This document shows, one piece after another, positions 1 to 64,000 of a stretch of DNA of 64,000 nucleotides. Positions within the stretch are counted from its first letter, which is position 1. Each line of letters begins with the position of its first letter. The stretch covers positions 67,630 through 131,629 of the forward strand of contig CAYNYK010000002.1 in assembly GCA_964401335.1 (NCBI GenBank), written 5' to 3'. This DNA comes from an uncultured Planctomycetales bacterium (GTDB lineage Bacteria; Planctomycetota; Phycisphaerae; UBA1845; PWPN01). The position numbers were made by a program, and so were the translations under genes. The notes beneath the pieces are model-generated. The model saw only the letters and a list, made by a program, of their open reading frames with translations, was not told where the DNA came from and ran no database searches.

Positions 1-1036
1 CGTTCAGCCGCATGGCCGGCAGAGTGAAAGAGGCCAGTCGTTCGGCGATCTCGTCATGATCCATCCCGAACCGCCGGGCCACGGCGACGGCCGCCAGGGC
101 GTTCATCCCGTTGTGCCGACCCGGGACCGGTAAACGATAGACAAAACGATCGTTGACCTCGAAAACCAGCCCCGGCAAACCCGCGGACCCGGTATCCATC
201 GGCTCAACCCGCAGATCGGTCAGACGCAAATCGGCCTCCGGCCAGCGGCCGAAATATACCAGTTTCTGCCGGCTCAGTTCCCGGTCCTTGTGAATCGTCT
301 CCCGGATCACTTCCTGATCCGCGTGGACTACGCCGCAACCCTCACCCCGCAGGAAACGCAACAAAGACAATTTTTCGGCGGCGATTTTTTCCAGGCTGCC
401 CAGCCCGGCCAGATGGGCTTCCGATACGCCGGTGATTACCGCGACCTCCGGCTCAACCAGATAAGCCAATTCGGCGATCTCGCCCAAATGATTGGTGCCC
501 ACCTCGCAAATGAGAAACTTGTCCTTGGCCTCGGCCGACAGCAGGGTTAGGGGTACGCCGATCGCGTTGTTAAAACTCTTGATCGAAGCCTTGCCCGGCC
601 AACGACCGGTCAGAATATGAGCGATCATCGTTTTCGTCGTGGTCTTGCCGTTACTGCCGGTCACCGCCACCACGGTCACGCCGCCAGCCAAAACGGACCG
701 GCGGTAATAGCGGGCCAGGCGGCCGAGAGCCTTGACCGTGTCGTCCACCCGAATCAAAAACGCCGGAGGCGCCGGTTGCGTTCGCAGGCCGCGCGGACCG
801 CGCACCGCCTTCGGCACGTAGTCATTGCGAACCACCGCGGCAATCGCTCCCTCGGCCACCGCCCGATCCACAAAATCGTGTCCATCGAAACGTTCGCCGG
901 GAATAGCCACGAACAAATCGCCCGGCTCGACATCCCGCGAATCCGTGGTAACGCGGGTCACATTTCCTAAAGGCGCGGCCCGATCGCAGGTTCCCTGCAT
1001 GGCCGACACCACTTCTTCCAGCGTCAAGGGTTTCAT
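1..1036 (-). CDS. murF: UDP-N-acetylmuramoyl-tripeptide--D-alanyl-D-alanine ligase MurF (3' end runs off the window start)
   Basis: Absent from the ORF track because it stays open to position 1. My reverse-strand translation from the ATG at 1036..1034 gives MKPLTLEEVVSAMQG... and the Mur-ligase P-loop AVTGSNGKTTTKTMIAHIL. It lies directly downstream of murE. Confidence 0.85.
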   Translation of the reverse strand, partial: MKPLTLEEVVSAMQGTCDRAAPLGNVTRVTTDSRDVEPGDLFVAIPGERFDGHDFVDRAVAEGAIAAVVRNDYVPKAVRGPRGLRTQPAPPAFLIRVDDTVKALGRLARYYRRSVLAGGVTVVAVTGSNGKTTTKTMIAHILTGRWPGKASIKSFNNAIGVPLTLLSAEAKDKFLICEVGTNHLGEIAELAYLVEPEVAVITGVSEAHLAGLGSLEKIAAEKLSLLRFLRGEGCGVVHADQEVIRETIHKDRELSRQKLVYFGRWPEADLRLTDLRVEPMDTGSAGLPGLVFEVNDRFVYRLPVPGRHNGMNALAAVAVARRFGMDHDEIAERLASFTLPAMRLN

Positions 1037-1041
1037 AAAAG

Positions 1042-1128
1042 AGCTTTCAGCTATCAGCTTTCAGCGATCAGCCACTGGTTATCGGCGATCAGCAACCGGT
1101 AATCAGTTTTCAGCGATCGGCAGCTAAT
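1042..1128. repeat. Degenerate short-word tandem repeat built from (A/T)TCAGC / GATCAGC words, between murF and murE
   Basis: Sequence reads agctttcagctatcagctttcagcgatcagccactggttatcggcgatcagcaaccggtaatcagttttcagcgatcggcagc. It produces the shadow peptide SAISFQRSATGYRRSATGNQFSAIGS in ORF 825..1127. Confidence 0.6.
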
Positions 1129-1164
1129 GATCCACAAGTATCGTTTCCCAACCCATTCCGAGAG

Positions 1165-2760
1165 CTATGATGAACACATACAACCATCCCTTTTCCCCAT
1201 CGCTTCGGCGGCTATGGCGGCATCATCAAATGGCAATTTTTCCCGCCCGATGATCTGATAATTTTCGTGGCCTTTGCCCGCCAGCAATACGATATCCCCT
1301 GATTCGGCCAAGCCGATTATTTCCGCAATCGCTCGCCGCCGATCCGGCTCGATCCGTACTTTCGACCGTTGTTGCTGAGTAAAACCGGCTAATATATCCT
1401 CAATAATCTTGCCCGGCTCCTCGCTTCGCGGATTGTCGGAAGTCACCATGACCAGATCGGCATACTGAGCAGCCACATGAGCCATCCGCGGCCGCTTGGT
1501 GCGATCCCGGTCGCCCCCGCAACCGAAAAGTACCATTAATCGGCCGCGGGTCAAAGGACGCAGGGCTTTCAATACATTCTGTAAGGCGTCATCCGTATGC
1601 GCGTAATCGACCAGCACGGTATAATCGCTCTCGCGTTCCGTTCCGTCGGCGCCTAGCGGTTGCACCCGCTGCATGCGCCCGGGTACGCCGCGTACGGCGG
1701 CCAGTCCGCTCGCGATGTTCTCCAAGTCGATCCCCAAAGCCGCGGCGGCGGCGGCCGCCGCCAGACAATTCTGCACATTGTGACGACCCACCATTACCGT
1801 GCGGATCGGGCAACGTCGTTCCCCTCCTCCGTCCGGACCCACCGCGGCCGCCAGCACCAGGTCGAATAAGGATCCGTCGGCCTGAATGTTCCGTATCACG
1901 CCGTAGACATCCAGATCGCGTTCTTCCTTTCCGTTTGCGTTTATGACCCCGTAGCGCAGAATACGCGCCCGGCAATCGGTCACGATCCGCTCACCGGCCG
2001 GATCATCCAGGTTGACTACCGCCGTTGCCCGCTCGTCCAAACCGTCGAACAGTTTTTTCTTGGCCCGCAGATAATTTTCCATATCGTGGTGGTAATCCAG
2101 ATGATCGCCGGTCAGGTTGCTGAACACCCCGACATCAAAACGCAAACCCTCGCAACGCCCCTGATCCAGTGCATGACTGGAAACCTCCATCACCGCGTGG
2201 GTCGCCCCCGCTTGAACCGCCTCCGCCAAATAGCCCATTAACGTCACCGGCGGTGGCGTGGTCATGGCCGCCTCGATCGTTCGCCCGATCAGATCATATT
2301 GAATCGTGCCCAATAAGGCCGTCGGATGATGTGCCGTTTCCAGAATGGATTTTAACAGATAACAAAACGTGCTTTTCCCGTTCGTCCCGGTGATGCCGAC
2401 GAGATGGAAACGCCCCTCGCTCTGCCGCCGGTCCAGCCCATGAAACGTCGCCGCCAGTCGCGCCGCCACGCCCCGCGTGGAAGGCAGAACCAGGCGGGCA
2501 ACCGTATCAGGAACGTCCACCGGCCGTTCGCAAATGACCGCGGAAGCCCCGGCTTGCACGGCCTTGTCAATATAGTCGTGCCCATCGACCTGGGTACCGC
2601 GCGTGGCGACGAAACAGGCGCCTTGACCCGCTTGACGGGAATCATCGACAACCGCGGTAATGAAGGGATCGGCGGCGTGACCTCGCCCAGAGGTCAGGCC
2701 CGCGCGGGTAATCAGCCAACTCCATTTCACTTGGTGGATTGACGAAGTCATCCATGACAT
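1165..2760 (-). CDS. murE: UDP-N-acetylmuramoyl-L-alanyl-D-glutamate--2,6-diaminopimelate ligase MurE
   Basis: 531-aa ORF with the P-loop GITGTNGKST, the Mur-ligase central and C-terminal domains, and a DNPR motif (TSDNPRSEEP) typical of meso-DAP-adding MurE. dcw context. Confidence 0.93.
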   Translation of the reverse strand: MSWMTSSIHQVKWSWLITRAGLTSGRGHAADPFITAVVDDSRQAGQGACFVATRGTQVDGHDYIDKAVQAGASAVICERPVDVPDTVARLVLPSTRGVAARLAATFHGLDRRQSEGRFHLVGITGTNGKSTFCYLLKSILETAHHPTALLGTIQYDLIGRTIEAAMTTPPPVTLMGYLAEAVQAGATHAVMEVSSHALDQGRCEGLRFDVGVFSNLTGDHLDYHHDMENYLRAKKKLFDGLDERATAVVNLDDPAGERIVTDCRARILRYGVINANGKEERDLDVYGVIRNIQADGSLFDLVLAAAVGPDGGGERRCPIRTVMVGRHNVQNCLAAAAAAAALGIDLENIASGLAAVRGVPGRMQRVQPLGADGTERESDYTVLVDYAHTDDALQNVLKALRPLTRGRLMVLFGCGGDRDRTKRPRMAHVAAQYADLVMVTSDNPRSEEPGKIIEDILAGFTQQQRSKVRIEPDRRRAIAEIIGLAESGDIVLLAGKGHENYQIIGREKLPFDDAAIAAEAMGKRDGCMCSS

Positions 2761-2870
2761 CCTTTACAGCGGATTGAACAAGCCTCCGCATGCTTTTTTA
2801 TTCGGGGGATGATTATACCCGGATAGGCCGGAAAATATCGACATCAATCGCCCTGGAGCGGCGAAACAGG

Positions 2871-4622
2871 TTAATCCCCCGGAGTATTCCCGCGCGCCAA
2901 ACGCCCGGCCATAACGGCCTGCTTGTCCGGCGGCACGTTCAGATAAGGCAATACCTGCTCGAAAATCGCCTTGACCACCGGGGCGGAAACACTGCCGCCG
3001 TAATACGGATACCCTTTGGGCTTACGCACCATGACCACGGCCACCACCACCGGATCACTGGCCGGGGCGGCAGCCATAAAAGAAGCCAGATAAGCCCCTG
3101 GCTCATAACCCCGGCGGTTGCGGAAGGGAACCTGGGCCGTACCGGTCTTGCCCATCGCCTCCCATTTGTCCATCATGCAAGCTCGGCCGGTGCCTTCCGT
3201 GGACACCACGCGTTTCAGCATTTCGCTGACCATGGCGGAGACCTCCGGATCAATCGCTTGCCCCAGCAGGACCGGCTGACTGTGGTCCTCAATAAGGTTC
3301 CCGTAATGGTCTATCACCGCCCGAACCACCCGTGGCTGATACCGTCGGCCGCCGTTGATAATCGCCGAAAACGCCGTGGCCAGTTGAATCGGGGTGGGGG
3401 CCAATTCCTGCCCCATCGGCACGGATGTGGTGGTGTAGGAATTCCAGCTCGATAGGGGCATGAACATGCCCGGACTCTCGCCATGCAAGTCAATGCCGGT
3501 CAATTGCCCAAACCCGAAATCATGAAGATGTTTGTACATCTTGGCGTTACCCAGCCGCAAGCCAAGCTTGGCCATGCCGATATTGCTCGACTTGATGAGT
3601 ATCTGGGCAACGGTCAGGCCGCCGTAGGGATGAACATCGTGGAGCAACCGCTTGCCGATCCGAAACGCGCCGCTTTCACAATGGATGATCTCCTCCGGCC
3701 GGGCCAGCTTCTCCGCCAACGCCGCACACATCACGAAAGGTTTGAAAATACTGCCCGGCTCGACCGGGTCGGTCAGAATACGATTGCGGCGGTTGTCGCT
3801 GGGAAAATCGTTCGGGCGGGCCGGATCGAAACTCGGATAATTCGCCATCGCCAGAATTTCGCCGTTCTGGGGGTTCATCAGCAGCGCGACCCCGCTTTCC
3901 GCTTGACGGGCCTGAACCTGCTTGGCCAACTCCCGTTCGACGATTTCCTGGATGGCCATGTCGATCGTCAGCACGATATGCAAACCGTTTTTGGGAGGGA
4001 CAAACGAATTCGGCTTGGAAAAGACGGCTCGGCGACCCGCGTCACAATATACGATCCGCTTTCCGGGAACCGCCCGCAAATGTCGTTCCCAGGCCAATTC
4101 CAGACCGTCCAACCCTCGCCCGTCCGAGCTGACAAAACCCACCACCTGGGCGGCCAATTCGCCCATCGGATACGTCCGGGCCGGCTCGTCCTGCAGGCCG
4201 ACACCCTCCATGTCCAACGCCCGGATAGCCTCGGCCTCCGGTGGCTCCAGGTACCGCTTAAGGACCACGAAGCGGGGTGAAGTGGGCTTGTCCAATAGTT
4301 TTTGTATATCCGCCGGGCTTTGATGAAGGATCGGAGCCAGACGCGCCGCCGCCTCGGCATGATCTCCGATCAGTAACGGGTCGGCATAAACGGTGGGACA
4401 TTCACGGCTGCCGGCCACCACGCGTTGTCGCCGATCCAGAATCGCCCCCCGCCGGCCGGGCAGGATGATTTCACGATATTGATATTGCTCCGACCAGGCC
4501 GACAATTCGGGGCGCATGACCGTTTGAATGTAAACGAGGCGACCGATCAGGGCCAGAAAGGCCAACACCACCAGAACAATCAGGGCTTGCCCCATTCGCA
4601 CCCGTTGACCTGCCCGTCGCAT
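2871..4622 (-). CDS. ftsI: Class B penicillin-binding protein / peptidoglycan D,D-transpeptidase FtsI
   Basis: 583 aa with an N-terminal TM helix. Carries SxxK (SIFKP), SxN (KSSNIG) and KTG (GKTGTAQ) motifs. GGGAGGA RBS ahead of the ATG at 4622. Confidence 0.92.
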   Translation of the reverse strand: MRRAGQRVRMGQALIVLVVLAFLALIGRLVYIQTVMRPELSAWSEQYQYREIILPGRRGAILDRRQRVVAGSRECPTVYADPLLIGDHAEAAARLAPILHQSPADIQKLLDKPTSPRFVVLKRYLEPPEAEAIRALDMEGVGLQDEPARTYPMGELAAQVVGFVSSDGRGLDGLELAWERHLRAVPGKRIVYCDAGRRAVFSKPNSFVPPKNGLHIVLTIDMAIQEIVERELAKQVQARQAESGVALLMNPQNGEILAMANYPSFDPARPNDFPSDNRRNRILTDPVEPGSIFKPFVMCAALAEKLARPEEIIHCESGAFRIGKRLLHDVHPYGGLTVAQILIKSSNIGMAKLGLRLGNAKMYKHLHDFGFGQLTGIDLHGESPGMFMPLSSWNSYTTTSVPMGQELAPTPIQLATAFSAIINGGRRYQPRVVRAVIDHYGNLIEDHSQPVLLGQAIDPEVSAMVSEMLKRVVSTEGTGRACMMDKWEAMGKTGTAQVPFRNRRGYEPGAYLASFMAAAPASDPVVVAVVMVRKPKGYPYYGGSVSAPVVKAIFEQVLPYLNVPPDKQAVMAGRLARGNTPGD

Positions 4623-4632
4623 AAATCCTCCC

Positions 4633-4905
4633 TTAATCTCCGACGGATGGGGCGGGGGCCATTTGCGGAAGGCTTCGCCCGTCGGCCAATCCGAGACGCT
4701 CCGCCCGCTCCCGAATCATCCGCGGGCTGCGCAGGCGGGCCATCTCCATTTCCTGCTCCCAGATGCGCTGATGCAACTGTTGCTGCTGGAGGTGCAGCTT
4801 TTGAACCTGGCGGGCATGTTTGGCCTGGTCGGCACGCAGAATGACCACGGCGATACCGATGGTCGCCAGCGCCGATAAGACACCCACCATTCGTGGCATG
4901 GTCAT
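4633..4905 (-). CDS. FtsL-like small bitopic cell-division protein
   Basis: 90 aa with one N-terminal TM helix (VGVLSALATIGIAVVIL) followed by a coiled-coil-like Q/L-rich segment. Sits immediately upstream of ftsI. Its start overlaps the LysM gene stop in ATGA (4902-4905). Confidence 0.6.
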   Translation of the reverse strand: MTMPRMVGVLSALATIGIAVVILRADQAKHARQVQKLHLQQQQLHQRIWEQEMEMARLRSPRMIRERAERLGLADGRSLPQMAPAPSVGD

Positions 4906-6017
4906 GCCGATGCTCGCTGTGATTCCCCGTTCTGCGTCAATGATCGCTTGTTAGGGAGTTTAATCTTCATGCCCGGCGTCATTCGGGTCGGGTCCACCCC
5001 GGGATTCAACTTCTTGATTTCCGTCCAGTACTTTTTGGATCCGAGTTGTTTCTCGGCAATGTTGGTGAAGGTGTCCCGGGGCTGAACGATATATTCTTGA
5101 TGCGCCGGCTTGGCCGAGCTATCCACCGAGGTTGATACCGTGCCGGTTTTCGACTTGTCGCCTTCCTTCGTGACCGGCTTGAAATCCTCAGGCGCTCGGC
5201 GATCGTTCGTCGCGCTCGTGCCTTGAAGCAATTGATCCACCCGGACCAGACGCTCGCCGGAGCCGGAAACGTTCACGCTCTCCACCGGCTCAAACAAGTC
5301 CGAAGGCAGTTGAGGAAGAACGATCTTCTGTCCGACCACCAGTGAATCCTTATCCTTGATGATCTTGGCGTTGGCCTGAACAATATGCTCGACCACCGCG
5401 GTCTTGGAACTCTTGTATTCATCCTTGGCGATCTTCCACAACGTATCGCCGCGCTGGACGACGTACTCCTTGAGCGACGCGGATTCTGCCGATCCGGCCG
5501 AATCGGGAGTCAGAGCGGGGCTCTTGCGGGGCTGGTTCTCCCGCTCCGTCGGTATTGGATCGGGTATCGTCCGTTCGAATAGCGGGTTCGGCGGGGCCTT
5601 GCGACCCTGGGCCTCGGCCAACGTTGACACGACGGCGGAATCTTGCCCGCCGGTCTTACTCTCCAGAGCCACCAGATCGGTACCCGGCGAAGGCGAATCG
5701 AGGGAATCCACGCTCGGTAAGCGAATAATGTCATCGATCACAAGGCTCGAAGCGATCCCCTCGTTTTCCGCGCTCGCTCCCGACGGGAACATGCCGGATA
5801 CGTTATTGACCGTCCCTTCCGCACGCCCCCGAGCAAAGGTATTTTCCGGCTCAACCGTACCCCGTCCCAGCGGCAAGGTGTCCGTGGCAGTTTTTTGCGC
5901 CAGATTGACCAGACTCTTTTCCGTGGGCGGCGCCGGATCATGATTCGAAAGGAGAACCGCAAATACAACAATGAAACCCAAACCGACCAGCAGACCAATC
6001 TTCGTCTCGCGGGTCAT
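4902..6017 (-). CDS. Membrane-anchored protein with two LysM peptidoglycan-binding domains
   Basis: N-terminal TM helix (KIGLLVGLGFIVVFAVLL). Two LysM-like blocks: YVVQRGDTLWKIAKDEY...GQKIVLP and YIVQPRDTFTNIAEKQL...GMKIKLP. I prefer the ATG at 6017, which has a GGAGG RBS, over the track TTG start at 6035. Confidence 0.8.
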   Translation of the reverse strand: MTRETKIGLLVGLGFIVVFAVLLSNHDPAPPTEKSLVNLAQKTATDTLPLGRGTVEPENTFARGRAEGTVNNVSGMFPSGASAENEGIASSLVIDDIIRLPSVDSLDSPSPGTDLVALESKTGGQDSAVVSTLAEAQGRKAPPNPLFERTIPDPIPTERENQPRKSPALTPDSAGSAESASLKEYVVQRGDTLWKIAKDEYKSSKTAVVEHIVQANAKIIKDKDSLVVGQKIVLPQLPSDLFEPVESVNVSGSGERLVRVDQLLQGTSATNDRRAPEDFKPVTKEGDKSKTGTVSTSVDSSAKPAHQEYIVQPRDTFTNIAEKQLGSKKYWTEIKKLNPGVDPTRMTPGMKIKLPNKRSLTQNGESQRASA

Positions 6018-6147
6018 GATAACCTCCGTGTCCAAGTACTAAGCGGCCGCCTTCCGGGACGGTCGACAGGGCCTATTGTATTCAACGCCACCCGTTGAAC
6101 AATCCCTCACTCCCATTTTTCGCCGGTAATTTTACGAACTCGATCTC

Positions 6148-7077
6148 TTAGCCAACCGGCAACCGCGCCACGACGCGCAACTTGGCGCTGCGGGCTCGCG
6201 GATTCCGCTCGATTTCCTCCCTTGATGGTGTCATCGGCTTTTTCGTTCGAATCTCATAAAGCCCTCTGGCCTTGCGCGCGAGAAAATCATGTTTAACCAG
6301 ACGGTCTTCGCCGCTGTGAAAGCTGATGATCCCCACCCGCCCGCCCGGACGCAGCCGATCCGGCAACAAATCCAGCAAAGCCTGCAGATTTTCCACTTCC
6401 CTGTTCACCGCCATGCGTAACGCAAGAAATACACGGGTGGCCGGATGAATCCGCCCGGCCCTGGACTGCGCAGGCTCGCCGACGGCGGAACAGACGATCC
6501 GAACCAACTCCGACGTTCGCCAGATTCGTCCCTCGTGCCGGACCTTGCAGATCCGCCGGGCAATACGCCGACTGAAACGCTCCTGACTGAGGTTATAAAA
6601 CAGATCGGCCAGCTCGTTTTCACCCAGGGCGTTGATCAGATCAGCGGCGGTGGTATTCAAACGGCGGTCCAGCCGCATGTCTAGTGGACCATCCTCCGTG
6701 AAACTCAAACCCAACTCCGAGTCCAGTAGCTGATCCGTGCTGGGCCCCAAGTCGGCCAAGACCACATCCACCTGGGGTTGCCCCAAAAGATCAAGTTGTT
6801 CGCCGAGTTCACGAAAATTGGCCCGCAAAAGGCTGATAACGGGGCGCTTGTCCGCCGGCGCGATCCCTTCCAGGTGCCGACGGGCCCGTTCCAGATTATT
6901 TTCATCCACGTCCAAACCGATCAGTCGACCGGTTGGTCCAATAGCCTCGGCCATCAACCGGGCATGTCCCCCATGCCCCACGGTGGCATCCACTACCGTT
7001 TCCCCCGGCCGAGGAGCCAGCAACGACAATACCTCCCCGCATAAAACGGGTTCATGCTCAATCCGATCACGCTGCAC
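6148..7077 (-). CDS. rsmH: 16S rRNA (cytosine1402-N4)-methyltransferase RsmH
   Basis: 309 aa with HEPVLCGEVL and the SAM motif DATVGHGGHA. GTG start. dcw context. Confidence 0.93.
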   Translation of the reverse strand: MQRDRIEHEPVLCGEVLSLLAPRPGETVVDATVGHGGHARLMAEAIGPTGRLIGLDVDENNLERARRHLEGIAPADKRPVISLLRANFRELGEQLDLLGQPQVDVVLADLGPSTDQLLDSELGLSFTEDGPLDMRLDRRLNTTAADLINALGENELADLFYNLSQERFSRRIARRICKVRHEGRIWRTSELVRIVCSAVGEPAQSRAGRIHPATRVFLALRMAVNREVENLQALLDLLPDRLRPGGRVGIISFHSGEDRLVKHDFLARKARGLYEIRTKKPMTPSREEIERNPRARSAKLRVVARLPVG

Positions 7078-7260
7078 ATTAAACTCGGATCACAAATGGC
7101 CAGATTGACTTCCATTCCCCGATAACCGTATATGCGCCGGAGGGCCGAGAGCGGCCAAACCGCCGTCTGCTCCCATGAAAGCATGAAAGGGTCACCCCAG
7201 TCATACATAACTATATGTTTATAATGACATTACATGCAGATAGATCAGCTCATCCCTGCT

Positions 7261-7303
7261 AAAAAAATGGGGCTCGTCCAGCCTCCCTGCCGACGTTAGC
7301 CCC
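7261..7303 (-). terminator. Rho-independent terminator candidate between mraZ and rsmH
   Basis: The minus strand reads GGGGCTaaCGTCggcagggaggctgGACGAGCCCC followed by ATTTTTTT. That is a GC-rich interrupted stem plus a 7-T run. Confidence 0.55.
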
Positions 7304-7511
7304 GATCCTCCTGGCTTTTTGATCTGAATATGCGTACGATACCATTATCGCGATCCTCGCATCGGCGAGCTAAAGCCGCCACTCCCGCCGATGACAAAAC
7401 CACTCTCAGCCCCACTGGCGATTCGACCACGCCGTCGAATCGCACGTCGGCTGCCATGATCGCGGTAACCTCCCGTCGGCCTCGAGCCGATCGTTCGTAG
7501 CATGTATCCAT
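7296..7511 (-). CDS. Possible small ORF (71 aa) with weak resemblance to the N-terminal domain of methylated-DNA-protein-cysteine methyltransferases
   Basis: ORF ...VRFDGVVESPVGLRVVLSSAGVAALA... recalls the SPxG...G(L/V)xxL N-domain pattern of Ogt/MGMT, but no PCHR active-site domain follows. Its stop lies inside the terminator stem. Third-position GC is only moderate. Confidence 0.25.
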   Translation of the reverse strand: MDTCYERSARGRREVTAIMAADVRFDGVVESPVGLRVVLSSAGVAALARRCEDRDNGIVRIFRSKSQEDRG

Positions 7512-7783
7512 GATCACCAAGAGGTGATCAGCCCGGCGACTCCTTTCGCTTCTTGCGCTGAATTCGCCTTAGGCTTTGGCCGCCCCATCCGCCAACCACG
7601 CCATCAGCGGATGAAGCCCTGTTGTCGGTACGCCCGACTGTTTCCACTCGCCACGGCACACCGGACCCTACCGCCTGTGCCACTCGTTTGCTCCCGAATT
7701 TCAGTCCCCAAACCCCATATCATCTATTTTTCAGGATGCAAACCCGTTTATGACCTCCTCGCTCTCACGGCCATACCAGCCGT

Positions 7784-8260
7784 TCATCGCTCCCCGTTAA
7801 CTTTGGATAATTCTGTTCTTAACTGAGCCTGACGCAATAAATCAGGATAACGACTCCAGTTTCGCTCCATGAATGAGGCGTAATCCTCCCGATTCCATAA
7901 GACCAAATGATCCCTCGCCCCGGTCATGGTGACCCGTTTACCGAGACCGACATGATCCAAGGCACGTTGGGGTAAAACCACCCGCCCTTGCCGGTCTATA
8001 TCCAACACGGTAGCCATCGAATAGAAAACCGCCTCGAAGTCCTCTTTCTCCTCGCCTTCTTGAAGGGAACTGTGATATTGTTCGGCATAACGCTCGAAGT
8101 ATTTGTCCGCGTAGAGACTTAACGTACCCCTCCGTTTGCCCGGCACCAGATAAAAACGACTGCCGTCCTTTTCCGCATCCATGTCCGCGCGAATGCCTGC
8201 GGGTATTGACAACCGGTTCTTGGGGTCGATGGCCAAATCATAGGTGCCTGTATAAAGCAT
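7784..8260 (-). CDS. mraZ: Transcriptional regulator MraZ
   Basis: 158 aa with two SpoVT/AbrB-like halves carrying DPKNRLSIPAGIR and DRQGRVVLPQRAL. First gene of the dcw cluster. Confidence 0.92.
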   Translation of the reverse strand: MLYTGTYDLAIDPKNRLSIPAGIRADMDAEKDGSRFYLVPGKRRGTLSLYADKYFERYAEQYHSSLQEGEEKEDFEAVFYSMATVLDIDRQGRVVLPQRALDHVGLGKRVTMTGARDHLVLWNREDYASFMERNWSRYPDLLRQAQLRTELSKVNGER

Positions 8261-8296
8261 GAATCTCTAACCCGAAGACGATCGCCGAATTGTTTT

Positions 8297-8352
8297 ATCC
8301 CACAACTAGGTCTTATATGGGAATTCATACCACACTATCCCACTTTGTTCAA
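8297..8352 (-). promoter_or_regulatory. Putative mraZ promoter with GTGGGAT (MraZ-box-like) repeats
   Basis: Minus strand: TTGAAC (8352-8347), a 17-nt spacer, then TATGAA (8329-8324). GTGGGAT occurs at 8343-8337 and 8303-8297, and GTGTGGT at 8335-8329. MraZ operators in E. coli are repeats of a TGGGN-type box. Confidence 0.35.
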
Positions 8353-8642
8353 GGGTTTTCTTCAAGAAAATGACCCGATTCAAAAATTTTTTTTATCGGA
8401 ACCAACCAGGCACCAAGATATGGAGGTCAAAAACGCTCAATTACCAAATAAAAGGGGGGTAGAGAAAGCTAGAACAAAAAAGATGACCAAAGAAAGACGA
8501 AGGGCCGTCAGGATTTTTCTTCATGAATCGAAACAATCATTAACTTGGCGACTGGCAACTGGGCAAAGTGAACATGATTAGGGTATTCACACCCAAATTT
8601 TATCCGAACAACAAATGAACTTCTCTTTGGTTTGCGCGATTA

Positions 8643-9077
8643 TCATTCGGGAGCAGGACCGGGGCCCGCCACCAGATGCATTACGTAGAGCCGCCGCTCC
8701 ATGAGCAATTCATCATTGGCCAGCAACTGAATGCGATATTCACCCGGCGTCTCGAACGTCAGATTCGTCAGGACGAAATTGAGTTCCGCCACCATCCGCG
8801 GATCGCGGAAATCGAGGGCCGCCTCCCTCGAAAACAGCGGCGGCCGGTTCTCATCCGCCCCCACCAGACTCAGGCGGATTCGCGTTTTTCCATGCCCGTT
8901 GGTCATGGCCACATGAATCGCCATCTGACGATGTACGACCGGAAACTGCCGGGCGTTGATCGTCGAAAACGTACCCAGAATCGTGCATTTGTGCGTGGCT
9001 GGATCCTGGTAGATCGCATCACACAGAATCATGGCCAGCACCACCGGCGCCGGCGGACCCACACGTGCATCGGGCAT
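8643..9077 (-). CDS. Hypothetical protein
   Basis: 144 aa counted from the ATG at 9077, which has an AAGGAG RBS (the track start at 9092 is TTG). No motif I can assign. The pattern ILCDAIYQDPATHKCTILGTF...FPVVHRQMAIHVAMTNGHG suggests a small beta-rich domain of unknown function. Confidence 0.7.
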   Translation of the reverse strand: MPDARVGPPAPVVLAMILCDAIYQDPATHKCTILGTFSTINARQFPVVHRQMAIHVAMTNGHGKTRIRLSLVGADENRPPLFSREAALDFRDPRMVAELNFVLTNLTFETPGEYRIQLLANDELLMERRLYVMHLVAGPGPAPE

Positions 9078-9112
9078 AAAAATCTCCTTCAAGATAATTG
9101 TAGCATAAAAAC

Positions 9113-9225
9113 GATCAGCCGTCAGTGATCAGCATTCAGTGGGCAGTGGTCGACTCTGCAACTGAGTGCCGAACACGGACGGCTGAATACTGACGGCTGA
9201 ATACTGACGGCTGAATACTGAATGT
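9113..9225. repeat. Tandem 14-nt repeat GACGGCTGAATACT x3, preceded by GATCAGC-type words
   Basis: Exact copies at 9178-9191, 9192-9205 and 9206-9219, then a partial copy. The upstream sequence gatcagccgtcagtgatcagcattcagtggg shares words with the 1042-1128 repeat. Confidence 0.75.
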
Positions 9226-9481
9226 GCGGGCCGCCTTTAATCCCGGCAAGTATGCCGCCGAGGCCAAATTCAAGGCCGCCTTGACACCGACAACGACTTG
9301 TTTCTATGCCCTGTATTTCGAGGAGAAAATGAACGCGATCTTCGTAACGATGCTTATAGTTATAACTGGCAGAAGCTGGGCAATCCCATGATGTTCTTCA
9401 GATATCCGTATGCCCGCCAGCCCCCTCTTCTATCGCCCTTCGGCAGGTCGATGAATCGATGCGTCGCGCGCTGGCCTCGCG

Positions 9482-10609
9482 CTATCCCCGGGCCAGACGA
9501 CAGAGGATTTCGCAGCCCTGGCGGATCTTCTCGTCGGTGGTGGCGTAGCTCAGCCGGAAGTGGGTTTTCTTCTCGCTGAAGACCGAGCCGGGAATAATCA
9601 GCACATGGTGGGCGATGGCCTGTTCGACAAAGGCGAAATCATCCTCAAATCGTCGGGGAATACGCGGGAAGATGTAAAATCCGCCGCCGGGCCGGGCCAG
9701 TTCAAAATCTTTTTCCAGCAAGGAGACCGCAAGATCGCGCTTACGGCGGTAATCGTTGACGTGCCCGCTGATGTCCGCGTCGAGGGCGGCCAGCCCCGCC
9801 CATTGCACCATGCTGGGCGCGCATACGAATGTATACTGCTGCAGCTTGGTCATCTCCTCGATCAGCCATTTCGGGCCGGCCGCGCTGCCGAGCCGCCAGC
9901 CGGTCATCCCGTAGCTCTTGCCGAACCCGCGCAGCAACAGCGTGCGCTGCGGCGCGTAACGCGTGCCGCCCGGACACGGTCCGTCGTAGCAAAGTTGGTT
10001 GTAAATCTCGTCGATCAGCAAAATCAGATTATGGCGTTCGGCCAGATCGGCCGCCGCCCGCAATTCCTCATCGTTCAACACCATTCCAGTCGGATTACTC
10101 GGCGTGGCAATGACCAGTATCTTGGTTTTCGGCGTGATGGCCGCCTCGAAGCGGGCCGGGTCGAAACGAAAATCAGGATAGGTATCGACAAATACCGGCA
10201 CTCCACCCACCAGGCGCACGGCGTATTTATAGATCACGAAATACGGATCGCCCATCACTACCTGATCGCCCGGATCGAGCAAGGCCATGAGGGCCAGCAG
10301 GATGCCTCCGGACACACCCGAGGTAATCAGCACCGGCAAATCCTGGCCGGTCTGGGCCTTGATCTCGGCGGCGATCCGCTCGCGTAAAGGAGCGATTCCC
10401 TGCGTAACGGTATAACCGTTTTTCCCGTCGGCGATGGCCTGGATGGCCGCCTGCTTGACCGATCCGGGCACATCGAAGTCCGGCTGCCCGATGGACAGGT
10501 TGATGGGATCCTTCAGCTTCACGCCCAGATCGAAAACCTTGCGGATCCCGGAGGCATCCACGGATCGACTGCGCGCGGAAAGAAAACGCTCGGCGTTCGG
10601 CTCGGACAT
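9482..10609 (-). CDS. Pyridoxal-phosphate-dependent class I/II aminotransferase
   Basis: SIGQPDFDVP, PSNPTGMV and GFGKSYGMTGWRLG (PLP lysine) motifs. I prefer the ATG at 10609 (MSEPNAERF...) over the start at 10657. Confidence 0.9.
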   Translation of the reverse strand: MSEPNAERFLSARSRSVDASGIRKVFDLGVKLKDPINLSIGQPDFDVPGSVKQAAIQAIADGKNGYTVTQGIAPLRERIAAEIKAQTGQDLPVLITSGVSGGILLALMALLDPGDQVVMGDPYFVIYKYAVRLVGGVPVFVDTYPDFRFDPARFEAAITPKTKILVIATPSNPTGMVLNDEELRAAADLAERHNLILLIDEIYNQLCYDGPCPGGTRYAPQRTLLLRGFGKSYGMTGWRLGSAAGPKWLIEEMTKLQQYTFVCAPSMVQWAGLAALDADISGHVNDYRRKRDLAVSLLEKDFELARPGGGFYIFPRIPRRFEDDFAFVEQAIAHHVLIIPGSVFSEKKTHFRLSYATTDEKIRQGCEILCRLARG

Positions 10610-10669
10610 AAAGTTGGATCCTTGCTGGCTCGAAGGGGTCCGAAACGGCGGACCCACCGGAAAAGTTCA

Positions 10670-10936
10670 TCACTTCTTGGCGGCCGGTTTGCTCTCGGCG
10701 GCCGGTTTGGCCTCGGCGGCGGCCGCGGCTTCGCCTTCGGCGCCCTCGGCCTTCTTCTTTTCCTTCTTGCCGACCTTGACATTGCGATTGGCCACCTTCG
10801 GCAGGCCGAACACGCTGGCCTTGTCTTTTTCCCAGCGCTCCTGCTCGGTCAGCCGGGCAATGCGTTCGGCCCGCGAAAGCACGTTACGATGACGGGATAG
10901 TGAACGAGCGGATTTAAGCGATCGATCCATTGACAT
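10670..10936 (-). CDS. Small basic protein (TIGR04137-like family, from memory)
   Basis: 88 aa: MSMDRSLKSARSLSRHRNVLSRAERIARLTEQERW...GLPKV, then a K/A/E-rich tail. AGGAG RBS. The family assignment is recalled, not searched. Confidence 0.65.
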   Translation of the reverse strand: MSMDRSLKSARSLSRHRNVLSRAERIARLTEQERWEKDKASVFGLPKVANRNVKVGKKEKKKAEGAEGEAAAAAEAKPAAESKPAAKK

Positions 10937-10963
10937 CGAAGAACAACTCCTGTAGTTAAAACC

Positions 10964-11905
10964 TCATGGCTCTCTAAAAACGTAGGGGGCGTGAAAACTG
11001 TATTGGGCTTTACCGGCAAACTCCTGTTTGTATTTCTTGCCCAACTCGACGATTTTTTTGCAATACGGTTCGGCGGCATCTTTTCCCGAAAAACCGTCCA
11101 CACTGATCAGAACCAACCGACCACTTTCCGTTCGATCCAAAGTCGCTAGGATGCCCTGATTTTTGAGCCAATCGCGAGCGGTTTCGGCTTCCTGCCGATG
11201 CTGCAATTGAAAACTTTCTATCACCACATAATTCCGCCCTGAAACCCTACCGGTTTCAGCTAACGCGGCCGTCGGCGTGACCGACCTTTCGGCCGCCCCG
11301 GGCGATCGACGCGTTTCCTGAACGGCTTTCACTGGCGACGAGGAATCAACCGACAAGGCTCGCGGCTGGGGCGGCTGACCTATCGCTTCGTCGATTTCCG
11401 GGCTGCCGGTCGTTTCGAGGGGTTCCGGCAAATTGGTAAGCTCGGCGGACCTATGGCCCATCGCGCCAATAAAATAGCTTACCAAGACCAGTACGATCAG
11501 CATGAAAGTTATGACAGCTATATTAACATAATTCAATGATAAATTAACTCGCCCGCGATCAACACTTAGGATTTTTCCTGATCCGGGCGAGAAAATATCC
11601 TTTGTTTCCACGCCCATGGTCCCGACTCGGCTCACCGGAACCTGCGTCTCGGTCGGGCTGCAAGATTCTATCGGTTTCACCTCCGCGGCGGTCGGTTGCT
11701 CAACCTGAGTGGCGGCCTGGACAGGCGTTTCCGGAACTGACTGAACCGGTTCGGCAGGCTCGGCCTTACCCTCTACGGGCTTGTCTGGCGGGCTTTGTTG
11801 CCCGCGTTTCCACCAGCGGGGCAGTTCCAACCGCCCCGTACGTGGGGCCTTCTGCTTCTGGTCGATCAGCTCAAAAAGCGCAGGAGCGTGTTTCGATTTT
11901 GGCAT
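10964..11905 (-). CDS. Membrane protein with a C-terminal SPOR-like domain
   Basis: 313 aa with an AGGAGG RBS. Central TM helix (IAVITFMLIVLVLVSYFIGAM). The C-terminal roughly 90 aa (NYVVIESFQLQHRQEAETARDWLKNQGILATL...ISVDGFSG) resemble a SPOR/RNP-like fold. Confidence 0.7.
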   Translation of the reverse strand: MPKSKHAPALFELIDQKQKAPRTGRLELPRWWKRGQQSPPDKPVEGKAEPAEPVQSVPETPVQAATQVEQPTAAEVKPIESCSPTETQVPVSRVGTMGVETKDIFSPGSGKILSVDRGRVNLSLNYVNIAVITFMLIVLVLVSYFIGAMGHRSAELTNLPEPLETTGSPEIDEAIGQPPQPRALSVDSSSPVKAVQETRRSPGAAERSVTPTAALAETGRVSGRNYVVIESFQLQHRQEAETARDWLKNQGILATLDRTESGRLVLISVDGFSGKDAAEPYCKKIVELGKKYKQEFAGKAQYSFHAPYVFREP

Positions 11906-12103
11906 AATGGTATCCTCCTGCCTACAGGCCCTACAGCAGCGATCCTCACGCCTGTCTTTTGAGTAATACTAAGATAACGGATTTTCGCCTCCAATCAAGT
12001 CGGCTGTCCGATTTCCCGGCAGGGGCGGCCCGGCAGCCGATTGCCAAAACCGCCCGTATAGAGATAATCAATAAGGGCAACAGGCGGCGAAAACCGGTTT
12101 TCT

Positions 12104-13147
12104 ATGAGGTGGATTTTGACTGATAAACGGGCAAGCAGCGGTTTTTTCATGGCTTTATCGGCCTTGGCGCTAATTTTCTGCACCGGCTGCCCCGTGGTAG
12201 ATAACCGACCGGCCCCGGGGCAACTGATCAAGCAGAAGGAGCCTGAGTTTGGTCGGTTTTACCACCTCTACGTACCCTCCCGATACAACAAGGCCCGTTC
12301 GTGGCCTCTGGTCATTGCCTGCCACGGAACCAATCCATGGGATACCGCGGACCGGCAGATAGACCAGTGGAAAGGGCTGGCCGAGGAAAAGGGGTTTTTG
12401 GTCGCCGCCCCGGAACTGATCGGAACCAAAGGTGACTTTCCCCCTGCTCCCGACGAGCAAATCCGCCGCCAATTGGCCGACGAAAAGGTCATCCTTTCGG
12501 TCGTCCATGCGGTCCGCGCCGCCCGGCAGGTGGATGAAAGCCGCGTTTTTCTCACCGGCTGGTCCGCCGGTGCATACGCCGTGCTTTTCACCGGGCTACG
12601 TAATCCTGATATCTTCCGGGCCATCGCCGTCAGCCAGGGCAATTTCAAACCCGCTTTCGTCGAACCGTGCATCCCTTTCATTGACCGCTACCAGCCGGTG
12701 AAAATCGTTTACAACAGCGAAGACATCCTGGTCAAAGCCGATGCCCCGGCGTGTATCGAATGGTTGCGGACGCAGGGCATGCACCCCGTCGTACTTGAGC
12801 GACCGGGTATTCATAAGCGTGATCCGGAACCGATCTTCGAATTCTTCGTCGATTGTGCGCGTCGAATTCCCTGGATTCGTGTCTACGTCGAATACGATCC
12901 GGTGGACCCGATGCAGGTAATGTTCGGCGTGCGCTGCTCGTTCGAGCCGAAGGAATTCCTCTGGGATTTTGGTGATGAGACGCGAGCGTCGTTCCCGGCA
13001 CCCCGGCATCGTTACGAAAAACCGGGCCGCTACCTCGCCAAGGTGGCCTTGTGGGCGCCGAACGGGAAATCCTACGTCCGTCAGCTTAATCTCCAAGTTC
13101 CACCGGTTCGCCTGGGTGCGGCCGCCTCGGCCCCCGCAAGTCCGTAA
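12104..13147 (+). CDS. Lipoprotein: alpha/beta-hydrolase (esterase/PHB-depolymerase-like) fused to a PKD domain
   Basis: Lipobox-like ALIFCTGC. Nucleophile elbow GWSAG. C-terminal PKD-like FLWDFGDETRASFPAPRHRYEKPGRYLAKV. Confidence 0.8.
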   Translation: MRWILTDKRASSGFFMALSALALIFCTGCPVVDNRPAPGQLIKQKEPEFGRFYHLYVPSRYNKARSWPLVIACHGTNPWDTADRQIDQWKGLAEEKGFLVAAPELIGTKGDFPPAPDEQIRRQLADEKVILSVVHAVRAARQVDESRVFLTGWSAGAYAVLFTGLRNPDIFRAIAVSQGNFKPAFVEPCIPFIDRYQPVKIVYNSEDILVKADAPACIEWLRTQGMHPVVLERPGIHKRDPEPIFEFFVDCARRIPWIRVYVEYDPVDPMQVMFGVRCSFEPKEFLWDFGDETRASFPAPRHRYEKPGRYLAKVALWAPNGKSYVRQLNLQVPPVRLGAAASAPASP

Positions 13148-13190
13148 CTCGTGAAGGACCGGGACAAGGATCGCGCGGAAACGATTGCTT

Positions 13191-13667
13191 ATGAACGCCT
13201 ACCTGCTACATCGCGAGCAGACGATCCGGCGTCCGTTGGAGGAGGTTTTTGCATTTTTCGCGGATGCGACCCAACTGGAGAATATCACCCCGCCCTGGCT
13301 GTATTTTCGCATTCTGACCCCGCGACCGATCGAGATGCATACCGATACGATTATCCGCTACCTCATCCGGTGGCGCGGCCTGCCGCTCCTATGGCGTACA
13401 CGCATTCTGCTATGGCGTCCGCCGCGCATGTTCATTGACGTACAGGAGGCCGGACCCTATCGCGTCTGGCATCATACTCATCGGTTCGATTCGGTCCCCG
13501 AAGGTACTCGGATTATCGACACCTTGCGTTATGCCCCGCCGCTTGGTCCGCTCGGTGGCATCATGCATGCTTTATGGATTCGCCGCGATGTCGAGGCCAT
13601 CTTCGATTACCGCCATCAGCGCATCGCGGAAATCTTCGCGGACCAACCCGCCATGACGCCCGCGTGA
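13191..13667 (+). CDS. SRPBCC (START/cyclase-dehydrase-like) family protein
   Basis: LEEVFAFFADATQLENITPPWLYFRILT...GPYRVWHHTHRF matches the pattern I recall for COG4276-type SRPBCC proteins. ATG at 13191 preferred. Confidence 0.8.
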   Translation: MNAYLLHREQTIRRPLEEVFAFFADATQLENITPPWLYFRILTPRPIEMHTDTIIRYLIRWRGLPLLWRTRILLWRPPRMFIDVQEAGPYRVWHHTHRFDSVPEGTRIIDTLRYAPPLGPLGGIMHALWIRRDVEAIFDYRHQRIAEIFADQPAMTPA

Positions 13668-13717
13668 TGATCCGCAAAGATTGGCTTTTCCGCGAATAAC
13701 AATTAGGATATCCCAGC

Positions 13718-14536
13718 ATGGATGAACAAGCTTTGCGCAGACTGTTAAGCGGCATTCGGGACCGGCGGGTTTCCCTTGAGGAAGCGATACGGTCCTTTCG
13801 CAACCTGCCTTTCGAGGACCTGGGTTTCGCCAAGGTCGATCACCATCGCTCCCTGCGTTGCGGTTTTCCCGAAGTCATTTACTGTGCCGGCAAGACTACC
13901 GCGCAGGTCGTGGAAATCTTCGAGCGGCGACGGGTCGGCGGCGGCAACGTGCTGGCTACCCGCGCTTCCGCCGAGGTGGCCCGGGCCATCCGCCGCAAGG
14001 TTCGCAAGGCATGTTATAACCCGATCGCGCAAACCGTCGTATTGCGGCAGAACCCCGCCCGTCCGACCGATCATTACGTGGCCATCGTTTGCGCCGGCAC
14101 CTCCGACATGCCTATCGCCGAGGAAGCCCGGGAAACCTGCGAGATCATGGACCAGCCGACCCGCTCATTCTACGACGTGGGCGTCGCCGGGATTCATCGT
14201 CTGCTGGCTCATGCCGCGGAGTTGAATGAGGCCAAAGCGGTGGTCGTCTGCGCGGGGATGGAAGGCGCGCTGGCCAGCGTCGTCGGCGGGCTGGTGCCCT
14301 GCCCGGTGATCGCCGTACCGACCAGTATCGGTTACGGAGCCAGCTTCGGCGGCCTGGCTCCGCTGCTGACCATGCTCAACAGTTGCGCCGCCGGAGTGGC
14401 CGTCGTGAATATCGATAACGGCTTCGGCGCCGGCTACATGGCCGCCCTTATCGCCCGATCCGGGGATCCTCTCATATACTCCCGCAAACGAGGCAAAACT
14501 CATATCCATCAAAAAGCAAGGAAACGCTCGTCCTGA
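13718..14536 (+). CDS. larB: Nickel-pincer cofactor biosynthesis protein LarB (NCAIR-mutase/PurE-like)
   Basis: AKVDHHRSLRCGFPEVIYCAGKT followed by a PurE-like domain (VAIVCAGTSDMPIAEEA...CAGMEGALASVVGG). Confidence 0.85.
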   Translation: MDEQALRRLLSGIRDRRVSLEEAIRSFRNLPFEDLGFAKVDHHRSLRCGFPEVIYCAGKTTAQVVEIFERRRVGGGNVLATRASAEVARAIRRKVRKACYNPIAQTVVLRQNPARPTDHYVAIVCAGTSDMPIAEEARETCEIMDQPTRSFYDVGVAGIHRLLAHAAELNEAKAVVVCAGMEGALASVVGGLVPCPVIAVPTSIGYGASFGGLAPLLTMLNSCAAGVAVVNIDNGFGAGYMAALIARSGDPLIYSRKRGKTHIHQKARKRSS

Positions 14537-14750
14537 AGCCGCAAGTCATGTAAAGCATTTAGCGGAAGGATTTACACGCGGCGAGGCGGCATTCCCCGGT
14601 GCATCATGGAATGACGCAGGCTCCCTTCGTCCGCGGTAGCCGGTATATGAAATTTGAGATTTGACGAGGCCGTATCAGAACCGGAAGCGGCAGCCCGGCC
14701 GAATGCGGTAGATTCTGGCCCGACGGAAGAGTAGGCTTCCAGGCCTTGCA

Positions 14751-15689
14751 TCATTCGGATTCGACAAGGTCTTCAGAACCGGAAGCAACGTGATCAACCA
14801 GTCTGCTGAAACCAAGTTGGTCAGGGCTCATGCCCAGTTCCTCGAAATTGAAAGGCCGGCCGCACTCGGGACAACGCATCACGGTCAAGCCGAAAAGATA
14901 GTAGTCGCATTGCGGGCAATGACCACTGGGACGCTTGCGCAGCCGGCAGGTCAGGAGCAGCCAAACGGTTCGCCGCCAGCCGTGACCGGCCAAGGCCCGG
15001 GCCTCGCCAATCGACGAAAACAGAAGCAGGCAGGAGGCCACAAAAGAGACATGGACGCCGTAACGGATATTCACTGAGGATTGGAACAGCCAATAAGCGA
15101 ACCATACGGAAGCGGCCAACGTCGCGATGAATATGTGGCTGATGAAACGTAACGAGCGAAGGGGAATGGTGGCGATCATGTATGCCAAGACCAGTAACGG
15201 GGCAAACAAGTAACCGATATAAAACAGTAGAGAGACATAGATATCTTGAAAGGTCGGCAGATCACCCATGCTGATAGTACCTATTAACAAGACAGCCAAT
15301 AACAGAAGACAATCCCCCAGAATGAGTATGGCGACAGCCTTCGTGCATAACCTGGATAAACCGTCAAAGGAAATCAATCTGAAAACAGCGTGAAGAGCGA
15401 TCAGGAAACCCAATAGATATGCGGGAATGTAAAGACCTAGGAGTAAAAGATACTGGCCGATGGATTCCAAAGAGCCATCGCTCGCATGGATGGCCCCCGC
15501 CACATTCACCGCCAGGAACGCGGGACTGTAATTAACAGAACATCCTTGGATGGAAATGGCAGGTAGAAAGAACGTCGCCGCCAGGAGGAGTCCGGAAGTA
15601 GTACTCAGGATCCGCCACGGCCGGGCTCGTCGCTCGCGATCATCAGACGATGGAGGCATTGCGGCGGATTGGGTTGCTTCCCGAGTCAT
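14751..15689 (-). CDS. Polytopic membrane protein with a C-terminal zinc ribbon
   Basis: About six predicted TM helices, then CPQCDYYLFGLTVMRCPECGRPF. Confidence 0.7.
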   Translation of the reverse strand: MTREATQSAAMPPSSDDRERRARPWRILSTTSGLLLAATFFLPAISIQGCSVNYSPAFLAVNVAGAIHASDGSLESIGQYLLLLGLYIPAYLLGFLIALHAVFRLISFDGLSRLCTKAVAILILGDCLLLLAVLLIGTISMGDLPTFQDIYVSLLFYIGYLFAPLLVLAYMIATIPLRSLRFISHIFIATLAASVWFAYWLFQSSVNIRYGVHVSFVASCLLLFSSIGEARALAGHGWRRTVWLLLTCRLRKRPSGHCPQCDYYLFGLTVMRCPECGRPFNFEELGMSPDQLGFSRLVDHVASGSEDLVESE

Positions 15690-15980
15690 GGGTGGGAATT
15701 ATATCCAGAGAGGCTTATCAACGCGACGAGAAAAGGCGGTTGATGAAACATTTCAGCGTCGAAGCGATGCACGGGCAGGCTCCGGTACTCCGGGGTTTGC
15801 CCGTGTATAACCCGCAAGTAGACTGACATCGCATGTCCTGGCGCGCCGGAGTTTCATGATGATTGCGAGGTTGATCGCCTTCGTATCCTCGCTGCCGCTG
15901 TTGATGTCAGTCTGCGGTTCCGTTACAGTATTAAGTGGGCAGCCAACGCTCTTGGGCATCGTGGATTGGGAGGCTAAATT

Positions 15981-16193
15981 GTGCGTGCTTTACGGGTCAT
16001 GAAAAGAGTTGATCAGGCAGGCATGATTCAACTCCAGGATCTGCCTTTGCCGGCCGGGCAAATGGTCGAAGTGATCCTGCTCCCTATTGACGATGACATG
16101 ACCGACCTGGCCCAGGCGAGCGAATCCGCCCTCGAGTTCTGGAACAATGAAATTGATGACCGGGTCTGGAACGATGCCCTATCGTCAACGTGA
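15981..16193 (+). CDS. Putative antitoxin partner of the MazF-like toxin
   Basis: 70 aa with an acidic C-terminus (SESALEFWNNEIDDRVWNDA). Overlaps the toxin start by 20 nt. Confidence 0.55.
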   Translation: MRALRVMKRVDQAGMIQLQDLPLPAGQMVEVILLPIDDDMTDLAQASESALEFWNNEIDDRVWNDALSST

Positions 16194-16545
16194 GATACTC
16201 CTGGTTCCCATACCGTTCAGCGACCTGACCAGCCGGAAGGTCCGCCCCGTTGTGGTATTATCCAATGATGTCTATAACTGCGGTGGCCCCGACCTGCTCG
16301 TCGCGGGTATCACCTCGAACGTATCCTCCCGACCCTACACCGTCGGACTGGACACGCCGCAGTTGGAGCAAGGGGCGATAAGGCACCCGAGCATGGTGCG
16401 GGCGGACAAGATCTTCAGCATCGATCAAGCGATCATCCTTAAATCCATCGGTATCGTGCGTCAAACTACGTTTGAGCAGATTCGTCAGCAGGTTCGCGAC
16501 TTGATAGGGGACGCCCGACTCGATGAGGATGCGCAAAATCTTTGA
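16174..16545 (+). CDS. mazF: MazF/PemK-family type II toxin (mRNA interferase)
   Basis: MPYRQREILLVPIPFSDLTSRKVRPVVVLSND...MVRADKIFSIDQ matches the PemK/MazF SH3-like fold signature. ATG at 16174. Confidence 0.8.
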   Translation: MPYRQREILLVPIPFSDLTSRKVRPVVVLSNDVYNCGGPDLLVAGITSNVSSRPYTVGLDTPQLEQGAIRHPSMVRADKIFSIDQAIILKSIGIVRQTTFEQIRQQVRDLIGDARLDEDAQNL

Positions 16546-16723
16546 TTCGGACAAAAACGACAGACTCCTGTCGATTCGAGGGTATCTCTTCTGGCCGGCC
16601 GACAAATGTTTGGGGTTGGCTGGGGTATTCGATAGAATGTCTCGACAGGACTGAATACACCTTCTGCAAATCGCCGGACGGATTCCGGCAAACGAGGCAA
16701 ATGTCGTGGCTGTCTACAAACAA

Positions 16724-17707
16724 ATGAGTATCATCCGCGCGATCCCATCGCCACCGCGGCGGGCGGCCGATGTCCATAAAGGCGATTGCGGCCGCGTGCT
16801 GGTCCTGGCCGGCAGCCTGGGCATGTCCGGCGCGCCCGCGTTGGTCGGACTGGCGGCCTTGCGCAGCGGCGCGGGGCTGGTCACCATCGCCGTGCCTCGT
16901 GGCATTCAGCAGGCGGTGGCCACTTGCTGTCCGTGTGCGACCACCATCGGCCTGCCGGAAACGCCCACCGGCCAGATCGACCCGCAAGCGGCACGATCAT
17001 TATTCAAGGACATGGGCCTGCTCGACCCGGCGCCGGCCGGTAATCCACCGGACTGCCTTCTGACCGGCCCGGGTATCGGGCGCGGCGACGGCCGCTATGG
17101 CCGCGATTTCTGGGAACTGATCAACGCCTTCCGCAACGGCCCGCTGGTCCCGGCGGTGATCGATGCCGACGCTCTGAACCTGACCGAAAAATCCAAACCG
17201 GATCGGCCTGACGGCTGGGACGGCCAGTTCCATTTCCGAACCGTCATCACTCCTCATCCCGGCGAACTGGCTCGTATGCACGGCGTTTCCACCCGCGAGA
17301 TCCAGGCGGATCGTCGCGAGTACGCCATCCGCACCGCCCGAATGATGAAGGCCAGCCACGATTCCCTGGAATACACGCCGACCGTTGTCCTCAAAGGTGC
17401 CGGAACAGTGGTCACCGATGGCCAACGGATGTATACAAACCGCACGGGCAATCCCGGCATGGCCACCGGCGGCAGCGGCGATGTGCTCACCGGGATCATC
17501 GGCGCGTTGATCGGCCAGGGTATGGACAGCTTCGAGGCGGCCGTCACCGGCGTTTACGTGCATGGCCTTGCCGGCGACCTGGCCGCCCAAAAGATCGGCC
17601 AGATCAGCCTGATCGCCACCGACCTGATCGATGCTTTGCCGCAGGCGTTCATGAAAATCACGCGATCTCGAAAGAAAACCGCCGCGCGCCGATCGACGGG
17701 CGGGTGA
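16724..17707 (+). CDS. nnrD: ADP-dependent NAD(P)H-hydrate dehydratase (YjeF C-terminal type)
   Basis: HKGDCGRVLVLAGSLGMSGAPALVGLAALRSGAGLV and GGSGDVLTGIIGAL motifs. ATG at 16724 preferred over GTG at 16706. Confidence 0.88.
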   Translation: MSIIRAIPSPPRRAADVHKGDCGRVLVLAGSLGMSGAPALVGLAALRSGAGLVTIAVPRGIQQAVATCCPCATTIGLPETPTGQIDPQAARSLFKDMGLLDPAPAGNPPDCLLTGPGIGRGDGRYGRDFWELINAFRNGPLVPAVIDADALNLTEKSKPDRPDGWDGQFHFRTVITPHPGELARMHGVSTREIQADRREYAIRTARMMKASHDSLEYTPTVVLKGAGTVVTDGQRMYTNRTGNPGMATGGSGDVLTGIIGALIGQGMDSFEAAVTGVYVHGLAGDLAAQKIGQISLIATDLIDALPQAFMKITRSRKKTAARRSTGG

Positions 17708-17715
17708 GTAACATC

Positions 17716-18852
17716 ATGCGTCGTCAAATCGCCGATCTACCCCTGCATGGAGGCAAAGCCCCCGACTGGTTGTTCCAACGTATGCACCGGCTGGCCGGCT
17801 CGATCATTCAATTGATTGTCGCTGACGTCGGGCCGGGCGAGATGCTCAATCGCCTGGCTGACCCGCTGTGGTTCCAGGCCTTCGGCTGCGTACTCGGTTT
17901 CGACTGGCATTCCAGCGGGTTAACTACCGTGACCTGCGGGGCGGTCAAGGAGGCTTACCGGCGGATGGGTCCGAACCTCGGCATCCACGTGGCCGGCGGC
18001 AAAGGCGGCGTCTCCCGCAAAACGCCCGAGCACATCGCCCGCGTCGCCGACCGCCGGGCTTTGCAGGGCGACCGTCTGATCTACGCCTCGCGGACGGCCG
18101 CCAAGGTGGACAGTGCCGCCGTGCAGGACGGGTACCAAATCTATACCCACCATTTTTTCTTCAGCGACGACAACGAATGGTGCGTCGTGCAGCAGGGCAT
18201 GAATGAAACTGAGGGCTACGCCCGCCGTTATCACTGGCTGGGCAATACGGTGCGCGATTTCGTTTGCGAGCCACACAACGCCGTCGCCTCGCCGCCGAGC
18301 ACAAGCCCCGACCTGCTGAACATGGTCGCGGGCGAGGCCGGACCGTCGCGGGAACGTTCGGCCGAACTGGCCCGCATGAATCCGGATCGACTCTTGCGTG
18401 AAATCACCGTCGGCCCGTCGCTTTTTCTGCCGGCCCATCATGCGGTCCATGATTCGGATATCAATCCTCAGAGATTGGGTAAAATCCTGCGACTGGTGCA
18501 CGAACGTCAGCCGGCCGACTTCGAAGCCCTGCTCGGCGTACCCGGCGTGGGGCCCAGGACCGTCCGTAGCCTGGCCCTGATCGCCGAACTGATCTACGGA
18601 GCTGCGGCCTGCCGCAAGGACCTCACCCGACGATGGAATCCTCGTGACCCGGCAACCTTCAGTTACGCGCACGGCGGCAAGGACGGATACCCCTTCCCGA
18701 TCGATCGGCCGACCTATGACCGCTCCATCGCCCTGCTCGAACAAGCCATCCGGCGGGTGAAAGGCGATCCGGCGAGCAAGGACCAGGCGCTGCTGCGTCT
18801 GGCTCGGATCATGGAACACCAAGGCCAACGTGCGATGGGATCCGCTGACTGA
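17716..18852 (+). CDS. DUF763 domain protein
   Basis: MRRQIADLPLHGGKAPDWLFQRMHRLA...FGCVLGFDWHSSGLTTV matches the DUF763 N-terminus as I recall it. The start region overlaps the nnrD stop. Confidence 0.8.
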   Translation: MRRQIADLPLHGGKAPDWLFQRMHRLAGSIIQLIVADVGPGEMLNRLADPLWFQAFGCVLGFDWHSSGLTTVTCGAVKEAYRRMGPNLGIHVAGGKGGVSRKTPEHIARVADRRALQGDRLIYASRTAAKVDSAAVQDGYQIYTHHFFFSDDNEWCVVQQGMNETEGYARRYHWLGNTVRDFVCEPHNAVASPPSTSPDLLNMVAGEAGPSRERSAELARMNPDRLLREITVGPSLFLPAHHAVHDSDINPQRLGKILRLVHERQPADFEALLGVPGVGPRTVRSLALIAELIYGAAACRKDLTRRWNPRDPATFSYAHGGKDGYPFPIDRPTYDRSIALLEQAIRRVKGDPASKDQALLRLARIMEHQGQRAMGSAD

Positions 18853-18973
18853 ATCCGCATCGTGAATGCCGGAGGGACGGAGCGATGGAGAGAAAGAGCA
18901 GCGAGGTAGTACTCCTGTTCAGGGAAAGTTATTCCCAAACCGGGCAAGGAGACCAACCGCCACATGCCACATC

Positions 18974-19981
18974 TCAGATATGCTTTTTGAGTTTGGCGAG
19001 AGATTTGTCGGTAACGAATTCGACGCCGATTTCGGTTTCGTTTTCGTCAATCGGTTTCATGCGTCTGACTTGCGCAGGTACCCACAACATGCTGCCCGAT
19101 TGGCCGATTCCAAGTATGATCGTCGTTTCCGGTCGAATCAGTAAGCCGCCGGTCATCTCCCGCTCGATCGGATCTTCCAAGGCATGGTTTTTTATCCGCA
19201 GACAGGCCCCCCCCTCCGACACGTTGGTGAGCCGGGCATTGATCCGTTTGCGCCCGTAATTGGTTTTCACGATTAGTTGCACATGTTGGTGCATACTTTT
19301 CCGCGGATACCGTCGCCGGGATTTTTCCTTTATCTCCGGCTCGACCTCCGGCACTTCGCCGACCAGGTTTTTTATTCTTTTCCGTAACGAGGTTCCCAGT
19401 ATCCCCCAAGAGAGGCGGGCAATATCGTAGGCCCGGACAACCTTATAGATTTCCTCGGCGATCGCCCTGAGTGATTGCATCTCCCGCAAGGAAGACTGAA
19501 TCGCGGTGGTGATTTCCTGCGAAGGGTCTTTGGTCCTTTCAACGTCAAACGTCCCCTTTTGAAATGCGCCGATCTTGATGCCCCCTACCGTTTCGGTGCA
19601 ATGAGCCACACAAATACAACCTGACCAAGAGACATCGTTGACGCTGATACTGGCCCGTAACCAGGTTCCCGGACTGATATAGATTTGGGAAATGAAACAT
19701 AGACCGTCCTTGGAAATGTTGTAAAGCGGATATTCGACAGGCGGGCCTACGCCTTTGTCGGTCAATACTTGAATTGTCACGGACATACTGAAAGAATAGC
19801 GTGGCGCATATCGCTTCCCCAGCCAGCGATCCTTCGGCAGGTCATCGCGGTTGTCAAGTGTCAAAAGCAAACCATCCAATGATTCCACTTGCTGTTTTAA
19901 CGATTCCGATGACATGCATGCCTCTTCGTTCGGTAGTTCCATGGCGACGGTTTCACGTTTCCCTTGGCACGTACGATGCAC
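18974..19981 (-). CDS. Tandem PilZ-domain protein (two c-di-GMP-binding PilZ domains)
   Basis: Domain 1 has RYAPR...NISKDG. Domain 2 has RRYPR...NVSEGG. Both fit RxxxR plus (D/N)xSxxG. Confidence 0.8.
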   Translation of the reverse strand: MHRTCQGKRETVAMELPNEEACMSSESLKQQVESLDGLLLTLDNRDDLPKDRWLGKRYAPRYSFSMSVTIQVLTDKGVGPPVEYPLYNISKDGLCFISQIYISPGTWLRASISVNDVSWSGCICVAHCTETVGGIKIGAFQKGTFDVERTKDPSQEITTAIQSSLREMQSLRAIAEEIYKVVRAYDIARLSWGILGTSLRKRIKNLVGEVPEVEPEIKEKSRRRYPRKSMHQHVQLIVKTNYGRKRINARLTNVSEGGACLRIKNHALEDPIEREMTGGLLIRPETTIILGIGQSGSMLWVPAQVRRMKPIDENETEIGVEFVTDKSLAKLKKHI

Positions 19982-20212
19982 GGTTCGACGGTCGTCATCC
20001 CGATATTCGTATCAACGCGGTCCTTTGCGTAACGATCATAAGCGTACTCCCCTCACACTACGGTATCGGCTATTTCCCACCCGCGCTCAGGTATGGCCGG
20101 GAGATGATCTTCCATGATGCCCGCAGCTTCCGCGGCCGCCGCGAGCTTAGTAACGGTTACCCCGAATCGGCCGATAAATAAGAGGCGGATAATTACTCCA
20201 CTTCCCCCAAGG

Positions 20213-20698
20213 TCATTTTTGAGCAGATCCCATTTTTTCGGCGAAGGCTAGATCATGGGAAAGAATAGGGGTGGATCCCGCCGACTTCAGCAGGATTCCG
20301 ACCTCGTGGTAACCCCGGCCGACATATCGGCAAAAACGCACCTGACCATATAAAAAAAGTGCGGGGTGGGTCGGGACATTAATCTCCACCTCCAACGGTT
20401 CATCAATCAAGAAACAACGACGCACCACAAGCCCCAGACCTCTTTGAGAAATATTTCTGGTCCGCCCGGGAAAAACAGTGATCGTGCCTTCGCCCGCCAA
20501 GAAAAAACGGACTTTACAGTCCACCCGAAACCGCTTACGTTTTTGATTCCGCTGAGCGGACGAATCCCGGTTCGCTTTCGCAAGATCATGCTGTTGGGAG
20601 CAAATATCCATATCATGAATAAGCTTGGCCAGGGTCGCTTCGTCACGAATAAACCGAGTTAGAATCGTATGATCGATCTGTGGTACTTGAACAGCCAT
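20213..20698 (-). CDS. PilZ-domain protein
   Basis: RKRFR...NISQRG. I prefer the ATG at 20698 (GGAGAAAGGGA RBS, MAVQVPQIDH...) to the track start at 20899. Paralogous to the next gene. Confidence 0.75.
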   Translation of the reverse strand: MAVQVPQIDHTILTRFIRDEATLAKLIHDMDICSQQHDLAKANRDSSAQRNQKRKRFRVDCKVRFFLAGEGTITVFPGRTRNISQRGLGLVVRRCFLIDEPLEVEINVPTHPALFLYGQVRFCRYVGRGYHEVGILLKSAGSTPILSHDLAFAEKMGSAQK

Positions 20699-20971
20699 TC
20701 CCTTTCTCCGTTTGATTAAACTGGCCCTTCTTCCATTTCGGCTTGCAAGTAAGCCCACATTACCTATGAAATCACGACTCATCCGGATACTCGACTCGCC
20801 GCCTCCAATCGGGCTTGCCAGGGGCGATAACTTTCGCGCACGAACATCAAGATCGGATTCACTCACGATATGGGCAGGCCGGCTCGAGATGCCGGACAAA
20901 TCAGTAGCGGCGAAAAGAATCGAGCATCGCGAAATGGACCCATAACCGAATGGCGAGGATTCGCGCCCGAA

Positions 20972-21421
20972 TCAGGATCGAATCGTCGAAAACTCGTGCA
21001 ATTGCTCGGAAAGGTGGGATTTTTGGGCCATCACCTTCATTTCCGCGCCGGTCTCGTAAAATCCTTTCGCTATGTAACGGCAAAAACAGACCGTTCCGGT
21101 AATATAGGTGATCGGCCGACCCGGCAGCTCGACCTCCAACTCGACCGGCTCATGAATTGAAAACATTCTTTTGGACATGAAGGAGAAGCCGCCCCGTGAG
21201 AGATTCCGTGTACGGCCGGTAATATCCAGAACCTGATGCTGTCCGGGAGAAAAGAATCGAATCGTGCAAATCACGCGGAAAGGCTGCCGTCGGCAGTGTC
21301 TTTCCTCAGCCTTGGTTGCCGAGAGCCCGGAGGTTTGCCGTTCGGCCCAATCATCCAATTCGTTCAGAATGGCGTCTAATAACTGTTTGCTATGCTCAAT
21401 GTTCAAAGCGGGCTTCCTCAA
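20972..21421 (-). CDS. PilZ-domain protein
   Basis: RQPFR...NLSRGG. TTG start. The C-terminal FCRY(I/V)xxGxxExG block is shared with 20213-20698. Confidence 0.75.
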   Translation of the reverse strand: MRKPALNIEHSKQLLDAILNELDDWAERQTSGLSATKAEERHCRRQPFRVICTIRFFSPGQHQVLDITGRTRNLSRGGFSFMSKRMFSIHEPVELEVELPGRPITYITGTVCFCRYIAKGFYETGAEMKVMAQKSHLSEQLHEFSTIRS

Positions 21422-21727
21422 GAGGATACAACTTTCCGCGGAACACTACTTGTTCAAAATCGGCCATCAAGAAGGGTCTGTTTACTAAATTTATGTTGAT
21501 TGACCCTCGAAAAACCTTTGGCCATCAGGTGTTGTGGAAAATGGGTTAAATTCCCTGGAAGGGTATGGCCAATGAACATTCCTGATCGTCCGCGCCCCCG
21601 GAAAAGATCAACCTTACGATTCACTTTGCCTGGAGAATATCCGCGGGGGGCCTGGGGGCCGATTTGCATTCCGCCGCGATGATGTTAACTTGTTGTCCAT
21701 GGCAGAGGGCATTTCCGGTCACGCTTT

Positions 21728-22474
21728 ATGACCATGGTAAGGAGTACTATTATGGTTTCCGTTTATCAGAAGTTCGTCGTCAACGCCCTGCTTGCGGGAC
21801 TGATGCTTTGCGGCTGTCAAAGCAGCCAATCATCCATCCAGATTCGTGTCCCTCTCGACCGGCAGTATGTTGTTAACGAGCAAGCGGATCGTCCCATAAA
21901 GGTAAGTCTACCGGGCGACCAGCCTTTTAACATCCATATCAAGCAAAGCAGCCAAAATCGTGGGGCTGACGGTCGAGCAGAGAGCAAATCGGATGCCGAC
22001 GCCGCCGGTCAAGCCTTCGGTTTCGCGGAAGTTAACAAAGGAGGAAGCGCCGCGGCGGAGTTCACCATCGGACATCGCATCGCCAACCAGACCGAAAATC
22101 CCCAAGATCTGGCCATCGAACTCGATTTCCAATGGGTGCAATCTCTGCATACATCAGCCGAACCCGAAGCCAAAACGCTGGCCCGTGCCGAGCTGGCCAT
22201 ATCGGTTATCAGCGCCAAGGGAAAGACCCTGGCCACCATCCAAGTGCTGAAAACCGACAGCAATCAGGCCCGAGCGTCGGCTGAACTGCAAGACCACCGT
22301 GGGTTCTCCGTTTCTCTTGAGCCCAAAATGCATTACGATATCGTTCTGACCGGAAAAGTTGAGGCCAGGAGCGCGGCTGGACAGGAAGCCGAGGCCCGGT
22401 TGGAGGTGAAAAATCTCGGCATCAACCTGAGTTTTACCTCCGCGTCCCAGGAGACCACCCGGGCCGGACCATGA
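21728..22474 (+). CDS. Hypothetical lipoprotein
   Basis: Signal peptide with the lipobox-like sequence LMLCGCQSS. No recognisable domain. Lies 40 nt upstream of the FHA-ATPase gene on the same strand. Confidence 0.6.
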   Translation: MTMVRSTIMVSVYQKFVVNALLAGLMLCGCQSSQSSIQIRVPLDRQYVVNEQADRPIKVSLPGDQPFNIHIKQSSQNRGADGRAESKSDADAAGQAFGFAEVNKGGSAAAEFTIGHRIANQTENPQDLAIELDFQWVQSLHTSAEPEAKTLARAELAISVISAKGKTLATIQVLKTDSNQARASAELQDHRGFSVSLEPKMHYDIVLTGKVEARSAAGQEAEARLEVKNLGINLSFTSASQETTRAGP

Positions 22475-22513
22475 CCGGCTTTTTTCAGGGAGGCAACAGC
22501 CGAGGTTGTCATC

Positions 22514-24235
22514 ATGGCGGTAATTCAGATTCTTAACGAACAGGGGGCAAAGGTCGTTACCCTGCCGAACGGTCCGGCGATCATCGGCCGTTCCAGCGAC
22601 AATGATGTGGTCTTGGACGACAAGCTTGCCAGCCGAAAACATTGTTCGCTCGAGCCGGTCAACGGCGGGTTCATCCTTCGCGACCTCGGTTCGCGAAACG
22701 GCACGGGTATCCAGGGCAAACCCGTCAAGGAAGCCCGGCTCAAATACGGCGAGACGTTCACCATCGGTAAAACCGTCCTCCGCGTTTTTGAACACTCCGC
22801 CCCGAATATCGAGATTCTCGACTCCGCCGAAACGATCGTCGAGGAAATGGGCGACGACGAAGAGGCCGAGGCCCTCGAAGCCCTGGTGGCCGAGGCCGAG
22901 GAGGAAGAGGAACCCCTCGTTGAACAGGTCAATGTTTCCCAGGATGAAATCCTGGCCAAGGCCCGGCGCGATTTGAACAGCCTGCGTTCGGCCGGCGAAG
23001 ATCCCGGTTTCGGCCTGGAGCAGGTCGCGCTTTTCGATCACCAGGGTAAACCGGTACATACCAGCGACAAGGACGACAGTTCCTCCGAGGCCGTCCGCAC
23101 GCTGCGCCTGCTCTACTACGGAGCCTTCCGCACCCGGGCCACCGACCTGCATTTCGACCCAGTCGAGGAAGGCTGCCAGGTCCGGTTTCGGGTGGACGGT
23201 AAAATGATCTCCGTCGTCCTGCTGCCCGAACAGCTCGGCCGGGCCCTGCTCGGCGTGGTCAAGATTCTGTCGGAATTGGACATCGCCGGACGGCAGGGTA
23301 TCCAGGACGGCAGCTTCGTGGTCAGTTGCAACCGCCGCGTCGACAACCGCGTGTCCCTCACGCCTTCCATGCACGGGGAGAAACTGGTCATCCGCGTTCT
23401 GGACTCGGCCACCCTCCCCACCCGGCTGGACAAACTCGGCATGCCCCGCAACATGCTCAAATCCATCACCTCCCTATGCAAAATGGACGCGGGGATGATC
23501 ATCGTCAGCGGGCCGACCGGCAGCGGAAAAACCACTACGCTCTATACCGCCCTGCGAACCATCGACTCGCGTTCGCGTAATGTGGTCACCATCGAGGATC
23601 CCATCGAGTACCATCTGGCCGGCATTACGCAAATCCAGGTCAACGCCAAAAAAGGCCTCGATTTCGCCCCTATCCTAAAATCTGTTTTGCGACAAGACCC
23701 CGATGTGATTCTAGTCGGCGAGATGCGCGACCGCGAAACCGCCCAGACCGCCCTGCAGGCGGCCATGACCGGCCACCTGGTCTTTTCCACCCTCCACGCC
23801 CGCGACACCATCGGCTCAATCTATCGTCTCCTGGACCTCGGCGTTGAAAACTACATGATCGCCAACGCCGTCTCCATGTGCCTTGCCCAGCGGCTGATCC
23901 GCCTGCTCTGCGGTGAATGTAAAAAGGCCTACAAGCCCAAGCCCAGCCAGATCGCCCGCATGCGCGTCGACGCCCGCACCCTGCCGACGCTCTACGCCCC
24001 CACCGGTTGCCAGCGCTGCATGGGCGTCGGCTTCTGGGGTCGGGCGGCCATTTTCGAACTGTTGAGTTTCAACGACAAACTTCGCGACGCCCTCATCACC
24101 ACCACCACGATCAAGGACATCCGCGACGCCGCCGGCGAGTGGTCGTTTCAGACCCTGCTCGAGAGCGGCTATCAGAAAGTCCTCGAAGGCCTCACCAGTC
24201 TCGAGGAAGTCGAACGCGTCGCCACCCGTGAATAA
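22514..24235 (+). CDS. FHA-domain-fused GspE/PilB-family secretion ATPase
   Basis: N-terminal FHA (IIGRSSDNDVVLDDKLASRKHCSLE...LRDLGSRNGT) and an acidic linker. Walker A GPTGSGKTTT and Walker B ILVGEMRD. Tetracysteine CGEC...CQRC. Confidence 0.9.
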   Translation: MAVIQILNEQGAKVVTLPNGPAIIGRSSDNDVVLDDKLASRKHCSLEPVNGGFILRDLGSRNGTGIQGKPVKEARLKYGETFTIGKTVLRVFEHSAPNIEILDSAETIVEEMGDDEEAEALEALVAEAEEEEEPLVEQVNVSQDEILAKARRDLNSLRSAGEDPGFGLEQVALFDHQGKPVHTSDKDDSSSEAVRTLRLLYYGAFRTRATDLHFDPVEEGCQVRFRVDGKMISVVLLPEQLGRALLGVVKILSELDIAGRQGIQDGSFVVSCNRRVDNRVSLTPSMHGEKLVIRVLDSATLPTRLDKLGMPRNMLKSITSLCKMDAGMIIVSGPTGSGKTTTLYTALRTIDSRSRNVVTIEDPIEYHLAGITQIQVNAKKGLDFAPILKSVLRQDPDVILVGEMRDRETAQTALQAAMTGHLVFSTLHARDTIGSIYRLLDLGVENYMIANAVSMCLAQRLIRLLCGECKKAYKPKPSQIARMRVDARTLPTLYAPTGCQRCMGVGFWGRAAIFELLSFNDKLRDALITTTTIKDIRDAAGEWSFQTLLESGYQKVLEGLTSLEEVERVATRE

Positions 24236-24617
24236 CGCAAACGCGACCCCCGCGACTTTTGCGTCTTACCGTCCGGCTCGTCCAAGGGAGACTTTGGCGT
24301 ATAAAGCACGCATCCTGGCCGGCAAGCTTAAGCGGATGTTAGGGCGGTCTACGGTGGTGGTGGTCAGCGGCGCCCCGCAGGTTGGCAAGAGCACGCTGTT
24401 GAAGTACGAATTGCCGGGTTGGGATACCGTGGTATTTGATCCCGCATTGGATATGGGTAATGCGCGACAGGATCCTGACCTGTTCCTGGACAACCACCCA
24501 GCTTCGTTGATTCTCGATGAAATCCGATACGCTCCGGAATTGGTGACGGCCCTCAAACGACGCGTTTTATCTATTGCGACAGTGAAGATACTGCCAGGTT
24601 CGCAACTATTACGATAG
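24228..24617 (+). pseudogene. Truncated AAA-ATPase (DUF4143-type) remnant
   Basis: 129 aa with P-loop SGAPQVGKSTLL and LILDEIRYAPEL, ending abruptly at GSQLLR. Family members as I recall them are about 400 aa. GTG start overlaps the upstream stop. Confidence 0.55.
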
Positions 24618-24760
24618 GGATTCTGATAGGGTACGCAGGCGGGATGTGTAGGTCGCTAAAAGCATTCGAATGGGTTCAAGAACCGGCGGAAAATAGCCCG
24701 CCCTACGATTTGCTGATGAACACCCCCCTTGATTGCGGGGTTCAGGGATGATAAACCCCC

Positions 24761-26404
24761 TTGGCCGGTTTTGACAGTCTCGGCCGGTTCGGTTCCCATA
24801 GTCTATGTTTATTGGGAGGAACCGCGATTCACCTGAAAAGCCTTTTGCGTCGGAGTCGGAGTTTTCGCGGCGGGTTGTATCTGCCCGTCCGCCGCGATCT
24901 GGCCGCGCCGCCGGGGATCCGCGATTTCCCGAATCCGCCGATGCTGTGCGTTCCCATGATCCAGCACGACGGGCCGGCCGCCCGGATCGTCGTGCAGGTC
25001 GGCCAGCGGGTCCAGGCGGACCAGCTCATCGGCCGTGGCGAAAAACCCGACAGCCTCGACGTGCATGCCCCGCTGGCCGGCAAAGTCGTCGCCCTCGAAC
25101 GCATCGACACCGCCCGGCACAACGACGTGCCGGCCGTCCGCATCGAAACCGACCCGTCCGCTGCTCCGGCTTGCGATTCTACTCCGGCCTTGGAACGTTC
25201 CACCGGCGAGACGCCGGTGCCACACCTGTTCGGCGAGACACCGGTGCCACACCCATTCGGCGAGACGCCGGCGCCACACCCATTCGGCGAGACGCCGGCG
25301 CCACATTCATTCGGCGAGACGCCGGCGCCACATTCATTCGGCGAGACGCCGGCGCCACACAATAAAATACACACCGGCGGGACGCCGGTGCCACACAATA
25401 AAATACACACCGGCGAGACGCCGGCGCCACACCCGTTTGCGGACCCGCTCACTCCCGAGCAATTGGCCGAGCTGGCTGATCGGGCCGGCCTGATCGACTT
25501 CGGACTATCCGCCGCCCCACTCGGCCGGCAGCTTCGCCAAGCCGCCACCGGACAGCTTAACGATTTGATTATCAACGCGCTCGACGACGAGCCGGAGCCG
25601 GCCGATCGAAGCTGCCTGCTCGATGTCTCGCTGGAGACCGTCATTTCCGCCGCCGTCCGGCTGCGCAAGACGCTCAAGGCCCGGCGACTCTGGCTGGTGG
25701 TTGATCGCTACGACCCGCACCGCGTGCGCCGCTGCCGCGCGGCTGCCGCCGGAAAACCCGTACGCGTGCTCGCCCTGCCCAATAAATATCCGCAGGCTCA
25801 TCCCAACCTGTTGACCTATGCGGTCACCGGCCGGGAGCCCCCTTACGGCTCGCCGCCGATGCGTGTCAGCGTGTTCGTACTTGCGCTTGAAGCCCTGCTC
25901 GCTCTGGAAACCGCCCGCGTCCAGCGCCGCCCGATGACCCGGCGGCTTGTCACCGTCACCGGCGACGCCGTGCGGAAAAAAGGCCGTTACCTTATTCCCT
26001 TCGGCACACCCTTTGCCCACGTTCTGCAACACGTGGACCTGACCCGGCCGGTAACTCGCCTGATTGACGGGTCTTTGCTGACCGGCCGAGCCGTCGCCTC
26101 GGTTGATGCCGTGGTCACCCGGCAAACCACGAACTTGTTGGCCATCAGCCGCGACAATGATTACGTCGCCAATCCGGGCCCTTGCGTGCGCTGCGGACGG
26201 TGTCAGGACGATTGCCCGGTCGGCCTCGATCCGCAGGCCCTGCTGGATGTCTACGAACGCGGGCAGATTCAGGAGGCGTTGGCCCTGTGGCCGCACGCCT
26301 GCCTCGAATGCGGTCTGTGCAGCCACGTCTGTCCGGCGGAGCTCCCCTTGTCGGAAGCGACAGCCAGACTTAAACATCTTATACCTCTACAGGTGCAATG
26401 GTGA
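24761..26404 (+). CDS. RnfC/RsxC-like protein with a repeat insertion and a degenerate nucleotide-binding motif
   Basis: RnfC_N-like VPMIQHDGPAARIVVQVGQRV...HAPLAGKV. Central RnfC-like LIINALDDEPE...PNKYPQAHPNLL...RLVTVTGDAV. Two intact CxxCxxCxxxCP ferredoxin motifs. The start codon (TTG at 24761) is uncertain. Confidence 0.8.
   Translation: MAGFDSLGRFGSHSLCLLGGTAIHLKSLLRRSRSFRGGLYLPVRRDLAAPPGIRDFPNPPMLCVPMIQHDGPAARIVVQVGQRVQADQLIGRGEKPDSLDVHAPLAGKVVALERIDTARHNDVPAVRIETDPSAAPACDSTPALERSTGETPVPHLFGETPVPHPFGETPAPHPFGETPAPHSFGETPAPHSFGETPAPHNKIHTGGTPVPHNKIHTGETPAPHPFADPLTPEQLAELADRAGLIDFGLSAAPLGRQLRQAATGQLNDLIINALDDEPEPADRSCLLDVSLETVISAAVRLRKTLKARRLWLVVDRYDPHRVRRCRAAAAGKPVRVLALPNKYPQAHPNLLTYAVTGREPPYGSPPMRVSVFVLALEALLALETARVQRRPMTRRLVTVTGDAVRKKGRYLIPFGTPFAHVLQHVDLTRPVTRLIDGSLLTGRAVASVDAVVTRQTTNLLAISRDNDYVANPGPCVRCGRCQDDCPVGLDPQALLDVYERGQIQEALALWPHACLECGLCSHVCPAELPLSEATARLKHLIPLQVQW
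25205..25433. repeat. In-frame tandem repeat (five 27-nt units, then two 36-nt units and a partial) inside the rnfC-like gene
   Basis: The unit GGCGAGACGCCGG(C/T)GCCACAC(C/A)(C/T)ATTC encodes GETP(A/V)PH(P/S)F. Later units encode G(E/G)TP(A/V)PHNKIHT. Most units (GGC variant) contain the 8-bp palindrome CGCCGGCG. Confidence 0.9.
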
Positions 26405-27594
26405 GCAGATTTTCGTCAGGGCCGCGCGATCCGCAACCGGTGCTCCTGCCGGAAGCGGGTATGCTGCGCCTCGGCGCACCGCCGTTCAGCCACGGACCGG
26501 CCGGGGTCTCGTTTATCGCCGTGACCTTTCTGTTCGCCGCGTCGGCGGTGCTGCTGGCCGGCCTGATCCTGTTCGGCTGGCCCGTGATCCGAGTGACGGC
26601 CATCGCCGTCGCCGTCGCTTTGCTGACGGAGTCCGTCTTCGCCCTTCTGATCCGCCGCGGCCGTTCCTGGTCGGAAAGCCACGCTTTGCTGATCGGTCTG
26701 CTATTCGCTCTCACCCTTCCGCCGCTGGTCGATTGGCGGGTGGTGGTTTGGGGTTCCATTATCGCGGTCGCCGTCGGCCAGAATCTCGGCGGCGGACTGG
26801 GTAATTACACCTGGCATCCGGTCGCCCTGGCCCGGGTCGTGGTGCAAATGCTGTTTCACGATCAACTCACTGCGACTGAGCATCCGGTCCTGGCCGCCGG
26901 TCATCTGCTGTGGGGCAATCTGAACCACGGGCAACCGCTGCCCGCCTTGCAGACCTGGACCTCGGCCATCCCGCCCGCGGGCAAGGAAGCGTGGATCATC
27001 CCCGATACCTCTTTATTGCTCCATTATCCACTATCGGGCACAAGCGCGTCCTCGCCGGCAGCCGCCTTGGCTGAGTTGATCCGCGACCGGTTGCCACCCT
27101 GGCCCGAGGCCATCGCCGGGCTGGCCGGAGGCGCGATCGGGACGGCCTGCGTGCTGGCCGTGCTGCTCGCCGGATTGTTTCTGCTGTGGCGAGGCTTTGT
27201 CCGCTGGCCAATGGTACTGGCCGCCCTGACAGCCGCCGCTGCCATGATTTTTATCCTGCCGCTGCGCGTGCTGAGTGAAAACGGCGAGATGATCCGCTAT
27301 TGGTTACCTGGAGCGGCGGTCTGGCAAGGCCTGCCCGTTGGGCTGGTCTACCTCGCTTACCAGTTGACCGCTGGCGAATTTCTGCTGGTTCTTCTGTTGC
27401 TGGCCCCCGATCCAACCAGTTCGCCGCTCACCACCCGCGGGCACATCTGGTTCGGTCTGATCATCGGATTAACCACCATGCTGCTGACGATTCTTGCGGG
27501 GATTCCCGCCGCCGGTTACTGGGCCCTGCTGGCGGCCAATACCTTCGTCCCCCTCATCAATCGCCGCACCCGCCGGCGCGTGTTCGGGACATAA
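26398..27594 (+). CDS. RnfD/NqrB-family polytopic membrane protein (divergent)
   Basis: LLIGLLFALTLPP...AVGQNLGGGLGNYTWHPVALARV and LAGGAIGTACVLAVLLAGLFLLWRGFVRWP align by eye with the RnfD blocks (fGGlG.N.fNPA and GSiGEtS...W). Overlaps the rnfC-like stop by 7 nt. Confidence 0.75.
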   Translation: MVSRFSSGPRDPQPVLLPEAGMLRLGAPPFSHGPAGVSFIAVTFLFAASAVLLAGLILFGWPVIRVTAIAVAVALLTESVFALLIRRGRSWSESHALLIGLLFALTLPPLVDWRVVVWGSIIAVAVGQNLGGGLGNYTWHPVALARVVVQMLFHDQLTATEHPVLAAGHLLWGNLNHGQPLPALQTWTSAIPPAGKEAWIIPDTSLLLHYPLSGTSASSPAAALAELIRDRLPPWPEAIAGLAGGAIGTACVLAVLLAGLFLLWRGFVRWPMVLAALTAAAAMIFILPLRVLSENGEMIRYWLPGAAVWQGLPVGLVYLAYQLTAGEFLLVLLLLAPDPTSSPLTTRGHIWFGLIIGLTTMLLTILAGIPAAGYWALLAANTFVPLINRRTRRRVFGT

Positions 27595-27616
27595 GAACAG
27601 AAATGCAGACCATCGC

Positions 27617-27644
27617 TTGTCCCAAGTCAGCAAAATGCTATACT
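27617..27644 (+). promoter_or_regulatory. Sigma-70-like promoter candidate
   Basis: TTGTCC (27617-27622), 16-nt spacer, TATACT (27639-27644), in an AT-richer spacer upstream of the small ORF. Confidence 0.35.
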
Positions 27645-27696
27645 GAGTTGGTTGGGTGTTAGATCAAAAGGAAATTACGGACAACAGAAACAGAAT

Positions 27697-27897
27697 ATGA
27701 CCCCATCAGATATCACGATTCAAATCAAATCGTTACGGACCCAACTGGACGTATTGGCCGCCAAGCTTAGTGGTCCTGATCCAACTGGCGACCATACTCT
27801 GCACGACCTGCAAGGGATTCTCAAAGACCAAGCACACACCTCGATCAAGGAAATCGAGGAAGTGATCTATCGCGGCCCCACAGGAAATGAGTCATAA
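27697..27897 (+). CDS. Small hypothetical protein, antitoxin-like
   Basis: 66 aa counted from the ATG at 27697: MTPSDITIQIKSLRTQLDVLAAKL...LHDLQGILKDQAHTSIKEIEEVIY. This resembles short helical antitoxin-type proteins. No toxin gene is adjacent. Confidence 0.45.
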   Translation: MTPSDITIQIKSLRTQLDVLAAKLSGPDPTGDHTLHDLQGILKDQAHTSIKEIEEVIYRGPTGNES

Positions 27898-27976
27898 TTT
27901 ATGTTCTTGATACACCTCTTTTGAATTCTCATATGTCTTAATTGGCTCATAACATAAAATCCGGGAGGCACTCAAC

Positions 27977-28915
27977 ATGCTCGAAATGATCAAACTGGGA
28001 CGCACGGATTTAACGGTCAGCCGTATCTGTTTCGGCTGCTGGCAGATGGCGAAAAACCGTTTCTGGCCTACGGTTGACGAGCAGAACCTCGACCGGGCCG
28101 TGCGGCAAGCGTTGGAGCTGGGCGTGAATTTCTTCGATACGGCCGACGCGTACGGCGACGGTTTCGCCGAGCGACTGCTGGGCCAGTTACTCAAGGGCGT
28201 GCCCCGTGACAAATACGTCGTGGCCACCAAGGTCTACAACCACTGGCTCGGCGAGCCGGGTTCGCCGCGGGTGGGCGATTTATCCTACGATTACGTCGTC
28301 TGGGAATGCGAGCAGTCGCTCAAGCGCCTGGGCACGGACTGCATCGACCTGTACCAGGCCCACTTTTACGATCACATGACCCACCCGGAGGAAACTACTC
28401 GGGCCTTCGAGAAGCTCAAGAAAGACGGCAAAATCCGCTTTTATGGAACCAGCAACTTCAACATTGAGCAATTGCGGACGGTCAACACCTTCGGCTCCTA
28501 CGACACCTTCCAACCTCGCTACAATCTGATGGACCGCAAGGCGGAGGACGAGTTGTTCCCCTACTGCCTGGCCAATAACATCGGCGTGCTGTGTTTCAGC
28601 TCGCTCTATTACGGCCTGCTGACCGGCAAGTTCAAGGGCGACGAGAAATTCGAGGACGTGCGGGCCGACACGCCGGACTTCCAGGGAGAGAAATTCAAAC
28701 AAAACGTGGCCAAGGTCAACCAATTACGGCCCATCGCCGAGCGTCTGGGCAAGACCATCGGACAACTGGCCATCCGCGTCTTGCTCGATCACCCGGCCGT
28801 CCATTGCGCCATCGTGGGCATCAAGAACGCCGAACAGATCACCCAGGCCACCGGCGCGCTGGGCTGGAAGCTCTCCCGCGAGGACTGGTACGAAATCCGC
28901 AAGCTAGTGTCTTGA
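27977..28915 (+). CDS. Aldo/keto reductase
   Basis: 312 aa: GRTDLTVSRICFGCWQM...FFDTADAYGDG...YQAHFYD..., the typical AKR fold signature. Confidence 0.92.
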   Translation: MLEMIKLGRTDLTVSRICFGCWQMAKNRFWPTVDEQNLDRAVRQALELGVNFFDTADAYGDGFAERLLGQLLKGVPRDKYVVATKVYNHWLGEPGSPRVGDLSYDYVVWECEQSLKRLGTDCIDLYQAHFYDHMTHPEETTRAFEKLKKDGKIRFYGTSNFNIEQLRTVNTFGSYDTFQPRYNLMDRKAEDELFPYCLANNIGVLCFSSLYYGLLTGKFKGDEKFEDVRADTPDFQGEKFKQNVAKVNQLRPIAERLGKTIGQLAIRVLLDHPAVHCAIVGIKNAEQITQATGALGWKLSREDWYEIRKLVS

Positions 28916-28951
28916 ACGATAAACCCAATAAGTGGTATTCGCCTGCAATCC

Positions 28952-29308
28952 TCAGGCGACCAGCGGGCCGAACGACGCCAAGGCGGCCTCGCACGTCGGA
29001 TAAAACTCCAATTGCCCGGTCAATCCGGCAAAACGGAATACCTGCCAAACCGTATCACTTGCTCCGCAAAGGGCCAGGCGTCCCTGGCGATAATCGAGCT
29101 TGTGTTTGAGTACCATGATAACCCCCAAGGCCGACGAGGAAAGAAAACGCACATCCGATAAATCGAGAATGATCCGGCGACAGTTCCGCCGGTCAACCAG
29201 TTCATAAAGTTGCTTGCCGATCGCATCCAGGCAAGAACCGGCATCCAGAGTTCCACCCTTCAATTCAGCCACCGTCACGCCATCCGACTCATACAGTCTG
29301 AAAAGCAT
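28952..29308 (-). CDS. STAS-domain anti-sigma-factor antagonist (SpoIIAA-like)
   Basis: 118 aa: ILDLSDVRFLSSSALGVIMVL...GRLALCGASDTVWQVFRFAGL. Confidence 0.8.
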   Translation of the reverse strand: MLFRLYESDGVTVAELKGGTLDAGSCLDAIGKQLYELVDRRNCRRIILDLSDVRFLSSSALGVIMVLKHKLDYRQGRLALCGASDTVWQVFRFAGLTGQLEFYPTCEAALASFGPLVA

Positions 29309-29520
29309 CGCCCAGTCTCCGTTTGTTCAAGCGGCGAAAACCGGCTTGAATTGGTCGCGTCCGCCCTGACCCTTTCAGCCTTTTCATTTTTCCCAGCGCC
29401 GTACCGAAGTGACCCCTGCGATCCGTACCCGTGAATCAGACACAAATGGTCATCAGACGTTGGGAGATATCGGCATATTTCATGCGCTTCACGAATAGCC
29501 TGCTTTCGCACAACGCATTT

Positions 29521-30663
29521 TCACATATTCTCGGACGCGGCACTCGCAGGTTCGACCTGAATCGGAAAAACCGACCGATAATCCGGCCGGTGGGCGATTT
29601 TTGTTTCGACTTTGATCCACCAGGAATAACGCGGATAACCCTTCTCCCTCGGCGACGAACTGGCCGGCTGATCGAGGGGGATAACCAGTTCGCCGTTAAC
29701 CGTGAGCTTCTCACCGGCACGTATCTGGGGATTTTCCAAAAGAGCGATACGCTGTTGATAATGCGTGTGCGTGTCGTAATGCGTAGTATTCCCGCTTTTC
29801 CGTCTGGTCATGGTCTCACAAAGCAAAGTCACTTCCACTTGCCGGATATCCAGAGGCGTAAAGATGTCCTGTTCGACATAAACAGCCAGGCGGTCGCCCA
29901 GAACAAACATCGGGCCGTTGACGAAAACCTCGGCATCGCCAAGCTGACGAACCAGAAGGTGCCAATAAATAAACAAACTTAGGGGCACCAACCCAACCAG
30001 CACATAGATCAACGAGGCGATCGTCGCAAACTTGCCGTAAGGCGGCTCGGCCATGCGAAAGTAATGACCAATGGCCAACACCCCCACGACGGCCCATAAA
30101 CCGATCAGCAACATAGCCGCCCGACGGCAGCCGGCAATACGGCCAATCGGCGGCACAAGATACCACCCTCCCTCCGCCGGAGACGGCGGCCGGGCTTTGG
30201 CCAGCCAGCCTTTGCTTTGCGTATAAATAACGAAGGCGGCCACCCAGAAAAACATCGGAAACAGAATAAACACGTAAGGAAAGAAAGTGTATTCGCGAAC
30301 CAGAAACGCTTCCGCCGGATTTTGCGGATTGTAATAGGCTTCGTAGCTGTCCCCGATCTCGAAACGGGCATTCAACCGACTGGCCCAGGCGTACCCGCCG
30401 CTCTCGTTCAGGGGCGTCACTTGACCACAGGTATAAGACGTTTCGCCGACTTTATAGTGATATTGAATAACCGGCGAATAGGTCGGGCCGCCGTCACTGC
30501 TGGAAGGGTGCGTTTTGATCTCTTTGGACAATACCGTCACCTGGACCGGCCGATACGTGCTGATCATCCGATGCTGATGCCAAGCTATGCCGACACCAAT
30601 GCCCATGAATATTAGTGGAAACAGGGTAAAACCGAGCAGAAACAAACGCAGAAACGTCTTCAT
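29521..30663 (-). CDS. DUF3592-domain membrane protein
   Basis: An N-terminal TM helix, then VTVLSKEIKTHPSSSDGGPTYSPVIQYHYKVGETSYTCGQV (the DUF3592 pattern), followed by further TM helices and a C-terminal beta-rich domain. Confidence 0.75.
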   Translation of the reverse strand: MKTFLRLFLLGFTLFPLIFMGIGVGIAWHQHRMISTYRPVQVTVLSKEIKTHPSSSDGGPTYSPVIQYHYKVGETSYTCGQVTPLNESGGYAWASRLNARFEIGDSYEAYYNPQNPAEAFLVREYTFFPYVFILFPMFFWVAAFVIYTQSKGWLAKARPPSPAEGGWYLVPPIGRIAGCRRAAMLLIGLWAVVGVLAIGHYFRMAEPPYGKFATIASLIYVLVGLVPLSLFIYWHLLVRQLGDAEVFVNGPMFVLGDRLAVYVEQDIFTPLDIRQVEVTLLCETMTRRKSGNTTHYDTHTHYQQRIALLENPQIRAGEKLTVNGELVIPLDQPASSSPREKGYPRYSWWIKVETKIAHRPDYRSVFPIQVEPASAASENM

Positions 30664-30716
30664 ACCGTATTCCTTCCGAAATGATCACAAACGACGACCG
30701 GATGCGCAACCGGCAA

Positions 30717-32543
30717 TCAGACAAAAATCACCGTTACCGCCGTCCAGCAGACCGCCGCCAAAGCTGCCGCGGCCGTCGCCTGGGGAAGCTGCGTCTTGAC
30801 GTGGTCCATCAGGTCGCAGCCGGTACACATCGCGCTGAGCACGGTCGTATCCGAGATCGGCGAGCATTGGTCGCCGTAAACGCTGCCGTTCAGGACGGCC
30901 GCGAAGCATATCGCCATGAACAGTTGCGGGTGGTCCAACCCCTGCCCACAGGCCACCGCCCAGGCCAGCGGCATGGCCAGCGGAAAAGCCACCGCGAACG
31001 TGCCCCAACTCGTACCCGTCGAAAAGGCGATAATCATGGTCATGGCCTGCATCATTACCGGCAACATCCAGTACGGAACCCGCGCACCCAGCAACTCGAC
31101 CAGAAAAATACCCGCGCCGGTCTGCTCGCTGATGCGGCCGATGGTTATAGCCAACAACAGCACCACCGAGCCGAGCACCACGCCTTTTAATCCATCAGCA
31201 AAACCTTCCATAAGCTGCCGAAGGTTCATCCCCCTCAGCAAGGCCAGAACGATCGCCGACAACAACGCCGCCCCAAACGCCCAGTGTACTTCCGGCGAGC
31301 CGGTCTGGATAAACGTACCCACCGCGATGCCGATCAGGATCGCCAAAGGCATGAAAAAATCGACAACGTGCGGGCGATAGTCCGGCGGAACATGGCTGGT
31401 TTGTAACTCCTTGGCGCTGAGCGGCTCGGCATCGGGAGCATCGAGCTGGCCGGTCTCGCGTGCCCGCGCGATCGCCGCCCGCATTTTGCCGCCCAGAAAC
31501 GGGGCCTTCTCGATGCTCAACAGAAACGTGGCGGCTACCGCGAACCAGGCATAGAAAAACAGAGGGACACTTTTGAAGAAGAAAACCACCCGATCCGCCT
31601 CGGTCGCCAGCCAAGGTACACCGGCCACGAAGATCAAGGCCTGCACATAGCCCGGCCAGGCGTTGAAGGCCAGCAGCAAGGCGATGGGTGAGGCGGTCGA
31701 ATCCACAACATAGGACAATTCCTCGTGACTGACGCCCTCCCGGTCGGCCAGTGGTTTGACCGTCGTACCCACCAGCACCGTACTGACCGTCCCGCCTTGA
31801 AAAAAGACTACCCCAAGCAGCCAGGCGACCAGCTTGGCCGAGCGCGGCCCGCGAACCATCCACCGGGTCATCAGATCGGCAAACGCCTGGGCCGCTCCCG
31901 TTCGTGACCAGACCCCCATCAATCCGCCCAATAACCATAAATACAGAATAAGCACCTGGGCCGCCTCCTGACTCATCAGGCCGCGAACCAGCACTTGGCC
32001 GGTAATATCGTAGCGGCTCAGCAGCAACGCCCCGGTCACGATGCCTCCGAACAAGGCGGCCAGCGGCTCGCGCGTCATCCAGCATAAAAGCACCGCCGTC
32101 ACCGCCGGCAGCAACGACCAGAAACGCCAATGCGGATTGGCCCGAAGCAGAAAATACCGTCGACCTGTTCCATCCGCATCCGCCACATCCTGATAGACAT
32201 ATTCTTCCATTGACTCGGGAGATTGGCCATTGCGGTTCAGAGTCTGCAACCGTTCAGGACCAAGACCGGACTCGGCAAAGGAAACCAACCCGTGCAGATA
32301 CACGTGCTGCTCACGATGCACATAATACAACCCCCCTCGTCCGTCCTCGTGAACATCAAGGGCTATTTGTTCCACGGTCCAGGTGGGAGGGACATATCGG
32401 CCAACCCCGTAACCCGCGAGCAAGGCCAGCATGAAAACCCAAAAAGACGGCGTCCGAGCCATGCGCACAACGGAAGCAGCCAGATGCCGTGACTTACTTA
32501 CAGGGTCTCGGTTGTTCACCGGCTCGCCTCCGGAAAACGCCAT
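30717..32543 (-). CDS. Na+/H+ antiporter NhaC-family transporter with an N-terminal extension
   Basis: AFSTGTSWGTFAVAFPLAMP and GDQCSPISDTTVLSA are blocks typical of the NhaC family. There are about 150 extra N-terminal residues. Confidence 0.85.
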   Translation of the reverse strand: MAFSGGEPVNNRDPVSKSRHLAASVVRMARTPSFWVFMLALLAGYGVGRYVPPTWTVEQIALDVHEDGRGGLYYVHREQHVYLHGLVSFAESGLGPERLQTLNRNGQSPESMEEYVYQDVADADGTGRRYFLLRANPHWRFWSLLPAVTAVLLCWMTREPLAALFGGIVTGALLLSRYDITGQVLVRGLMSQEAAQVLILYLWLLGGLMGVWSRTGAAQAFADLMTRWMVRGPRSAKLVAWLLGVVFFQGGTVSTVLVGTTVKPLADREGVSHEELSYVVDSTASPIALLLAFNAWPGYVQALIFVAGVPWLATEADRVVFFFKSVPLFFYAWFAVAATFLLSIEKAPFLGGKMRAAIARARETGQLDAPDAEPLSAKELQTSHVPPDYRPHVVDFFMPLAILIGIAVGTFIQTGSPEVHWAFGAALLSAIVLALLRGMNLRQLMEGFADGLKGVVLGSVVLLLAITIGRISEQTGAGIFLVELLGARVPYWMLPVMMQAMTMIIAFSTGTSWGTFAVAFPLAMPLAWAVACGQGLDHPQLFMAICFAAVLNGSVYGDQCSPISDTTVLSAMCTGCDLMDHVKTQLPQATAAAALAAVCWTAVTVIFV

Positions 32544-32718
32544 GTTCGATCAAAACCGAATAATAACCGAACCCAAAGCATTGTCGGCGAAGCGGTATCC
32601 GTCGGCAACCGCACGGCGATAACCAAAATTCCTCAGGTATAGCGTAAACGACCGCGCCCCTGTAAAATCCTTGCTTTCAGATACAAGCAGTGTTTCTTGC
32701 CGACCAAGGAGAATTTTT

Positions 32719-34323
32719 GTGACCACGCATGTCGTTCGTTCACAACGTTGGACATGGCTGCTTACCTTCGCCCTGTTTGGTTTTACCCTGCCGGCGACCG
32801 CCATCAAGCTGCCCGCCGTCATCGGCGACAACATGGTTTTACAACGGGAAATGGATGTGCCTCTATGGGGCTGGGCCGAAGCCGGAGAGAAGATCAAGGT
32901 CAAGGGCAATTGGAACGAGCAATGGGTCGAATGCCAGGCCAATTCCGTCGGTCGATGGATAGTCCGTTTGCCGACGCCTCCGGCAGGCGGCCCGTTTGAG
33001 ATTACCATTCAAGGCCGGGAGACCATCACGCTCAAGAATGTGTTAAGCGGCGAAGTTTGGGTTTGTTCCGGCCAATCGAATATGAACATGTCGCTGAAGC
33101 CGACCGTTCCCTGGCACAAAGGATGCCTCAACTACAAGAAAGAGATCGCCAAGGCCCAGTATCCCAACATGCGTCTGTTTACCGTCGAACTGCGTTCAGC
33201 CGGCGAACCCCTTTCGGACTGCCGGGGAAATTGGCAGCCTTGTTCGCCGGAAACCGTCGCCGAGTTCTCCGCCGTCGCTTATTTTTTCGGTCGCCGGTTG
33301 CAAAAGGATCTGGATGTTCCCGTCGGCCTGATTCACTCCTCCTGGGGCGGTACCGCGGTTGAACCTTGGACACCGATGGAAGCCTTGCAGGCCGAGCCGA
33401 TATGCAGGGAAATGCTCGAACAGTACCAGGAGTCGGTTAAAAAATTCCCCCAGGCCATGCAGGAATATCGCCAACAGTTGACGCGCTGGGTGGATCAGGC
33501 GGTCGAGGCCCGCGATCAGGGAAGGGTGGCTCCACCTCCCCCCACCGCGCCGACCGGACCGGGTTTTCGGGACAGCCCCGCCGCCTTGTACAACGCCATG
33601 ATCGCCCCGCTGGTACCCTTTGGTATCCGCGGAGTCATTTGGTATCAGGGAGAATCCAATGCGGGCAACGCGGCCGCCTACCGCGTACTGTTCCCCGCCA
33701 TGATCCGCGGCTGGCGGACGGCCTGGAAACAAGGTGACTTTCCCTTCTATTTCGTACAATTGGCCAATTACGACGTGACCCCCTTCCCGCATCTGACCCC
33801 GGAAAAATGGGCGGAGTTACGGGAAGCGCAACTCATGACCCTCGCCCTACCGAACACCGGTATGGCGGTCAGCGCAGACATTGGCGACAAACACGACATT
33901 CATCCCCGCAACAAACAGGAGGTAGGACGGCGGTTGGCTTTGTGGGCCTTGGCCAGGACGTATGGCAAAGAGTTGACCTATTCCGGCCCCTTATACAAAT
34001 CCATGCGGATCGATCAGAATAGGATTATCCTTGAGTTCGATCATATCGATGGCGGGCTGGTTATCAACGGCGGTCCTTCGCTCAAGAGTTTCAGTGTCGC
34101 CGGGGCCGATCAGAAATTCGTCCCCGCCCAGGCTTCGGTCGTGGGCGAAACCGTGGTGGTACACGCCGAGGCGGTACCCGCACCGGTCGCGGTGCGTTAT
34201 GCCTGGTGGGATGATCCGGATTGCATTCTCTACAACCAGGAACGCCTGCCCGCGTCGCCCTTTCGAACGGATGATTGGGTCGATGTGCGCATGAAACCGG
34301 ATACCGAGAAGCAACCTGATTAA
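32719..34323 (+). CDS. Sialate O-acetylesterase-family (SGNH/SASA) carbohydrate esterase
   Basis: GEVWVCSGQSNM catalytic block, IHSSWGGTAVEPW and GVIWYQGESN. GTG at 32719 with an AAGGAG RBS is preferred over the track start at 32671. Confidence 0.85.
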   Translation: MTTHVVRSQRWTWLLTFALFGFTLPATAIKLPAVIGDNMVLQREMDVPLWGWAEAGEKIKVKGNWNEQWVECQANSVGRWIVRLPTPPAGGPFEITIQGRETITLKNVLSGEVWVCSGQSNMNMSLKPTVPWHKGCLNYKKEIAKAQYPNMRLFTVELRSAGEPLSDCRGNWQPCSPETVAEFSAVAYFFGRRLQKDLDVPVGLIHSSWGGTAVEPWTPMEALQAEPICREMLEQYQESVKKFPQAMQEYRQQLTRWVDQAVEARDQGRVAPPPPTAPTGPGFRDSPAALYNAMIAPLVPFGIRGVIWYQGESNAGNAAAYRVLFPAMIRGWRTAWKQGDFPFYFVQLANYDVTPFPHLTPEKWAELREAQLMTLALPNTGMAVSADIGDKHDIHPRNKQEVGRRLALWALARTYGKELTYSGPLYKSMRIDQNRIILEFDHIDGGLVINGGPSLKSFSVAGADQKFVPAQASVVGETVVVHAEAVPAPVAVRYAWWDDPDCILYNQERLPASPFRTDDWVDVRMKPDTEKQPD

Positions 34324-34718
34324 AGCAGCTCGGTGGGCAAAATGTCATTACTTGAGGGCGAACTTACTCGCCGTGGCACGGGCGCGCGGCTCGGTGGGGT
34401 TTTCGAGGGCGGAAGGGTCACTTTACCCGACGCGTCTTCGCCGGTCATTGAATGTTCAAATGCCCTCTGCACATGCATCAACCAGTCGGCCATCACGGCG
34501 ACGTTGATCTGATAACGTAGATAACGCCCCTCGCGATGGATGCTTACCAGATCAGCGGATTTGAGCTCCTTCAAGTGAAACGAAACCGCATTAGGGGCCA
34601 GCCCCACCAACCGACCCAATTCTCCGGCAACCATCGGTTCCCGACAGAGCGCGGACAATATCCGCCGCCGACTTTCGTCGGCCAATGCCTTGAACACTCT
34701 GTCCAGTTGATCGACCAT
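34320..34718 (-). CDS. ArsR/SmtB-family transcriptional regulator
   Basis: FKALADESRRRILSALCREPMVAGELGRLVGLAPNAVSFHLKELKSADLV winged helix-turn-helix. Confidence 0.85.
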   Translation of the reverse strand: MVDQLDRVFKALADESRRRILSALCREPMVAGELGRLVGLAPNAVSFHLKELKSADLVSIHREGRYLRYQINVAVMADWLMHVQRAFEHSMTGEDASGKVTLPPSKTPPSRAPVPRRVSSPSSNDILPTELL

Positions 34719-34813
34719 ATCAACAATTCAACTAATATTGGCTGGTAGCACAGATTTGTCAACCTTGAAAAAGTGATTTTTGGTAGAAACTGATAGGAAA
34801 TCTGAACGGTTTG

Positions 34814-36496
34814 TTAATAGCGACCCAAGGCCTCTTGGGCACGTCGGGCGTGAGGACTGTCTGGGGCCATTTCGCACAGGCGATGCCACATGGCCTTGGC
34901 CCGGTCGATCAGACCCATGTTTTCCAGGGCGATGGCCAGGTTTTCACGGTAATCCAGATTGTTAGGTTGGGCATTGACCGCTCGGTCGAAATGCTCGACG
35001 GCCAACTCGAACTGCCGCCGGTTGGCGAACATCAAACCGACTCGGTAATGCAGATCGACGTATTCGGGATGCAGGTCCAGGGCCTGTTTGAGCCGCTCAA
35101 TGGCTTCGTCGGTTCGGCCCACCTCGTATAAAGCCAGCCCCAGCTTGACCAAGGCCTTGGTATAGACGGGGTTGATCGCCACGGCCAGGGCAAACTGCTC
35201 GATGGCCTCATCCGCTTGCCCGCGCTGCCGTAACAACAAACCGTAACGGTAATGCACGTCCGGATGGTTCGGACGCTCGGCCGCCAACTGACGATGCCGC
35301 TCAATCTGCTTGTCGATCAGGTCTTCAAAGCCCAATTCCGGCGGCGGCGCCACATCGGCCGGTCCGACGTTCAAGTACTGCTCCGCTTCCTGCTGGACGG
35401 CGCATTTCAAATGCAAGCGGGCCACCTCTGAATAGAGTAAGGTACTGTTCGGTTCGACGGTGGCGGCCAGATCAAACGTGGAGATTGCCTCGATTTCCCG
35501 GCCGGCGGCGTGCTGGGAAACGCCCAATCCAACGTAGGCGGCCAGCAGCCGATCATTGATTTCGATCGCCCGGGTAAACCACTGGGCGGCGTCCAGGTTG
35601 CGGCCGCAACGCAAATGCTGTGTACCGGCCTTCACCGTCGCCTCCAGAAAACCAGGGTGAACCTCCACCGCCTTGAGATAAGCCTGCATCGCGGCCTCAT
35701 CGTTGCCGATCCGGGCGTACAAATCACCCAGCCGCAGATACGTATCCGGATACTCCGGGCGTTTATCGATCATCAGGTGCAGTTGCTCGATGGCCTCGCG
35801 AATCAGGCCCGCCTCCTCCATCGTCGTCGCCAGGTCGTCATGCGTGTCCCAGTTGTCCGGCTCGATGGTCAAGGCGTTCTCGAACGATTTGATGGCCGCC
35901 TCCACGTCGCCCTTGCGTAAATAAAGACCGGCGACCGTCAAGTGCAGATCCACGTCCGCCGGGTCCGCGACCAGGAGTTCCTCGTATTGCTCGACGGCCT
36001 GATCGATCCGATCCTGACGCAGGTAAATTGCCGACAGCCGCTCCCGCGCGTTGCGTAAAGTGGGCGAAACGTTCAAGGCCCGAAGATATTCCTCGACGGC
36101 GTTTTCCAGCCGGCCTTGCCGTTCGTGACAGAAGGCCAACGCAAAACGCACGGCCGCATCATTCGGCTCCAGGCGCAACGCCACGGTTAGTTGTTCGATG
36201 GCCTCATCAAGGCGGCCCATATCCTCAAGGCAACAGGCGGCGGCAATCCGGGCCAAAACGTGGTTTTCATCCAGTCGAAGGGCTTTCTCGAAAGCCATCA
36301 ATGCTCCCGCCATCCACCCCTCCCGCAACTGGATAAACCCCGCCTGCAATACGGCTTCCAGATCCTGCGCGTCGGCCATGAGTGATGGCAGGGAGGCCTT
36401 GTCCGCCGCTTCCGTCACGGCTCGCCAACGATCGGCGAAGGTATCCGCCAGCCGGCCCATCATTCCGCGCCCGAGTATTTCCAGAAGATACGACAT
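34814..36496 (-). CDS. Tetratricopeptide-repeat protein
   Basis: 560 aa of repeated 34-aa TPR units (A..YLRLGDLYARIGNDEAAMQAYLKAVEVHP and similar). Confidence 0.85.
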   Translation of the reverse strand: MSYLLEILGRGMMGRLADTFADRWRAVTEAADKASLPSLMADAQDLEAVLQAGFIQLREGWMAGALMAFEKALRLDENHVLARIAAACCLEDMGRLDEAIEQLTVALRLEPNDAAVRFALAFCHERQGRLENAVEEYLRALNVSPTLRNARERLSAIYLRQDRIDQAVEQYEELLVADPADVDLHLTVAGLYLRKGDVEAAIKSFENALTIEPDNWDTHDDLATTMEEAGLIREAIEQLHLMIDKRPEYPDTYLRLGDLYARIGNDEAAMQAYLKAVEVHPGFLEATVKAGTQHLRCGRNLDAAQWFTRAIEINDRLLAAYVGLGVSQHAAGREIEAISTFDLAATVEPNSTLLYSEVARLHLKCAVQQEAEQYLNVGPADVAPPPELGFEDLIDKQIERHRQLAAERPNHPDVHYRYGLLLRQRGQADEAIEQFALAVAINPVYTKALVKLGLALYEVGRTDEAIERLKQALDLHPEYVDLHYRVGLMFANRRQFELAVEHFDRAVNAQPNNLDYRENLAIALENMGLIDRAKAMWHRLCEMAPDSPHARRAQEALGRY

Positions 36497-36506
36497 TCGT
36501 TTCCCC

Positions 36507-37760
36507 TCAGGCCTCTACCGCCGCCAACGCGGCCCGCGCGGCCGGATAATCCTTTTTTAACACCAGGGCCCGACGATAAGCTTCCCGGGCCCGATCCGTC
36601 TGACCGGCCTTCTGGCATAATTGGCCCATCAAATAATGCACATCGGGGTAATCCGCCCCGGCCGCGATAGCTTGCTCGAGTCGCGACATGCCGGCCGCAT
36701 ACTGGTCGGCCTGCCCGTAAAGCCGGGCCAGCAGAATCAACGCGTTGACGTAGCGCGGATTCAGGTCCACGGCTTGCTGCGTATGCATCAGCGCTTCGAC
36801 CCCGCGCCCCAGCCGTCGATATACTTCTCCACAGTGGTAATGCAGATCGGCATATTCCGGATATCGAGACAGCGCCTTTTCCAGCGTGGCCGCCAGCAGG
36901 GAGAATACTTCCTCATCCATCTCCGTGGACGGTAACGACAGGAAAGACTCCACGAAATCAGGCTCGGCGACAAGGGCCTCGGCCAGCCGATCCAGGCTGC
37001 GTTCATCGGTTCTCCGCGCCGCGGCTGGACGCGAAACCGGCCACGTGATCTCGGATACACCGCTCGTGCCGGCCATGCTTCGAGACAGGAGATGCAACTG
37101 CAAGGCAATGCGCGCATTGAGCGGATCATGCTCATGGGCCTTCTTAAGATAATGCCACGCCCGTTCGTAACGACCTTGGACCGCATAACACTGAGCCAGG
37201 CGTTCGAGTGCCGGTCCATGTGTTGAATCGATGATCAAAGTCTTCTCAAACAACCGCTCCGCTTCGGCAAGTTCGTCATCGGCGGCGAGCATGACGCCGA
37301 GCTGGTAGTTTAATTCCGGATGTTCCGGGCAACGGGCCAGTCCTTCACGCAAAGTCGCCAAGGCCTCCGTCGGATTGCCTTGCTTCCACAAGGTAAGGGC
37401 CAACCGAATGCGTACCTCGGCATCATCCGGACTTCGCCGGCAAAGCTCGTTCAGTTCCCGCCCGGCCAGATCATACCGGCCCGTCCCCATATAACAGGCC
37501 GCCAGAAAACCCGCCAATCCCCCGCTAGTCGGATTGATCCGTGCCGCGGCCTGGAAATGTTCCATAGCCTGTTCAAACCGCCGTTGCCGAAACAGCTCGA
37601 TACCGCGGAAATAATGTGCCTGCCCAAGATAAAACCGGCTCAATAACCGGCGGGCCCCCAAGGCGCGGTCGGCCGGCGGGGTCAGATGCTCGATGGCCTC
37701 GGCATAACGGCCGGCATTAAAGGCCGACATCCCTTGCCGATAATGTTCCCGATTTCCCAT
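36507..37760 (-). CDS. Tetratricopeptide-repeat protein
   Basis: TPR units throughout. I prefer the ATG at 37760 (GAGGA RBS, MGNREHYRQG...) over the start at 37871. Confidence 0.85.
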   Translation of the reverse strand: MGNREHYRQGMSAFNAGRYAEAIEHLTPPADRALGARRLLSRFYLGQAHYFRGIELFRQRRFEQAMEHFQAAARINPTSGGLAGFLAACYMGTGRYDLAGRELNELCRRSPDDAEVRIRLALTLWKQGNPTEALATLREGLARCPEHPELNYQLGVMLAADDELAEAERLFEKTLIIDSTHGPALERLAQCYAVQGRYERAWHYLKKAHEHDPLNARIALQLHLLSRSMAGTSGVSEITWPVSRPAAARRTDERSLDRLAEALVAEPDFVESFLSLPSTEMDEEVFSLLAATLEKALSRYPEYADLHYHCGEVYRRLGRGVEALMHTQQAVDLNPRYVNALILLARLYGQADQYAAGMSRLEQAIAAGADYPDVHYLMGQLCQKAGQTDRAREAYRRALVLKKDYPAARAALAAVEA

Positions 37761-38082
37761 GCCATCCTCGCGTTTTTCGGTTAAACTGGGTCGTGCGCTA
37801 CGTCGGCCGTTCACCCGTCGTGACGCACGACGAAACGGTGCAGGCCCCAACGCTTGTATCGGTTTTTCCAATGGGCCTGTTAAGACTATGCCCGGAAACC
37901 CAATAGCGTCGCATCCGTCCGTGCGGCCGCGGAGGCCTCAGGACATCGGTGTAGATGCTGTTGCACGACAGGCGCAGGCCATTTCGTATCGGCAAACACC
38001 CTGTTATCGGACACAATGGCAAGGGTGTCATGTCGCCTGCGTAATGCCCGCGTAGCTCATTTATCGTTATCACGGAGCCACG

Positions 38083-39165
38083 ATGAGTCGCCTGACCATT
38101 CAATTTCGGACGCATCATTTTAGTCGCTTACGTCTGAACCTCATCATGTACGCGAGCTTGCCGTGGTTCGCGGTCGCGGGCTGCAAGGAGAACACGGTTT
38201 CCGACCCGACCACCAGCGCTCCGGCCGATGCTCGGGCCGGATTCGTGGCCTTTATCGGCGCCGGTCGAGCCGATCCGCTCTGGCCGATTCTCCAGGCCGG
38301 CGCGGCGCGCTACGCCCGCGACATGAAAACCAGAGAAATACGCTTCTTGAATCCTGAGGTGGCGTCGCCTCAAGCTCAGATCAATATGCTCGAGTCGCTG
38401 AACGATCCGCTTCTACGCGGGGTGTGCGTGCAACTTATTGATCCCGAGGCGGTGCGGCCGGCACTGGAAAATTTAAATCAAAGAGGCGTCGTGGTGGTCT
38501 CCATGATCCAGCCGGCGCCCGAAAACCTGCGTGTGGGTCATGTCGGATTCGATCAAACCGCCGTGGGTCAGGCCCTGGCCGAGGCGACCATCGAGGCCTT
38601 GGACGGAGCCGGTGACATCATGATCCTCCATGCCGACCCGGCCCATCCCGTGTACGGGCCGCGCCTGGACGCGCTCGAAAAAGCCCTGAAACTTCAACTT
38701 CACATCCACGTGCTGGCCCGCGTCAACGGCCAGGGCAATCCGCGCGAATCGCGCCGGATCATGGCCGAACTCTCCGCCCGTTACCCGCGTTTATCCGCCT
38801 GGGTGACCCTCGACGATTGGCCGCTGCGCAACGCCGGCGCAACCGATTCGTTCATCACTCCTGGATGCCACCTGGTGACTTTCGGGGGCGGGCCGCCTCA
38901 TTGGCCGCTCATCGAGAATGGAACCATCACCACCGCCGTAGCCGCTCACGGCGGCGACTTGGGAATCTACGCCCTGATCTACTGTTTGAGCGCTTTGAGC
39001 GCGCCCCCGCGTTTCGAAACCGTCTATTACGCCCCTTTGCGCATCGTGCGGGCCACCAACCTCCATGACTACAAACGGGATTGGAGCTACTGGTTAAACG
39101 GCGAATTCACGGGCCATCACCCGGATCATCCGCTTGTCCCCGCCCCCTATCTTCTGGAAAAATGA
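38083..39165 (+). CDS. Periplasmic-binding-protein (sugar-binding/LacI-like fold) domain protein
   Basis: Signal/lipobox-like WFAVAGC. FVAFIGAGRADPLWPILQAGAARYA...QAQINMLESL...GVVVVSM resembles Peripla_BP type I proteins. No ABC transporter partner is adjacent. Confidence 0.7.
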   Translation: MSRLTIQFRTHHFSRLRLNLIMYASLPWFAVAGCKENTVSDPTTSAPADARAGFVAFIGAGRADPLWPILQAGAARYARDMKTREIRFLNPEVASPQAQINMLESLNDPLLRGVCVQLIDPEAVRPALENLNQRGVVVVSMIQPAPENLRVGHVGFDQTAVGQALAEATIEALDGAGDIMILHADPAHPVYGPRLDALEKALKLQLHIHVLARVNGQGNPRESRRIMAELSARYPRLSAWVTLDDWPLRNAGATDSFITPGCHLVTFGGGPPHWPLIENGTITTAVAAHGGDLGIYALIYCLSALSAPPRFETVYYAPLRIVRATNLHDYKRDWSYWLNGEFTGHHPDHPLVPAPYLLEK

Positions 39166-39258
39166 CCACGCAATGAAGTTCATCACAGGGGCAACGGAGT
39201 TCGGGGTTTTGCCGGGATATTGGGGGATGGTCCACAGGCGTCGCGTTGGGAAAGACGA

Positions 39259-41274
39259 TCAGACGGGGCGGGCCGAGGCCGGCACCGAGGCGGGCAATGG
39301 CTCGGCGACTTGCTCGGCCGATGTGCCGCGGGCCGCGACCGGAGCGGGAGTCGGTACCGATGTCGCGGGGGCGGGCACGACCGGTTCGTATTCCGGAACA
39401 ATTTCCTTGAGTACCGCCCGAATTTCCTCCGGAGAGGCCGTGTCGGCGATTTCAATCAGACGCTTGATCCCCGCACAAATCCGGTCAAAGTCCTCCGGCC
39501 GCTTCTTAATGATGCCGATCTTGCTATGGCTGGTGCGGCTGACATCCTCGCCGGTGATGGACAGTTCCTCGAAAAGCTTTTCACCCGGCCGAATTCCGCA
39601 GAAACGGATTTCGATATCCTCACCCGGACGCAACCCGCTAAGGGTGATCAAATCCCGAGCCAGATCGACGATCTTTACCGGTTCGCCCATGTCCAGTAGA
39701 AATATTTCTCCGCCGCGGCCCATCGCCCCGGCCTGCAGCACAAGCTGCGACGCTTCCGGAATGGTCATGAAATAACGGGTCATTTCCGGATGGGTCACGG
39801 TCACCGGCCCCCCCCGGGCGATCTGCTCCTTGAAAATAGGGACCACGCTGCCGTTGCTACCCAGCACGTTTCCAAAACGCACGGTGACGAATTCCGTCCG
39901 ACTGTGAATCCGGCCGCTCAACTGCTGGACATACATTTCCGCCACTCGCTTGCTGCAACCCATGACACTGGTCGGATTCACCGCCTTGTCCGTCGAGATC
40001 ATCACGAATTTCTCGACATCGTGCCGGGCGGCCAGATCGGCCAGCGTACGCGTACCCAAAATGTTATTTTTCATCGCTTCGCCGGGGTTCCATTCCATCA
40101 TGGGCACGTGTTTATGCGCCGCGGCGTGAAAGATCGCGGTGGGTTTTTCCCGTTCCAGGATCCGGTCCAGACGAGGACCGTCGCAGATGTCCGCCACATA
40201 AGGCTCACGGGCGAGGTTCGGATATTCCCGCTCTAATTCGCGGTTAATCTCAAACAAGGCGTTTTCCATGCGCTCGACCAGTAAAAGCTTCTTCGGATTA
40301 AACTGGGCGATCTGCCGGCACATCTCCGAACCAATCGAGCCGCCCGCCCCGGTCACCATCACCACCTTGTCACGGATGTATTGGCCGATCGCCTCGGTAT
40401 CCAGGGTCACCGCCTCCCGGCCCAGCAAGTCCTCGATGTCCACCGGGCGAATCTGGCTGACCTGGACCCGCCCCTCGATCAGGTCGCTCACCGGCGGCAC
40501 CGTGCGGAACTGCAAGTTCAAACCCTGACATTGCTCGATCAACCGGCGCACCCAGCGTTGCGGAGCCGAGGGCACCGCAATCAATACCTCGTCGATGTCC
40601 TGCTCCTCGCAGATCTCCCGAATGCGGTCGGTCGTACCTAGCACGTCAATGCCGCGGATGCGTACGTTCTGTCGGCCGGGGTCGTCGTCCAGGAAACCCA
40701 TCACCCGGTAGCGGTTCTCGCTGGTCCGCACGATTTCGCGAAGGATGGAGTCCCCCGCGTCGCCCGCGCCGACGATCAGCAATCGGTCGCGCCGGACGCC
40801 CTCCAGCGGGCGAAGCTCCTCGTTATAGAAACGATAGGCGATCCGGGCCCCCGAGATCGTCGCGATGGTAAATACCCAGTCGAGCAGGAAAATGGATTCC
40901 GGAATCCAAAAGCCGGTTTCCTCGCAGTAATCGATCCAGAAAGGTCGACTCGCATACACCGCGGCGATACAGAGGATGATGCTGATATGGACGGCCTTGA
41001 AAATCCCGAACAGGTCCCGCAACCCCACGTAACGCCAGGAGTCGCGGTACAGCTTCATGGCCCCGAAAACCGACAACTTGATGACCAGCGTCAAGGGCAG
41101 ATAGGTCAGGTATTCATAAAGAAACCAGTTTAAATTGGGTCGGAGATTGTACCGGAGAAGAAAGGAAATCAGCAGAGCGATGCTGAACAGCACCGCGTGG
41201 GCCCAAAAGGAAACAAACACCCGGTGCCGCAGCCGCCACTGCCATAAGGGTTCAAAAAAAGATCCGCTCATCAA
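39259..41274 (-). CDS. Membrane-bound nucleoside-diphosphate-sugar 4,6-dehydratase/epimerase (CapD/PglF/WbpM family)
   Basis: Four to five N-terminal TM helices and two Rossmann domains (LLIVGAGDAGDS and VMVTGAGGSIGSE), followed by a Pro/Ala-rich tail. Confidence 0.9.
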   Translation of the reverse strand: MMSGSFFEPLWQWRLRHRVFVSFWAHAVLFSIALLISFLLRYNLRPNLNWFLYEYLTYLPLTLVIKLSVFGAMKLYRDSWRYVGLRDLFGIFKAVHISIILCIAAVYASRPFWIDYCEETGFWIPESIFLLDWVFTIATISGARIAYRFYNEELRPLEGVRRDRLLIVGAGDAGDSILREIVRTSENRYRVMGFLDDDPGRQNVRIRGIDVLGTTDRIREICEEQDIDEVLIAVPSAPQRWVRRLIEQCQGLNLQFRTVPPVSDLIEGRVQVSQIRPVDIEDLLGREAVTLDTEAIGQYIRDKVVMVTGAGGSIGSEMCRQIAQFNPKKLLLVERMENALFEINRELEREYPNLAREPYVADICDGPRLDRILEREKPTAIFHAAAHKHVPMMEWNPGEAMKNNILGTRTLADLAARHDVEKFVMISTDKAVNPTSVMGCSKRVAEMYVQQLSGRIHSRTEFVTVRFGNVLGSNGSVVPIFKEQIARGGPVTVTHPEMTRYFMTIPEASQLVLQAGAMGRGGEIFLLDMGEPVKIVDLARDLITLSGLRPGEDIEIRFCGIRPGEKLFEELSITGEDVSRTSHSKIGIIKKRPEDFDRICAGIKRLIEIADTASPEEIRAVLKEIVPEYEPVVPAPATSVPTPAPVAARGTSAEQVAEPLPASVPASARPV

Positions 41275-41332
41275 CGCTCCACTCCACCGCTGACGCGAGG
41301 GCTTCCCTCCCTTGCCTGCCTACCGCCGCCCT

Positions 41333-42625
41333 CTAGCGATCGGACGATGGGTTCTCAGGCGATAAGCGCCAGGGCATGACACTCTCCGTTCGATCCAGAG
41401 ACGGCAATAATGGGGAGGTCAAGGCCCCCGGCCGCCTGCTCTCCTCTTCCATCGCCAGTTTCATCAATTCGGGCAGACGCGACCACGGCTCCGGCACCTG
41501 TGTATCGGCCAAATGACTGCGCGCGTAAAATTCACCTTCATTGCGACTACGGTACCACAGCATCACGGCGGCCATGGCCCGAACCGGCACCACGAGTTCA
41601 GCCGTCAACCGCCGCTGATCCATTTCGCTCATGCCCGGCGTCCGCATTCGGGATACCTCTTCCGCGCTCTGCCTGGCCAACGCCACAATTTGTTGGACAT
41701 CCTCCTCGAATTTCTGCCGGGATACATAGCGGGCGGGCAAATTATCGATACGCAGGAGAAACAAGGGATCCACCAGCCGTTGCGTTCTTCCATCGGGACG
41801 CAGTAACCAGAATAACGCATGCGCAGCCACCGAATATTGTCCCTGAGCCATGGCCGCATGAAATTGCGACAACTTATCCAACGCCCGCTGCTCCGGATCG
41901 GTCAAGGTGATTCGGTCGGCCAGACTGAACATTTCAAAGGCGCGCCGGTAATCTCCGTCCTGGAAATATCGCCACCCATCGGTAAAATACATCTGCTTCC
42001 GAGCGGACATGTAGCGGTCAGTCATCTCGGGCAATGACCGTTGGCCGGCCATGGCGGCGGAACGCTCGGCCTCGCCGTCGCTTGCCCCTTCGCTTTTCTG
42101 TCGACGCACAACGACTTCCGGCTGAAACCAGGTGTGATACCCGCTGGAAAATTGTCGGGACAAGCCTATCCCATCCATGCTCGAGGCCATCCCGATCCGA
42201 TTCAACGGGGTGTCCGTCAACGAGGGATCCATCTTCCCCGTGCTGCGCAGGTAAGCATCCCTTGTTAATCCCTGACGAGGTATCCCGGTGAGCGGAACGG
42301 AGGCAGGGTTATAGCTGTCTCGGTTGTAACCCGATAAAAAACTCTGCGGACCTCGTTGGCCACCCACCGGCCTCCGTATCGGGCTTGAAGAATAATTCAT
42401 CTGGCTTTGGCCCCGGGAATAAGTGGCGGGGAAAGCCAATCCCCCCACGAAAGCCAGGAACAAGACAATCCGGCTGCCGAGGAGGCAACCCGAAATCCCT
42501 ACCCCTGCCAAGGTGCCCTGAGATCCCTCGGTTTTCCGTCCCTCTGAAAGCCTTCCAGGCGGGTTAACGCTTAAACGGCGATTTAGCATCGTCATAAATC
42601 CGTATCCATCAAATCGCGGCCCCAA
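41333..42625 (-). CDS. Hypothetical secreted/membrane-anchored protein
   Basis: 430-aa ORF with one hydrophobic N-terminal segment (IVLFLAFVGGLAF). No recognisable domain. Start uncertain (alternative Met codons at about 42595). Confidence 0.6.
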   Translation of the reverse strand: MGPRFDGYGFMTMLNRRLSVNPPGRLSEGRKTEGSQGTLAGVGISGCLLGSRIVLFLAFVGGLAFPATYSRGQSQMNYSSSPIRRPVGGQRGPQSFLSGYNRDSYNPASVPLTGIPRQGLTRDAYLRSTGKMDPSLTDTPLNRIGMASSMDGIGLSRQFSSGYHTWFQPEVVVRRQKSEGASDGEAERSAAMAGQRSLPEMTDRYMSARKQMYFTDGWRYFQDGDYRRAFEMFSLADRITLTDPEQRALDKLSQFHAAMAQGQYSVAAHALFWLLRPDGRTQRLVDPLFLLRIDNLPARYVSRQKFEEDVQQIVALARQSAEEVSRMRTPGMSEMDQRRLTAELVVPVRAMAAVMLWYRSRNEGEFYARSHLADTQVPEPWSRLPELMKLAMEEESRRPGALTSPLLPSLDRTESVMPWRLSPENPSSDR

Positions 42626-43068
42626 GGAAAAGCATGGGCGGAATCACATAACAAATCGTCTCATCACGACAATTTAGATTATGCTATATGTCGATTCAAG
42701 TTATCGACAGACCGCGTGAAAAACTATTCCATTATATAACTTATTTTTCTACATGGAGTTATCAATGCACAACAAAACTGCTTTTTCAGAGATAAAATCA
42801 AATCAAAGATCTGTGGGAATCGCCGAAAAATAAGAATATATCCTAAATTTATCACTGTCGATGTAATTATTAAATAATGCACTGCCAAGCCGTCGCATCA
42901 AACAGCCGAGGGACTCGTGCCGAGGTGAATGGATAAATCTCTCGCCATCAGGCATAATCAGCCCCTAACATGAACAATACAGACATCCATCCGTATCGTA
43001 GGAAAATGGAGGCCGTATTTACCTAAGAGTGAATGTTGTGTAATTGCTCCCCAATTTAAGGAACCAAC

Positions 43069-44958
43069 GTGACCACTATTTCAGATACACCTGCTAGTAC
43101 AACCAGCCCGGAACCTATCAATCCCTCTCTGGTCAATACCGGTGAACAGCAAAGTCTCGGACTTATCTTGCTGGCCGCCTTTGCCTTGGCCACCTGCCTG
43201 ATGGGTTTGGCCGAAGGGCCGCCGATGGGCGATCACGAATGTATCAACGCCCTGCAAGCTCGTGAAGCCTTCGAAACGGGAAATTGGCTTATCCCCCTCT
43301 TTGAAGGCACCCCTTGGATTCGCAAGCCGCCTATGGGCACATGGCTCATCGCGTTGGCTTCTTTGATCGTCGATCCCGCCGATCATCACCACGTTTCCGA
43401 ATTCGCCGCTCGACTTCCTTCCGCCGTAGCCGGCTTTCTCACGGTCTGGGTCATGTTCTGGCTCGGCCGCATGATGTGGGGCCATCGCGTCGGGTTGATC
43501 ACCGGCTTCCTGTGTGCCGGCTCGGTGGGTTTAATCTTTTTCGCCCGCAATGCATTGGTCGATATAACCATGACCTTGTTCATCTGCCTGGCCTTCGCCT
43601 GCTTCTGGCGCGGGGCCATGCATGAGCCGCGCAGCAAAACTTTCATGGTTTTGTACTACGTGGCCTTCTCGGCGGCCTGGATGTCCAAGGCCCCTCTGCC
43701 CGGCGCACTCATCGGCCTGCCCCTGGCCGTTTATTGGTTTATTACTCTTCCCTTGCTGAACAAGGCCGAGGGCACCTCCGGCTTCCGAGAGTCTTTCATC
43801 CTTCAATGGAAAAATCTCGGCCGCCTCTGGCTTATCCCCGGCATTATTCTTTTTCTCATTCTGGGTTGTTCGTGGTGGATCTATGCCTATTACACGGTGG
43901 ACACGGCCACCGAACTGTGGGAAACCGAATTCCTCGACCGCTTTACCGGCGGCCTGCGCGCCCATAGCAAATCAGCTTTGTACTATCTGCCGCTGATCCT
44001 CGGCATGTGCGCACCTTATACGCTCTCCATCCCCGAAGCGGTGGGCGCTGCGTTCATGAAACGCTATCGCGCCCAGCGGCCGGGCATTGCCTTCGCCTTT
44101 ACCTGGGCTGTAATCGGCACCATCATCATCAGCAGGTCCGAATTCAGACAGCCTCACTACCTGATCGGCGTGTTGCCGGCCTATTGGCTCCTGCTGGCCC
44201 CGGTCGTCGATCGTCTGTTTTTCGGGCCGATAACATTATCCGGGCGGACGGCCGTCCTGACCGGCTATCTGCTGGTCGTCGCCCTATTGGCCGGGGTTAT
44301 TGCAGGTGGTTTATACATCTTTCAGGAATATCCTGGCTTCATCAAGATGTATGTCCCCGTGGCCTTGGGCACCTGGTTGTTATGGATCCTCGCTTGCCGG
44401 GCCTTCGTCCGCATGCAACGGACCCTCGCGTTTGCCTTTCTTCAGGCAAGTGTTCTGCTGATCGTATGCTTCGTCTGGCCGACCTCCGCCTTGGTGATCA
44501 ACGCCAACGCGGAGGCCAACGCCCTGGCCGAGAAACTCAAGGAACACGGCGCCGACCCCGCCGACGATATCATCTGGGTGGACAGCCGCCCCGACGCCAG
44601 TATCGGCTATTACAGCGGGCTGAATATCCGGCGGATCATGGATGAAAACGAAATCGCCCAATACCGTGAAAACCGCAGAGAGATTCCCGACGAGCTGAAA
44701 TGGGAGGTGGCCGAACGCATCATCAAACGACTTGAGCAACCTGAACCGGTCTACATGATCATTGGTGCGAAGAACTATGACCAACTCCGGGCCAATGTTA
44801 AGAAACTCCCCGCGCGTGTCCTTTTCCAACTGGAAGGTTTTCACCCAAATGAACCGGACGATGAATTGATCGTCTTCACCCAGCAGTCGGTGGAAACCCG
44901 ACCCGCCAATGACGCCCTTCCGACACAACCATCCTTCCAGCCACCGCCCGTCCGTTAA
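43069..44958 (+). CDS. ArnT/PMT-like family 39 glycosyltransferase (polytopic membrane)
   Basis: 629 aa with 11 or more TM helices. The N-terminal loop GDHECINALQAREAFETGNWLIPLFEGTPWIRKPPMGTW resembles the GT39/GT83 catalytic loop. Confidence 0.8.
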   Translation: MTTISDTPASTTSPEPINPSLVNTGEQQSLGLILLAAFALATCLMGLAEGPPMGDHECINALQAREAFETGNWLIPLFEGTPWIRKPPMGTWLIALASLIVDPADHHHVSEFAARLPSAVAGFLTVWVMFWLGRMMWGHRVGLITGFLCAGSVGLIFFARNALVDITMTLFICLAFACFWRGAMHEPRSKTFMVLYYVAFSAAWMSKAPLPGALIGLPLAVYWFITLPLLNKAEGTSGFRESFILQWKNLGRLWLIPGIILFLILGCSWWIYAYYTVDTATELWETEFLDRFTGGLRAHSKSALYYLPLILGMCAPYTLSIPEAVGAAFMKRYRAQRPGIAFAFTWAVIGTIIISRSEFRQPHYLIGVLPAYWLLLAPVVDRLFFGPITLSGRTAVLTGYLLVVALLAGVIAGGLYIFQEYPGFIKMYVPVALGTWLLWILACRAFVRMQRTLAFAFLQASVLLIVCFVWPTSALVINANAEANALAEKLKEHGADPADDIIWVDSRPDASIGYYSGLNIRRIMDENEIAQYRENRREIPDELKWEVAERIIKRLEQPEPVYMIIGAKNYDQLRANVKKLPARVLFQLEGFHPNEPDDELIVFTQQSVETRPANDALPTQPSFQPPPVR

Positions 44959-45055
44959 TAATGAAATTCATCGCGGCTTCTCTCGCTACGAGTGAACTTA
45001 TCGGGGAAAAGCTTTTCAGCCGGCCTGCCCCATTATCAATATTTCCGGATTTTCC

Positions 45056-45084
45056 TTGCCCTGGGAGCCTTTTTGACGTATACT
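45056..45084 (+). promoter_or_regulatory. Near-consensus sigma-70-type promoter
   Basis: TTGCCC (45056-45061), 17-nt spacer, TATACT (45079-45084). No annotated gene lies immediately downstream except the small ORF. Confidence 0.45.
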
Positions 45085-45215
45085 GTTGTAGTGGAAATGC
45101 ACGTCGCCGTACTGGCAGATCGACGACACGTGAATGGGTGACAACGACATCGGTAAGACGCATCGCGTGGTTTGTAGCACGCTCGTGAGTGGTTTTATTC
45201 ATGAGGAGTGCGACG

Positions 45216-45440
45216 ATGGCGTTCATGCCCGAGATTATCGGCGAGACGCGGGAACAGGCCCTCGAACGCAATGAGGAGCAAGAGGAGCAGGAATCCGTCG
45301 GTGAGCCGGTTCCCCCACGCGGGGAATGCCATCTCAAACGCCGGGCTCTCACGGAGACGCTTTATGGCGCGCCTCCGTTCATGATACGGTTGAGCGATTT
45401 CTCCGGAGAGGGAGAACGGGCCCCTCCGGTAGCGGGGTAG
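45216..45440 (+). CDS. Small acidic hypothetical protein (74 aa)
   Basis: GAGGAG RBS 7 nt before the ATG at 45216. Third-position GC is high, like the neighbouring genes. MAFMPEIIGETREQALERNEEQEEQESVGEPVPP... has no family I recognise. Confidence 0.45.
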   Translation: MAFMPEIIGETREQALERNEEQEEQESVGEPVPPRGECHLKRRALTETLYGAPPFMIRLSDFSGEGERAPPVAG

Positions 45441-45578
45441 TGGGTGGGGAAAGAAAGACCGTAACGGCCCGGCGGATACGGGCCGATATCCTGAAACGTC
45501 CTGAAAAAGGATGCGACAGGGAAAGGTGGTAAGAAAAAAAGAATAAAACAAAGAAACAACCAAGGATGGACGATTAAA

Positions 45579-45705
45579 CCCCATGAGGGGCACAGCAGTG
45601 AATAAGCCTGCGTGACAGGCTAAGCCGGCCCAAGCGGCCGGTAAATACGACGACAACGGCGAACGACCTGAGCGTAGACTCCCGCTCGTTCGCCGTTGGG
45701 CGTTT
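45579..45705 (+). other. Array of four consecutive perfect hairpins (candidate structured RNA or terminator module)
   Basis: CCCCatgaGGGG (45579-45590). AGCCTGcgtgaCAGGCT (45605-45621). CCGGCCcaagcGGCCGG (45625-45641). AACGGCGAACGA-19 nt-TCGTTCGCCGTT (45655-45697), followed by GGGCGTTTTA. Confidence 0.4.
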
Positions 45706-45886
45706 TACGCTCCGCGCCGGAGAATGTCCCATCAGTTGGGGAGCCCGCTCCGATATCCGAACCAGTCTTGATCTTGTATCAGGACCACTGCGCGAGAGCC
45801 CAGCCTATTTCACAACCAATATCTGGGCACCTTGGCGCAAGAACCCGGCCTTTGCCAGTCAAGCAACGACATGCTAGACTACATAT

Positions 45887-46189
45887 ATGAAGTTTGAAAT
45901 CCGTTTCACTCCCGGGGCCGATAGGGATTTAGACTGCTACGATGTCCGAGAACAGAGGATTGTTTTGGAGGCGATTGAAAAGTTCCTACGAGTCGAAGCC
46001 GACATACAGAGTAAAAGGCGAAAAAGATTGCGTACAAATCCGTTGGCACCATGGGAACTTCGGGTTGGAGATTACCGAATTTTTTACGAGATCAGAGACG
46101 ATGGGCTTGTCCGGGTATTAGCGGTAGGACACAAGGAACATAACATTTTATACATTCGGGGCAAAAGGATCGAGATATGCGAACCATAG
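45887..46189 (+). CDS. RelE/ParE-family type II toxin
   Basis: 100 aa: MKFEIRFTPGADRDLDCY...PWELRVGDYRIFYEIRDDGLVRVLAVGHKEHN, the classic RelE/ParE pattern. Confidence 0.8.
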   Translation: MKFEIRFTPGADRDLDCYDVREQRIVLEAIEKFLRVEADIQSKRRKRLRTNPLAPWELRVGDYRIFYEIRDDGLVRVLAVGHKEHNILYIRGKRIEICEP

Positions 46190-46422
46190 ACCTTGCCAAA
46201 CGGCAACTTTCCCTTGGCGAAGTACTCACCTTGGCCAAGTCCGAGCCGGTCCTCATTCACTCGGCTCGCGGGGAAGATTTTATTCTTGAATCCGCGGATG
46301 ATTTCGACCGGGAAGTCGCCGCTTTGGGCAACGATAAAGATTTCTCGTCCTTTCTGGAATCGCGCTCAAACGAAACCGGAGATATTCCCCTGGACCAGAT
46401 TCGTCGGCAACGCGGTTTATAG
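46177..46422 (+). CDS. Phd/YefM-like antitoxin candidate encoded downstream of the toxin
   Basis: 81 aa: MRTIDLAKRQLSLGEVLTLAKSEPVLIHSARGEDFILESADDFDREV. Overlaps the toxin stop by 13 nt. Confidence 0.6.
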   Translation: MRTIDLAKRQLSLGEVLTLAKSEPVLIHSARGEDFILESADDFDREVAALGNDKDFSSFLESRSNETGDIPLDQIRRQRGL

Positions 46423-46434
46423 GAAGATCAGGGG

Positions 46435-47550
46435 CTATCTGGCCTTCAGCGGCGTAAAGGCCATACCCGTCTCCGCCGGCTGAGTGGTCGTCTCTCGCGC
46501 CGCATACGCTTCGCGCAACATATCCAGCAACTCGACCACCCCTTCATGAGCATTCAACGTGTGCCGAATCACGATCAAGCCGTCATAATCGGAAATGGAG
46601 CCCCGAGGTATTTCCGCCGCGGGTTGAGTGGCGGGTCTTGCGCTATAACGCCCGCGGGGAGGAGAGGTATCATGTCTATCCTGTAACCAGGTGCCCGGCA
46701 AAACTTGATTGGTGATCAGATCTACAAATAGCCCTGAGGAATTTTCACGGCCGATTAGATCCCGGCAATCGTAGACCCGGACCACCATGTAACGATCCAG
46801 GTCCGCGCAGGTCGAAATACGCAACACGCCATTTTCTACCACGTATCCGAGTCGTCCCTCGGGTTCTATTTGGCTGATACTGTCCAGTACTATCTTCAGA
46901 ACCATTTCCAAGGTTACTTCCTGTAGACGAATATCGGAAGTCAGTTCGGTATCGCGGGTGATATCCCACTCTTCCAGGATATGCACATTGGGTACGACAT
47001 TGAGTTCGCCTGTCTCCCTGATCCAGTCCAATATTTCTCCGAACGTCTGTCCTTCCCTGAACTCGACCATTTTCATAATCGAATTCAAACTTTGTCGCGC
47101 TTTGCGATCGGATGGCGATTCCTTTTGAGCGAAGATCCATTTTTTTGTTTCTTGCCCCGCCGGCGAGACAGCCTCCTCGCTCATCGGGAGGGCGACCTGC
47201 TGCGCGTGAATGGCTTGCGGCGCCGGAATTCCCGGTCGATTCTCCGGTAACAGGAAACTGACCAGTAAGATCGTCGCCGCGATTCCAATGGTCCCCGTGG
47301 TAGTACGCATGATCCACTTCCTCCTTCGGCTAATGGTGTTGAAATCCGCCGTCAACACGGCGGCGTCTCCGAATTCATCCAAGGCGGCCTCGATCGCCTC
47401 GCTCCGCGAATAACCCCGGGCCATTAACTCGGCAAGCCGCTCTTCCATGTGATCGCGCAACTCGCCGCGGATGGATTCCCGCTGTTGCTCCGTAAGTCGA
47501 AGAAATCGACTCATCAGACGAAGATAAGATTCGAATTCCTCTTGCGACAT
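46435..47550 (-). CDS. HAAS/DUF1700-type membrane signalling protein (PadR partner)
   Basis: N-terminus MSQEEFESYLRLMSRFLRLTEQQRESIRGELRDHMEE...GYSRSEAIEAALDEFGD, one TM helix, then a roughly 260-aa extracytoplasmic domain. Immediately downstream of padR. Confidence 0.75.
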   Translation of the reverse strand: MSQEEFESYLRLMSRFLRLTEQQRESIRGELRDHMEERLAELMARGYSRSEAIEAALDEFGDAAVLTADFNTISRRRKWIMRTTTGTIGIAATILLVSFLLPENRPGIPAPQAIHAQQVALPMSEEAVSPAGQETKKWIFAQKESPSDRKARQSLNSIMKMVEFREGQTFGEILDWIRETGELNVVPNVHILEEWDITRDTELTSDIRLQEVTLEMVLKIVLDSISQIEPEGRLGYVVENGVLRISTCADLDRYMVVRVYDCRDLIGRENSSGLFVDLITNQVLPGTWLQDRHDTSPPRGRYSARPATQPAAEIPRGSISDYDGLIVIRHTLNAHEGVVELLDMLREAYAARETTTQPAETGMAFTPLKAR

Positions 47551-47563
47551 GGTCGCGACCCTT

Positions 47564-47941
47564 TCATCCCCGGACTGGTTCCACGGCCGGCAGAGGTTCG
47601 TTGGTACCCAACGCGCGGCCGAGCAACCGGCGAATACACTCGGCGTACTGGTTCCACTGGCTCGCCTGCTGTTGGAGTTGCTGTCGGCCCAGATCGGTTA
47701 GCGCATACCATTTGCGGTCACGGCCGCCGGTATCCTCCCAACGACTGGCAATGAACCGGCCGGCCTCCAGTCGATGCAGCAACGGATACATCGTCCCCGC
47801 CTGCAGCCGAACCATGTTCCCGCTGGCCTCCCTCAACCGCTTCTGAATCATGTACCCATACAATGGCCCTTCCGCCAGCACCGACAGAATCATCAAATCC
47901 AGACTCCCCCGCATCAATTCACGATCAAAGGACATGGCCAT
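47564..47941 (-). CDS. PadR-family transcriptional regulator
   Basis: LDLMILSVLAEGPLYGYMIQKRL...GTMYPLLHRLEAGRFI...RKWYALTDLG. The start at 47941 was chosen because the upstream ATGs lie 5' of the predicted promoter. Confidence 0.88.
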   Translation of the reverse strand: MAMSFDRELMRGSLDLMILSVLAEGPLYGYMIQKRLREASGNMVRLQAGTMYPLLHRLEAGRFIASRWEDTGGRDRKWYALTDLGRQQLQQQASQWNQYAECIRRLLGRALGTNEPLPAVEPVRG

Positions 47942-47988
47942 CGCTCCAAAACCAGAAAACTCAAGATGCATCATATATCGCCGTACTA

Positions 47989-48017
47989 TATATATCACAA
48001 CAATGTATACATGTCAA
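47989..48017 (-). promoter_or_regulatory. Consensus sigma-70-type promoter with an embedded palindrome (putative PadR operator)
   Basis: Minus strand: TTGACA (48017-48012), 17-nt spacer, TATATA (47994-47989). The 10-bp perfect palindrome ATGTATACAT (48003-48012) overlaps the -35 element and spacer. Confidence 0.5.
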
Positions 48018-48352
48018 AAAAATTTTTAGAAATCCATAATTTATCAAGAAAACAATATCATCTATCTCATTATTTGACAATATTTTACGAACGTAACGAG
48101 AAATTATGGGACAAAACAGATCACCTTACGGTGTTCTTCCAAATGAGGCAGTAGCGTGTAGTCCGATAGCCGGAGAGGGCACCTGAACCAAATGGTAAAA
48201 ATACCAAACGAACCCACGAAATATCGAAAAATTCAGCATGACGTTAATCGGCAGGATACAAAACTCATGGCCGAACAACGGGGATACCAAACGTTCGATG
48301 ATTTCCCAAACCGGTTCCCGCATTCCGGGAGAGCTGACTTTTTAATTCCTAT

Positions 48353-48545
48353 CTCAGCGTCTCTGCGTCTCTGCGCGAGAATCCCCATCCTTTCAACTCT
48401 TTTCTCGGCGCCTCGGCGTCTCTGCGCGAGAACCCCCATCCTTTCAACTCTTTTCTCGGCGCCTCGGCGTCTCTGCGCGAGAATCCCCATCCTTTCAACT
48501 CTTTTCTCGGCGCCTCGGCGTCTCTGCGCGAGAACCCCCATCATT
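48353..48545. repeat. 51-bp tandem repeat, about 3.8 copies, downstream of the symporter gene
   Basis: The CTGCGCGAGA word recurs at 48371, 48422, 48473 and 48524, an exact 51-nt period. Copies alternate GAGAATCCCC and GAGAACCCCC. The shadow peptide is SAPRRLCAR(I/T)PILSTLF. Confidence 0.9.
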
Positions 48546-48554
48546 GCCGGTGAG

Positions 48555-50534
48555 CTATGCGGCCGTCGGAGGCTCTTCCGCATGGAGCAGGCCGTCATCG
48601 GTGGCATCACGTTTGCGGGTGGCGAGGATCCGGAACATATCGCGAAAGTCCCGCAGGCCGCCGACCAGGGCCCAGGCGAGCAAAGCGGCCGTCATCGCGA
48701 ACATCACCACGACATAAAATTTCCAGAACGACATCCACGATGCATCGGAAATGCCATGAGTCAGCATATATACCGATCCGATAACAAAGACGGCAAACCA
48801 GCACAGCGGCCAGGTCAGGTTGATGAAATAATAGATGAACTTGTCCGAGAGGCTATGTTCCTTACCGATCAGCAGCGACCGCAGACCGCTGGCCGCCCGT
48901 TTCTCGGTCACGGACAAATCATCCTGCACGGCATAGCGGCCGCGATGCAGAATCTTGTCGAGATTGGCCTCGGAACGTTTTCCCAGAAGGGAAACGAGTA
49001 TGTAAAGGGTGATCGCGGTGGCCATGGCGATGAAGGACCAGGTCTGTCCGTTCAACCAGGGAGCAACAACCTTGAGCCACTGCTTGGAGGTTCCATGTTG
49101 AAACAGGACTACGCCGGCAACAGAGAGGACCGACCCGGCAATCATGGCCGTCCAGGCGGCTGCGGTGGTGCCGCGTTTCCAATAGAGGCCGCCGATAATG
49201 ACCGACCCCGCCCCGCCGATATAGATGGTCCCGGTAACGGCGAAAAACATGAAAATATCCTGCTTGAGGGGGAAGAGCAGGCTGAAAACAAAGATAAACA
49301 AGGCCACGCCGCAGATCGAGCGTTTGAGCAGGCGGATGTGCCGCTCGGTGGACAACGGCTCCCGACAAAACGGCATGTAGATATCCTGAATAAAAATACT
49401 GCCCCAGGCATGCAGGTAGGTATTGTGGGTGGTGACAAAGCCAGCCAGGCCCACGGCGCACATCAGGCCCAGGGCGCCGTGCGGAAGAATACAGCGCAGA
49501 GCAACGGGTACACGCATCTGGCTGGCGATCTGTTCGCTGGGCATCGCCGCCAGAACCTGATCGGCCTGAGCCTGCAGGACGGCGAAATCCGGATGATGCA
49601 AAACAACGAAAGCACAAACCGCGCACAACAAGAAAGGCAGCCGAAGGATGGTGTTGCTGAACAGAACATAAAGCAGTTGACCCATCCAGCCTTCATGCGG
49701 GGTCTTGGCGGAGGTGTAGTAACCCTGGCTGCCCTGCCAGGCCATCTGCGCGTAAAACATCGTGAAACCGTAAACCAGAAAATACCATATATTAAATCCC
49801 TCCACTTTCGTGGAGTGCTTCGGATGAATCAGGGAGGCGCCCGCCGGAGCTTGGGACAGGCCGAAGGCAATCTGGTCCCAGCCGATGGCGTGGAACAAGG
49901 TCAGGCAGATGATCAGCAGAGCAATGCAGATGAATACGCCGTGAATAAAGTCGGAGACAATCACGGTGATCTGCCCGCCGATAAAGGTAAAAAAGAGCGA
50001 GGCGGCCAGCAGAAAAAACATGACGAGCGCGAAACTGGAAATCCAAACCGGCCCGAGAATGATGGCCGGCGGCAAGCCGCAAAACGAAACAATGAAGCGC
50101 GCCCCGATCGACGGGAAAATCCCGAAGTTGAAGATCCCCGCCCCAAAAGCCAGCATGCCCATAAAGATGCGAAACCGCCGGCTGTAGCGTATTTCATAGA
50201 ACTGGGCGACGGTCATGCAGCGGGTCTGGCGGAATCGATAAGTTACCCATCCGGTCACCCCCATGATCAGGAAGATGGGCATGTTCATGAAATCCCACCA
50301 GATGGCCACGAAACCGGCTTTATAGAAAAGCTCCCACCAGGCCAGGAAGGTGACGGTACCCAGATCGGAAATGGAGCGGGAGAAAGCGTAGACATAGCGG
50401 CCGGCACAGCGGTTGGCGACCATGAAATCGGCCACGCTGCGGACGTAACGACGGGCGTATACGGCCATGCCCGTAACCAAGGCCAGCAGGCCGATAACGA
50501 TGCCCCAATCAGCCGTGTTCAGAACCTGGAACAT
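48555..50534 (-). CDS. Sodium:solute symporter (SSF) family transporter
   Basis: 659 aa with about 14 TM helices. The N-terminus DWGIVIGLLALVTGMAVYARRYVRSVADFMVANR is typical of SSF transporters. Confidence 0.9.
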   Translation of the reverse strand: MFQVLNTADWGIVIGLLALVTGMAVYARRYVRSVADFMVANRCAGRYVYAFSRSISDLGTVTFLAWWELFYKAGFVAIWWDFMNMPIFLIMGVTGWVTYRFRQTRCMTVAQFYEIRYSRRFRIFMGMLAFGAGIFNFGIFPSIGARFIVSFCGLPPAIILGPVWISSFALVMFFLLAASLFFTFIGGQITVIVSDFIHGVFICIALLIICLTLFHAIGWDQIAFGLSQAPAGASLIHPKHSTKVEGFNIWYFLVYGFTMFYAQMAWQGSQGYYTSAKTPHEGWMGQLLYVLFSNTILRLPFLLCAVCAFVVLHHPDFAVLQAQADQVLAAMPSEQIASQMRVPVALRCILPHGALGLMCAVGLAGFVTTHNTYLHAWGSIFIQDIYMPFCREPLSTERHIRLLKRSICGVALFIFVFSLLFPLKQDIFMFFAVTGTIYIGGAGSVIIGGLYWKRGTTAAAWTAMIAGSVLSVAGVVLFQHGTSKQWLKVVAPWLNGQTWSFIAMATAITLYILVSLLGKRSEANLDKILHRGRYAVQDDLSVTEKRAASGLRSLLIGKEHSLSDKFIYYFINLTWPLCWFAVFVIGSVYMLTHGISDASWMSFWKFYVVVMFAMTAALLAWALVGGLRDFRDMFRILATRKRDATDDGLLHAEEPPTAA

Positions 50535-50692
50535 AGGCTGCTACGCAGGATAGGGACGAGGTGGCCATTGTCAAACGTGCCCGGCACAAAGAAAGCGGTT
50601 ACAATCTTGAAATCAGCGTTTATTACCGCGTCGCGGAAAGCCGCATTGAAAACCGGGTTTCGCGGGATTTGCGTATTTGGGGAGATCTGTGA

Positions 50693-51835
50693 ATGAACTC
50701 AAAAGAACGGGCGCGGGCGGCCATTGCCCGCCAACCGGTGGATCAGGTTCCGCTCGGCTTCTATACCGTCGATCATGACACGATCGAGGCGGTCCTCGGG
50801 CGGCCGACCTTCGTGCGTAACAAGATCGCTCACCGCGTGGCCTTATGGGAAGGCCGCCGGGACGAACTCGCGGAAAGCCTGAAAAAGGACACCGTGGGTT
50901 TTTATCGCAAGATCGATTGCGCGGATATCATTCTGCCCAAAGAGGCCTGCTGGCTACCCCCGCGCGATTACGATCCCGACCCGCCGCGTAAAATCAACGA
51001 GAATTGCTGGGAAGACCGCCTCGGCCGGGTATGGCAGGCGGTTCCGGAAGTCAACGACATCACCTGCATTCATGATCCGAACATCGGCAAGAAAGTCTAC
51101 ACCCCGGCGGATTTCGAGGGACCGGTCGAAGACGAGCCTTTTGATCCATCCTGTTTCGAGGCGATGGATTACGTGATCGAGCAACTGGGACAGGATCGTT
51201 ATGTGGCCACTACGACGGGAGGGACGACGGCCCTGACGTTGATTGACGGGATGGAACACGGGTTGCTGATGTACGCGACACAGCCGGAAGTGATCCACGC
51301 GGCCAACCGCCGCTCGGTAATGGTACAGAATCGGCGCGACCCGGACTACATTCGGCCGGGGGCGGCCGGGGCCTTGATGGAAGAGGACATGGCCGGCTCG
51401 AACGGGCCATTGATCAGTCCGACGATGTTTCGGGAGTTGGGTTTCCCTTATCTGCGGGAGCGCATCGCCAACGTCAAAAAACACGTGGATCAGGTCATTT
51501 TTCACAACTGCGGCATGAATATTCCCCTGATGGACATGCTCATCGAGGCCGGGATCGACTGTTACCAGTCGCTGCAGACGACGGCCGGCATGGAAGTGGG
51601 CAAGCTCAAGGCCCTCTACGGTGACCGCCTGTGCTTCTGGGGCGGGGTGGCCTTGGAAGTTCTAATTAGAGGTACACCTGACGACGTGCGCAAGGAAGTA
51701 CGCCGGGCCATGGAGCGCGGCGCGCCCGGCGGCGGATTCATCCTCGGCCCCAGCCACTCCATCGCCAAGGGTACGCGCTACGACAATTTCATGGCCATGC
51801 TGGATGAATTCGTAGCATTGCGGGACAAGTTTTGA
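50693..51835 (+). CDS. Uroporphyrinogen-decarboxylase-family (URO-D/MtaA-like) protein
   Basis: 380 aa. The (beta/alpha)8 URO-D-like blocks include FHNCGMNIPLMDMLIEAGIDCYQSLQ and GGGFILGPSHSI. Confidence 0.85.
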   Translation: MNSKERARAAIARQPVDQVPLGFYTVDHDTIEAVLGRPTFVRNKIAHRVALWEGRRDELAESLKKDTVGFYRKIDCADIILPKEACWLPPRDYDPDPPRKINENCWEDRLGRVWQAVPEVNDITCIHDPNIGKKVYTPADFEGPVEDEPFDPSCFEAMDYVIEQLGQDRYVATTTGGTTALTLIDGMEHGLLMYATQPEVIHAANRRSVMVQNRRDPDYIRPGAAGALMEEDMAGSNGPLISPTMFRELGFPYLRERIANVKKHVDQVIFHNCGMNIPLMDMLIEAGIDCYQSLQTTAGMEVGKLKALYGDRLCFWGGVALEVLIRGTPDDVRKEVRRAMERGAPGGGFILGPSHSIAKGTRYDNFMAMLDEFVALRDKF

Positions 51836-51845
51836 GCCGGATCGT

Positions 51846-52622
51846 TCAACGCACCATGCGCGGCGCGCAGGTCAATGCATCCGGGGAAAACAGATCAATG
51901 CCCCCGTCACGCAGATAACGGGCCTGGTCGATGAGCTTCCGCATGTTCCCCAGCAACGGCTCGGTCAACAACGTATCGGCCGCGCGGGGATCGGATTCGC
52001 GCCTGCAGGTTCGACAAGGGACCGTCCCCCGGCCCGCGCAATGCGTGCAGACCGTCGCTCCGTTGGCGTGGCAATCAGGGCATGGGGTGATGGTGACGGA
52101 ACGCGCGGCGGGGTCACGACCGGCCTCGCGCGTGCGCAGAGCGCCACGGCCCTTGCAGGTCGGACAGTTGACGATGCCCGTCCCGCGACAGTGGCTGCAA
52201 TCGGCCAGTCCGGTATCCCCGCAGCTTCGACACAGAGTGAATTGCTCATCCGCGTTTCTCGATTTGGCCAACTCGTTCAGGGAAATACCCAGCGTGGATT
52301 CGGCCAGCCTCTCCACCGCCGGAACCTGCCGAACTTTCAGGATGGCCATGTGCGTCGCCGCTCGATTGCCCTCAAGGCTACTTTGCAGCGCCTGGATGAG
52401 CGCATCGAAAGCCGCCCGGCGGGTTTGCTGTTTGAGGAGGCGAAGTTCGGCCAGGCGGGTCATGGCCGCGGTATCGAGTGGATCCGCCAGCACGGTCCGG
52501 CTCAGATCGGCAACCTCATCGGCCGGGGCGGAGGCGGGCCGGCTGGCCGGCGCGGGCGCCGGGCAGGAACGCGGATCGCCGATCATTCCAAGAAACAGAA
52601 CCAGAATCATGACACGTCTCAT
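51846..52622 (-). CDS. Secreted protein with DnaJ-type CxxCxGxG zinc-finger repeats
   Basis: N-terminal hydrophobic signal (VMILVLFLGMIG). Motifs CRSCGDTG, CSHCRGTG, CPTCKGRG and CTHCAGRG, plus the partial motifs CPDCHANG and CRTCRRES. Start overlaps the upstream stop (ATGA). Confidence 0.7.
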   Translation of the reverse strand: MRRVMILVLFLGMIGDPRSCPAPAPASRPASAPADEVADLSRTVLADPLDTAAMTRLAELRLLKQQTRRAAFDALIQALQSSLEGNRAATHMAILKVRQVPAVERLAESTLGISLNELAKSRNADEQFTLCRSCGDTGLADCSHCRGTGIVNCPTCKGRGALRTREAGRDPAARSVTITPCPDCHANGATVCTHCAGRGTVPCRTCRRESDPRAADTLLTEPLLGNMRKLIDQARYLRDGGIDLFSPDALTCAPRMVR

Positions 52623-55294
52623 GACGAGGCAACCTCCTCATGATCATCGAGGCTTTGTCGGACGGACGGCGCGGCCGGCCTGGTGTGCAAATCATTGAGC
52701 ATTTCCCACAAGCCGAGATTGTAAAGCGCGCTTTCGCGCAATTCGTCGAGCACATGGACCGGCCTCGACAAGCGTCGGTCCTTTTCCATCCGGGCATCAA
52801 CCAGTCGGATCAGGTCGGAACCGGCGATTTGCTCGATCAGAAGTTCCAGCAAGGCGCCTTCGGTTTGCAGGGCGACGACCGCGCGTTGCAAAGCGGTTTC
52901 GCTGGCCGCGGTCCGCGCTTTCTTTTCAAGTTCGATGATATCCGCCCGGATCGCGAAATCCTTACCCAAGGGGTGCTCGCGGACCAGCCGACTGAGTTGA
53001 TGATTGACGCCGTCGAGGGCGTCCAGCAAATCACGCTCGAGGTCCGGGCCGACCGACGGGGCGAGGCGCGGCGCGGGCTGAACAAGCACGGCGTGACCTG
53101 ACGCCGTCCAGTGAAAAGACTCCAAAGCCTGAGCGCTCAAACGGACGCGTTGAACGGCGGCGGCGATCAATCGGGAAGGCAAATGGTCGTTTGGGTCCCA
53201 GACCGACGACGACGAGGCACTTCGCCCCACGGGCGAGGCAACCTGACGATAGTTCCAGCGAAGCACGCCCTGGTGTAGCTTTTCCTGCCACCACTGCACA
53301 CATTCCTGCCGCTCGCGGCGGGTATGGCGCAGACGGAGACGCACATCGGCCAGATTCATGGGCACATAAACATCGCTCTGGGCGATAAGGGCCTGGGAGA
53401 TCATGAAGGCGACTCGTGAGCTGGACTTGTCCAGAATTTCGACAAGCCGTCGCGGGATGTCCGAGTCGGTCATTTCGGACAGGGTACGGATGATCCGCGA
53501 ACAGGTGGACATATCGCGGCGACATCGATCGTCCAGTACGTCCAGCAGGGCTTGAACCGCCGCCGGAGTGTTCAGGACGCGCAGTTCCTCGATGGCTCGG
53601 TAACGAATCCCGGGCACCGGCGAGGAACAATCGGCCTTCAAGGTTTCCAGCCGTTTGATTTGAAAACTGGTTGGCGGCGCTTGCGCGGGTTGAGCCGATG
53701 ATTGGGTGGAGATACTGACCTCATCGGCCAGCAGGACCGGAGCGGAGGGGCGCTCCAGAAGATGTATCAATGCGGGGTCGCCGCCGTCCGTCTGCCCACA
53801 AAACTCGCGGGCCCGCACGGAACATGCCGACAAGGCCAGGACCGTATCGCCGAGCAAGGCTTCCATGGGAGCCCGGGGCGAAGCGAAAGAACGACGCAGA
53901 CGCCCCGCCAGACTCCCTTCGGGCCATGCTGAAGCTGCTTTCGTCACCGCAGGGACCGGCGGAGTCGAGGGTTGCGAGACGGGATTCTTCGGCAAATTCG
54001 GAACAGGGACTGCTTCGGTTACAGGGGGTGGGGCAAGGGCTAACGCGGGCGAGGGCGGCGCGGGGGCTGTCTCTGGTTGAGTGACATGGGTCACCTTGAC
54101 CGGGCCTGATATTGGCGGCGAAGGCGATTCGACTATCGGTGCCGGTGGATGGTCATGGATATCGGGTTTGGCTACGGATGCATCGTCACCGCGTCGGGCA
54201 AAGAAGAATAAGGAAAAGAGAACAACCGCGGCGGTTGGAATAGCAATATTCCAGAAGACCGAGGCCGACAGGAAGCGCCGGGGCCGAACGCGATCATCGC
54301 GTGTTTCCGATCTCTCTTCGATATCCGCCACGATATCGCTTGGGGTATCGAGGGCATCGGATGAAGAGTCGTTCAGCGCGATGGTTTCCGTGTCGGGAAC
54401 GGCGTGCCTGTCGATTCGTGCCGGGGTTTCCCGCTCCTGGTCGACGAAGCGAGCGACATGGTTGTTGATGAGTTCCGCCGCCAGACGATCGGAGAGGCCG
54501 TGCGAGGTCGCCAGAAAAATCAGGTCGGCTCGTTCCGACGGCATGGGGGCGCGGCCGGGAAGGCGGGCGCGCAGCAGTTGAACAAACCAGTTTTTCAGGA
54601 AAGACAAATGGTACACCCCACGACAAGCGTTCAGAGCGGCCAGACGCTGCTCGATCACAGCCGTCGCCTGCTCGGGGGGGATTTGCAGTTTAGCGGCAAG
54701 CATTAACAGTCGTTGCTCATCGCCGTGCAACAGCAGACCTTCATGAATGGTCAGGTCCACCACGTCGCCAAAAAACGCCGCCCCATCGATCGGCGATCTG
54801 GCAGCACCGCCATTGGGCAGAGGAATCCGGGATAATGCCTGTTCAATCTCGTTCGGGGGGACGCCGAGTTCGCCCAGCTTTTGTGCGAGGGGCGGGCGCT
54901 TCGATTCATCGAGCGTACCGTCGGGATTGAGGGCGGCCGCAATGGCGGCGCGGGCAACCTGCGTGATCCGCTGTCGCTCCTGCTCGGCCTTGAGGCGCGC
55001 CTTACGTTGCCGAATGATTTCATGCAAATAGGCATTGTAGGCCTCCCGCCGGCGCGGGTCGCGCAGCACCTCGGCGGCGGTCACCAACTGGTCCTGCTCG
55101 AATTTCATCACCAGCGGGATAAACTGCGGCCCGGGGATATTCTGGCGGAGCCGTTTGCGCCGCTCCTCCAAGGCCGCATCGACCACCTCGGCGGAGCAGT
55201 TCTTCGGATCGAGTCCGAGTAAATGATAATGGGTCGGTTCGGTGAACCGTTCGGGAATACCAAGCAGCTTGTAGAAGAAAGTCCACTCGATCAT
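52619..55294 (-). CDS. Large membrane protein with an N-terminal J-like domain lacking HPD
   Basis: From the ATG at 55294: MIEWTFFYKLLGIPE...HYHLLGLDPKNCSAEVVDAALEERRKRLRQNIPGP...AAEVLRDPRRREAYNAY. This has J-domain helices II and III but no HPD. One TM helix (VFWNIAIPTAAVVLFSLFFF). About 550 aa lie beyond the TM helix. Confidence 0.7.
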   Translation of the reverse strand: MIEWTFFYKLLGIPERFTEPTHYHLLGLDPKNCSAEVVDAALEERRKRLRQNIPGPQFIPLVMKFEQDQLVTAAEVLRDPRRREAYNAYLHEIIRQRKARLKAEQERQRITQVARAAIAAALNPDGTLDESKRPPLAQKLGELGVPPNEIEQALSRIPLPNGGAARSPIDGAAFFGDVVDLTIHEGLLLHGDEQRLLMLAAKLQIPPEQATAVIEQRLAALNACRGVYHLSFLKNWFVQLLRARLPGRAPMPSERADLIFLATSHGLSDRLAAELINNHVARFVDQERETPARIDRHAVPDTETIALNDSSSDALDTPSDIVADIEERSETRDDRVRPRRFLSASVFWNIAIPTAAVVLFSLFFFARRGDDASVAKPDIHDHPPAPIVESPSPPISGPVKVTHVTQPETAPAPPSPALALAPPPVTEAVPVPNLPKNPVSQPSTPPVPAVTKAASAWPEGSLAGRLRRSFASPRAPMEALLGDTVLALSACSVRAREFCGQTDGGDPALIHLLERPSAPVLLADEVSISTQSSAQPAQAPPTSFQIKRLETLKADCSSPVPGIRYRAIEELRVLNTPAAVQALLDVLDDRCRRDMSTCSRIIRTLSEMTDSDIPRRLVEILDKSSSRVAFMISQALIAQSDVYVPMNLADVRLRLRHTRRERQECVQWWQEKLHQGVLRWNYRQVASPVGRSASSSSVWDPNDHLPSRLIAAAVQRVRLSAQALESFHWTASGHAVLVQPAPRLAPSVGPDLERDLLDALDGVNHQLSRLVREHPLGKDFAIRADIIELEKKARTAASETALQRAVVALQTEGALLELLIEQIAGSDLIRLVDARMEKDRRLSRPVHVLDELRESALYNLGLWEMLNDLHTRPAAPSVRQSLDDHEEVASS

Positions 55295-57798
55295 GGCGAC
55301 GTTTCCTTGATCGGGGCTGACCTTGGGCCTTGAGTAACAGTCCATTCCCGATCGAGGGCATCCAATCGTTTTCGCCAATTCGCTGATTCAATCGTTGGGC
55401 AGCGGAGGCGCAGCAAATGCAATAGTTTTTGCGCGTGGTCAAGTCGGCCGGCAAGCTGATGACATCGGATCAGGTGATACTGGGCCTCGAACCATCCGTC
55501 GGTGTTTTCCTTGACCCCTTGGGCAAGGATGCGCCACTGATCCAGAGCCCGATCGTATTGGCCCAGGGCTTCATAACCGTAACCGAGGCCCCGTAGGACA
55601 TCGCCGGCCTTTTCCAGGGGCAGAGGGTCCGGCACTTGTCGGAGTAGCCATTCATATTGCGCGAGGGCCTCGCGATCACGTCCGAGGCGGCGGAGATTTT
55701 GGGCCAGACGGCGACGCAGGGCGATTTCCTGGTCGCGGTTCGCGGAAACGGAAGCCTGACCCGCGTCTTCGAGCAGCGCGGTATATATGCGTACCAACGG
55801 TTCGGCCAGTAGCCGCGCACTGGTTTCATTTCCTTGGGCGATTCGCCGGTCATATTGACGTTCGAGAACATCAGCCATCATCGCCAGATACGGGCGCGCG
55901 GCCGCTCGGCTTCCCGACCGGCCCAGCAGGGTATCCAAGTTTTTATTGGCTGACTCGCCACGGCCGTCCAGCCATTGCATCGTCATGGTCAAAATCGTTC
56001 GTTGATCGGCGGCGTAATCCGGGTCATGCAACATCTTGAGCAAGGTTTCGCTATTGTTGATCAAGGCCTGAATAGCGGGCATATCGGGCCGAGCCGGCTC
56101 GAGATAGTGGGCCGCGGTCCGCAGGGCGGCATCTACCATACTCCGGGCCTCGGCGTAAGCGTCAGCAGGCAGATCGGTCGTCGCTGCAAGTGTGTAACGC
56201 TTAATCGCGGCAGCCGAGCGATTCAACAGATCAATCAGCGGTTGCTCATTTTCATTTTTAGCCTGTTTTATTTGGTCGTCGACCTGACGCAGAGCGATCA
56301 CCGCCAGTGCATATTGCGCCCGGCGATAGATGGGTGAATCGGATCGGACCTGATTGAGCACCTGCTCGGCCTCACGATAGCGGCCGGCCTCAAAGAAAAG
56401 GTTGGCCCGTTCCCAGGCAAACCGGCCGACGATCGGCTGATTGGCGAATTGTTTCTCCGCGTAATCAAGGAAGGCAAGAAAGGCCTCGGGCGATAAAGCG
56501 GGTTCGCTTTTGAGGGCCTTGGTCCCGGCCTCGAAAGCGTAGGTCAACAGCGTTTCGGAACGTCGATCGGAAGCGTGATGGCGAAGGAAATCGTCGGCCG
56601 ACCGATGCGCCGCGAGCCATTGTTGAAGATTCCAGGCCGCCGCCGCCCGCAAGTAACGCAGATCAGCGGCCAGCGTATCGCTTGCCGGTTGTTGTTGCGC
56701 GAGAAGGTTAAGGCCGCTTTCCGCCTGAGTAAGCGCATCCGCATAGCGCCCTTCACCGAAAGCTTTTCGGGCGACCTCCAGACAACGCAAGCTCTCGTTG
56801 CCCGCCTGACCGCCGGCGGCACGGATGATTTCACGCTGCCAGGATTCACCGTAAGGTTGCACCATGGCCGCCACCCGATCCAATCGCTCCCGATACCGGG
56901 CATGATAGGGATTACTTTTTGGATCACCGGCCAGAGCGGCCAGACTACGTGCCCATTCGACGGCCATGCCCAACTCGACTTCATCCAAACGCCGTTCAGC
57001 CGGACGTTCGCCGAAATACCGCTCGGCGGCCTCATGTAATTCACGGTAGCGGCGCATACGCAAGAAAGTCCTTAACCGAAGATAAGTCATGCGCTTGAAG
57101 GTCGTTTCCGGTGTGTTGGCCGGCGCGGCGGGCTGCAAAAGTTCAATCACCTGCCCATCGCGTCCCAGTTCATAGTAGCATAGGGCTTGACCTAAAAAAC
57201 AATCGGCGAGCACGGGATGGTCCCGGTACCCGCCGGAGGTAAACCTCGTGAAACGCTCGACGGCCTGCTCGAAATAGGCTGATCGGTTTGCCTCGTCGGC
57301 AAGCAGCCCCAGGTTGTAGGACACCCAGGCCATCGCGTAATGAGCGCGGGACACATAGCCGCTGGCCTCCTGGTACTTCTTGTTTTTCTCAAGCGTTTCG
57401 CGGTTTTGACGTAGTTCCATCTGGGCGGCTTGGGCATCCGCCTCGGTCGCCAGACGCTGATAAACGGCCAACGCCTGTTCCAGATGACGGGCGGCCTCGG
57501 TGCGGCGGGCGACTTGATTTTCATCGCGCTGCCAGGCCATCAGGCGGATGCGCCCGCGGGTACGCTCGAGGTCCGCGGCAAGAAAATCGAGTTCCATCCG
57601 TTCGAGCTTTCGTCGTGCGGATTTGTACTGTTCCTCGGCCTCGGACAGCTTCTTTTCCGCCAGCTCTTCGGTGGGAGCGGCGACGGCTTCCTCGAGCAGT
57701 CGCCCGATCATCCCGACGGTCGTCTCCTCGGCAAGCGTGGAAAAGGCGAACCCAAAGGCCGCGAACCAGGACACAAGCATGATCGTCCGGACCATCAT
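55291..57798 (-). CDS. Secreted TPR-like repeat protein (835 aa)
   Basis: Signal peptide MMVRTIMLVSWFAAFGFAFSTLAEE, then helical-repeat composition throughout. ATGA overlaps at both ends. Confidence 0.75.
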   Translation of the reverse strand: MMVRTIMLVSWFAAFGFAFSTLAEETTVGMIGRLLEEAVAAPTEELAEKKLSEAEEQYKSARRKLERMELDFLAADLERTRGRIRLMAWQRDENQVARRTEAARHLEQALAVYQRLATEADAQAAQMELRQNRETLEKNKKYQEASGYVSRAHYAMAWVSYNLGLLADEANRSAYFEQAVERFTRFTSGGYRDHPVLADCFLGQALCYYELGRDGQVIELLQPAAPANTPETTFKRMTYLRLRTFLRMRRYRELHEAAERYFGERPAERRLDEVELGMAVEWARSLAALAGDPKSNPYHARYRERLDRVAAMVQPYGESWQREIIRAAGGQAGNESLRCLEVARKAFGEGRYADALTQAESGLNLLAQQQPASDTLAADLRYLRAAAAWNLQQWLAAHRSADDFLRHHASDRRSETLLTYAFEAGTKALKSEPALSPEAFLAFLDYAEKQFANQPIVGRFAWERANLFFEAGRYREAEQVLNQVRSDSPIYRRAQYALAVIALRQVDDQIKQAKNENEQPLIDLLNRSAAAIKRYTLAATTDLPADAYAEARSMVDAALRTAAHYLEPARPDMPAIQALINNSETLLKMLHDPDYAADQRTILTMTMQWLDGRGESANKNLDTLLGRSGSRAAARPYLAMMADVLERQYDRRIAQGNETSARLLAEPLVRIYTALLEDAGQASVSANRDQEIALRRRLAQNLRRLGRDREALAQYEWLLRQVPDPLPLEKAGDVLRGLGYGYEALGQYDRALDQWRILAQGVKENTDGWFEAQYHLIRCHQLAGRLDHAQKLLHLLRLRCPTIESANWRKRLDALDREWTVTQGPRSAPIKETSP

Positions 57799-58229
57799 GG
57801 CGCATTTCCGAAACCGCGGGCGGAAAACGCCGCCCGGCGCAGGTCGGCCTGATAACAGGTATCCAAGGCGGCCACCATGTAACGAAAACGTACGCCCCGC
57901 CGGCCCTCGATTATTACCGGCAGATCGGCAATCCGTCGTCGAGCTTCAAGACGTTCGCGGAGCTGGGCAAAGCTCGCGCAAGGCTGGCCGTCGCAGCTCA
58001 CCAACACGCCATCGCCGGCCGACTGCACGACGATGCGCACCGGCTCGAATTCCTCCACCGCCATGCGCGGCCCGCCCACGCGCGGCAACGGGCTCGGCAG
58101 GTTGCGCTCCGGGGCCTTGAACGCCGACGTACACATGAAAAAGATCAAGAGCAGAAAGACCACGTCGATCATGGAGGCCATGTTCAACGTCGGCTTGCCC
58201 ACCTCACGTTTTTGATGCGTCAACCGCAT
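57795..58229 (-). CDS. exbD: ExbD/TolR-family biopolymer transport protein
   Basis: PTLNMASMIDVVFLLLIFFM TM signature followed by a periplasmic domain. Confidence 0.85.
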   Translation of the reverse strand: MRLTHQKREVGKPTLNMASMIDVVFLLLIFFMCTSAFKAPERNLPSPLPRVGGPRMAVEEFEPVRIVVQSAGDGVLVSCDGQPCASFAQLRERLEARRRIADLPVIIEGRRGVRFRYMVAALDTCYQADLRRAAFSARGFGNAP

Positions 58230-58325
58230 GGTACTCTCTTATCGCTTGGCTACGACTCCTCATGGTCGTCGATCACCGGCAAGATCCGCCGTTGTGGGGT
58301 GCCACACCCCATTGCCGATTCGGCG

Positions 58326-58757
58326 TCAATCCACCCGCGCGTTTTCCTCCGCTTCCAATACGGCGATTTTGACGCGGTCGATCCCGCCGGCCGCGCACAC
58401 GTTCATGACCGGCCCGACCTTTTCCCAGGGCGTATCCCGATCCACCCGCAACAGGACGGACAGTTCGCCAAGGTTCGTCCGATCTTTTTCGGTGGCCAGA
58501 AGCCGCCGAAGCGTGGTCACGTTTTGATTATGTCCGTGGGCGATGATCCGTCCGTCGGGATGCACGTTGATCGTCAACTGGCGAACGGGGCCGGAGGCTT
58601 CCCCTCGGACGGCCTCGGGCAAGGTCAGCTTTTCGACCTCGACGCGGGAAATCTGCGAAACGGTCATAAAGAAAATAATGAGCAGAAATATCACGTCGAT
58701 CAACGGGGCCACGTTGATCTCGCAACCGTAGGAACGTATGACCTTGTGCAGACGCAT
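58326..58757 (-). CDS. exbD: ExbD/TolR-family biopolymer transport protein
   Basis: INVAPLIDVIFLLIIFFM signature. Second paralog. Confidence 0.85.
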   Translation of the reverse strand: MRLHKVIRSYGCEINVAPLIDVIFLLIIFFMTVSQISRVEVEKLTLPEAVRGEASGPVRQLTINVHPDGRIIAHGHNQNVTTLRRLLATEKDRTNLGELSVLLRVDRDTPWEKVGPVMNVCAAGGIDRVKIAVLEAEENARVD

Positions 58758-58770
58758 GGCGGTCTCCGGT

Positions 58771-59541
58771 TTACGCCGTCCCCTTGCGGAATCGTCCGGT
58801 CAGCTTCTCGACGATGACCTCGGCCTCGGCCACGTAGCCGTCGATCCGGTTACGAAAGAAAGACACAAAGAACATCGTGGGAATGGCCACCACCAGCCCC
58901 ATGCAGGTGGTCACCAGCGCCTCGGATATCCCCTGAGCAAGGTCGGACGGCCGGGCCATCCCCTCGGTCATCGAAATCTTGTTAAAGGAGCGGATCATCC
59001 CCGTCACCGTACCCAGCAGACCGAGCATCGGGGCGGTCGCGGCGATGAAGGAAAGATAATCCAATTTGCGATAGAGTTTGGACAATTGGCGTTCGCTCAC
59101 CTCCTGCATGGAATTCTGCATATCGAAGAAGCCGAACATCGAGCCGATCTGGTTGAGGCCTGCGCCAACCACCAAAGCCAGAAACGAACCGTCCTCGGCG
59201 CAATCCTGCTGGGCCTGGGAATAATCCTTTTTGTGCAGATGTTCCTCCAGCCGCTGGATCAGTTCCGTGGGGAGCAGTTCCTCGCGGCGAATGGAAATGA
59301 AATGCTCGACGATCAGGGCCACGGAGACCAGGGACATCAGGATGATGATGTAACCCACCACGCCGCCGTCATGAATCGTGCTCATCAGGGTGATCGACCG
59401 GACCTCGGCCGTTTGACTCGTCGCCCCGCTTTCAGGCTGAGCGCGGGCACCGGCCGCCACCACGTAGATCACCACCAGGCCGACGGCAAGCATGAACCAT
59501 AGTTTGAAATGACTGAACGGTTGTTGATACTCGGAGCGCAT
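58771..59541 (-). CDS. exbB: MotA/TolQ/ExbB proton-channel protein
   Basis: 256 aa. The C-terminal block IAATAPMLGLLGTVTGMIRSF...GISEALVTTCMGLVVAIP is typical of ExbB/TolQ. Confidence 0.88.
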   Translation of the reverse strand: MRSEYQQPFSHFKLWFMLAVGLVVIYVVAAGARAQPESGATSQTAEVRSITLMSTIHDGGVVGYIIILMSLVSVALIVEHFISIRREELLPTELIQRLEEHLHKKDYSQAQQDCAEDGSFLALVVGAGLNQIGSMFGFFDMQNSMQEVSERQLSKLYRKLDYLSFIAATAPMLGLLGTVTGMIRSFNKISMTEGMARPSDLAQGISEALVTTCMGLVVAIPTMFFVSFFRNRIDGYVAEAEVIVEKLTGRFRKGTA

Positions 59542-59565
59542 GGACGAAACTCCTGAAAAACAATT

Positions 59566-60687
59566 TTAACGGGGCCCACCTCGGCCGGGCGGAGCCAGTC
59601 CGGCGTCGGCCGGGGACACGAAACGGTAAATGCCACGATTTTCCTCGGCGATCCGCTTGAGTATGGGTTCACCGATATTTTCAAAAAAGGCGATGGTATG
59701 GACCACGACCCGGGCACCGGGATTGGCGGCCCGGATGACCTCGCAAGCACTTTCGTCGAAAAGCCCGTCGGACAGCAGCCAGATCGCATCGGGCTGGAGC
59801 GACAAAGCCAACAACATCGCGGAGCGCGGGTCCGTGCCGCCGGAGGGCAGGGCGCTCTGATTAACCCATTCGATCAGGTTGCGCTTGTTGGGCTCGGTGG
59901 CCTTGACGGGTTTGTCGCCGGGCATGGGTCGATGCTGGTCATTAAAAAAGATAATGAAAAACTTCTTTTCCCGATCGAGGGCGGTCAGCGAGCGGATCAA
60001 TTCATCAGTCGCCGCCCGTATCTTGTCGCCGGTCATGCTCCCGGAATAATCCACAACATAGACAAAGGTACTACCTCGGGCGGTAATGCCGAAGAAGCTG
60101 GCCGTCCCCCCGCCTTCTCCGCCGCCGCTGCCGGCAAACGCCGACCAGTCGGTCGTGGACTGAGCGGATGAGTCACCCATCATCAGATCAACGCCCAGCA
60201 GTTTTTCGCCGGCCGATGCCTCAAGAGAACCCAGACTGAGTTCGAGAATCGGCTCGGCCACGGCGGCTTGCCGATCATCGGCCAAAGCCAACTCCGGCCT
60301 TTCCGCCTGAAAACCGGAAAGATCGGCTCGGCCGGTCTCGATGTTCGTCCCCGGCGGCTCGATAACGATGCCCACTTCTTTCTCGCCGCCCCCCATGCCC
60401 AGACCGGAAAACCAGGTGGCTCCCGCAAACAAGGTCAGCAACAGAATATGAAAAGCCAAGGATGCGGACCAGCCAATGGTAGTGGCCACGCGATGCGGGC
60501 GTTCGGGGTACTCGATAGTGGCAAGGCCTTCGCCCGCCGCCGGTTGAATCGTTGATCCACAACCCGGGCATTTGACCGGCATACCGACAAATCGGTCGGC
60601 CAGCCGGATGGCCTTACCGCACTGTCGGCAGTGGCGGCGGAGTGGACGCGGCGGTTCGTTGCCGGTTGATTGAGGTTGGGCGGCCAT
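59566..60687 (-). CDS. Zinc-ribbon / single-TM / periplasmic von Willebrand factor A (vWA) domain protein
   Basis: CRQCGKAI...CPGCGS ribbon. TM helix GWSASLAFHILLLTLFAGATWF. vWA domain with MIDAS residues DYSGS, GGTD and LLSDG. ATG at 60687 preferred. Confidence 0.8.
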   Translation of the reverse strand: MAAQPQSTGNEPPRPLRRHCRQCGKAIRLADRFVGMPVKCPGCGSTIQPAAGEGLATIEYPERPHRVATTIGWSASLAFHILLLTLFAGATWFSGLGMGGGEKEVGIVIEPPGTNIETGRADLSGFQAERPELALADDRQAAVAEPILELSLGSLEASAGEKLLGVDLMMGDSSAQSTTDWSAFAGSGGGEGGGTASFFGITARGSTFVYVVDYSGSMTGDKIRAATDELIRSLTALDREKKFFIIFFNDQHRPMPGDKPVKATEPNKRNLIEWVNQSALPSGGTDPRSAMLLALSLQPDAIWLLSDGLFDESACEVIRAANPGARVVVHTIAFFENIGEPILKRIAEENRGIYRFVSPADAGLAPPGRGGPR

Positions 60688-61045
60688 GATGATATCCCCT
60701 ATCACCCAATGTATTTATCGACGGCACCGGATTTCGGCAAGTATTGACCTATATCTTATACCCCGCATCTTTCGAGTCATAGATATCCGGCCTATCCAAA
60801 CCGGCCTTTATGCGCCGGCGTCATTCGGACCGATTGTTTGAGGCGGCAGGCCGCGCAGTGCTGAGCTCAGGCAGGTTGGCCTGGAGTGATTTAACTTCCC
60901 TACGTCCATTATTATATCCTTCTCCTTGTTAAACTCAACAAACTTCATATCATTTCTCGCGGTGATTTGTCTCATGGAGTCACGGGAGCCGAGCGATTCA
61001 ACGGACCCCGGCGGAGGCGTGTTGGCCATAAGAAGGAGGAATACT

Positions 61046-61432
61046 GTGAAAATTTCGTTATCCAAAGTGGCGTGGTTCTCGTTACTATCCTTGGCCTTGC
61101 TGGCGGCAGGTTGCGCCCGCCCGCGCTATGTCCATGCCGTCTTTTTCAGCTTCAAGGAGGGTACGCCGCCCTGCGAAATGGATGCGCTGGCCGCCGACAG
61201 CATCGAGCACCTGTCGAAAATCCCCTCCGTGAGGAGGATCGAAAGTGGGCGGCGCGACGAGCGGGCCGTCCGGGATGTTAATGTGACCGACTATGATATC
61301 GGTTTGGTGGTCTACTTTGACGACAAGGCCGGCTACGACGAGTATGAAAAGCACCCCATCCACGAGGAGTATGTGCAAAAGTATCGGTCAAGCTGGGCCA
61401 AAGTACGCGTGTTTGATTTCGTGGCGAAGTAG
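61046..61432 (+). CDS. Dabb (stress-responsive alpha/beta-barrel) domain lipoprotein
   Basis: AGGAGG RBS, then GTG at 61046. Lipobox LLAAGC. YVHAVFFSFKEG...HLSKIPSVRRIESG...HPIHEEYV is the Dabb pattern. Confidence 0.8.
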   Translation: MKISLSKVAWFSLLSLALLAAGCARPRYVHAVFFSFKEGTPPCEMDALAADSIEHLSKIPSVRRIESGRRDERAVRDVNVTDYDIGLVVYFDDKAGYDEYEKHPIHEEYVQKYRSSWAKVRVFDFVAK

Positions 61433-61444
61433 CCGTCACAAAGC

Positions 61445-63997
61445 CTACAGCGGATCGCCCTGACAGATAAGCGTAACCCGGGCCCGGACGGCGAGGTCGG
61501 TCGGCCCGTCGCAGGTAAAGATGATCGGGTTGGCGCCCGGTTGAACCTGCGGCGGATCACCTTGCGGCTGAATCTCCGCGACCAATTCGCCGGCCGCGTT
61601 GTACAGCTTGCAGTCCGTCGGCGAGGCGTATTCCAGATAGCCGCCGGTTTCCATCTCGACCGGGAAGGTGATTTTCTTTCCGCCAATGGTCAACGCGGGG
61701 TTCTTGATCTTGATCTTCACCAAGGGCATGGCCTTGATCGGGCTGAGGTAACAGGCCACTTGCCCATCCGTCGGCAGATTGTTGTACCAGAGCGAAAGCG
61801 TTTTCAGGTTCGCGTAATCGACATTCTCCCGGAGGCTGGCGTAGGGGCCGCCATAAGGCCATTGATAGTCGGCGTAGCGATCGCCCTCCATCTCGATGAG
61901 CTCGAAATAACGCCAACCGGTAAAATCCACGTTCACGTAATGGTCTCCGATGCCGCGGGTGGTGAACTCCTCCGGACTACGAACTTGCACGTTAAGCACC
62001 TCGCCGCGCCCGTCGCCGTGGACCCAGACACCCAAGGCTTGCTTTTCCTTAATGTTGACCAGCGGATCGAAGGTGAGGCCCGCCTTGGCCCAGGCCGCCG
62101 TGGGTTTCACCTTCGCTTCGTTGGCGGCGGTGAACAGGCCGCTGCCTGAACCCGTCTTGACCTGTTCGGTGCTGCGTTGCAGATCGCTGTTGACGCCCAG
62201 CACGTTTCCACGATCGGCGAAACGGGACGGTTCAGCAAAATCCGTGAGGACAATATTCGTTTCCGCGTCATAGGGGCCGGCCGAATAAAGGGCCTCGATG
62301 CGAATTTTAGGGGGTTGGGCGGCGTAAGTATTATTGATTGACCAAGCGTCACTCCAACCATCGATACCCTGGACCTTGTGCTTGATAACCTCGACAGGTC
62401 GCAAACGCCATGCGCCGTCGTCCTGCTGTTGCAGGGTAAATTCGCGTCTGGGCTCGGCCAGTTTGGCCTTGATCGAGGCGTCAAAATAATTCTTGTGACG
62501 AAGGGTCTCGTATTGACGCATGATCCCGGAAAGTCGCCGCACCGCGGCGTTTGTTTTGATCTTGGCCGGATCTACTCCCATGATCGACAAGCCGACATCC
62601 GTGCCGATGCACTTGCCGCACAGATATTCGATGTCATCGCTGAAAGTCGGCTCGTCCTGTATATTCTCGAAGGTCTTGAACGCCCACCAGCCCAGGTGAC
62701 CGGGCATGAACTGACGTTTCAGAGCGGCGTTGGCTTGGCAGTGCATATCGACGAAACGCTTGTGCCCGCGATTCGGATGGTCCCAGGCCCCCATGCGTGA
62801 GCGCACATACCACAGGTGATGATGGAAGGTGCTCATTTCGAAGACGGCCGGTTTTTTCAGCCGCTTGCAGATCTCGAAAACAAATTTGGAACCGTAATGC
62901 CAACCATTTTCCCCTCCGCCAACGATGTCTTCGCCATCGAGGGCGTCGAGGTAGATCATGTCGAATCCGCAGGTGTTGTAGGCCTCGGCCGTGCAGGCCG
63001 CCACTTCAGCGTACAAGGTTGAATCACCGTCAGGTACGAAGAGTCCGAAACACTCCTTGAGGTGATGGACCTTGGCCCCGGCGGCATGCGCGGCGGGCGT
63101 GGTGCCCCATGCCCCGCGCTGGCATTGGTTGAACGCATAGGGCGGGGTTTTCGATAGACCGCTGTAGGTAATCAATTCGTTATCAATTTGGACGGTCACG
63201 CTGTTGCGAATAAAGAAATCGGTCACCGTGGACATGTTCTCAGTGGATTCGAGCACCCGGACGGTGGCTTCCTTTTCGTCCAGCGGCAGTTCCAGAGTGA
63301 ACGTAGCGTCCTTGGCCAGTCGCGGGTCGGGCACGGGCGTGACCCATTTCGAGCGTTTGTCGATAAAGAAAGCGTAGGTGTGCAGACCGGCGGCAATGCC
63401 GGCAGCGTGCAGTCGATCGATCACCGCCCGCAGGCTGTCCAGCCCGCGCGGATAAGTCTTCGGGTTCGGCACAATGTCACCGAAGCGGAAGGATACGCCA
63501 CCGTGAAAATCGATCTGGTTGATACCCAGTTCCTTGGCCAGGCTTATCCATTCGTCTACGGTCTCCTCGGACATATCCCCAAAATTGAACAGATACGATC
63601 CGCGATTGATCGGCGCGTCGAGGGCCCAGGGCCCGCCGAGTTGCGTTTGCGGCAGTTCCGGCGCGGCCTCGATGCTTTCTTTCATCACCACCCGAAGCAT
63701 TTCCGAGGAGCAGGTAAGCAAAGCGACCTTCGCCCCACGAAAACCAAAACGTGGGTAGCAGAACGCCCGTAGCCGCTGACTTGGCGAAGGGATTTCATGG
63801 ACGTTGGTTTGCAGGTTGAGGGCCAGGGCACAGGCCGCGAATGATTCGTCCGGCGTTCCCTTGAGAGTCAGCGGAATATCGACCAGGGTGAAGCACTCGA
63901 CCTGCTCACCTTCAAGGGAAACCACCTCGACGGTGAAATAGCGTTTCTCCGCGACGGGCTTGAGGACGGCGACGGCCGGGGTATGATCGAATTCCAC
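61445..63997 (-). CDS. Large hypothetical protein, possibly glycoside-hydrolase-like (5' end may lie beyond the window)
   Basis: 850-aa ORF open to the window edge. The central segment GINQIDFHGGVSFRFGD...LHAAGIAAGLHTYAFF...MIYLDALDGED looks like a TIM-barrel glycosidase. I can assign no family. Confidence 0.7.
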   Translation of the reverse strand: MEFDHTPAVAVLKPVAEKRYFTVEVVSLEGEQVECFTLVDIPLTLKGTPDESFAACALALNLQTNVHEIPSPSQRLRAFCYPRFGFRGAKVALLTCSSEMLRVVMKESIEAAPELPQTQLGGPWALDAPINRGSYLFNFGDMSEETVDEWISLAKELGINQIDFHGGVSFRFGDIVPNPKTYPRGLDSLRAVIDRLHAAGIAAGLHTYAFFIDKRSKWVTPVPDPRLAKDATFTLELPLDEKEATVRVLESTENMSTVTDFFIRNSVTVQIDNELITYSGLSKTPPYAFNQCQRGAWGTTPAAHAAGAKVHHLKECFGLFVPDGDSTLYAEVAACTAEAYNTCGFDMIYLDALDGEDIVGGGENGWHYGSKFVFEICKRLKKPAVFEMSTFHHHLWYVRSRMGAWDHPNRGHKRFVDMHCQANAALKRQFMPGHLGWWAFKTFENIQDEPTFSDDIEYLCGKCIGTDVGLSIMGVDPAKIKTNAAVRRLSGIMRQYETLRHKNYFDASIKAKLAEPRREFTLQQQDDGAWRLRPVEVIKHKVQGIDGWSDAWSINNTYAAQPPKIRIEALYSAGPYDAETNIVLTDFAEPSRFADRGNVLGVNSDLQRSTEQVKTGSGSGLFTAANEAKVKPTAAWAKAGLTFDPLVNIKEKQALGVWVHGDGRGEVLNVQVRSPEEFTTRGIGDHYVNVDFTGWRYFELIEMEGDRYADYQWPYGGPYASLRENVDYANLKTLSLWYNNLPTDGQVACYLSPIKAMPLVKIKIKNPALTIGGKKITFPVEMETGGYLEYASPTDCKLYNAAGELVAEIQPQGDPPQVQPGANPIIFTCDGPTDLAVRARVTLICQGDPL

Positions 63998-64000
63998 CTT

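Follow-up and report, generated by a model that had tools for sequence, protein, structure and literature searches.

Introduction

To our knowledge, the targets of most stand-alone PilZ proteins are not known, and c-di-GMP signalling in the Planctomycetota is almost unstudied. Among the stand-alone proteins, MapZ (PA4608) and PA0012 of Pseudomonas aeruginosa consist of a single six-strand barrel and a C-terminal helix after it; RxxxR precedes strand 1, and (D/N)xSxxG lies where strand 2 meets strand 3. MrkH of Klebsiella pneumoniae is a PilZ-type transcription activator encoded beside the surface-structure operon under its control; its N-terminal barrel is motif-less and it binds DNA. In the two-barrel PilZ-PilZ proteins, among them Bll4394 and Blr5568 of Bradyrhizobium and SMc00999 of Sinorhizobium, motifs are found in each barrel. 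This architecture with both motif sets kept has already been described, planctomycetes included (Galperin and Chou, bioRxiv 10.1101/814665). Two further systems link c-di-GMP to GspE/PilB-family ATPases. The PilB-PilZ-FimX system of Xanthomonas citri is an adaptor precedent, in which a small PilZ-fold protein without c-di-GMP motifs senses the messenger via FimX and binds the ND0-ND1 region of PilB (PMC8389850). MshEN provides such ATPases with a direct c-di-GMP input from within their own chain (PMC5013675).

We established the domain identity, motif conservation, fold, paralogy and synteny of a PilZ locus in an uncultured Phycisphaerae (Planctomycetota) bacterium, contained in an analysed window of 64,000 nucleotides. 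The locus offers a pairing of receptor and candidate effector, namely a lineage-specific PilZ family and a recurrent partner made up of a lipoprotein and an FHA-GspE ATPase.

PilZ genes at the locus

Three adjacent PilZ genes lie on the minus strand, and all of their open reading frames were confirmed. [quoted passage not shown] All four (RYAPR/NISKDG, RRYPR/NVSEGG, RKRFR/NISQRG and RQPFR/NLSRGG) were read as claimed. By the tests for canonical PilZ domains, all four domains carry both motifs, the modelled domains adopt the barrel fold, and three of the four score above the Pfam cut-off for PilZ (PF07238, 22.5 bits). [quoted passage not shown] Five GGDEF genes in the same genome indicate that it makes c-di-GMP. 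Judging from their sequences, the three locus proteins are most likely c-di-GMP receptors.

The whole genome (4.8 Mb) holds nine PilZ matches, three of them within 2.5 kb at this locus, a clustering that is not due to chance. Another contig (C48) bears three further PilZ genes in a row, so the locus studied here is not unusual in having them in tandem. The gaps between the three genes (256–296 bp) argue against a PilZ operon. An Rfam search of the spacers returned no c-di-GMP riboswitch or other known RNA at E values up to 1.

Single-domain PilZ proteins

The second gene (PilZ2; 20213–20698, minus strand) encodes a helix-PilZ-helix protein of 161 amino acids, an architecture referred to here as sPilZ. 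It scores 42.1 bits with Pfam PilZ, and its ATG is preceded by GGAGAAAGGGA. The third gene encodes a second sPilZ paralog (PilZ3; 28.7 bits). Its start had been placed at a TTG at 21421, which would give 149 amino acids. The most likely start is the TTG at 21406, which is preceded by a GAGGAAG ribosome-binding site and matches the start of orthologs; it yields a protein of 144 amino acids (20972–21406, minus strand). Same-genus orthologs of PilZ3 show 66% identity and an equivalent TTG start.

The arginines of sPilZ form a ladder, R50-x3-R54-x3-R58, so that two overlapping RxxxR readings are possible. The PilZ2 ladder (20525–20551, minus strand) contains both RNQKR and RKRFR, and the (D/N)xSxxG motif is N82-I-S-Q-R-G87 (20438–20455, minus strand). 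Sequence reading and alignment place the PilZ3 equivalents, RHCRRQPFR and NLSRGG, at 21275–21301 and 21188–21205, respectively (minus strand). Across 26 sPilZ members R50, R54, T80, R81, N82 and G87 are invariant, with R58 and S84 present in at least 90%. Canonical binding of c-di-GMP by the ladder and the TRN-x-S-x-x-G segment is the most likely mode.

The AF2 model of PilZ2 (pLDDT 83.5) comprises a helix at residues 11–42, a complete six-strand barrel and a C-terminal helix. RxxxR sits immediately before the first barrel strand, both here and in the model of the two-domain protein. Top Foldseek matches were the BcsA PilZ domain, VCA0042, PA0012, YcgR, MotI, MapZ and MrkH, with a probability of 1.0 against solved c-di-GMP-bound PilZ structures. 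PilZ2 thus matches the stand-alone proteins MapZ and PA0012 structurally, in its barrel, motif positions and C-terminal helix. In contrast to these, sPilZ has an additional conserved N-terminal helix (~30 residues, with the motif LLDELD); R50 adds a third arginine under conservation, and a strand pair, FCRY...G..E.G, is likewise conserved. A sequence search of PDB chains using both PilZ profiles gave only chance-level matches.

sPilZ is a lineage-specific helix-PilZ-helix family, with members to date only in Phycisphaerae MAGs. More distant relatives of its domain occur in HDOD-GGDEF-PilZ, GGDEF-PilZ and PilZ-HEAT fusions; those checked included no fusion of PilZ to an ATPase.

PilZ2 and PilZ3 had been called paralogs that share the blocks GRTRN(I/L)S, EP(L/V)E and FCRY. 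These blocks are present in both, and the two proteins are 38% identical over 104 residues (E 3e-27). They are not sisters in the paralog phylogeny. The tree sets them apart and does not bear out a recent PilZ2/PilZ3 duplication. PilZ3 and its same-genus ortholog group together at the end of a long branch (1.92), whereas the closest placement of PilZ2, weakly supported (92/86), is with genome G019's downstream copy. Both a clade confined to the genus (p 0.18) and one uniting every downstream copy (p 0.32) are retained by AU tests.

Two-domain PilZ protein

The first gene encodes a PilZ-PilZ protein. Its start had been claimed at 19981, an in-frame GTG; the ATG at 19915 is the most likely start instead, giving 313 amino acids (18974–19915, minus strand) as in gene call P0005. 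An N-terminal barrel (residues ~40–120) is joined by a helical linker (~135–186) to a C-terminal barrel (~210–300). Motifs were assigned by sequence reading and homolog conservation. The N-terminal domain carries R35-Y-A-P-R39 (19799–19813) and N66-I-S-K-D-G71 (19703–19720), and the C-terminal domain R201-R-Y-P-R205 (19301–19315) and N231-V-S-E-G-G236 (19208–19225), all on the minus strand. Among seven two-domain homologs P38, S68 and G71 of the N-terminal motifs are invariant, whereas six of the seven have R35 and R39; R201, R205, V232, S233, E234 and G236 of the C-terminal motifs are invariant.

The AF2 model has a mean pLDDT of 61; most of the N-terminal barrel scores 72–85 and the C-terminal barrel 51–82. 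The N-terminal RxxxR directly precedes strand 44–52, and NISKDG forms the junction of strands 60–67 and 71–76. Foldseek returned the two-barrel structures VCA0042, MotI, MrkH and PlzA as top matches, over 279–336 aligned columns spanning both barrels. Motifs are kept in both barrels and a helix of low pLDDT (135–168) follows the first, as expected of the PilZ-PilZ class. YcgR-like xPilZ-PilZ proteins have a motif-less N-terminal barrel, whereas RxxxR and (D/N)xSxxG are both retained here. The Pfam scan reported no PilZN-type family for this protein. In architecture it resembles Bll4394, Blr5568 and SMc00999, but differs in its ~90-residue helical linker and in an N-terminal barrel that is under the Pfam cut-off.

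Some of the domains, in particular PilZ3, which evolves fast, and the first barrel of the two-domain protein, could be degenerate. Like the Xanthomonas-type PilZ, they would then serve in protein interaction without binding c-di-GMP. [quoted passage not shown] PilZ3 has the lowest single-domain Pfam score and, with its ortholog, the long branch noted above. The N-terminal barrel is also non-binding in most known two-barrel PilZ proteins (bioRxiv 10.1101/814665). We nevertheless regard degeneracy as very improbable: both motifs occur in all four domains, are conserved in orthologs and occupy canonical positions in the models, and a class of PilZ-PilZ proteins retaining the two motif sets has been described. 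The two-domain protein is most likely a receptor with two potentially functional sites and probably has a different target; its gene moved beside the others in this genus alone. Its orthologs in three other genera adjoin a REC+ParA/MinD gene.

Neighbouring lipoprotein and ATPase genes

The PilZ genes had been described as divergent from a secretion-type ATPase operon. They do lie opposite a lipoprotein gene (21728–22474, plus strand) and the gene of an ATPase with FHA and T2SSE domains (22514–24235, plus strand). The lipoprotein (248 amino acids) has a G-C lipobox with cysteine C30; across ten orthologs C30 is invariant and G29 present in at least 90%. Searches of Pfam, NCBIfam and PDB sequences with the single sequence or a ten-sequence profile gave no match. 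Wherever a close ATPase ortholog (at least 60% identity) co-occurs, the lipoprotein gene adjoins it.

The ATPase is of the GspE/PilB type (T2SSE, 373 bits, residues 194–568), with an N-terminal FHA domain (63.6 bits, residues 23–85) replacing MshEN/T2SSE_N. MshEN matches in the genome fall in three other, paralogous ATPase genes. A T2SSF platform gene was not found on the contig of the ATPase.

These features set the locus apart from the Xanthomonas adaptor system. In the ATPase, ND0-ND1 are replaced by FHA followed by an acidic linker, and pilus genes are not nearby. Unlike the Xanthomonas-type PilZ, sPilZ has intact motifs and, in the model, a complete six-strand barrel, and does not belong to that class. 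MshE also differs, as the locus ATPase would depend on a PilZ protein acting in trans for any c-di-GMP input.

Conservation across the bacterial family

Synteny was surveyed in 35 genomes from 16 genera of the same bacterial family. sPilZ is present in 22 of these. In 14 of the 22, representing 7 of the 16 genera, it is divergent from the lipoprotein gene and/or the FHA-GspE ATPase gene on the same contig. The usual genomic partner of sPilZ is the divergent lipoprotein gene, often followed by the ATPase gene. Identities across these divergent loci are 33–48% for sPilZ and 32–44% for the lipoprotein. sPilZ stays adjacent to the remaining partner where the lipoprotein has been lost (G006, G012) or the ATPase has (G005, G020, G014). 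The original prediction had expected the layout to be kept in relatives, and this recurrence bears it out in part. Co-occurrence with the ATPase is incomplete, however, since the components also occur apart. The lipoprotein and ATPase are found without sPilZ in genera g6, g11 and part of g5; in G021 sPilZ remains with DUF763-nnrD and the lipoprotein and ATPase genes lie elsewhere; and in G010, G043 and G044 all three are scattered. All 22 genomes with sPilZ carry the lipoprotein or the ATPase. Just one genus lacks both, so this pattern of sPilZ never occurring alone is not significant at the genus level.

The proposal of a dedicated module of three PilZ genes does not survive this comparison. 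The two-domain gene sits beside the other two in this genus alone, one same-genus relative has a single sPilZ gene at the locus, and the gaps between the genes are large.

The back-to-back arrangement of sPilZ with the lipoprotein/ATPase operon suggests, short of proof, that the two are functionally connected, possibly through regulation of the module by sPilZ. Our best explanation of the locus as a whole is of three separate PilZ receptor genes, in which sPilZ signals to the lipoprotein/ATPase module and the two-domain protein is otherwise targeted. We hold it tentatively, at somewhat less than even probability. The three genes would be transcribed separately, their products being cytoplasmic c-di-GMP receptors. 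On binding c-di-GMP, sPilZ would signal to the module by protein contact, for example by docking on the ATPase, which is without the MshEN of its three paralogs.

Alternatively, the three proteins could be independent c-di-GMP adaptors with unrelated targets. Tandem duplication of one PilZ gene and a genus-specific relocation of the PilZ-PilZ gene would then account for the array, and the ATPase neighbourhood would be inherited gene order. The opposite flank (DUF763, nnrD and LarB, housekeeping genes) is conserved beside sPilZ about as well, at no fewer than eight loci. Synteny alone is therefore no proof of a functional link; in this family it persists without obvious functional reason. Consistent with independent adaptors, sPilZ, lipoprotein and ATPase occur in every pairwise combination of presence and absence, the two-domain gene sits elsewhere in other genera, the spacers between the PilZ genes are large, and a second run of three is found on contig C48. 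Against this, the divergent layout with its short shared intergenic region has been kept over seven genera, despite sPilZ identities of only 33–48% and deletions of either partner, and genus g13 (four genomes) lacks all three components together. On balance we consider independent adaptors a realistic possibility, though a doubtful one. If the pairing of sPilZ and ATPase is false, the locus is a simple cluster of ordinary PilZ paralogs.

If the preferred reading of sPilZ signalling to the lipoprotein/ATPase module is true, the pairing would represent a second route, besides MshEN, to c-di-GMP control of such motors. A more specific version makes the sPilZ proteins trans-acting c-di-GMP sensors of a new GspE-family motor, with FHA in place of MshEN and a dedicated lipoprotein replacing the linked set of platform, pilin or secretin. 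This is unlikely on present evidence. Such a motor, with its phosphothreonine-reading FHA domain, would combine second-messenger and Ser/Thr-kinase signals.

Divergent intergenic region

PilZ3 and the lipoprotein gene are separated by 321 bp (21407–21727). Blocks at both ends of this region are conserved in an alignment of three same-genus genomes. It contains no Rfam family and no sigma-70-like consensus site, and a promoter and terminator scan found sites no more frequently than in shuffled sequence.

Conserved blocks in a shared intergenic region would also suit a c-di-GMP-dependent transcription factor. sPilZ could act here in the manner of MrkH, controlling the lipoprotein-ATPase operon and/or its own gene. 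The divergent layout is one of regulator and target, the sPilZ proteins are basic (pI mostly 8.4–10.1), and MrkH, a PilZ-fold receptor, matches both models structurally and is among the Foldseek hits. Several features make this reading very improbable, however. The locus PilZ proteins lack an evident DNA-binding element, and no DNA-binding domain is recognisable in sPilZ. The conserved part of its N-terminal helix is acidic (LLDELD), it has one barrel compared with two in MrkH, and the c-di-GMP-binding arginines would in any case make the proteins basic. sPilZ also persists where the operon lies elsewhere (G021, G010).

A toxin-antitoxin pair and an ATPase fragment are located close to the locus. 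Together with the low G+C of the locus (0.50–0.52 versus 0.58–0.63), they raised the possibility of recent horizontal acquisition. The synteny of the genes in several genera led us to discard this as the main explanation.

Results and Discussion

Three open reading frames lie on the minus strand at positions 18974-21421 of the window, with non-coding sequence after each. They encode a two-domain PilZ-PilZ protein (gene 1) and two single-domain proteins, PilZ2 (gene 2) and PilZ3 (gene 3), members of a helix-PilZ-helix family termed sPilZ. Gene 1 most likely starts at ATG 19915, which is preceded by GAAGAGG and yields the 313-aa product of stored gene call P0005; translation from GTG 19981 is less likely. 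For gene 2 the start is ATG 20698, after GGAGAAAGGGA (161 aa). The most likely start of gene 3 is TTG 21406, preceded by GAGGAAG (144 aa), and two same-genus orthologs start at the equivalent TTG. With these starts, 296 and 273 bp separate the PilZ genes, and 321 bp separate gene 3 from the divergent lipoprotein gene (21728-22474, plus strand). Given such wide spacers, each PilZ gene is probably transcribed on its own. The divergent intergenic region has, at either end, blocks that are conserved among three same-genus genomes (21640-21727 and 21407-21500); they gave no Rfam match and could be elements of a promoter, operator or leader. G+C is 0.50-0.52 in the PilZ array versus 0.58-0.63 in its flanks, a drop of about 10 points. 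Within 18974-22474, the PilZ genes and lipoprotein also evolve much faster than their neighbours, with within-genus protein identities of 58-77% versus 89-97% for nnrD, DUF763 and the ATPase.

The four predicted c-di-GMP-binding motif pairs (RYAPR/NISKDG, RRYPR/NVSEGG, RKRFR/NISQRG and RQPFR/NLSRGG) were all confirmed in the sequence. Scoring against Pfam PF07238 (cut-off 22.5 bits) supported three of the four domains, namely the gene 1 C-terminal domain (46.8 bits), gene 2 (42.1 bits) and gene 3 (28.7 bits), but not the gene 1 N-terminal domain, which reached only 15.4 bits when scanned by itself. On a less likely, rival reading, some of the PilZ domains would be partly degenerate. Alignment of the gene 1 N-terminal profile to sPilZ by hhalign was weak (probability 20%, E 0.001), with both motifs in register. 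All seven two-domain homologs compared (29-61% identity) have S68, G71, R201, R205, S233 and G236, and six of them retain R39. R58 and S84 occur in at least 90% of 26 sPilZ members, all of which have R50, R54, T80, R81, N82 and G87. The four-residue spacing of R50, R54 and R58 allows two overlapping RxxxR readings; the Pfam match begins at residue 52 (profile position 1), in agreement with R54/R58, the pair quoted in the original prediction. The gene 1 N-terminal barrel also contains a second (D/N)xSxxG-like string, DVSWSG (residues 94-99; 19619-19636), with W97, S98 and G99 invariant, followed by the invariant block H105-C-T-E-T-V-G-G112 (19580-19603).

In the AlphaFold2 model of PilZ2 (mean pLDDT 83.5, 26-sequence alignment), residues 11-42 form a long N-terminal helix, which precedes a six-strand barrel and a short helix at the C-terminus. 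Foldseek matched it with probability 1.0 to PDB entries for the PilZ domains of BcsA (cellulose synthase), VCA0042, PA0012, YcgR, MotI, MapZ and MrkH. The two-domain protein, modeled from only seven aligned sequences, gave a mean pLDDT of 61 (N-terminal barrel mostly 72-85, C-terminal barrel 51-82), with a low-confidence helical linker at approximately 135-186. Its best matches were the two-barrel proteins VCA0042, MotI, MrkH, PlzA, PP4397 and YcgR over 279-336 aligned columns, and both barrels are therefore recognised. In those proteins the N-terminal barrel lacks the c-di-GMP motifs, whereas that of gene 1 retains them. PilZ-PilZ architectures keeping both motif sets have already been described, planctomycetes included (Galperin and Chou, bioRxiv 10.1101/814665).

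The predicted paralogy of genes 2 and 3 was borne out (38% identity, E 3e-27), the sequence blocks on which it was based being common to both. Searching 1.84 billion representative proteins with a profile retrieved 26 clusters at E < 1e-30 and 161 at E < 1e-10, most of them 140-180 aa and spanning helix, barrel and helix in full. Of the named genome records encoding a close relative, all 21 are Phycisphaerae or Planctomycetota metagenome-assembled genomes. Remoter relatives of the domain are fused to HDOD-GGDEF, GGDEF or HEAT repeats, which ties the family to c-di-GMP signalling; the window's genome itself has five GGDEF genes and nine PilZ matches. The proteins of the locus are new members, specific to their lineage, of a receptor superfamily that is itself well known. 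In the tree, a long branch carries PilZ3 together with its ortholog from the same genus, and PilZ2 groups weakly with the downstream copy from another genus. Neither duplication within the genus (AU test, p 0.18) nor an old tandem pair that later suffered losses (p 0.32) was rejected. The same-genus genome G002 has only the PilZ3 ortholog, directly followed by the two-domain gene, so PilZ2 is an extra or retained copy.

The divergent lipoprotein (248 aa) has an invariant lipobox cysteine and matched no known family. The GspE/PilB-type ATPase encoded after it (22514-24235, plus strand) carries an FHA domain and acidic linker in place of the usual N-terminal domain. We searched 35 genomes (16 genera) of the bacterial family with the sPilZ profile, the lipoprotein and the ATPase, and inspected loci. 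True sPilZ (>150 bits) was present in 22. The neighbourhood is conserved in part: sPilZ lies on the same contig, divergent from the lipoprotein and/or ATPase, in 14 of the 22 genomes (seven genera), but the genes are apart in four (G021, G010, G043 and G044). Two or three further genomes have contig ends consistent with adjacency. Linked genes are usually a few hundred bases apart, or 1.4-3 kb in two genomes with inserted genes. Where the lipoprotein is lost (G006, G012), sPilZ is still directly divergent from the ATPase; where the ATPase is lost (G005, G020, G014), sPilZ-lipoprotein adjacency is kept, and next after the lipoprotein comes a peptidase-like gene. Lipoprotein-ATPase pairs occur without sPilZ in genera g6, g11 and part of g5, and all three genes are absent from the four genomes of genus g13.

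The peptidase-like gene in G020 and G014 (L013:11622-12995 and L021:7494-8879) encodes 457-461 aa and appears M20/ArgE-like by eye. At L028:3224-5505 (a Phycisphaerae MAG, probably G046), two ergothioneine-synthesis-like genes (EgtD-like methyltransferase and EgtB-like, by eye) are inserted between lipoprotein and sPilZ, widening the gap to 3 kb. In the window, a 129-aa AAA_14 P-loop fragment (24228-24617) overlaps the FHA-ATPase stop codon; it looks like a remnant, since complete members of this type are much longer.

Of a possible mechanism, four parts are demonstrated: the proteins have the PilZ fold, their binding motifs are conserved, the genome has diguanylate cyclases, and the divergent synteny recurs. 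Each sPilZ would bind c-di-GMP at the arginine ladder and N-x-S-x-x-G turn, and could then work on a partner by protein contact; the conserved N-terminal helix (LLDELD motif) is a candidate element for docking or for dimerisation. The FHA-GspE ATPase is the best candidate partner, given its synteny, its lack of the c-di-GMP-binding domain MshEN (PMC5013675), which three paralogous ATPases of the genome carry, and the precedent of a PilZ-fold protein docking on the PilB ATPase in Xanthomonas citri (PMC8389850). The sPilZ proteins might instead regulate transcription as MrkH does; they are basic (pI mostly 8.4-10.1) but have no visible DNA-binding element. Alternatively, the synteny may be inherited without function. 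DUF763, nnrD and LarB, which have no evident c-di-GMP link, are conserved on the other side of sPilZ at at least eight loci, so inheritance alone can preserve gene order in this family and the conserved ATPase neighbourhood proves less than it seems. sPilZ was never found without lipoprotein or ATPase; the genus-level pattern is not significant, only one genus lacking both. No ATPase fusion was found among the fused sPilZ relatives checked.

The proposal that the PilZ genes form one dedicated output module is therefore not supported, given also the placement of gene 1 and a second PilZ run. Gene 1 adjoins single-domain PilZ genes in the window's genus only. In three other genera its orthologs adjoin a response-regulator+ParA/MinD gene of TadZ/CpaE type (L050:4252-5439 in G021, L052:6186-7574 in G009 and L053:6586-7806 in G014). 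The second run, at C48:16282-18646 of the same genome and outside the window, consists of three consecutive ORFs (262, 278 and 248 aa) whose stop and start codons overlap. Two of them exceed the Pfam PilZ cut-off, and the products look like YcgR-type two-domain proteins. Tandem PilZ genes are common, even inside this genome. A functional link of the sPilZ family with the lipoprotein/ATPase pair is a reasonable but unproven hypothesis, and the sole potentially new element is that a stand-alone PilZ family is repeatedly paired with a lipoprotein and FHA-type GspE ATPase.

The middle C48 ORF contains, by eye, RRAYRR and NISKAG. In two genomes the two-domain PilZ gene and its receiver-ParA/MinD neighbour run in the same direction, ~125 bp apart, and in the third they are divergent; the window's genome has its closest homolog (29% identity) on C56, immediately upstream of a Tad-type ATPase. 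The contig of the FHA-ATPase has no platform gene, and T2SSF genes are found on contigs C32, C78, C17 and C56. That on C32 (21052-22026), a contig lacking a T2SSE ATPase match, could be the missing partner of an unlinked ATPase, the FHA type included. Contig C110 of the same genome (139-3469) carries another PilZ gene that stands alone (156 aa, 44.5 bits); 1.7 kb separate it from a gene for a PilT-like ATPase, and an ORF in the opposite orientation lies in the interval.

What the first reader, a model, noticed from the sequence alone, without database searches (positions are those of the whole stretch)
21728..24235. Orphan GspE/PilB-type ATPase with an N-terminal FHA domain, co-oriented with a lipoprotein and lacking any platform, pilin or secretin gene
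The ATPase has a complete core: GPTGSGKTTT, ILVGEMRD, and the CGEC...CQRC zinc site. The usual N-terminal T2SSE_N/MshEN region is replaced by an FHA phosphothreonine-binding domain and an acidic linker (EEMGDDEEAEALEALVAEAEEEEE). No GspF/PilC, pilin or secretin gene is present in 64 kb. The only co-oriented neighbour is an uncharacterised lipoprotein 40 nt upstream. In some MshE/PilB ATPases the N-terminal domain is the c-di-GMP sensor. Here that role may be outsourced to the adjacent PilZ proteins, while FHA adds Ser/Thr-kinase input.
Basis: partly seen in the sequence, partly recalled or inferred. Interest (0 to 1): 0.6.

Follow-up and report, generated by a model that had tools for sequence, protein, structure and literature searches.

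The report
FHA-fused orphan pilus/secretion motor ATPase
This is an intact pilus/secretion-type motor ATPase whose usual docking domain is replaced by a phosphothreonine-reading FHA domain; it belongs to an uncharacterised family confined to Phycisphaerae (planctomycetes) that has no machine of its own nearby and is probably a signal-gated extra motor for a pilus-like apparatus encoded elsewhere.

Summary
Window 22514-24235(+) encodes a 573-aa protein with an FHA domain (residues 1-95), an acidic disordered linker (102-136) and a complete PilB/GspE core. The Walker A, Walker B, Asp-box, His-box and four zinc-site cysteine residues checked are 96-100% conserved in 113 homologues. A real lipoprotein gene lies 39 nt upstream. 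The window holds no platform, prepilin or secretin gene.

The ATPase is not a one-off. It belongs to a monophyletic FHA-GspE family, found full-length in 25 of 121 sampled Phycisphaerae genomes and in none outside the class. This scan met the family before in another genome (e1-4006518).

Its neighbours depend on lineage:
- In the window's lineage, a small PilZ gene with intact c-di-GMP motifs diverges from a lipoprotein-ATPase pair (at least 10 contigs).
- In the sister family, the gene sits between a true PilT/PilU ATPase and a membrane-anchored, catalytically dead GspE paralogue.
- In this genome those two genes are adjacent on another contig, without the FHA-ATPase between them.

An ATPase-less T2SS-like locus does exist (contig C32), but its distribution does not track this family.

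Best reading: a phosphothreonine-gated accessory motor of type IV filament machinery. The partner is unproven. I rate it a new variant of a known kind, of moderate interest.

The parts
22514..24235 (+). FHA-GspE: 573-aa FHA-fused PilB/GspE-class ATPase
   Evidence: Translation. Pfam FHA + T2SSE. AlphaFold mean pLDDT 90.2. Forms a monophyletic family.
22514..22798 (+). FHA domain, residues 1-95
   Evidence: Pfam PF00498 E 2.3e-17 and PF16697 E 5.3e-15. Phosphothreonine-site residues G25, R26, S40, R41, H43, N62, G63 are 100% conserved in 113 homologues. Confident beta-sandwich in the model.
22817..22921 (+). Acidic disordered linker, residues 102-136
   Evidence: pLDDT below 50 over residues 102-136. 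Across the family the linker has a median length of 39 aa, 24% acidic and 3% basic, and its sequence is not conserved.
23093..24217 (+). N2 + C-terminal ATPase domains (T2SSE), residues 194-568. Includes Walker A at 23510-23536 and the tetracysteine zinc site at 23909-24019.
   Evidence: Pfam PF00437 E 1.2e-111. Residues K339, E361, E403, H421/H428 and C466/C469/C499/C502 are 99-100% conserved. Nearest solved structures are PilB (6olj, 5tsg, 3jc8) and GspE (4pht, 1p9r), E about 1e-88.
21752..22474 (+). 240-aa lipoprotein (ORF open from 21728), 39 nt upstream and probably co-transcribed
   Evidence: No Pfam or NCBIfam hit. Lipobox Gly-Cys invariant in 20 homologues. AlphaFold pLDDT 85.8, all-beta. 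Sits immediately upstream of an FHA-GspE gene in WIN, L004, G062, L006, L001, L138 and L139, and in 3 of 3 loci reached through the lipoprotein itself.
20972..21421 (-). 149-aa PilZ protein, divergent from the lipoprotein-ATPase pair; the conserved PilZ partner in this lineage
   Evidence: Pfam PilZ E 1.7e-6. RxxxR and NxSxxG motifs are conserved in the orthologues aligned from 6 other loci. Homologues lie divergent upstream of FHA-GspE in L004, G062, L137, L006, L007, L138, L139, L142 and L143.
20213..20899 (-). 228-aa PilZ paralogue
   Evidence: Pfam PilZ E 1.2e-10. Paralogous to the 149-aa PilZ (37% identity) and 41-48% identical to the small PilZ genes of L137, L138 and L139.
18974..19981 (-). 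Genus-specific neighbour.
   Evidence: Pfam PilZ E 4e-12. An orthologue was found only in G062 (61% identity).
21422..21751 (.). Divergent intergenic region shared by the PilZ gene and the lipoprotein-ATPase pair
   Evidence: Defined by the gene coordinates. The consensus promoter scan found nothing above background here. A regulatory role is inferred only.

Best explanation
The gene encodes a catalytically competent, hexamer-type PilB/GspE-class motor ATPase. It belongs to a Phycisphaerae-specific paralogue family in which the N-terminal partner-binding and c-di-GMP-binding domains (N1E, MshEN) were replaced once by an FHA domain on a flexible acidic tether.

It has no platform, pilin or secretin of its own. 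I propose it is a supernumerary, signal-gated motor. A Hanks-type Ser/Thr kinase phosphorylates a threonine on a membrane-associated component of a type IV filament machine encoded elsewhere. The FHA domain reads that phosphothreonine, and the tether brings the N2/CTD ring to the machine, where it drives assembly. The machine is most likely pilus-like, given the recurrent pairing with a true PilT/PilU retraction ATPase and a membrane-anchored dead GspE paralogue.

In the window's lineage a second input was added. A c-di-GMP-binding PilZ protein is encoded divergently, and a beta-sandwich lipoprotein is encoded in the same operon.

Shown: the architecture, motif conservation, monophyly, distribution and synteny patterns. 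Inferred: phosphothreonine-dependent docking, the identity of the docking target, c-di-GMP control through PilZ, and any role for the lipoprotein.
For: Architecture and intact motifs:
- establish the domains and motif conservation.
- No MshEN hit, whereas the genome's canonical GspE on contig C69 has one.

Family status:
- The FHA site is 100% conserved across the family.
- The family forms its own clade (16 rows, SH-aLRT 99), outside the clade (98) that holds the C69-type GspE, the GspE+GspF types, PilB and PilB2 of four genomes.
- Full-length matches occur in 25 of 121 Phycisphaerae genomes. None occur among the genomes from other classes in a 151-genome phylum sample at E <= 1e-105.

Supernumerary status:
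- In G000 and G048 every GspF either sits beside a different ATPase or can be paired with another ATPase that lacks a platform of its own. This one is left over.

Link to pilus motors:
- In sister family f2 the gene lies directly after the orthologue of G000 C3:1554-2777 in 7 of 8 genomes. That protein passes the NCBIfam PilT/PilU cut-off (400 bits against 319).
- In G013, G111, G003 and the metagenome contig L002 it lies directly before the membrane-anchored pseudo-GspE.
- Class-wide, the PilT/PilU gene and the pseudo-GspE gene are adjacent in more than 60 genomes, so the FHA gene was inserted between them.

Signalling capacity:
- The genome has 7 Hanks-type kinases and 6 FHA proteins.
- The PilZ-lipoprotein-ATPase locus is conserved on at least 10 contigs, and the PilZ motifs are intact.

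Precedent:
- FHA-IDR-ATPase 'class III' CpaF orthologues are described for Tad pili (PMC12019362).
Against: - No kinase, phosphatase or phospho-acceptor is linked to the gene in this genome.
- No neighbour is conserved across the whole family. Families f10 and f16 carry the ATPase alone.
- The six f16 genomes carry the ATPase but had no pseudo-GspE match at E <= 1e-70, and f10 had no PilT/PilU orthologue at E <= 1e-105.
- The PilZ family, and the adjacency of the lipoprotein gene to the ATPase, are lineage-specific.
- Nothing here shows ATPase activity, hexamer formation, binding to any partner, or transcription.
Confidence: 0.5

Rival explanations
1. Displaced engine of the T2SS-like machine. 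The FHA-ATPase is simply the missing GspE of the ATPase-less locus on contig C32 (GspF, GspG, GspJ-like, GspK, PilM/GspL-like, secretin), encoded elsewhere in the genome.
For: - C32:20845-44291 has GspF, T2SSG, T2SSK, PilM_2 and a secretin, but there is no T2SSE hit on that contig.
- In G111 the orthologous locus lies 17 kb from the FHA-ATPase module.
- By HMM score the core is marginally closer to GspE than to PilB (433 against 418 bits).
Against: - Distributions are discordant in both directions. The C32-type PilM/L protein is found in families f3, f4, f5, f7 and f14, which lack the FHA-ATPase. It is essentially missing in f10, where 13 of 16 genomes match the ATPase at E <= 1e-100, 8 of them over the full length including FHA.
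- A canonical MshEN-GspE (C69:1254-2942) is also an orphan. It is conserved as an orphan in four genomes and is the more orthodox partner.
- The N1E domain that binds GspL is absent.
Confidence: 0.12
2. Part of a separate machine without pilins or GspF. The FHA-ATPase works with the PilT/PilU-family ATPase, the membrane-anchored catalytically dead GspE paralogue and the CvpA-like 616-aa membrane protein (G000 C3:1554-6577). The dead paralogue serves as its membrane platform or as a hetero-oligomer partner.
For: - The gene order PilT-like > FHA-GspE > pseudo-GspE > CvpA-like occurs in G013, G111 and L002; G003 has it without the PilT-like gene.
- The pseudo-GspE has 3-4 N-terminal transmembrane helices. 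Its Walker A Lys is Val or Met, its Walker B Glu is Asp, and its His box is lost, but the zinc cysteines are kept.
- The pseudo-GspE occurs in 105 of 121 genomes, next to PilT/PilU in more than 60. It is followed by the CvpA-like gene in every locus examined: G000, G062, G048, G003, G111, G013 and L002.
Against: - The module is near-universal, while the FHA-ATPase is present full-length in only about a fifth of genomes, so the module does not need it.
- Family f16 has the FHA-ATPase but no pseudo-GspE match.
- In this genome and in five f2 genomes the genes are unlinked.
- Adjacency to the pseudo-GspE among the representative genomes is confined to family f2 (3 of its 8 genomes; the lineage of L002 is unknown).
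Confidence: 0.2
3. Lineage-specific c-di-GMP module. In this lineage PilZ, the lipoprotein and the ATPase form a self-contained unit. PilZ-c-di-GMP switches the ATPase, and the output concerns the lipoprotein or the envelope rather than a pilus.
For: - The divergent PilZ and the tightly spaced lipoprotein-ATPase pair (1-40 nt apart) are kept while the flanking genes change, down to about 60% ATPase identity.
- The PilZ motifs are intact.
Against: - A cytoplasmic ATPase has no evident route to act on a periplasmic lipoprotein without a membrane partner.
- The lipoprotein family occurs in families f3 and f4 without the ATPase. In f2-f4 it sits among housekeeping genes.
- The PilZ family is missing from most FHA-ATPase genomes.
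- The lipoprotein fold is a generic beta-sandwich with no informative match (best TM 0.34/0.43).
Confidence: 0.1

Closest known systems
PilB/PilF (type IVa pilus) and GspE/EpsE (T2SS) extension ATPases
   Same: Both have N2 + CTD domains with Walker A, Walker B, Asp box, His box and a tetracysteine zinc site. The best solved relatives are PilB (6olj, 5tsg, 3jc8) and GspE (4pht, 1p9r) at E about 1e-88 over residues ~184-570.
   Different: This protein has no N1E or MshEN domain; FHA plus an acidic disordered linker stands in its place. It scores below both curated equivalog cut-offs (433 against 630, 418 against 676). It forms a separate clade from the genome's own PilB and GspE paralogues. It has no adjacent platform protein.
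'Class III' CpaF/TadA orthologues: FHA - disordered region - Tad ATPase (PMC12019362)
   Same: The same architectural solution: an N-terminal phosphothreonine-binding FHA domain tethered by a disordered region to a secretion-superfamily ATPase.
   Different: The core here is PilB/GspE-type, not CpaF/TadA-type (TIGR03819 gives 51 bits against a cut-off of 373). The gene is not in a Tad locus; this genome's CpaF is on contig C56 with TadB/C and a secretin. According to that paper, class III CpaF is mostly betaproteobacterial. This is therefore an independent fusion.
PilZ-dependent and c-di-GMP-dependent control of extension ATPases (FimX-PilZ-PilB of Xanthomonas; MshE/PilB MshEN domains). From my own knowledge, not checked in a paper here.
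   Same: A PilZ-domain protein is genetically tied to an extension-type ATPase, and c-di-GMP is the likely signal.
   Different: The PilZ proteins here keep both c-di-GMP-binding motifs, whereas, as I recall, the Xanthomonas PilZ adaptor lacks them. No FimX-like gene is nearby. The ATPase lacks the N-terminal region that PilZ binds in that system. No binding was tested.
FHA-gated secretion machines (T6SS Fha1/TagH with PpkA-PppA; T3SS YscD/PrgH cytoplasmic FHA-like domain)
   Same: An FHA domain couples a secretion apparatus to Ser/Thr phosphorylation or to scaffold assembly. The N-terminus also matches Pfam Yop-YscD_cpl (E 5.3e-15) and, weakly, TagH.
   Different: In those systems the FHA domain is on a separate scaffold protein, not fused to the motor ATPase. 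No kinase-phosphatase pair is linked here.

Membership tests
T2SSE superfamily (Pfam PF00437; PilB/GspE/PilT/VirB11-like ATPases) | Profile score above the curated cut-off; Walker A, Asp box, Walker B and His box present | tested here: met
   373.4 bits against a cut-off of 24.9. Motif residues are 96-100% conserved in 113 homologues.
GspE (T2SS ATPase, NCBIfam TIGR02533 equivalog) | Whole-protein score above the equivalog cut-off | tested here: not met
   433.2 bits against 630.25.
GspE (T2SS ATPase) | N1E domain that binds GspL, and a gene inside or paired with a gsp operon | tested here: not met
   No N-terminal GspE or MshEN domain was found. No gsp gene lies in the window. The distribution is discordant with the C32-type T2SS.
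PilB (type IVa pilus assembly ATPase, NCBIfam TIGR02538 equivalog) | Whole-protein score above the equivalog cut-off | tested here: not met
   417.8 bits against 675.65.
PilB (type IVa pilus assembly ATPase) | MshEN/GSPII N-terminal domains; clusters with pilT/pilC | tested here: not met
   No PF05157 hit. The genome's real PilB-PilT-PilB2-PilC-pilin cluster is on contig C78. The protein falls outside the PilB clades in the tree. It is adjacent to a PilT/PilU-family gene only in sister family f2.
PilB/GspE extension-ATPase class (functional class) | Tetracysteine zinc-binding motif in the CTD, absent from PilT-type retraction ATPases | tested here: met
   C466, C469, C499 and C502 are 99-100% conserved (invariant).
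FHA domain (Pfam PF00498), functional phosphothreonine reader | Conserved Gly-Arg, Ser-x-x-His and Asn-Gly residues of the phosphopeptide site | tested here: met
   63.6 bits against a cut-off of 20.7. G25, R26, S40, R41, H43, N62 and G63 are 100% conserved. Actual phosphopeptide binding cannot be tested with these tools.
Class III CpaF (FHA-IDR-Tad ATPase) | CpaF/TadA-type core and a Tad locus context | tested here: not met
   TIGR03819 gives 51.2 bits against 373.15. CpaF roots far from this clade in the tree. The Tad locus is on contig C56.
PilZ c-di-GMP receptor (the 149-aa neighbour) | RxxxR and (D/N)xSxxG motifs | tested here: met
   RQPFR and NLSRGG are present and conserved in 8 aligned homologues. 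Pfam gives 28.7 bits against 22.5. Ligand binding cannot be tested here.
Bacterial lipoprotein (the upstream gene) | Signal peptide followed by a lipobox with an invariant Cys | tested here: met
   The ...L-x-G-C motif has G21 and C22 invariant in 20 homologues. The model shows an N-terminal helix followed by a beta-sandwich.

The most novel reading that the evidence does not exclude
The FHA-ATPase, the PilT/PilU-family ATPase, the membrane-anchored catalytically dead GspE paralogue and the CvpA-like membrane protein together form a previously undescribed Phycisphaerae envelope machine. In it a dead, membrane-embedded ATPase paralogue takes the place of the GspF/PilC platform. The live motor is recruited by phosphothreonine and, in this lineage, by PilZ-c-di-GMP as well.
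Probability: 0.15. Interest if true: 0.8.

Novelty: new variant of a known kind. Interest (0 to 1): 0.45.

Why it matters
Extension ATPases of type IV filament machines are normally recruited and regulated through N-terminal domains that bind GspL or PilM, or c-di-GMP. This family has swapped that module for a phosphothreonine reader on a flexible tether. It would directly link Hanks-type kinase signalling to a PilB/GspE-type pilus or secretion motor, as the FHA-CpaF fusions suggest for Tad pili. Planctomycetes are rich in such kinases and in pilus-like surface structures, and the regulation of those structures is largely unknown. Two lineage-specific contexts give concrete, testable candidate partners: PilZ plus lipoprotein here, and PilT plus a dead membrane-anchored GspE in the sister family. 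The near-universal PilT / pseudo-GspE / CvpA-like module found along the way may be the more interesting object.

Tried and rejected
- Pattern-based locus search. The search for related loci with the single protein returned only four true relatives and about 75 unrelated FHA proteins, so it was of little use for context.
- Greedy gene calling. A longest-ORF caller failed on these GC-rich loci because antisense ORFs masked real genes. I replaced it with conservation-weighted ORF choice.
- Literature. None found a paper describing an FHA-GspE or FHA-PilB fusion. Only FHA-CpaF (PMC12019362) and the archaeal ArnA FHA regulator (PMC4858521) turned up.
- Lipoprotein as a pilotin or PilP/GspC HR-domain protein. 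Rejected as unsupported. Foldseek gave only generic beta-sandwich and CBM hits, the best being Bd1399 at TM 0.34/0.43.
- PilZ or the lipoprotein as universal partners. Rejected by distribution.
- 'Displaced T2SS ATPase'. Considered and down-weighted on distribution and on the presence of a canonical orphan GspE.
- Promoter and terminator scan of 20800-24900. Nothing above shuffled background.
- Downstream ORFs. The 129-aa AAA_14 ORF and the RnfC/D-like pair are not conserved next to the ATPase, so I excluded them from the system.
Full report
**Observation**

Window 22514-24235(+) is an uninterrupted 573-codon ORF.
- Pfam finds an FHA domain at residues 23-85 (E 2.3e-17; also Yop-YscD_cpl, E 5.3e-15) and a T2SSE domain at residues 194-568 (E 1.2e-111). 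There is no MshEN/T2SSE_N match.
- NCBIfam places the core between GspE (433 bits, cut-off 630) and PilB (418 bits, cut-off 676), below both equivalog thresholds.
- An AlphaFold model built on 76 homologues is confident (mean pLDDT 90.2). It shows an FHA beta-sandwich (1-95), a disordered stretch (102-136, pLDDT below 50), a short helical lead-in, and the N2 and C-terminal ATPase domains.
- Nearest solved structures are PilB (6olj, 5tsg, 3jc8) and GspE (4pht, 1p9r), with E about 1e-88 over residues ~184-570 only.

The upstream ORF (21728-22474; gene callers start it at 21752) ends 39 nt before the ATPase start.
- It has no Pfam or NCBIfam match.
- It has a signal peptide and a lipobox whose Gly-Cys is invariant in 20 homologues.
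- It folds confidently as an all-beta sandwich (pLDDT 85.8).

Three PilZ genes lie divergently at 18974-21421. Whole-genome scans put all T2SSF, secretin and prepilin (N_methyl) hits on contigs other than C2, the window's contig.

**The family**

The protein search returned more than a hundred 90%-identity clusters with the same FHA+T2SSE architecture at 44-76% identity. Those that carry a name are labelled Phycisphaerae, Phycisphaerales or Planctomycetota MAGs, with only generic product names.

Conservation in 113 aligned homologues (invariant columns):
- The phosphothreonine-site residues G25, R26, S40, R41, H43, N62 and G63 are 100% conserved.
- The catalytic Lys, Glu and His residues and the four zinc cysteines are 99-100% conserved.
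- The linker is not conserved in sequence, but it is consistently short (median 39 aa), acidic (24%) and nearly free of basic residues.

Phylogeny. I built a maximum-likelihood tree of 49 T2SSE paralogues from this genome, four relatives and several metagenome contigs. The FHA proteins form one clade (SH-aLRT 99). They lie outside the clade (98) that contains the canonical MshEN-GspE, two GspE+GspF types, PilB and PilB2. The fusion therefore arose once, and the family is a deep paralogue, not a recent derivative of PilB or GspE. The rooting on a single long CpaF branch is uncertain.

Distribution.
- Full-length matches that include the FHA domain occur in 25 of 121 sampled Phycisphaerae genomes. 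They fall in families f1, f2 (8 of 8), f10, f16, f11 and f18.
- No full-length match occurs among the genomes from other classes in a 151-genome sample of the phylum at E <= 1e-105.
- This scan met the same family before in another genome (note e1-4006518).

**Context in the window's lineage (ATPase at least 59% identical)**

- The roughly 240-aa lipoprotein gene sits immediately upstream and co-oriented, 1-40 nt away, in the window, L004, G062, L006, L001, L138 and L139. The same holds in all three loci that I reached through the lipoprotein rather than the ATPase: L141, L142 and L143.
- A 150-160-aa PilZ gene lies divergently upstream in the window, L004, G062, L137, L006, L007, L138, L139, L142 and L143. 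It is absent from L001, L141 and L140.
- These PilZ proteins are homologous to one another (34-66% identity) and keep RxxxR and NxSxxG.
- The flanking genes differ between these contigs, so the three-gene arrangement is being retained.

The links do not extend to the whole family.
- Among 121 representative genomes, the PilZ family gives strong hits only in this genus.
- The lipoprotein family is order-wide (15 of 17 genomes). That includes families f3 and f4, which lack the ATPase. In f2-f4 it lies among housekeeping genes that I identified by eye from their sequences (nadD, ligA, pckA, rsmE).
- Foldseek found no informative structural relative for the lipoprotein; the best was Bd1399 at TM 0.34/0.43.

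**Context in the sister family (f2, 43-48% identity)**

- In 7 of 8 genomes the gene directly follows a roughly 400-aa ATPase that is the orthologue (56-61% identity) of G000 C3:1554-2777. That protein passes the NCBIfam PilT/PilU cut-off (400 bits against 319).
- In G013, G111, G003 and the metagenome contig L002 the gene directly precedes the orthologue (38-41% identity) of G000 C3:2740-4674.
- That second protein is a T2SSE paralogue with 3-4 N-terminal transmembrane helices. Its Walker A lysine is Val or Met, its Walker B glutamate is Asp, and its His box is lost, while the zinc cysteines are kept. It is a membrane-anchored pseudo-ATPase.
- It occurs in 105 of 121 genomes. By coordinates it is adjacent to the PilT/PilU gene in more than 60 of them. 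It is followed by a CvpA-like membrane protein of about 600-650 aa in every locus I examined: G000, G062, G048, G003, G111, G013 and L002.
- So a near-universal PilT / pseudo-GspE / CvpA-like module exists, and in family f2 the FHA-ATPase lies exactly between its first two genes. Which arrangement is ancestral is unresolved. In this genome the module is intact on contig C3 without the FHA-ATPase, which sits on C2 with PilZ and the lipoprotein.
- In families f10 and f16 the FHA-ATPase stands alone. The f16 genomes gave no pseudo-GspE match at E <= 1e-70.

**Is it the displaced engine of another machine?**

The genome has ten T2SSE hits:
- a PilB2-PilT-PilB cluster followed by PilC and pilins (contig C78);
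- a short GspE with two GspF genes (C17);
- CpaF with TadB/C and a secretin (C56);
- the PilT/pseudo-GspE pair (C3);
- a lone PilT-like gene (C110);
- a canonical MshEN-GspE with no secretion neighbours (C69);
- the FHA-ATPase.

Contig C32 carries a T2SS-like locus with GspF, GspG, a GspJ-like protein, GspK, a PilM/GspL-like protein and a 1738-aa secretin, and no ATPase. Three points argue against the FHA-ATPase being its motor:
- The C69-type GspE is also an orphan. It is conserved as an orphan in all four genomes examined.
- The C32-type PilM/L protein occurs in families that lack the FHA-ATPase (f3, f4, f5, f7, f14). It is essentially missing from f10, where 13 of 16 genomes match the ATPase (8 of them full-length).
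- The GspL-binding N1E domain is absent.

In G111 the two loci are 17 kb apart with unrelated genes between them. That is weak evidence for the link. In G000 and in the complete genome G048, pairing ATPases with platforms leaves the FHA-ATPase over. It looks supernumerary.

**Mechanism**

Shown: a competent PilB/GspE-class motor whose partner-binding N-terminus is replaced by a conserved, functional-looking phosphothreonine reader on a flexible acidic tether.

Inferred:
- A Hanks-type kinase phosphorylates a threonine on a membrane-associated component. The genome has seven such kinases, none of them linked to this gene.
- The FHA domain then docks the motor there.
- The target is part of type IV filament machinery, most likely pilus-like, given the recurrent genomic tie to a true PilT/PilU ATPase and to the pseudo-GspE.
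- In this lineage PilZ adds c-di-GMP control.

The lipoprotein's role is unknown.

The only described analogue I found is the FHA-IDR-CpaF 'class III' architecture of Tad ATPases (PMC12019362). The core here is not CpaF-type, so this is an independent fusion. I give the accessory signal-gated motor reading 0.5, a separate machine with the pseudo-GspE module 0.2, the displaced T2SS engine 0.12, and a self-contained PilZ-lipoprotein module 0.1.

**Limits**

- No interaction or activity data exist.
- Genome samples are representatives, and kin are not independent.
- Thresholds separating orthologues from paralogues were set by E-value and alignment start, not by trees, except.

**Verdict**

It misses that this is a class-wide family with a second, more telling context. 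I rate it a new variant of a known kind, with interest about 0.45.

Noticed in passing
outside the window: G000 contig C3:1554-6577 (orthologues in L115, L120, L121, L135, L136, L002): A near-universal Phycisphaerae module. A PilT/PilU-family ATPase (407 aa) is followed by a membrane-anchored T2SSE paralogue with dead Walker A, Walker B and His-box motifs but intact zinc cysteines (644-aa ORF), then by a 616-aa CvpA-like membrane protein. The pseudo-ATPase is in 105 of 121 genomes and is adjacent to the PilT gene in more than 60. I found no description of it in the literature searched.
   Followed up: partly
outside the window: G000 contig C32:20845-44291: A T2SS-like locus (GspF, GspG, GspJ-like, GspK, PilM/GspL-like, two very large proteins, a 1738-aa secretin) with no ATPase gene. 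The canonical MshEN-GspE is a lone gene on contig C69:1254-2942, between gpmA-, isochorismatase- and PhoH-like genes.
   Followed up: partly
window 21752-22474 and homologues (alignment A2): The lipoprotein belongs to a small, order-restricted family: 18 clusters in the 5.8-billion-protein collection, and 15 of 17 genomes of the order. It has a confident beta-sandwich model but no informative structural relative (best Bd1399, TM 0.34/0.43). Its function is unknown.
   Followed up: partly
window 24228-24617 (+): A 129-aa ORF with a partial AAA_14 match starts 8 nt before the ATPase stop.
   Followed up: partly
window 24761-27594 (+): An RnfC-like protein (RnfC_N, Complex1_51K, 4Fe-4S) and an RnfD-like protein overlap by 7 nt, with no other rnf genes following. 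They are not conserved next to the ATPase in relatives.
   Followed up: no
window 16147-16545 (+) and 16706-18852 (+): A MazF/PemK toxin gene. Next to it is an NAD(P)HX dehydratase (Carb_kinase) gene followed by a DUF763 gene; that pair is syntenic with the ATPase locus in G062 and L001, and the Carb_kinase gene alone in L139 and L141.
   Followed up: no
G000 contigs C2:22085, C25:6787, C44:986, C32:2891, C63:6193: Five further FHA-domain proteins. Three have open frames of 570-590 aa, similar in length to the FHA-ATPase, but none has a T2SSE hit. One (C25) lies 6 kb from a Hanks-type kinase gene. They were not characterised.
   Followed up: no
L127:10976-13267 and L129 (family f10 loci): In two f10 genomes the FHA-ATPase is followed, co-oriented, by a 660-760-aa protein that, read by eye, has an N-terminal zinc ribbon, transmembrane segments and a repeat-rich C-terminal region. 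It is a possible lineage-specific partner. It was not analysed.
   Followed up: no

Follow-up and report, generated by a model that had tools for sequence, protein, structure and literature searches.

Two adjacent genes for RnfC-like and RnfD-like proteins, set apart from the canonical Rnf complex, in an order of Phycisphaerae

Results

The locus

Two genes of the forward strand, on which all features of the pair given below lie, occupy the part of the window (i.e., the whole stretch of 64,000 nucleotides analysed) considered here. The first, at 24761-26404, encodes an RnfC-like protein of 547 amino acids if read from the outermost TTG, and the second, at 26398-27594, encodes an RnfD-like membrane protein of 398 amino acids (PF03116), the stop of the former overlapping the start of the latter by 7 nt. 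The RnfC-like protein likely starts at TTG 24845 or nearby, judging from the reading frames, its exact start being uncertain: in the same-genus genome G001 the first start codon stands at the position of TTG 24845 and gives a protein of 519 amino acids, and in G002, also of this genus, the frame is open further upstream as well. On the 5′ side lie an FHA-T2SSE ATPase and an AAA_14 fragment; on the 3′ side, an 81-amino-acid ORF with no Pfam match and then an aldo/keto reductase. No rnfG, rnfE, rnfA or rnfB follows the pair, and no FMN_bind domain was found by Pfam among its neighbours. ORFs and domains thus bear out the description in an earlier note on this DNA, of an rnfC-like and an rnfD-like gene overlapping by 7 nt and followed only by a small ORF and an aldo/keto reductase. 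The flanking genes on both sides were considered as possible partners and rejected, as none has a counterpart beside the pair in related genomes.

The RnfC-like protein

The Pfam architecture of the first protein (RnfC_N, Complex1_51K and a 4Fe-4S dicluster with Fer4 matches) is that of canonical RnfC, i.e., an RnfC_N barrel, a NuoF-like domain and a C-terminal 2x[4Fe-4S] ferredoxin domain. The RnfC_N barrel-sandwich domain (aa 34-131, 24860-25153; PF13375, E = 3e-19) is modelled by AF2 as beta strands at high pLDDT, with pLDDT above 90 in the folded parts of the protein, and Foldseek places the model closest to the RnfC structures 8rbq_C, 9eri_C and 7zc6_C (TMt 0.80-0.86), followed by NqrA and then NuoF. 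The family models are nevertheless not satisfied: the protein scores 224.6 bits against the cut-off of 245.95 of TIGR01945 (rnfC), 206 against 345 for the RsxC model, and 25 bits against 321 for that of nqrA.

In the NuoF/Complex1_51K-like domain (25481-25903; PF01512, E = 2.8e-14) the cofactor motifs are degenerate. In the phmmer alignment to A. vinelandii RnfC (8ahx_C), GLGGAIFPA corresponds to DFGLSAAPL (aa 246-254, 25496-25522), NGSECEPY to NALDDEPE (aa 272-279, 25574-25597) and YPMGS to YPQAH (aa 343-347, 25787-25801). The canonical RnfC of the host genome itself gives the same three pairings, and the motifs were also aligned to 9eri_C; the by-eye pairing of these motifs with GLGGAGFPT, NAAECEPY and YPSGG of RsxC in the earlier note therefore holds. 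The glycine-rich FMN/NADH loop G(L/M)GGAxFP, ECEP(Y/F)LT and YPxG(A/G)E are all missing, and the glycine loop is conserved in none of 17 RnfC-like family members (0/17), as against 20 canonical planctomycete RnfC proteins in which GMGGATFPTH, ECEPYLT and YPQGAEKQL are all intact. The ferredoxin-like domain (26183-26335; Fer4), on the other hand, has both CxxCxxCxxxCP motifs complete, as had been claimed: C475/478/481/485-P486 (26183-26218) and C514/517/520/524-P525 (26300-26335). In an alignment of 14 family members, with identities as low as about 30%, none of the eight Cys and neither Pro varies. The RnfC-like protein has hence retained the fold of RnfC together with the binding motifs of both [4Fe-4S] clusters, and lost the FMN/NADH glycine loop.

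Between the first two domains lies an in-frame tandem repeat of FGETPAPHP-type units (linker aa ~148-224, 25204-25432; by TRF, 27 nt x 5.8 and then 36 nt x 2.6), an insertion of 81 residues whose unit is a hairpin motif dispersed genome-wide. The repeat is specific to the host genome: neither G001 nor G002 has it, and in both of them aa 144 is followed directly by ~226. It could impair the protein, although it falls in a linker that the AF2 model shows as disordered (aa 138-226).

The RnfD-like protein

The sole Pfam domain of the second protein is PF03116 (NQR2_RnfD_RnfE; 173 bits), and its scores likewise fall below the cut-offs of TIGR01946 (rnfD; 117.3 against 207.05 bits) and of the nqrB model (60.6 against 349.9). 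Its AF2 model (pLDDT 86.7, pTM 0.85) has the ten-helix RnfD fold, and the best Foldseek matches are the RnfD chains 8ahx_D, 9eri_D and 7zc6_D, followed by NqrB and, far behind, by urea transporters.

In place of the flavinylation loop there is an enlarged periplasmic loop (aa 157-231, 26866-27090), for which two alignments are available. HHalign equates the canonical DAVTQATPL with a family motif xAWxxxRPxxxL, with 20 + 14 residues inserted, and puts the acceptor Thr at Asp203 (27004-27006), a position with consensus Arg in the family and occupied by Arg, Pro, Asp or Ser across its members. The alternative phmmer alignment puts the acceptor at Ser218/219 (27049-27054), where the position of Ser219 varies in the family (S, D, Q or G) and is not kept within the genus. 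Under both alignments the conserved flavin-acceptor Thr/Ser (T156 in A. woodii, T153 in C. tetanomorphum) is absent, in agreement with the earlier failure to see an SGAT-type FMN-attachment motif. The loop has beta strands predicted in the AF2 model at 161-165, 178-180 and 198-202. A second family-specific periplasmic insertion, found as an HHalign gap against canonical RnfD (aa 287-313, 27256-27336), is predicted to form a beta hairpin (strands 289-292 and 298-301), with P288, P304 and P313 conserved. Taken together, the protein has kept the ten-helix fold, lost the covalent-FMN Thr and gained about 55 periplasmic residues relative to canonical RnfD; these are conserved, with variants lacking the first insertion in some genera.

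Asn123 and Asp249 are riboflavin ligands of A. woodii RnfD (PMC11889175), the equivalent Asp being Asp248 in C. tetanomorphum (PMC9588780). In the phmmer alignment to 9eri_D, Asp338 (27409-27411) stands at Asp249, a position that is Asp or Glu in 21/21 family members, and His140 of a W-H-P motif (26815-26817) stands at Asn123; W139 and P141 are invariant, and position 140 is His, with Gln in 2/21. The Asp is thus kept and the Asn replaced by His, and riboflavin binding may be proposed from these two residues. Finally, GAIGTAC (aa 245-251, 27130-27150) does replace the usual GxxGE(S/T)S in this protein, as previously pointed out; the change of Glu to Thr is genus-specific, the Glu being kept in 16/21 family members.

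Canonical complexes and distribution

The host genome holds a complete rnfCDGEAB operon (C26:35519-40869) with its own canonical rnfC and rnfD (i.e., it is not an operon lacking C and D), and a complete nqrABCDEF on another contig (C7) with its own nqrA and nqrB. A candidate ApbE ORF follows the nqr operon. A further RnfC_N match, on C68, has nothing to do with the pair: the protein is PduS-like, and its gene lies next to one for a microcompartment shell protein.

The survey for pairs of this kind covered 151 genomes of the host's order of Phycisphaerae, with PF02508 as marker for RnfA/E/NqrD/E. The RnfD-like gene is found in 75/151 and PF02508 in 30/151, with both in only 13, so that 62 genomes carry the RnfD-like gene without any RnfA/E/NqrD/E homologue. 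The RnfD-like gene spans at least nine taxonomic families, with frames intact in all 75 genomes, and in one family it is present in 32/32 genomes and PF02508 in 1/32. These 62 genomes, together with the separate C and D genes of the host's rnf operon, support the claim that the pair does not belong to a canonical Rnf complex.

The RnfC-like gene adjoins the RnfD-like one in 16 of 20 loci read, and the flanks differ. The two genes are unlinked in G012 and on separate short contigs in G032, and in G028 (93% complete) the RnfD-like gene occurs with no RnfC-like one. A related-locus search with the single protein returned two congeners only. In a sample of 300 Planctomycetota genomes full-length matches reached 243 bits; a wider spread in the phylum was nonetheless rejected, as the best 20 matches all come from rnfCDGEAB operons of the canonical type, in which GMGGATFPTH, ECEPYLT and YPQGAEKQL are intact. 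Among those sampled, the flavin-less family thus has no member beyond the host's order.

All-against-all BLAST of the flanking ORFs of the 20 loci found no conserved third gene, nor did these ORFs include a redox partner, donor or acceptor gene. The only recurrent neighbours are ScpB (five loci) and a URO-D-like gene (four loci), the latter adjacency being weak given the 33 URO-D-like genes of the host genome. A link to aerobic respiration was rejected too: heme-copper oxidase (PF00115) occurs in 124/151 genomes, including families that lack the pair, and is missing from the pair-bearing host genus, without any correlation with the pair. As the pair tracks neither heme-copper oxidase nor Rnf/Nqr, it has no physiological anchor. 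Dependence on ApbE is ruled against by one pair-bearing genome, 95% complete, that has none, ApbE being present in the other four of five such genomes tested.

The dN/dS ratio is 0.21 for the RnfC-like gene (against G001) and 0.14-0.17 for the RnfD-like gene, values from which the pair appears to be kept by selection. In the literature on RnfCD, or on RnfC/RnfD in Phycisphaerae or Planctomycetes, only canonical operons were found, and no paper on such a pair.

Discussion

Rather probably, the pair derives from the RnfC-RnfD arm of the Rnf complex and forms an autonomous module of two subunits, which arose in one order of Phycisphaerae and is kept there by selection independently of Rnf and Nqr. 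The operons, alignments and census support the part of the earlier reading (a repurposed two-subunit membrane redox or scaffold module) that speaks of a repurposed module. As to what the module does, on balance we prefer to see it as autonomous, non-pumping, membrane-anchored and based on Fe-S clusters: without RnfA/E and RnfG it should be unable to work as an Rnf-type ion pump, and a redox role is favoured over that of a scaffold by the invariant cluster Cys and the kept riboflavin-site Asp. The Fe-S subunit would sit against the membrane subunit on its cytoplasmic side, in the way that RnfC docks on RnfD, and could be reduced one electron at a time by ferredoxin or another soluble carrier, NADH presumably not being usable. 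The electrons would cross its two clusters to reach a flavin that is bound non-covalently and is probably riboflavin-like, in a cytoplasm-side pocket of the RnfD-like protein, and then pass to a membrane or periplasmic acceptor, which could be quinone or a partner held by the new periplasmic cap. Several results speak against this reading: the change of one of the two riboflavin ligands, the lack of a donor, acceptor or conserved third gene at the loci read, the lack of a physiological anchor, the genomes G028, G012 and G032 in which the two genes do not stand together, the RnfD-like variants without the first periplasmic insertion, and the repeat insertion in the RnfC-like linker of the host.

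The full version of this proposal can only be put forward tentatively, as somewhat short of an even chance. It would make the pair a minimal membrane redox enzyme not described before, in which an Fe-S protein devoid of flavin and NADH sites sits on an RnfD-type subunit with no flavin other than a non-covalent one and with a new periplasmic beta cap, and which links a donor of the ferredoxin type to a quinone or periplasmic acceptor with no ion pumping, as a core pair of several Phycisphaerae families (32/32 genomes in one of them).

A non-redox role is the alternative that survives best, and we regard it as unlikely. The RnfD-like protein could be a channel, transporter or scaffold of the ammonium/urea-transporter fold class, and the Fe-S subunit a redox or oxygen sensor or a structural protein, comparable to the cofactor-less NqrA. 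An evolutionary relation of RnfD/NqrB to urea and ammonium transporters has indeed been stated in a review (PMC12174285), and these transporters are the next structural neighbours after RnfD and NqrB in Foldseek, though their matches are weak (E = 0.04 and above, TM 0.35-0.47). NqrA, too, is an RnfC homologue that persists without catalysis; it has, however, lost the eight Cys and flanking Pro that are invariant here to about 30% identity, and the riboflavin-site Asp of the membrane subunit is also kept. The lack of a redox partner in the neighbourhood (20 loci) and the one genome with the RnfD-like gene and no RnfC-like gene fit a non-redox role.

Much less probable is that ApbE still attaches flavin to the RnfD-like protein of the host genus, at Ser218/219 in T215-S-A-S-S-P, and that this protein is thus a covalent flavoprotein of canonical type. 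The phmmer alignment pairs T156 of A. woodii with S219, T-S-A-S matches [ST]-[GS]-A-[ST], the 30-32 residues from Ser218/219 to the GxxGE position are as many as in canonical RnfD, and a candidate ApbE lies 3′ of the host's nqr operon. That alignment is weak, however (17 bits, i-Evalue 0.018), and the profile-profile alignment sets the motif 15 residues upstream, at Asp203. The motif also lacks an Asp at position -6 and is not kept even within the genus (congeners have GTGSTSP, VSPSSSS and SAGESSQ), and ApbE is absent from one pair-bearing genome.

More improbable still is that the two proteins are alternative C and D subunits which swap into the host's canonical RnfGEAB (or NqrCDEF) core under some condition: the host and 12 other genomes of the order sample do hold both the pair and an Rnf/Nqr core, yet RnfA/E/NqrD/E homologues are missing from 62 of the 75 genomes that carry the RnfD-like gene, the canonical operons have their own C/D and A/B, and HHalign shows the RnfD-like protein to be rebuilt in the region for RnfG docking and FMN. 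That the genes are functionless, decaying remnants of a duplicated rnf operon, as lost cofactor motifs, scores under the family cut-offs and the repeat insertion of the host genome might suggest, is hardly credible and already contradicted by intact frames in 75 genomes of at least nine taxonomic families, dN/dS of 0.14-0.21, invariant cluster Cys and a repeat that is inserted in frame and within a linker.

Returning to the reading as an autonomous Fe-S module, the pair offers a natural dissection of the Rnf/NQR machine, of which nothing is left but the part that leads from the Fe-S clusters to the riboflavin pocket. The RnfC-like protein is intermediate in cofactor content between RnfC (FMN and clusters) and NqrA (nothing), which bears on the evolution of NQR from Rnf, as the pair does on the role of the RnfD subunit alone. 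Should the pair prove to be a membrane oxidoreductase that is linked to ferredoxin and does not pump, it would be a new entry point to the electron-transport chain in widespread polysaccharide-degrading bacteria. There is also a practical side, since public records label the RnfD-like proteins ‘RnfABCDGE type electron transport complex subunit D’ and metabolic reconstructions of Phycisphaerae can thereby score Rnf as present wrongly.

Comparison with known systems

The closest known system is the RnfC-RnfD arm of the ferredoxin:NAD+ oxidoreductase RnfABCDGE/RsxABCDGE (8AHX, 9ERI, 7ZC6), in which the clusters of RnfC are wired to the riboflavin of RnfD (PMC12174285, PMC9588780). Both have the C-then-D gene order, the architecture of RnfC_N, NuoF-like and 2x[4Fe-4S] domains, the ten-helix RnfD fold (TMt 0.75-0.86), the GGxGxN/WxP motif and the riboflavin-site Asp. 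In the pair, however, the C subunit is without the FMN/NADH glycine loop and the D subunit without the flavinylated Thr; RnfG/E/A/B are absent, about 55 periplasmic residues are extra, His takes the place of the Asn riboflavin ligand, and the scores lie below the NCBIfam cut-offs.

Na+-NQR provides a precedent in NqrA, an RnfC homologue that lost its NADH/FMN site and is still seated on an RnfD homologue, in a complex where electrons leave riboflavin towards quinone and not NAD+. NqrA has no Fe-S clusters, however, while in the RnfC-like protein both are retained; NqrB still has the covalent-FMN Thr that is missing from the RnfD-like protein, in which the N-terminal quinone-site helices of NqrB are not seen either; and NqrA and NqrB function only with NqrCDEF.

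The two-subunit ‘Nqr/Rnf-like’ complexes (Meheust et al. 2021; Huang et al. 2024) are, like the pair, reduced systems around an RnfD/NqrB-like subunit. In these, that subunit is fused to a cytosolic PF00175 NAD-binding domain and its partner is a flavinylated RnfG/NqrC-like subunit; the flavinylation Thr of the RnfD/NqrB-like subunit is not conserved, and a non-covalent flavin site is thought to remain (PMC10979944). The loss of the flavinylation Thr is thus common to both, whereas the RnfD-like protein described here is not fused to PF00175, the pair has no FMN_bind domain beside it and does not depend on ApbE, and the partner subunit is an Fe-S protein of the RnfC type.

Results

The RnfC-like gene (24761-26404, + strand; a 547-codon frame counted from its outermost TTG) and the RnfD-like gene (26398-27594, +; 398 codons) share the 7 nt of overlap claimed in the earlier note. 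Pfam recognizes RnfC_N (aa 34-131), Complex1_51K (241-381) and a 4Fe-4S dicluster domain (475-527) in the first product, and NQR2_RnfD_RnfE (173 bits) in the second. The RnfC-like protein does not reach the curated NCBI cut-off for rnfC (224.6 vs 245.95), nor the RnfD-like protein that for rnfD (117.3 vs 207.05), and the scores of both with Nqr models are far below these. Where the RnfC-like gene starts is not certain: the first start codon in one same-genus relative (G001) lies at the position of the window's TTG 24845, the frame of another (G002) is open upstream of that position too, and residues 1-37 are disordered in the predicted structure.

Both proteins have the fold of their Rnf namesakes. 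The folded parts of the RnfC-like model have pLDDT above 90, with residues 138-226 disordered, and its nearest solved structures are RnfC (TMt 0.80-0.86), then NqrA and then NuoF. The RnfD-like model (pLDDT 86.7, pTM 0.85) is closest to RnfD (8ahx_D, 9eri_D and 7zc6_D; TMt 0.75-0.82), followed by NqrB and, at E = 0.04 and above, by urea transporters. Alignment of the RnfC-like protein to A. vinelandii RnfC (8ahx_C) with phmmer bears out the motif degeneration proposed from the sequence by eye, pairing GLGGAIFPA with DFGLSAAPL, NGSECEPY with NALDDEPE, and YPMGS with YPQAH; with the canonical RnfC of the source genome itself, the three pairings come out identically. The contrast is clean, since 20 canonical planctomycete RnfC proteins keep all three motifs (GMGGATFPTH, ECEPYLT and YPQGAEKQL). 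Across 17 members of the RnfC-like family, i.e., relatives within one order of Phycisphaerae, the glycine loop has no conservation at all, a remnant N(G/A)ME(S/T)EP(Y/C)L is kept in the more distant members, and NKYPQ is common to all. A role as a channel or scaffold without redox function we regard as possible but doubtful: the transporter matches are weak, and both CxxCxxCxxxCP clusters, already noticed as intact, turn out to be invariant across the family.

The source genome also encodes a PduS-like protein (C68:8759-10084, -; L010:1498-2823) with GAGGGGFPTH, AECEPL and YPAGDE intact and a C-terminal RnfC_N-like barrel. It lies beside a microcompartment shell gene and is therefore probably part of a planctomycete-type microcompartment locus.

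In canonical RnfD, FMN is attached to a periplasmic Thr (T156 in A. woodii, T153 in C. tetanomorphum), and a riboflavin is held near the cytoplasm by Asn and Asp (N123/D249 or N124/D248) (PMC11889175, PMC9588780). In a profile-profile alignment of 21 RnfD-like family members with 13 canonical planctomycete RnfD proteins, the canonical DAVTQATPL aligns with a family motif xAWxxxRPxxxL flanked by insertions of 20 and 14 residues, and the FMN-acceptor position is Asp203 in the window protein and Arg in the family consensus. The riboflavin-ligand Asp is kept (D338; D or E in 21/21 members), and the Asn position is occupied by His140 within an invariant W-x-P, or by Gln in two members. In the predicted structure the periplasmic insertions (aa 157-231 and 287-313) contribute strands 161-165, 178-180, 198-202, 289-292 and 298-301; this is the face that in canonical RnfD bears the FMN and contacts RnfG. 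That covalent flavinylation persists in this genus could be read from an alternative, weak pairwise alignment which moves A. woodii T156 to Ser219, and we hold it improbable: the family has S, D, Q or G there, and the residue is not shared even by four congeners. Neither alignment, then, gives a conserved acceptor, in agreement with the lack of an FMN-attachment motif first suspected by inspection. The GAIGTAC reported in place of the usual GSIGETS is indeed present in the window protein, but it is a genus-level change, GxIGE being kept in 16 of the 21 members. The first periplasmic insertion is largely missing (about aa 160-195 of the window protein) from some variants (L042 from G007, and those of G401 and G010; genera g5 and g8), and the L042 protein has a Gly/Pro-rich stretch in place of the GxIGE region.

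The pair is independent of Rnf and Nqr. The source genome (98% complete) has rnfCDGEAB at C26:35519-40869 with its own C and D, and, on contig C7, nqrABCDEF with its own A and B, followed by an ORF for a putative ApbE. That the pair might serve as swap-in subunits is very improbable: an rnf operon elsewhere deprived of C and D, the case that the earlier note had named against its own reading, does not occur in this genome, and in 151 genomes of the same order the RnfD-like family (75 genomes, mostly >330 bits over the full length) and PF02508, which covers RnfA/E/NqrD/E (30 genomes), are found together in 13 only, leaving 62 with an RnfD-like gene and no RnfA/E homologue. By taxonomic family, the RnfD-like gene and PF02508 are found in 32/32 and 1/32 genomes of f2, 7/7 and 0/7 of f3, and 0/32 and 10/32 of f6. 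PF02508 was not found in five pair-bearing genomes of 95-100% completeness, nor ApbE in one of these. The search for a spread outside the order returned canonical operons as best matches in a 300-genome phylum sample.

C and D adjoin in 16 of 20 fetched loci, with varying flanks; they are unlinked in G012, on different short contigs in G032, and one genome, G028, has the RnfD-like gene without an RnfC-like one. Purifying selection acts on both genes (within-genus dN/dS 0.14-0.17 for D and 0.21 for C), and decay, for all the lost motifs, is hardly credible.

In G028 an ORF upstream (L037:8660-9280, -) likewise runs 7 nt into the RnfD-like gene; its 206-aa product, without Pfam match, has a signal peptide and, at the C-terminus, a hydrophobic anchor with RRR after it. 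Genes of the uroporphyrinogen decarboxylase (URO-D-like) family adjoin the pair, in varying orientation, in 4/20 loci (L024:6682-7419, L030:9934-11148, L031:10602-11133, L038:4383-5456); this family is greatly expanded in the source genome (33 matches, one in the window at about 51077-51805). In 5/20 loci (L036:8966-9742, L038:8496-9050, L043:5273-6343, L037:5523-6236, L042:4617-5390) the chromosome segregation gene scpB is found downstream of the RnfD-like gene, as the very next gene in three and at a distance of 1.3-2.2 kb in two, and the pair is therefore often among housekeeping genes. In the window, the downstream genes are, as described before, a small ORF (27617-27897, +; 81 aa, or 66 from its ATG; no Pfam match) that follows a promoter-like site, TTGTCC-16-TATACT, and an aldo/keto reductase; the small ORF had no match in the two congener loci searched, in which the RnfD-like gene is at or close to the end of the sequence. 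Upstream are a type II/IV secretion ATPase (22514-24235, +; T2SSE, 373 bits), fused at its N-terminus to an FHA domain and without a counterpart adjoining the pair in relatives, and, directly before the pair, a 129-aa ORF (24228-24617, +) whose match to AAA_14 ATPase is confined to the N-terminal part (profile positions 3-90 of 129) and which is probably a truncated gene fragment.

The RnfC-like linker contains, in frame, a tandem array (25204-25432, +) of 27-nt and then 36-nt units, absent from the RnfC-like genes of G001 and G002. The array repeats a hairpin motif about 25 nt long, CACCGGCG-AGA-CGCCGGTG then CCACAC, with 89 matches (≤2 mismatches) at 66 places in the source genome (e.g., C91:17897-18045, C34:814-919 and C83:13692-13762), where the in-frame array is the largest (8 copies). 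Often the motif belongs to a larger element, whose ends (AGTGCATCCTAAAACC ... GGTTTTAGGATGCACT) are inverted and which has a second hairpin; short locus-specific tandem arrays often follow the motif. Judged by sequence, the 36-nt units on the minus strand, opposite to the gene, resemble intrinsic terminators.

Discussion

In canonical Rnf the RnfC clusters connect to the RnfD riboflavin (PMC12174285, PMC9588780). Just this link between two [4Fe-4S] clusters and the riboflavin pocket seems to survive in the pair, and the most economical model, towards which we lean with some reserve, is therefore that of a membrane-anchored one-electron module. Its donor would be a ferredoxin-type carrier and not NADH; electrons would pass to a non-covalent flavin in the RnfD-like subunit and then on, either to quinone (the route taken from the riboflavin in NQR) or to a partner of the new cap in the periplasm. 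Since ion translocation has recently been assigned to RnfA/E (PMC11889175), the pair cannot pump ions in the manner of Rnf.

A literature search found no description of an RnfC/RnfD-only pair. Meheust and Huang described two-subunit Nqr/Rnf-like complexes in which the RnfD-like domain is fused to an NAD-binding domain and has an RnfG-like flavoprotein as partner (PMC10979944). These complexes, canonical Rnf and NqrA/NqrB are the nearest systems, and the pair differs from every one of them in its combination of features.
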